This document shows positions 1-14,039 of a stretch of DNA of 14,039 nt, one piece after another (position 1 is the first letter of the stretch; every line of letters begins with the position of its first letter). The stretch is from Candidatus Sigynarchaeum calidifontis. Lineage in GTDB: Archaea; Asgardarchaeota; Lokiarchaeia; Sigyniarchaeales; Sigyniarchaeaceae. Below the pieces are notes generated by a model that saw only the letters and a program-made list of their open reading frames with translations, was not told the origin of the DNA and did no database searches. The position numbers were made by a program, and so were the translations under genes. The stretch spans positions 1 through 14,039 of the forward strand of contig JAUQYZ020000067.1 of NCBI GenBank assembly GCA_030587475.2, given 5' to 3'.

Positions 1-1223
1 TCCTCGATCCGGGCCACCGACATGAGCTCGTTCTGGGCGCAGATCATGATGGCCTTGCCCCGCTTGACCGTGCCGTCGGCTTGGTTCAACCGGCCCGTGC
101 GCCCGATGCGGTGGATGTAGTTCTCCGCGTATTGCGGCACGTCGTAGACGATCACGTGCGTGATGTTGGGGATGTCGAGCCCCCGGGATGCCACGTCGGT
201 CGCGATCAGGTGGTGGATCTTGTGCGCCTTGAAATCGTTGATGATGCGCTCGCGCCGCTTCTGGCTCACGTTGCCGGTCATGGCGAGAATCGGGAAATGG
301 AAGTCCTCGGTCAACCGCTTCTCGAGAAACTCGACGCCCGATATCGTGTTCGTGAAGATGAGGCAGTGCTGTGGCTTCTCCTCTTGAATGATCTTCTTGA
401 GCATAGCATACTTGTGGTTGCGATCGAGCACGACGTACTTGACCTGCTCGATCTCGTCCACGACAAATTCGTCCTCGTTCTTTCCGATGCGGATGATCGT
501 GTTCTTGCCACGCGTGATGGCGTGGATGCTTTCGAGGATCTCCTGGAAGATCGTCGCGGAGAACAAGAGCATCTGCACGTGATCGCGCGGGAGCTTGCTG
601 AAGAGATACTCGATGTCCGGGAAAAAGCCCATATCGAGCATGCGATCGGCCTCGTCGAGCACGACTGTCCGGACGGTCGAAAAATCGAGGTAATTCTGCT
701 TGTAGAGATCGATGAGCCGCCCGGGCGTGGCCACGACGATGGCGATTTCCCCGTACGAGAGGCCGTCTTTTTGCTTGCCATAATCGACGCCGCCGTAGAT
801 CTCGAGCACGTTGATCTTGAAGGGGCGGCCGAGGGCACGCATGGTCTCGGCGTCTTGCAAGCATAGTTCCCGCGTCGGCACGAGCACCACGGCCTGCACG
901 GCCTTGATGTTCGGGTCGATCTTGTCGATGATGGGTGCCGTGAACGCCAGGGTCTTGCCCGTGCCTGTCTTGCTTTGCGCGACGACGTTGTGGCCGCGCA
1001 AGGCGAGCGGAATGGCTTTAGCTTGGACCTCCGTGGGTTTCACGAATCTCATGGTTTCAAGGATGCGCGGCAATTCCTTTTTGCGCCACTTGATATCGTA
1101 GAACGAGCGAATCACTTTATCGTCCGATCCCGCATGGATCGCCGGCATAACATCGTGATAAGGCGAGCCATGACTCTCCCGCCTCTGGCGGGCGTGATCG
1201 TCTTTCCATTTCGAGTTATCCAT
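1..1223 (-). CDS. DEAD-box ATP-dependent RNA helicase (3' end outside window)
   Basis: Hand translation from ATG at 1223 (in-frame TGA upstream): MDNSKWK...PTEVQ (Q motif), SKTGTGKT (motif I), VPTREL (Ia), YGG, ATPGRL (Ib), LDEADRMLDMGF (II), FSAT (III), LIFTNT (IV), ATDVASRGLDI (V), YIHRIGRTGR (VI). The frame stays open to position 1. Confidence 0.97.
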   Translation of the reverse strand, partial: MDNSKWKDDHARQRRESHGSPYHDVMPAIHAGSDDKVIRSFYDIKWRKKELPRILETMRFVKPTEVQAKAIPLALRGHNVVAQSKTGTGKTLAFTAPIIDKIDPNIKAVQAVVLVPTRELCLQDAETMRALGRPFKINVLEIYGGVDYGKQKDGLSYGEIAIVVATPGRLIDLYKQNYLDFSTVRTVVLDEADRMLDMGFFPDIEYLFSKLPRDHVQMLLFSATIFQEILESIHAITRGKNTIIRIGKNEDEFVVDEIEQVKYVVLDRNHKYAMLKKIIQEEKPQHCLIFTNTISGVEFLEKRLTEDFHFPILAMTGNVSQKRRERIINDFKAHKIHHLIATDVASRGLDIPNITHVIVYDVPQYAENYIHRIGRTGRLNQADGTVKRGKAIMICAQNELMSVARIE

Positions 1224-1303
1224 GAAAAGTACACTTTCGTTGCGTTTCAGTACACTGCGAAACGATCACGGTTAGCGTTTTCGTTGCCTTGTGCTGTCTA
1301 CGC

Positions 1304-1340
1304 GTTTTTAAGTAAACCCTCCCATAAATCCCTTTTCAAG
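1304..1340 (-). promoter_or_regulatory. Candidate BRE/TATA promoter of the helicase
   Basis: Minus strand reads CTTGAAAAGGGATTTATGGGAGGGTTTACTTAAAAAC. The GAAAAGG(G)-WTTTA pattern also occurs before the oxidoreductase operon (2767) and the mevalonate cluster (8189). Confidence 0.5.
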
Positions 1341-1511
1341 CCCGGGTGCTATCGCGGTCGATCCCTCGATATTATGCTCATGTATTGTTCTGGATAATAT
1401 TCGCCTCCTTAGCCCCGGTATCTCGAGAAGAATACCAGAGCAATACACGCGAATCCCGCGTGGCATATACTCGACCCACCTACCAAAAAAACTAAAAAAC
1501 GTGAAAAAACC

Positions 1512-1688
1512 ATGCACCTGATCACCGTACATCTCCCGGAAGCATACCTCGAAGGACTTGACAGCCTCGTGAACGAGCGCATCTATCCGAACCGCTCGGA
1601 AGCCATCCGCGTCGCCGTGCGCGATATGCTCAAGACCGAACTGTCCATGTTCTTGAAGCAAGCCGAGAAAGCCGAGCAGATAGAGTAA
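1512..1688 (+). CDS. Ribbon-helix-helix (CopG/MetJ-like) transcriptional regulator, CdrS-like, 58 aa
   Basis: MHLITVHLPEAYLEGLDSLVNERIYPNRSEAIRVAVRDMLKTELSMFLKQAEKAEQIE*: alternating N-terminal beta-strand (LITVHL), helix A, then YPNRSEAIR helix B, typical of archaeal CdrS-type RHH proteins. Confidence 0.92.
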   Translation: MHLITVHLPEAYLEGLDSLVNERIYPNRSEAIRVAVRDMLKTELSMFLKQAEKAEQIE

Positions 1689-1704
1689 ACGCCCGTTATC
1701 ACGA

Positions 1705-1745
1705 TTTTTTTTTCCCGTGCTTTTCCTTCCCGCCCTTTTCTTTCA
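1705..1745 (+). terminator. Oligo-T/pyrimidine-rich archaeal terminator
   Basis: T9 run at 1705-1713 followed by a pyrimidine tract, just after the RHH stop and between convergent genes. Confidence 0.6.
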
Positions 1746-1773
1746 TTAAGACTTGAAAAATAGAAGTTCTTTC

Positions 1774-2673
1774 CTATTGTTTCGTGGTCTCCTTGCGTAA
1801 TGGTTCCTCGATTTTACTTGTCTCGACCACTTTTTCCTTGCGGAACGCGGTCGAAAGCACGACGCCGACGATGGCGATGGATATGCCGGTAACTTGAAAC
1901 GCGGTAGGGGATACGCCGTAAAACAAGGCCTCGAGCACGAGCGGGAGGAGGACATAGAACACGGTATATGCCGGGACGACCGTGACCGCCTTTCCTCTCG
2001 TGTACCCGACGTTCGTGAGTAATAGCGCTGCCATACTAGCAGCGAACGAGATGTAGAAGAAGACATTCGCAAAGCCGCTGAACGCGCCGAGATCGATGGT
2101 TGTGCCGACATCCTTGGACATGCTCTTGAAGACGTTGTCGAGCCCGCCGCAAGAACCTGCAACAATGCCCCAGATCAGTCCCCACAAGCGCTTGGTGCGT
2201 GCCGTGTAGAGGATGATCGCCGCGAAGATGGCGCCGATCGTGATCATCGACATGACAAAGTTATACCACGTCATCGTCCTCGTGGTGGGCCGTTCCCAGA
2301 AGATCGAGGCGATCCCGAACAGGAACGTCCCGCCGACAATCATGACCGCGCCCGCCAGCTCGTACATCCCGATGGGTTCCTTTAACACCTTGTACGCGTA
2401 GACGATAACGACCACGATGCCGAGACCCATCATCGCAGAGTACACGGTCGCCGGCGCGCCGAGGATCGTCTGTGCCACGATCTGGAACACTGGCTGCACC
2501 GCTGAAAACGAGATGCCGACGAGCCAGATGACCCCTTTCTTTGCACGGGCATTTCCTGCCATTTTCTCCTTCTGGAACAGCTGGATGCCTTGCTTTTGGA
2601 GGGCTTTACCAAGGTTCAGCGTGCCCGCCATTGCCAAGCCGAACACGATGCCCCAAACGACCTTTTCATCCAT
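1774..2673 (-). CDS. DMT-superfamily membrane transporter, NIPA (Mg2+ transporter)-like
   Basis: About 9 hydrophobic segments. Motifs LGKALQKQG, IWLVG, APATVYSAMMGLGIV..YKVLKEPI..E..G...I.GG and LTNVGY...KAVTVVPAY resemble DMT/NIPA proteins. ATG at 2673 lies about 10 nt after GGTGA; the alternative start is TTG at 2682. Confidence 0.75.
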   Translation of the reverse strand: MDEKVVWGIVFGLAMAGTLNLGKALQKQGIQLFQKEKMAGNARAKKGVIWLVGISFSAVQPVFQIVAQTILGAPATVYSAMMGLGIVVVIVYAYKVLKEPIGMYELAGAVMIVGGTFLFGIASIFWERPTTRTMTWYNFVMSMITIGAIFAAIILYTARTKRLWGLIWGIVAGSCGGLDNVFKSMSKDVGTTIDLGAFSGFANVFFYISFAASMAALLLTNVGYTRGKAVTVVPAYTVFYVLLPLVLEALFYGVSPTAFQVTGISIAIVGVVLSTAFRKEKVVETSKIEEPLRKETTKQ

Positions 2674-2766
2674 GGTTTTCAATTCACCTTAGATGATAAC
2701 GCGACGTCGGGCGCATAAAAACAGATATGAGCAAGATCGGAGGATCGGTTATCGAATTGATGGCTT

Positions 2767-2781
2767 GAAAAGGATTTAAAA
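2767..2781 (+). promoter_or_regulatory. BRE + TATA box of the oxidoreductase operon
   Basis: GAAAAGGA-TTTAAAA in the divergent intergenic region, about 100 nt before the ATG at 2884. Confidence 0.6.
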
Positions 2782-2883
2782 CAAGCAGCCAAAGGTCAAA
2801 TGACAGAAGCGGGTGAACGATGCTTCCATCGGAGCCGCGTTGAAGGTTGATGCACCCCCGCGTTTCCCCCACTGGTGACACGC

Positions 2884-3162
2884 ATGCCGAAATTGCTAAC
2901 GAAAAGGAAAAAGGTCTTGTTTTTCCAGAAGAATCGGTGCCAGGGCTGCGAGATGTGCGTCGTGGCATGTCCGACCGGCGTGCTCGAGCTCTCGGACGAG
3001 TACAACATGCGCGCTGCTCAAATTCCTAAAATCAAGGCCGGCAAGGAGAAATCATGCATATTGTGCCAGCGGTGCGAGTTCGCGTGCCCGAACTGGGCGA
3101 TATACGTGATCGACGAGCAACCGGTCGAAAAGACACCTGCCGGGGAGGTTGCAAAGGTATAG
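2884..3162 (+). CDS. korD: 2x[4Fe-4S] ferredoxin, delta subunit of 2-oxoacid:ferredoxin oxidoreductase
   Basis: CQGCEMCVVACP and CILCQRCEFACP motifs; GGTGA at 2874-2878 before the ATG at 2884; first gene of the OFOR operon. The symbol denotes the family; substrate is not established. Confidence 0.92.
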   Translation: MPKLLTKRKKVLFFQKNRCQGCEMCVVACPTGVLELSDEYNMRAAQIPKIKAGKEKSCILCQRCEFACPNWAIYVIDEQPVEKTPAGEVAKV

Positions 3163-3185
3163 CTGCCGCCGCGAGATGAAACATC

Positions 3186-4364
3186 ATGATTAACGAAGCA
3201 AAACGATACATGGCCCCTGGCAAGCACGTCTTGATGGGCAACGTTGCCATGGCCGAGGGTGCGATGGCCGCCGGTCTCACGTTCTTCGGCGGGTACCCGA
3301 TCACCCCGTCCACCGAGGTGCCCGAGCACCTCGTCTCTCGCCTTCCCGAAACGGGTGGCGCCTTCATCCAGATGGAGGACGAGCTGGCGGCAATAAACGC
3401 AGTGGCCGGGGCGAGCGTCGCGGGCGCCAAGGCCATGACCGCGACGTCGGGCCCCGGCACGTCGCTCATGGCCGAGACGATATCCATGGCCGCGGCGATG
3501 GAAATCCCCCTCGTTATATGCGATGTGCAGCGGAACGGCCCCGGTACGGGCCTGGTCACGGCTCCGCACCACAACGACGTGTTCCAGTGCAAGTACAGCG
3601 GCAATGGAGAGTACGAGGTCATCGCCTACGCTCCCATGTCTTGCCAGGAGTTATACGATCTCACGATCGAGGCTTTCAACGCCGCGGAGACCTATCGCTG
3701 TCCCACGTACATCATGTCCGACGCGTACCTGGGTCACTTGCACGAGCAAGTGATAATCCCGCCCGCGGTAGAGGTCAAGAAGCGCGTTATCGACAGGAAA
3801 ATCCTTGATAAGCCGAATCCTGAGAAATTTACCTTCATGGACAGCCAAGGGACTATCCATATCCCTCCGCCTCCTGTCCTCGGCACTCCCAACTTTCCAA
3901 CCACGTTTATATCACAGCCACACGGTCCCGACGGTATCCCGGTCAATGAGGACCAGGTCTTGAAACCTAATACCTTGTTGGTCGAAAAGATCACGAAAAA
4001 TGTCGAGAAAATCGCCAAGACGGAGACATATATGCTCGAAGATGCGGAGATCGTCCTCATCGCATATGGCCTGACAGCACGAGTTTGCTACCATGTCGTG
4101 AACACGGCTCGGAAGCAAGGCTTGAAGGTTGGCCTGTTCCGGCTCGTGACGCTCTGGCCATTCCCCTATGACCGCGTGAAGAAAGCCATCGCGAAAGCGA
4201 AGGTGGTCATCGTTCCCGAAATGAACCTCGGTCTTATGGCGGGCGAGGTCGAGCGTTGCAAGCCGCTGGAAACCCCGATGTACAAGGTCCCGAAGATCGC
4301 CGACATCCACGAGCCAGGCGAGATCATGGCCGTGGTAAAAAAAGCAAACGAGGTGCCGGCTTGA
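3186..4364 (+). CDS. korA: 2-oxoacid:ferredoxin oxidoreductase alpha subunit
   Basis: GN.AMAEGA, GYPITPSTE, QMEDELAAI, TATSGPG, EIPLVI.DVQR.GP, TLWPFP and PEMNLG motifs. Confidence 0.95.
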   Translation: MINEAKRYMAPGKHVLMGNVAMAEGAMAAGLTFFGGYPITPSTEVPEHLVSRLPETGGAFIQMEDELAAINAVAGASVAGAKAMTATSGPGTSLMAETISMAAAMEIPLVICDVQRNGPGTGLVTAPHHNDVFQCKYSGNGEYEVIAYAPMSCQELYDLTIEAFNAAETYRCPTYIMSDAYLGHLHEQVIIPPAVEVKKRVIDRKILDKPNPEKFTFMDSQGTIHIPPPPVLGTPNFPTTFISQPHGPDGIPVNEDQVLKPNTLLVEKITKNVEKIAKTETYMLEDAEIVLIAYGLTARVCYHVVNTARKQGLKVGLFRLVTLWPFPYDRVKKAIAKAKVVIVPEMNLGLMAGEVERCKPLETPMYKVPKIADIHEPGEIMAVVKKANEVPA

Positions 4365-5251
4365 TGTCCCCGCAGATAACGACATATCCCAACGAGAAGC
4401 CGGAGCTCCAGCTCACCCTTCAAACGATGGGCGGGCTCATGACCGGCAATTTCTGGTCCTATTTTTGCGGAGGTTGTGGCTATGGCATCATCTTCCACTT
4501 GTTCGACAAGGTGTTCATCGAGGAGAGGCTTGACCCGTTCAAATTTCCCGTGATCATTGGCATCGGTTGTTACACGCAAGGGAACACGCTGGTGCCTGCC
4601 TCGGCGCAGCGCGTCACGACACTCCACGGCCGGGCTCCCGCCATGGCGACGGGCATAAAACTTGCCAACCCCGCACTGAAACCGATCATCCTCACGGGCG
4701 ATGGCGACTGTCTCGGCATCGGTGGCAACCATTTCATCCATTTATGCCGCCGCAACCTCGACACGGTCGTCCTACTCTTCAACAACTCGATCTATGGCAT
4801 GACCGGCGGGCAAGTGGCACCGACGACGCCTCCGGGGGCATCCACGATGACGACGCTCGGGCCGGTTTTCGAGAACCGCATGGACGGCGTGAAGTTGGCG
4901 CTCGCAGCCGGAGCCACCTACGTGGCGCGGACGACCGTCGCCCACCCGCGCACGTTCATGCGGTACCTCAAAAAAGCTATCAAGCACCAGGGCACGTCAG
5001 TCATTGAGGTCGTATCGCCATGCGTCACGTATTTCGGCCGCAAGAACGTGAACGACGAGGGACAGCGCATGGACACCGGCGGGGCACTCCTGGACTGGAT
5101 CAAAATGCGAACTATATGGAACAACCAGGCCAAACTCCTGAGCGAGGCCGAGCTGGCCGACAAGTACATCATCGGTGAATTCCGCGAGGAAGTCCGGCCC
5201 GAGTACGCGGTTGAATACGAAAAAGTCAAGAAAAGGGCCATGGAGGGATGA
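4364..5251 (+). CDS. korB: 2-oxoacid:ferredoxin oxidoreductase beta (TPP-binding) subunit
   Basis: CGGCG, GIGC, LHGRA, GDGD..GIGGNH, NNSIYGMTGGQ.APTT and SPCVTY motifs. The start overlaps the alpha stop (TGATG at 4362-4366). Confidence 0.95.
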   Translation: MSPQITTYPNEKPELQLTLQTMGGLMTGNFWSYFCGGCGYGIIFHLFDKVFIEERLDPFKFPVIIGIGCYTQGNTLVPASAQRVTTLHGRAPAMATGIKLANPALKPIILTGDGDCLGIGGNHFIHLCRRNLDTVVLLFNNSIYGMTGGQVAPTTPPGASTMTTLGPVFENRMDGVKLALAAGATYVARTTVAHPRTFMRYLKKAIKHQGTSVIEVVSPCVTYFGRKNVNDEGQRMDTGGALLDWIKMRTIWNNQAKLLSEAELADKYIIGEFREEVRPEYAVEYEKVKKRAMEG

Positions 5252-5255
5252 TGAG

Positions 5256-5861
5256 ATGAACAGGTACGAGATCCATGCCGTTGGCCTCGGGGGGATGGGC
5301 GTCATCCAGCTTTCCAAGCTCATCACGAAAGCAGCCGTTAACTACCAGGATCTCATTGCCGTGCAGACCGAAGCCTACAGCGCGCAAGCACGTGGCGGTA
5401 GCTGCTGGGCAGACGTGGTCGTCGAGCTCGACAAGGCCGAGAAAATGATCGACTACCCCAAGGCGCTGAGCCCGTACGACTTCGTCTTCGTGCTATCCGA
5501 GGAGGCTGCCGCGAGCGTGAAAAAAAACGATGTAAAGGATACCGGGTGGGTGCTCTGGGACTCTTCCATCATCAGCAAGTTTCGTGTGGCTTCCAAGCTG
5601 CCCTCGCTTGCCATACCCGCGCAAGAGATGGCGATCAAGGAGTTTGGCGAATCTGTCATCGGCAGCTCTATCTTGTTCGGCGCGTTCTGCAGCTTGTCGG
5701 GCATCATTTCCAAGGACGCCGCGCTGAAGACCCTGGAGGCGTCGGTGCCGAAGAACAGCGCGGAGAAGAACCTCGCCGCCTTCGAGAGGGGCTGGGACCT
5801 CGGTGAAAAGAGAAAGACCGAGCCGCGCATTCCCGAAAAGCCGGAAAAGGAGAAGAAATAG
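5256..5861 (+). CDS. korC: 2-oxoacid:ferredoxin oxidoreductase gamma subunit
   Basis: GLGGMGV, QTEAYSAQARGG.C..DVV, IDYP and N..AFERG motifs; ATG at 5256 follows GGAGG, 4 nt after the beta stop. Confidence 0.93.
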   Translation: MNRYEIHAVGLGGMGVIQLSKLITKAAVNYQDLIAVQTEAYSAQARGGSCWADVVVELDKAEKMIDYPKALSPYDFVFVLSEEAAASVKKNDVKDTGWVLWDSSIISKFRVASKLPSLAIPAQEMAIKEFGESVIGSSILFGAFCSLSGIISKDAALKTLEASVPKNSAEKNLAAFERGWDLGEKRKTEPRIPEKPEKEKK

Positions 5862-5870
5862 GGGATCACC

Positions 5871-7679
5871 ATGGTCGGAACTATCAAAAAAGGCTGGAAG
5901 GAACTCAAGGCGGAGATCGTCGACACTGGGAAATGTTGCCTCTGCGGGGCGTGCGTAAACTTTTGTGACAACTTGATGATGACCCCCGCCGGCCCGGCAG
6001 AACAAAGCATGCTATGCAGCGACACGTCCACGTGCCGCGAGGGCTTCGGTACTTGCTATAACTTGTGCCCCTACACCGGAACCGGCGAGCTCCCCATCGC
6101 CTTGCTGGACAAGTGGGTGCACGACCGGCTTTCACAGGACCCTGATAACGAGTTCAAGCACGACGTCGCGATCGTGGCAGCTCGATACACCGGCTCAAAG
6201 GGAAATGCAAGGTTCTCTGGTGGCGGCGCGGAGGTAGGCCTTCTCATCGCGGCGCTCCGTGCCGGCATCATCGACGGCGTCATCACGTCCTTTATCGGTT
6301 CGGATATCCCTTCCGTCGTGGACACGGAGGACGGTATACTGCAATCTGCCCACGCGACCGCCTTTGCCAACGCGCCGCTCGCGGGGATCTCGGCGGCGCT
6401 CGAAAGCGGTTATGAAGCACTCGCCATCGTTGGAAGCGGGTGCGAGATACAAGCCTTGCGCAAGATGCAAAACCACCCGCGAGTGGATCTGGAGATCCAC
6501 GATCTCGTCACCCTCGCGATCGGGTCGTTCTGCTTTTTCATGCCGAAACCAGACAAGTTCACCACGTATCTCCAGGCAAGAAACATCGACCGGGCTGCGA
6601 TCCGGTGGATCGGCCACGACAAGAGCCCGTTCAAGTACGCGATCGACGCTGGGGGCGAGGCAACAGTCGTTCCCCTCAACGAGCTGTACGAGGCTTGCGC
6701 GAAAGGGAGCTGTTTTTCGTGCGCGGACGGCACCGCGGGCCTCGCGGACATCAGCGTGGGCGTCGTGGACGCGCTGCCCGGGTGGAGCGTGTTGATCGTG
6801 CGCACGGCGAGGGGGTTTCAAGTGCTGGATGCCGCCAGGCGGCTCGGTCTTGTTGAAACGCAAGGGCTGAATAACATCGTCAAGGAAACCGTGCTCGAGG
6901 TCACCCGGAACAAGCTCGTTTTCGCGCCGATCGTTTCCATCCGGGACGAGGGCGTTGACATGAAGACGTTCATGTTCTCCGCCCCTACCATCGCGAGAAG
7001 CTATAAACCGGGCCAGTTCGTCGTTTTGTGGCTTCCAGACATCGACTTCTTGCCCATGGGCATCGCGCACGTGTCTGGTGATCACGTCGAGATCACGGTG
7101 CAGCGGGTCGGCGAGGGCACGGGCGCGCTCTTCAAAATGCAAGTAGGCGACAAGGTGGGCATCCGGGGGCCATACGGGAACGGGTGGGACTTGAGCAAGG
7201 ACGATTACCTGGCCGTCGGGGGTGGTGTCGGCATCGCGGAGATATCGAACGCGATCGACGACCTCGTGGCGCGTAACAAGCGGGTGACGGCCATTCTCGC
7301 GGGCAGGACAAAAGATCACGTGTTTTGCGACGATCTATATGAAGGCAAGATCCAGCAAGTATGCATCATGACGGACGACGGTTCCGCCGGGGCAAAGGGT
7401 TTTGCCACGGATGCTGTTGAAAAACTCGTGAAAGAAAACGGGATAAAGAACATCATCACGTGTGGCCCTGAAATAATGATGAAAAAGGTGGTCGATATCG
7501 CTCGCCGCCTTGGCATAGCCGTGCAAGCCAGCATCGAGCGAAAGATGAAATGTTGCGTCGGATTGTGCGGGACTTGCTGCGTTGGCGAGAATAATGACGT
7601 GGCTATTTGCAAGATGGGACCCGTGTTCGACCAGGACAAGTTGGCGAGATTCCCAAGCTTTGGCACTTACAAGAAATAA
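5871..7679 (+). CDS. Fusion: ferredoxin + FrhB/FpoF-family (F420 hydrogenase/dehydrogenase beta) domain + PyrK-type dihydroorotate dehydrogenase electron-transfer (FAD/NAD, [2Fe-2S]) domain
   Basis: N-half: CCLCGACVNFC, C..TCYNLCP, GG...GLLIAAL, AIVGSGCEIQALRK, IGSFC, CFSCAD.TA.LADISVG, GWSVLIVRT. C-half: PGQFVVLWLP, RVGEGT, GIRGPYGNG, VGGGVGIA, TDDGS.G, CGPEIMMK, ERKMKCCVGLCGTC..C..GPVF. One uninterrupted frame. Confidence 0.9.
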   Translation: MVGTIKKGWKELKAEIVDTGKCCLCGACVNFCDNLMMTPAGPAEQSMLCSDTSTCREGFGTCYNLCPYTGTGELPIALLDKWVHDRLSQDPDNEFKHDVAIVAARYTGSKGNARFSGGGAEVGLLIAALRAGIIDGVITSFIGSDIPSVVDTEDGILQSAHATAFANAPLAGISAALESGYEALAIVGSGCEIQALRKMQNHPRVDLEIHDLVTLAIGSFCFFMPKPDKFTTYLQARNIDRAAIRWIGHDKSPFKYAIDAGGEATVVPLNELYEACAKGSCFSCADGTAGLADISVGVVDALPGWSVLIVRTARGFQVLDAARRLGLVETQGLNNIVKETVLEVTRNKLVFAPIVSIRDEGVDMKTFMFSAPTIARSYKPGQFVVLWLPDIDFLPMGIAHVSGDHVEITVQRVGEGTGALFKMQVGDKVGIRGPYGNGWDLSKDDYLAVGGGVGIAEISNAIDDLVARNKRVTAILAGRTKDHVFCDDLYEGKIQQVCIMTDDGSAGAKGFATDAVEKLVKENGIKNIITCGPEIMMKKVVDIARRLGIAVQASIERKMKCCVGLCGTCCVGENNDVAICKMGPVFDQDKLARFPSFGTYKK

Positions 7680-7767
7680 TGAACGGGTCGAGCGCTTGGT
7701 TTCCCGATACTCTTTTTTATGTCTCGTTGCTTTACCACCCACGTATCAAACGAGTCGTGAGCGTTGT

Positions 7768-8130
7768 ATGGCTGAAGAACGAGCCGGAAGGCCGAGTATT
7801 CCCGATCGCTTTCGTGAATTCTGGCAAAACACTAAGCGGATCGTGCGCGTCGCCCGCCGTCCGACGTTTCAAGAGGTTCGTCTCATCGCACGAGTAAGTG
7901 GTATCGGGATCTTGCTTGTCGGCGCGGTCGCCTATCTTCTCCAGATTCTCGGCAGTTTCACGAGCGAATTCTTCAAGCCGGAGACAACATCAACCGGCGG
8001 GGCACTCGTCGTCGTCCTCATGCATTTCGCAGCACATGTGGCGCCGGCGATCCTCCGAGCAGGTCTGAACCCGGCTCTGATCACGATGGTCGTTGGCATC
8101 ACGCTAGCCGCGATCGGCAATAAAAAATGA
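7768..8130 (+). CDS. secE: Protein translocase subunit SecE/Sec61gamma with C-terminal extension (120 aa)
   Basis: Amphipathic helix FREFWQNTKRIVRVARRPTFQE followed by TM helix IARVSGIGILLVGAVAYLLQIL, matching the archaeal SecE pattern R.L..A.KP...E...IA...G.G...G. Start taken at ATG 7768. Confidence 0.88.
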   Translation: MAEERAGRPSIPDRFREFWQNTKRIVRVARRPTFQEVRLIARVSGIGILLVGAVAYLLQILGSFTSEFFKPETTSTGGALVVVLMHFAAHVAPAILRAGLNPALITMVVGITLAAIGNKK

Positions 8131-8188
8131 GGCGGCGTGTGTCCGGTTCTTATCCAGACCTTTAATAACCGTTCTTGCAGAATACTCG

Positions 8189-8204
8189 GAAAAGGGTTTA
8201 TATT
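8189..8204 (+). promoter_or_regulatory. BRE + TATA box upstream of the mevalonate cluster
   Basis: GAAAAGGG-TTTATATT, near-consensus archaeal promoter; a second TATA-like TTTTATAA lies at 8301-8308. Confidence 0.65.
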
Positions 8205-8358
8205 AAGACCCCTTTAGAGGTCATATAGAACCACGGGCGCTCGTTGGTTCCTTTCTATTAAATCGATCGAAAAACAATGATCTATCTGTTTGATCGTGAA
8301 TTTTATAATTGATCGTGACGAACTGGCAACCTTCTCTCGAGATCGGTGATCACGTCTC

Positions 8359-9963
8359 TTGACAATCGATGATGCATTCTTTCTCAACGTGGGCATCGAT
8401 GCGGTCGGGTTTTACGCGCCCAGATTTCGTCTCTCGCTGGAGGATCTCGCCAAGAAGCGCGGTGTTGATCCGCAGAAATATCGTCAAGGCTTGCTTGCTG
8501 AAGAATTCGCCGTGCCTGATTATGGCGAGGACGCGATTTCCATGGCGATCATGGCCGCGCAGAATGCCATCGCCCGGGGAAAGATCAACCCGAAGGAGAT
8601 CGATGCGATATTCGTCGGCAGCGAGTCATTGCCATATGCCGTGAAATCTATCGCATCCATCTTGTCCGGATTCCTTAATATCCAAGAAAATGCGTTTACA
8701 GGTGACACTCTCCATGCTTGCGCAGGGGCCACGCTCGGCTTGTTGAATGCCGTTGGTCTCGTGAACAGCGGTATCATCAACAAGGCGCTGGTCATCGGGA
8801 CGGATATTTCGAAGTACCCGCTCGGCTCGTCCGGGGAAGCAACGCAAGGTGCTGGTGCCGCGGCGATGGTCATATGCAAGAACCCGCGTATCGCGCGGAT
8901 CGGGTCCAAGTTCGGCAAGGTCTCCGGGCACGTCGACGACTTTTTCAGGACGCTCTACAGCGAAAACGCGGAGGTCTTCGGGCAGTATAGCACTGTCGCA
9001 TACTTGAACTTCGTGCTCAAGGCATACGACAATTTCAAGAGCCAGGTCGGGCCTTTTCTCGCGGACTATTATGTTTTCCACGCGCCGTTTGGCAAGATGC
9101 CCATCAAGAGCTTCCAGCGCATCATGTTCGAGCGCTGGTTCGATGATCCTGTAAAAATGAAATTAATGCTTGCCAAGGCGGAGGAACGCGAGTATAGCCA
9201 GCAAGAGCGCGAGATGGTACTGTCAGGAAAGGAAGAGCTACAGATCTCGACGATCACGATGTTACGGGAGAGAGGCTTTCAGGAAAATGAAATCATCGGG
9301 CTCAACTATTTCTACAAGGACTGGCTCGCGCTGAAACTTTTGCCGTGCCTCGATGTCCCCATGCGCTTCGGTAATTGTTATTCTGCTTCCTTGTGGGCGC
9401 AACTTATGCACATTATGGAAACGCGTGTCAAGGAAAACGACATCATCTACTTCACGAGTTACGGGAGTGGGGCAACGGCGATATCGGGATTGTTCAAGAT
9501 GCAACCCGGCTTCAAGGCGCAAGTTACCCCCGGCCCAACCGTTCTTGATTACATAAAAAAGCGCCAGAGAATCCCTATAGAATATTATGAAATGTATAAA
9601 AGGGATTTAGTTCCCGGCTTCATCCACGTGGGGCACGTGAAGCCAGCGCCCGAGAACGTTTCCTTCTTAAAAATCACGCAATGCGAGCGCGGATGCGTCT
9701 TGCCTACTCAAGAAGAAATCCGCCGGTGTCCACAAGGGCATGCAGGCGTGCACGAGTACTCCTACCCGATGGTCGGCATTGTCGAGAGGATAGACGAAAT
9801 GGACGTTGAGATCGCGGATCACGTGCACGTGGATTCTGTATTCTTGATCGGCGACATCAAAGCCGGAAACCGGGTAGAACTAGCCATTCGCCGCCTAAAA
9901 GTCGATTCAGATAGCGGCTTGATTCACTGGTACCCTTGCTTCGTTAGCAGTTCAACTACTTGA
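8359..9963 (+). CDS. mvaS: Hydroxymethylglutaryl-CoA synthase with C-terminal DUF35-like Zn-ribbon/OB-fold domain
   Basis: GIDAVGFYAP, RGVDPQKY..GL, EDAISMA, GSES (catalytic E), HACAGAT (C), GEATQGAGA, DFFR, FHAPFGKM (H), GNCYSAS, SYGSG; about 100 extra C-terminal residues with CERGC..CPQGH. TTG start follows GGTGA at 8345-8349. Confidence 0.93.
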   Translation: MTIDDAFFLNVGIDAVGFYAPRFRLSLEDLAKKRGVDPQKYRQGLLAEEFAVPDYGEDAISMAIMAAQNAIARGKINPKEIDAIFVGSESLPYAVKSIASILSGFLNIQENAFTGDTLHACAGATLGLLNAVGLVNSGIINKALVIGTDISKYPLGSSGEATQGAGAAAMVICKNPRIARIGSKFGKVSGHVDDFFRTLYSENAEVFGQYSTVAYLNFVLKAYDNFKSQVGPFLADYYVFHAPFGKMPIKSFQRIMFERWFDDPVKMKLMLAKAEEREYSQQEREMVLSGKEELQISTITMLRERGFQENEIIGLNYFYKDWLALKLLPCLDVPMRFGNCYSASLWAQLMHIMETRVKENDIIYFTSYGSGATAISGLFKMQPGFKAQVTPGPTVLDYIKKRQRIPIEYYEMYKRDLVPGFIHVGHVKPAPENVSFLKITQCERGCVLPTQEEIRRCPQGHAGVHEYSYPMVGIVERIDEMDVEIADHVHVDSVFLIGDIKAGNRVELAIRRLKVDSDSGLIHWYPCFVSSSTT

Positions 9964-10005
9964 ACCCGCGTTCACTCTTTCCATTTAACCTCACTCACCA
10001 CATCG

Positions 10006-10013
10006 TTTATTAA
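10006..10013 (+). promoter_or_regulatory. Possible internal TATA box before the UbiD-family gene
   Basis: TTTATTAA about 40 nt upstream of ATG 10053, preceded by a small hairpin (TGAAC-CCGC-GTTCA, 9961-9974) and a pyrimidine tract after the synthase stop. Confidence 0.4.
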
Positions 10014-10052
10014 CCACAAGACAATAGGAGAACCAGCAACGGATGACCTACC

Positions 10053-11423
10053 ATGGAATTTCGTGAGTTCCTTTCATTCTTGAAAAAAAATGGGATGCTT
10101 ATCGAGATAGAAAAGACATGTTCCACGAACCTGGAAATCGCATACGAGATTAAAACACACGAGGGCAAACCCGTTCTTTTCACGAGCGTGAAGGGGCATA
10201 CCATCCCCGTGGCAGCGAACTTGTTCGGGTTCAGGGGCGCGTTCTCGATCGGGACGATAAGCCCGGCTGAATTGAAAGAAAAATCCGGTGCCGCCCTCTT
10301 GGGGGAGAAGCGGCTTCCCGCGACCGATCCACGTTCATTCATCAACAAGCTCTACAAGGCGATCGAAGGCCGAAAGAAACCGGAAGCGATCCTCGCAGGA
10401 CAACCCGCTCCTTGCCAGGAAATCATCGATAAGCCTGGCAATCTCGATTCGCTTCCCATCCTCAAGCACTTGCCCGGCGACGGGGGCAAGTACATCACGT
10501 CTGGCGTTGCGATCTACACGTGCCCGAAGTACGGGCGGAACATCAGCTTCCACCGCATGATGGTTCTCGACCGGAAGCGAGCGGTAACCCGGGTCGTGGA
10601 AAACCGTGGGCTCGACACGGCCATCAAGGAGAAGAAGGGCGAACCGCTCGAGGCCGCCATCGTCATCGGCAATTCCTCGCAAGTCATGATCGCGGCATCC
10701 ACGAGCCCACCGAAGGGTGTCGACGAGCTCTCCATAGCTAACGCGATCTCGCCGTTCAAAGTCGTGAAATGCCGTACTGTTGATGTCGAAGTACCGGTCG
10801 AGTCGGAGATCGTGATCGAGGGGCGTTTTCTTGAAGAGCGCGTGGATGAGGGTCCTTTCCTCGACTTGACGGGCACGTATGACATCATCCGCAAGCAGCC
10901 CGTGTTCGAGGTCACTTGCATCACGCGGCGCAAGGACGCAATCTACGAAGCTCTCAACCCGGCGAGCCTGGAACACCAGCTACTCATGGGCCTCCCCCGG
11001 GAAGCCACGATGCTTGCGGAACTCTCGAAGTTCGACTATGTCAAGGACGTGCGGATGACGGCCGGCTCTGCACACTGGTTCAACGCCGTCGTGCAAGTCC
11101 ATCGGGACAAGGAGATTGACCCCGAGAGCATCATCCAGGCGTGTTTCAAGGGGCATGGCAGCTTGAAAAACTGCACCATCGTGGATGATGACATCGATAT
11201 CGACGACCCGAACGACGTGGAATTTGCCATCACGACCCGAGCACAATTTGACAAGAACCTTTACCTGTACCCGAAGCAACAAGGAAGTTCGCTCGACCCT
11301 TCGGCAAACCAGATAACACGCGAGACGTGCAAGGTGGGCATCAACGCGACCGTCCCGCGATCGGGGCATGGTGCCGGGTACAACAAGAATTACAGCAGGA
11401 TTTCCTATTCCAACAAGGAATGA
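10053..11423 (+). CDS. UbiD-family decarboxylase, probable trans-anhydromevalonate 5-phosphate decarboxylase (prFMN-dependent)
   Basis: LPILKH..GDGG.YITSG, N.SFHRM, ESEIVIEG, EGPFLDLTGTYD, VDDDIDI.DP.DVE.AI.TR, GSSLDPS, KVGI.AT; clustered with AcnX subunits and HMG-CoA enzymes. Confidence 0.92.
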   Translation: MEFREFLSFLKKNGMLIEIEKTCSTNLEIAYEIKTHEGKPVLFTSVKGHTIPVAANLFGFRGAFSIGTISPAELKEKSGAALLGEKRLPATDPRSFINKLYKAIEGRKKPEAILAGQPAPCQEIIDKPGNLDSLPILKHLPGDGGKYITSGVAIYTCPKYGRNISFHRMMVLDRKRAVTRVVENRGLDTAIKEKKGEPLEAAIVIGNSSQVMIAASTSPPKGVDELSIANAISPFKVVKCRTVDVEVPVESEIVIEGRFLEERVDEGPFLDLTGTYDIIRKQPVFEVTCITRRKDAIYEALNPASLEHQLLMGLPREATMLAELSKFDYVKDVRMTAGSAHWFNAVVQVHRDKEIDPESIIQACFKGHGSLKNCTIVDDDIDIDDPNDVEFAITTRAQFDKNLYLYPKQQGSSLDPSANQITRETCKVGINATVPRSGHGAGYNKNYSRISYSNKE

Positions 11424-11444
11424 CGCGGTGCGAGCTGGTGACGC

Positions 11445-12707
11445 ATGACAAAAAACGATGCTGACGTGGCCATGTCGCGGATGCTCGCCGGCGAATCCGG
11501 CGAGGGCACGCAGATCGCCGCGGAGATGATAGCCGCGCTCGCGAAGATCTACGAAGCGGAAGGCTACGTGCCCATTGTTTCCGCGCAGATCGCTGGTGTA
11601 TCGTATAAAAACATCGGCGAGGCTGGTATCGAGTTCCTGGAAACGATGCGGAAAGGAGGGGCAAAAACTCGTGCTCGTGCCACGCTGAATCCTTGTGGTC
11701 TCGACCTCGAGGCATGGCGCGAGCTCGGCTTTCAAGAGCAGTTTTACAAGGATCAAAAACGTGCGCTCGACGCGTACCAGGGTCTCGGCATCGAGATGAC
11801 TTGCAGCTGCACCCCTTACTTGATAGGCAACGCGCCAGGCCTCGGCGAACACGTCGCATGGAGCGAATCATCGGCATTATCCTACGCGAATTCAGTGCTC
11901 GGGGCGCGAACCAACCGCGAGGGTGGCCCGTCCGCGCTGGCAGCGGCGATCACCGGTTTCACGGGGAATTACGGCTTGCATCTCGATAAGGAGCGGGTGC
12001 CAACCGTTCACGTTCACGTCACTTGTCCCATCGAGACATATCAGGATTTCGGCAGCTTGGGCTTGATGCTCGGGAAAAAACTCGGACAAGCCGTGCCATT
12101 CATCACGGGCATGCAACCGGGGCACTGCACGCTTGAACGGCTGCGCCAGCTCGGTGCATCGATGGCCGCGAGCGGCGCGGTCGCGCTCTACCACGTAGAT
12201 GGGGTCACACCCGAGGCACAACTTTTTTCAAAGAAGGTGGCAAGCGGCGAGATCACCACCCGTCTCATCGAAATTCCGTCGCTCGACGACGTTGCCGACG
12301 TGATCCCTTCGGATCACGAGGGACGAGCCACGGCTGTCGACCTCGTGTTTGTTGGGTGCCCGCATGCGTCGAAGGAACAAGCACTGGATATCCTCGAGTC
12401 ATTGAAAGGGATCGAGCTGAAAGCAGACTTGTGGATCGCCATGGCGCGCGAAGTGAAACGCGAGGTACTACAAAATGAGTCGCTCGTGAGAGCCATGTCC
12501 CCGCGCGTCAAGCTCGTGTCCGACACGTGCATTGTCGTTTGTCCGATCGACGATCTCGGCTATTTTTCCGTCGCCACGAACTCGGGCAAGGCATATTTCT
12601 ATCTCAAGAACAATCCAAAGCTGGCGGTTGCGCACCGCGACACAGCGGCATGCATCAACGCGGCGATTACCGGTATCGTGGCCGGCAAGCACGGGAGGGG
12701 ATCGTGA
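11445..12707 (+). CDS. Aconitase X catalytic subunit, probable phosphomevalonate dehydratase large subunit
   Basis: GVSY.NIG.AG, TLNP, CSCTPY, AWSESSA..YANSVLGARTNREGGPSALAAA.TG, GCPH, DTC.VV.P, TNSGK; mevalonate context. Confidence 0.94.
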   Translation: MTKNDADVAMSRMLAGESGEGTQIAAEMIAALAKIYEAEGYVPIVSAQIAGVSYKNIGEAGIEFLETMRKGGAKTRARATLNPCGLDLEAWRELGFQEQFYKDQKRALDAYQGLGIEMTCSCTPYLIGNAPGLGEHVAWSESSALSYANSVLGARTNREGGPSALAAAITGFTGNYGLHLDKERVPTVHVHVTCPIETYQDFGSLGLMLGKKLGQAVPFITGMQPGHCTLERLRQLGASMAASGAVALYHVDGVTPEAQLFSKKVASGEITTRLIEIPSLDDVADVIPSDHEGRATAVDLVFVGCPHASKEQALDILESLKGIELKADLWIAMAREVKREVLQNESLVRAMSPRVKLVSDTCIVVCPIDDLGYFSVATNSGKAYFYLKNNPKLAVAHRDTAACINAAITGIVAGKHGRGS

Positions 12708-13105
12708 TGGCCCGGTTAAAAGCACGCGTGATCTGTAACGGGGACGTGTCGGGGCAAGTCTTGTTCACGGACAAGCCCTTGCTCATCTACACGGGGATCG
12801 ACACGTCGACCGGCAAGATCGTGGAGCGAGGCCACCCTTTGAATGGCATTTCGGTGGCGGGCCGCATCCTCGTTTTTCCCGAGGCAAAAGGCTCGACCGT
12901 CGGGTCATGGACCCTGCTCCAGCTCAAGAAGAATGGCATCGCCCCGGCGGCAATCGTGAACCGGCTTTGCGAGCCGATCGTTGCCATCGGTGCCATCATG
13001 GCTCGCATCCCTTGCTTTGACAAGGTGGACATCACCCCCCTTCGTGACTGCAAGCAAGTGACCATCGCCGGCGGCGAGATAATCCTCAACGAAAACTTGA
13101 AATAG
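12707..13105 (+). CDS. Aconitase X swivel (DUF126) subunit, probable phosphomevalonate dehydratase small subunit
   Basis: GID..TG.I.E.GHPL.G.SVAGRILVFP..KGSTVGS, APAAIV, EPIVA.GAI.A.IP; the start overlaps the large-subunit stop (TGATG at 12705-12709). Confidence 0.94.
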   Translation: MARLKARVICNGDVSGQVLFTDKPLLIYTGIDTSTGKIVERGHPLNGISVAGRILVFPEAKGSTVGSWTLLQLKKNGIAPAAIVNRLCEPIVAIGAIMARIPCFDKVDITPLRDCKQVTIAGGEIILNENLK

Positions 13106-13133
13106 GGGTTTTAAAACGGTAACCACGTCAAAT

Positions 13134-14039
13134 TTGGACAAGCTCTACAAGAAATCGATCCAGGAACGCCTCCAAACCATCGCGAACGCATGTAACTTGC
13201 CGCCGGAGGCAGTTTCGACGCTCGAGAAGAGCATGGATCCCGCCATGGCGAAGATCCTCGATTCGATGAGCGAGAACGTGATCGGGGCATTCCAGCTCCC
13301 CCTGGGGATCGCGACCAACTTCATTATCAACGGCAAGGAGCGCCTCGTGGCCATGGCCATCGAGGAACCGTCGGTCGTGGCCGCTGCATCGAACGCTGCC
13401 CGCATCGCCCGGCCGTACGGCGGGTTCGTGGCAGACCCCGTGAAGAGCCTCATGATCGGCCAGGTGCAGCTCGTCGACGTGAACGATGCGAATGCCGCGA
13501 TCGCCACGATCAAAAAGCAAGAGAAACGAATCCTGGAAAAAGCAAACGATCAAGATCCTGTACTTGTAAAAGCCGGCGGCGGGGCGAAGCGCGTCGAAGC
13601 TTTCAAGATTGACACGAGCATCGGGGCAATGGTCGACGTGCATATCGTTGTTGACTGTTTAGATGCAATGGGTGCAAATGCCGTGAACACGATGGTCGAG
13701 AAGGTGGCACCGCTGATCGATGAAATCACTGGCGGCCGACCCCTCTTGCGCATCATCTCGAATCTAGCGGTACATCGAGTGGCTCGTGCAAGGGCAACGT
13801 TCGACAAGGAACTGCTCGGTGGTCCGGACGTGGTGGCTGCGATCATCGAAGCGGTCGAATTCGCAAACAACGACATGTACCGTGCCGCGACGCACAACAA
13901 GGGTATCATGAACGGGATTACAGCTGTTGTTCTCGCGACAGGCAATGATACCCGCGCGGTCGAGGCGGGAGCGCATGCATACGCTGCCAGATCCGGGCAG
14001 TACTCATCTCTATCAAGATATGAGATCGACAGCAACGGG
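13134..14039 (+). CDS. mvaA: Class II hydroxymethylglutaryl-CoA reductase (3' end outside window; start uncertain, TTG 13134 or ACG 13116)
   Basis: Hand translation: LYKKSIQERL, ENVIG...LPLGIA.NF.ING, MAIEEPSVVAAASNAA, MIGQVQ, GGG, DAMGANAVNT..E, RIISNL, YRAATHNKGIMNG, ATGNDTRAVEAGAHAYA. Confidence 0.96.
   Translation, partial: MDKLYKKSIQERLQTIANACNLPPEAVSTLEKSMDPAMAKILDSMSENVIGAFQLPLGIATNFIINGKERLVAMAIEEPSVVAAASNAARIARPYGGFVADPVKSLMIGQVQLVDVNDANAAIATIKKQEKRILEKANDQDPVLVKAGGGAKRVEAFKIDTSIGAMVDVHIVVDCLDAMGANAVNTMVEKVAPLIDEITGGRPLLRIISNLAVHRVARARATFDKELLGGPDVVAAIIEAVEFANNDMYRAATHNKGIMNGITAVVLATGNDTRAVEAGAHAYAARSGQYSSLSRYEIDSNG

Follow-up and report, generated by a model that had tools for sequence, protein, structure and literature searches.

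What does a protein do that joins a ferredoxin-like domain, an FrhB-like core and a PyrK-type module at the end of a 2-oxoacid:ferredoxin oxidoreductase (OFOR) operon? The question is raised by a 14,039-nt stretch of DNA (the window; positions 1 to 14,039 of contig JAUQYZ020000067.1, assembly GCA_030587475.2) from Candidatus Sigynarchaeum calidifontis. Of all known archaea, the Asgard archaea are most closely related to eukaryotes, and models of eukaryogenesis hinge on how they dispose of reducing equivalents, that is, on the carriers used and on the exit as H2, formate or acetate. The observations on this protein comprise its domain architecture, cofactor-ligand motifs, folds, operon conservation and the presence of a separate pyrD-pyrK pair in the genome.

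Gene and domain architecture of the fusion protein

An open-reading-frame check of the window found a single intact frame of 602 aa at 5871-7679 on the forward strand. It lies downstream of four OFOR genes on the same strand:

2875..3162, + strand: OFOR delta subunit, 2x[4Fe-4S] ferredoxin-like, 95 aa, alternative start ATG at 2884 (Fer4_7, Fer4 and related Pfam families; OorD NF007205, 63 bits)
3186..4364, + strand: OFOR alpha subunit, 392 aa, KGOR-like (POR_N and PFOR_II; NF006412, 406 bits)
4364..5251, + strand: OFOR beta subunit, TPP-binding, its ATG overlapping the alpha stop (TGATG) (TPP_enzyme_C; KorB-type NCBIfam)
5256..5861, + strand: OFOR gamma subunit, its ATG 4 nt past the beta stop (POR Pfam; NF006323, 119 bits)

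The gamma stop codon (TAG, 5859-5861) and the ATG of the fusion (5871) leave an intergenic gap of 9 nt, the distance given in the preliminary description. By Pfam and NCBIfam profiles the window also encodes a DEAD-box helicase, an EamA transporter, SecE and a mevalonate cluster besides OFOR delta-alpha-beta-gamma; as described earlier, no pyrD, nfnB or hydrogenase gene is among the window genes. We considered whether two genes had been misread as one, in which case relatives might carry a stop codon at the FrhB-PyrK junction. This was rejected: 35 of 36 near-full-length matches in other genomes have no internal stop, and the remaining one carries a single TAG. Close stand-alone halves of the fusion were looked for among the homologues and none was found; there was no split form.

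The three-part architecture first described (two Cys clusters, an FrhB/FpoF-type domain and a PyrK-type domain) agrees with Pfam, NCBIfam and cysteine conservation:

5871..6110, + strand: residues 1-80, ferredoxin-like domain with two 4-Cys motifs, C22/25/28/32 and C49/55/62/66 (cysteines invariant in 48 homologues; aligns to the two-cluster N-domain of 8RIU_B and 8RJA_E)
6111..6905, + strand: residues ~81-345, FrhB-like core with [4Fe-4S] ligands C191/221/281/284 and non-canonical flavin loops SGGG (116-119) and ATAF (162-165) (PF04432, Foldseek 8RIU_B, motif analysis)
6906..7679, + strand: residues ~346-602, PyrK-type FAD barrel, NAD(P) Rossmann domain and all-Cys [2Fe-2S] motif C561/566/569/580 (NF000796, Foldseek, motifs)

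Pfam matched FrhB_FdhB_C (PF04432) at residues 182-333 with 88 bits against a cut-off of 23, while FrhB_FdhB_N (PF04422) at residues 102-160 scored 18.6 bits, under its 22-bit cut-off. NAD_binding_1 was found at residues 449-541 and DHODB_Fe-S_bind at 556-591. The NCBIfam PyrK equivalog NF000796 covers residues 352-602 (nt ~6924 onward) with 250.2 bits (cut-off 224). The four [4Fe-4S] cysteines of the FrhB core and C566/569/580 are likewise invariant in the 48 homologues, and C561 is kept in at least 90% of them. The FrhB C-terminal motif CxxC.D...ADIS.G is present, with D286, D293, S295 and G297 conserved beside the core cysteines. An AF2 model of the whole chain (pLDDT 87, pTM 0.87) suggests that the domains are held in a fixed arrangement.

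The C-half and the PyrK of the cell

In an alignment with eight archaeal PyrKs, the C-half retains all archaeal PyrK motifs (GGGxGxA, TDDGS, TCGPE and the 4-Cys [2Fe-2S] motif). Its Foldseek matches are 5JCA_S, 5KSW_B and 1EP1_B (TM-score by target 0.83 for 1EP1_B). It is like the PyrK of dihydroorotate dehydrogenase B (DHODB; 1EP1_B, 5KSW_B, NF000796) in fold, archaeal motifs, all-Cys [2Fe-2S] cluster and an HMM score over the equivalog cut-off. That PyrK is a stand-alone protein, whereas the module here is fused, lies away from pyrD and lacks the usual archaeal PyrK C-terminal tail.

Could the protein then be an ordinary PyrK for DHODB with an inert N-half? The NF000796 score and the public annotations (dihydroorotate dehydrogenase electron transfer subunit) are in line with this. 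However, the genome has a canonical adjacent pyrD-pyrK pair on another contig (C116), with pyrK directly downstream of pyrD, and that pyrK has the higher NF000796 score (267 bits against 250 for the fusion). Twelve of the twelve N-half cysteines are invariant, and the fusion is never found beside pyrD and always past OFOR gamma. The chance that it is an ordinary PyrK is close to nil, the reading being effectively refuted already, and the database name misleads metabolic reconstructions. With pyrD and a second pyrK located side by side, the proposal that the fusion serves as partner for a PyrD encoded elsewhere falls away as well. The genome also has an nfnAB pair adjoining gdhA (contig C218); given both pairs, the fusion is neither the PyrK nor the NfnA of the cell.

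Distribution and position in the operon

We found about 55 full-length homologues of the fusion, and all the named ones are labelled Asgard. Within one Asgard family, 43 of the 68 genomes sampled carry the fusion, and it was not found elsewhere in the phylum sample. In an architecture search of 1.84 billion representative proteins, only Asgard clusters span both the FrhB and the PyrK halves; the other long matches in this library are PyrD-PyrK or PyrK-N-terminal fusions. Literature searches found no published description of an FrhB-PyrK fusion, which bears out the earlier remark that no characterised protein of this architecture was known to its author. The FrhB core plus PyrK is a new combination of modules and the protein is uncharacterised.

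The preliminary description linked the gene to an OFOR operon, and synteny with the OFOR genes is strict. In every one of 27 loci, OFOR gamma lies immediately 5' of the fusion. Of the 23 loci that extend far enough to reveal the whole delta-alpha-beta-gamma set, 22 have it, down to 41% identity. In homologues, gamma and the fusion overlap by 4 nt or are 1-4 nt apart. Judged from gene order, the fusion closes the OFOR operon across one order of Asgard archaea. Within the operon the N-half is the fastest-evolving part, at 35-38% identity versus 57-62% for alpha and beta.

The FrhB-like half and its relatives

The top sequence and fold matches of the N-half (residues 7-340) are 8RIU_B and 8RJA_E (E about 1e-29), with Foldseek TM-scores by target of 0.76-0.78 (0.78 for 8RIU_B). 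These are the CODH zeta subunit and a subunit of formylmethanofuran dehydrogenase (Fwd), F420-reducing adaptors of Ca. Ethanoperedens thermophilum that are stably bound to their partner and dock via the N-terminal two-cluster domain (Lemaire et al., 2024, PMC11493965). The fusion is like them in that an N-terminal two-[4Fe-4S] ferredoxin domain is followed by an FrhB core with one [4Fe-4S], and in that it is encoded with its partner enzyme; the Ca. Ethanoperedens adaptors retarget enzymes that normally use ferredoxin. It is unlike them in having an OFOR gene set as partner, in not conserving the flavin loops QDGG and G(T/S)xY, and in carrying a complete C-terminal PyrK FAD/NAD/[2Fe-2S] module. 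Retargeting of ferredoxin-dependent enzymes by FrhB-type adaptors is a recent principle, which would here be extended from CODH and Fwd to OFORs.

The QDGG loop of FrhB holds the FAD pyrophosphate, and a G73-T77 loop is conserved (PMC3930138); we take the latter to correspond to G(T/S)xY in our alignments. In the window protein QDGG is changed to SGGG and GTKY to ATAF. The tyrosine of G(S/T)xY is found in 100% of 51 other FrhB-like proteins and is lost throughout the fusion family, QDGG is altered in both fusion clades, and the loops vary inside the clade of the window protein. Four FrhB paralogues of the same genome retain both loops. The precomputed PF04422 match is missing from most of the nearest homologues (P0002-P0010, P0012 and P0013) and present in the more distant clade. 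A role of F420 is uncertain because the flavin loops are non-canonical. In the clade of the window protein, the GG of QDGG is partly kept, as is an aromatic residue where GTKY has its tyrosine; on these residues, a flavin in the N-half, and with it F420 reactivity, may persist. Two subclade members (P0026 and P0041) retain AGTKW.

The nearest stand-alone FrhB-like relatives, from Ca. Alkanophaga and one Dehalococcoidia genome, are encoded directly 5' of IorA-like genes of the OFOR family, and FrhB6 paralogues of ANME-1 cluster with pyruvate:ferredoxin oxidoreductase (Chadwick et al., 2022, PMC9012536). Like the fusion, ANME-1 FrhB6 and the Ca. Alkanophaga gene place an FrhB family member within an OFOR-family cluster as a proposed dedicated electron exit. 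These proteins, known from genes, are stand-alone (~370 aa), have ~29% identity to the N-half and carry no PyrK module.

Such relatives bring up an OFOR that reduces F420 in the Ca. Ethanoperedens manner, in which PyrK adds an F420H2:NAD(P)+ transhydrogenase and the two exits are independent. The 8RIU and 8RJA precedent, FrhB6 beside PFOR in ANME-1 (PMC9012536) and the failure to find Fno in this 89%-complete genome are in its favour. The non-canonical loops and the rapid evolution of the N-half argue against it, and we regard it as quite unlikely. The single-chain F420H2:NAD(P)+ transhydrogenase offered in the preliminary description is uncertain in the same way: the organism can make F420, but both FrhB flavin loops are non-canonical.

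Proposed attachment to the OFOR and electron output

That the fusion strictly follows gamma in all 27 loci, with codons that overlap or adjoin, points to stoichiometric assembly. It thereby argues against a separate ferredoxin:NAD(P)+ oxidoreductase, co-expressed yet unbound to the OFOR, that reoxidises soluble ferredoxin. Soluble FpoF is a Fd:F420 oxidoreductase in Methanosarcina and sets a precedent for such an enzyme; the N-terminal two-cluster domain could dock ferredoxin, and one locus has no adjacent alpha and delta genes. The homologous adaptors in 8RIU and 8RJA are stably bound, however, and a free-standing enzyme seems decidedly unlikely.

Our preferred reading, to which we give an even chance, sees the fusion as a fifth subunit (epsilon-like) that serves as electron output for a four-subunit KGOR-like OFOR and links it to NAD(P)+. 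What we infer here is that the fusion binds the OFOR, together with which way electrons run, what accepts them and which 2-oxoacid supplies them. Electrons from the TPP site would exit via the clusters of the OFOR delta subunit, enter the N-terminal two-cluster ferredoxin-like domain of the fusion and pass to the [4Fe-4S] of the FrhB core. From there they would reach the PyrK [2Fe-2S] and FAD, either directly or via a remodelled flavin, and the PyrK FAD would reduce NAD(P)+. The overall reaction would then be 2-oxoacid + CoA + NAD(P)+ -> acyl-CoA + CO2 + NAD(P)H, without free ferredoxin.

The spacing of the window operon (alpha and beta overlapping at TGATG, beta and gamma 4 nt apart, gamma and the fusion 9 nt apart) supports an output subunit. 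NAD(P)+ is favoured as the main exit by the non-canonical loops, the PF04422 score under the cut-off and the intact loops of the paralogues. Electrons from 2-oxoacid oxidation probably pass to NAD(P)+, perhaps to F420 too, and not to free ferredoxin. The earlier suggestion that the protein is a sink for OFOR electrons, with NAD+ and/or F420 as acceptor, fits both the conserved synteny and the 8RIU/8RJA precedent.

NAD(P)-linked enzymes of the OFOR type exist in the phenylglyoxylate:NAD+ oxidoreductase PadEFGHI of Azoarcus and the pyruvate:NADP+ oxidoreductase of Euglena. They are alike in logic, an OFOR core with an added flavoprotein module that delivers to pyridine nucleotide. To our knowledge the added modules are unrelated to FrhB-PyrK, and the NCBIfam matches of the fusion include no homology to them.

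The operon suggests that one OFOR across a whole Asgard order bypasses free ferredoxin in favour of NAD(P)+ and/or F420. If the OFOR is wired in this way, the redox balance assumed for amino-acid fermentation by Asgard archaea would change.

Side observations run the other way. A fermenter that placed electrons of -500 mV on NAD(P)+ would be wasting energy. At one locus (G135), neither an alpha nor a delta gene adjoins beta-gamma-fusion. F420 is made, Mtd is present and loop residues are partly kept, which weighs against NAD(P)+ as the main exit.

F420 and a possible Nfn-like mechanism

The search for F420 biosynthesis genes that the preliminary description called for found CofD, CofH/CofG and a CofE-like protein, and the F420-dependent Mtd is also encoded. 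Fno was looked for in the 89%-complete genome and not found. F420 biosynthesis and an F420-dependent Mtd with no Fno found therefore point to a physiological need for an F420 link. CofH is present in 86 of 102 genomes of the family that carries the fusion (f2); in another family (f3) it is found in 0 of 14 genomes and the fusion in 0 of 7. Within the fusion's family CofH is near-universal irrespective of the fusion, and fusion genomes with no CofH match still have CofD. The distribution of F420 biosynthesis was accordingly set aside as uninformative on whether the fusion uses F420.

These data bear on an Nfn-like flavin-based confurcating or bifurcating enzyme, in which the flavin of the FrhB core would bind F420 between two branches: a low-potential branch of three [4Fe-4S] clusters to OFOR/ferredoxin and a high-potential branch of [2Fe-2S] and FAD to NAD(H). 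Two F420 would then be reduced jointly by reduced OFOR/ferredoxin and NADH, which would supply the H4MPT Wood-Ljungdahl pathway at its F420-dependent steps. The topology echoes NfnAB, in which a PyrK/NfnA-like module is combined with a second flavin/Fe-S module with a hydride-carrier site. NfnB is a GltD-like subunit with the bifurcating FAD and an NADP(H) site. Like NfnAB/NfnI (5JCA, 4YLF), the fusion has a PyrK-like FAD/[2Fe-2S]/NAD module and an Fe-S module reaching electrons at the ferredoxin level; unlike NfnAB, its second module is FrhB-like instead of a GltD-like NfnB, it is a single chain and it is operonic with an OFOR. No GltD-like domain was found in the fusion by Pfam and NCBIfam profiles.

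An Nfn-like enzyme draws support from the NfnI small subunit 5JCA_S as top structural match of the C-half, from F420 biosynthesis and Mtd with Fno not found, from the contrast between f2 and f3, and from AGTKW in P0026 and P0041. That contrast is, however, a single phylogenetic one, a genuine nfnAB pair is already in the genome, and the family-wide loss of the G(S/T)xY tyrosine, the change of QDGG in both clades and the variable loops in the clade of the window protein tell against an F420-binding flavin. We consider it unlikely. The specific form in which OFOR and fusion act as an F420-dependent NfnAB analogue, confurcating 2-oxoacid and NADH electrons into two F420H2, is to be judged rather unlikely. 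If F420 confurcation is true, fermentative Asgard archaea lacking Fno and Frh-type routes could reoxidise NADH, and the F420-dependent Wood-Ljungdahl steps would be driven in these fermenters.

The OFOR and the mevalonate cluster

The closest solved structures to OFOR alpha are 1YD7, 8YS5 (2-oxoglutarate synthase) and 6N2N, and the closest to beta is 8YS5_C. Supply of acetyl-CoA from pyruvate to the adjoining mevalonate cluster was considered as a role for the operon and judged weak, the OFOR being nearer to 2-oxoglutarate enzymes. The mevalonate neighbourhood is seen only in the closer clade of fusion homologues.

The fusion gene and its surroundings

The fusion frame (5871-7679) is open throughout and encodes 602 aa; it lies 9 nt downstream of the TAG stop (5859-5861) of the OFOR gamma gene. 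All four OFOR genes are 5' of the fusion and in its orientation. The preliminary description of this gene (open 602-aa frame, 9-nt gap, joined domains) was accurate, as was its statement that no pyrD, nfnB or hydrogenase gene is found in the window. The features are as follows.

Left end of window, minus strand: DEAD-box helicase and EamA transporter
2875-3162, plus strand: OFOR delta (Pfam/NCBIfam)
3186-4364, plus strand: OFOR alpha (Pfam/NCBIfam)
4364-5251, plus strand: OFOR beta (TGATG overlap with alpha)
5256-5861, plus strand: OFOR gamma (Pfam/NCBIfam)
5871-7679, plus strand: fusion
Fusion residues 102-160: FrhB_FdhB_N (Pfam, 18.6 bits, below the 22-bit cut-off)
Fusion residues 182-333: FrhB_FdhB_C (Pfam, 88 bits)
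Fusion residues 352-602: PyrK equivalog NF000796 (NCBIfam, 250 bits, cut-off 224)
Fusion residues 449-541: NAD_binding_1 (Pfam)
Fusion residues 556-591: DHODB_Fe-S_bind (Pfam)
Downstream of fusion: SecE, then the mevalonate cluster

Distribution of the fusion

In a word-indexed search, we found about 55 full-length homologs (596-614 aa, 41-100% identity). All named ones are labelled Asgard (Sigynarchaeota, Lokiarchaeia, Promethearchaeota and one 'Thorarchaeota'), and most are annotated as 'dihydroorotate dehydrogenase electron transfer subunit'. When 1.84 billion representatives were scanned exhaustively with HMMER, only those Asgard homologs came out as clusters spanning both halves; other strong matches were ordinary PyrKs of about 260 aa. 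The few other long matches that were tested turned out to be PyrD-PyrK or PyrK-N-terminal fusions. Of 300 genomes sampled from the phylum, those with the full-length gene all belong to one family (43 of its 68 sampled genomes), placed in the order of the window's genome; the gene was not found in other families, which show PyrK-length matches only. Of the 36 near-full-length matches in this sample, 35 are free of internal stops and the other contains one TAG; shorter matches terminate at contig ends. Therefore a stop at the junction, which would have split the frame into two genes, was not seen among the sampled genomes. The literature searched held no mention of FrhB together with PyrK, and no description of the fusion protein was found in papers on Asgard metabolism and archaeal fusions that name FrhB.

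Cofactor ligands and predicted fold

Among 48 homologs, the two motifs of the ferredoxin-like domain (C22/25/28/32 and C49/55/62/66) and the FrhB [4Fe-4S] ligands (C191/221/281/284) are invariant. The PyrK-type all-Cys [2Fe-2S] site has invariant C566/569/580, with C561 present in at least 90%. Compared with eight archaeal PyrKs, the C-half keeps PGQF, PMS, GIRGPYGN, GGGxGxA, TDDGS, TCGPE and SLERxMKC. An AlphaFold2 model built from the 48-sequence alignment has a mean pLDDT of 87 and a pTM of 0.87. By Foldseek against the PDB, the N-half matches 8RIU_B (TM-score by target 0.78), which is the zeta subunit of the Ca. Ethanoperedens CODH that reduces F420, and 8RJA_E (the adaptor of its formylmethanofuran dehydrogenase), and the C-half matches the NfnI small subunit (5JCA_S), PyrK (5KSW_B and 1EP1_B) and sulfhydrogenase gamma. 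A PDB sequence search gave the same partners for both halves. In the Ethanoperedens subunits, a two-cluster ferredoxin domain at the N-terminus is combined with an F420-reductase domain that contains FAD and [4Fe-4S]; these subunits dock on enzymes normally regarded as ferredoxin-dependent, which then reduce F420 (Lemaire et al., 2024, PMC11493965).

Linkage to the OFOR and to FrhB-type adaptors

The window's OFOR subunits served as tblastn queries against 27 loci, from 20 species genomes and seven metagenomic or MAG contigs. In all 27, gamma is directly 5' of the fusion, with 4-nt overlaps or 1-9 nt gaps, and of the 23 loci with sufficient flanking sequence, 22 have the complete delta-alpha-beta-gamma set. 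Sequence identity to the window is highest for alpha/beta (57-62%), lower for the fusion C-half (46-52%) and lowest for its N-half (35-38%). The one locus without the complete set is in a relative's genome (G135, contig C98, L043:919-2859), where an unrelated 646-aa gene with a DUF4379 zinc-finger match replaces delta and alpha before beta-gamma-fusion; an insertion, rearrangement or misassembly could explain this arrangement.

Our preferred reading, to which we give about an even chance, is that the fusion is a fifth, output subunit that would make the KGOR-like OFOR pyridine-nucleotide-linked. In the complex we infer, electrons would pass from the OFOR clusters to the three [4Fe-4S] clusters of the fusion, then to the PyrK [2Fe-2S]/FAD and finally to NAD(P)+. 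The data show the fusion's domain architecture, ligand motifs and folds, the synteny and the paralog inventory; the complex, its electron path, the acceptor and the substrate are inferred. That the fusion is instead a soluble ferredoxin:NAD(P)+ oxidoreductase, merely co-expressed with the OFOR, seems quite improbable.

The nearest stand-alone relatives of the N-half (about 29-30% identity) are likewise neighbors of OFOR-family genes. A Ca. Alkanophaga FrhB-like gene is directly before an IorA-like gene, and one in a Dehalococcoidia genome precedes a POR_N gene. In ANME-1, an FrhB paralog is clustered with PFOR and F420 reduction was proposed (Chadwick et al., 2022, PMC9012536). These OFOR neighbors, taken with the Ethanoperedens and ANME-1 cases, place the N-half in a group of FrhB-type adaptors for ferredoxin-dependent enzymes. 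The new element is the fused PyrK module; we class the fusion with accessory reductase modules that retarget ferredoxin-dependent oxidoreductases. Stand-alone ferredoxin-FrhB-like genes beside other ferredoxin-dependent enzymes (L026:6001-9025, L027:6001-7916 and L039:2409-7113) include the Ca. Alkanophaga and Dehalococcoidia genes and one in a metagenome that adjoins an aldehyde:ferredoxin oxidoreductase/acyl-CoA synthetase cluster; together they suggest a wider family of adaptor subunits.

Related genes in the genome

The window's genome (4.99 Mb, 89% complete) has a canonical pyrD on contig C116 with its own pyrK directly downstream (267 bits on NF000796), and an NfnA-NfnB pair adjoins gdhA on C218. 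This makes the fusion the third PyrK-like paralog, one that is not required for either the PyrK or the NfnA role; that it acts as an ordinary PyrK is very improbable. On C218 (L005:3-3109, minus strand), the NfnA-like and NfnB/GltA-like genes are directly 3' of the glutamate dehydrogenase gene, which is of the NADP type.

Seven other OFOR/IOR alpha-like genes are present, and the fusion is found only at the window's OFOR. The nearest structures to alpha and beta are the P. furiosus 2-keto acid:ferredoxin oxidoreductase (1YD7), 2-oxoglutarate synthase (8YS5) and OGOR (6N2N), with pyruvate enzymes farther away; from this order, the best guess for the substrate would be 2-oxoglutarate or a broad range.

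The genome can make F420: matches to CofD and CofH exceed their cut-offs, CofH has a CofG-like neighbor, and there is also a CofE-like gene. It also encodes the F420-using enzyme Mtd (372 bits). Fno/NpdG (F420H2:NADP+ oxidoreductase) was not found in this genome at its 89% completeness. Within the fusion-bearing family, CofH is present in 86 of 102 genomes regardless of the fusion; in a sister family, which also lacks the fusion, it was found in none of 14. Five fusion-bearing genomes lack a full CofH match (CofD above cut-off in three, contig-end fragments only in two).

The flavin/F420 site

Loops 23-30, 71-77 (G73-T77) and 131-138 surround the FAD of Methanothermobacter FrhB, and the first of them has a conserved QDGG around the FAD pyrophosphate (PMC3930138). 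HMMER alignments place SGGG of the fusion on QDGG and ATAF on the loop read here as GTKY. MAFFT alignment to 51 further FrhB-like proteins gives 38 columns with at least 85% conservation. The fusion family keeps all cysteines, the C-terminal CxxC.D...ADIS.G and R and G positions, and has lost the G(S/T)xY tyrosine found in 100% of the 51 others; G96, V121, P190, L219 and E290 are also changed. The window's subclade has GGGAEAGLL and x-T-x-F with much variation, the larger subclade has EAGPITALL and GYKPSQSP, and two members retain AGTKW. Four FrhB paralogs in the window's genome retain QDGG/QNGA and G(T/S)xY. From these alignments we conclude that the fusion's flavin pocket has been remodelled. 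Loss of the flavin is plausible but not proven, because GG and an aromatic residue are partly kept.

Two readings give F420 a part. An Nfn-like confurcating OFOR/Fd plus NADH:F420 oxidoreductase is possible but unlikely, and an F420-reducing OFOR with additional F420H2:NAD(P)+ transhydrogenase activity is rather unlikely.

Other observations

The window's genome has another FrhB fusion, a 940-aa frame on C108 (26292-29111; L010:946-3465), which combines a ferredoxin domain with two clusters, an FrhB core with canonical N and C parts, and DUF362 at the C-terminus. In a 318-aa frame on C175 (24888-25841; L012:1012-1965), the terminal part of a pyridine nucleotide-disulfide oxidoreductase domain is joined to no more than the final ~65 positions of the FrhB C-terminal domain.

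In a 182-aa frame (7582-8130, plus strand), the SecE/Sec61-gamma match is confined to residues 74-125, and the frame also has a weak HXXEE-family Pfam match (24.5 bits, cut-off 25); this SecE gene may be longer than the normal archaeal one. The archaeal-type mevalonate cluster is complete (8359-14039, plus strand; also L021:10387-17794 and L022:10477-17836), with HMG-CoA synthase, UbiD decarboxylase, AcnX large and small subunits and class II HMG-CoA reductase, the last followed in relatives by mevalonate kinase and an amino-acid kinase-family (PF00696) gene. This neighborhood is absent from the more distant clade and is kept in homologous loci at 56-63% identity.
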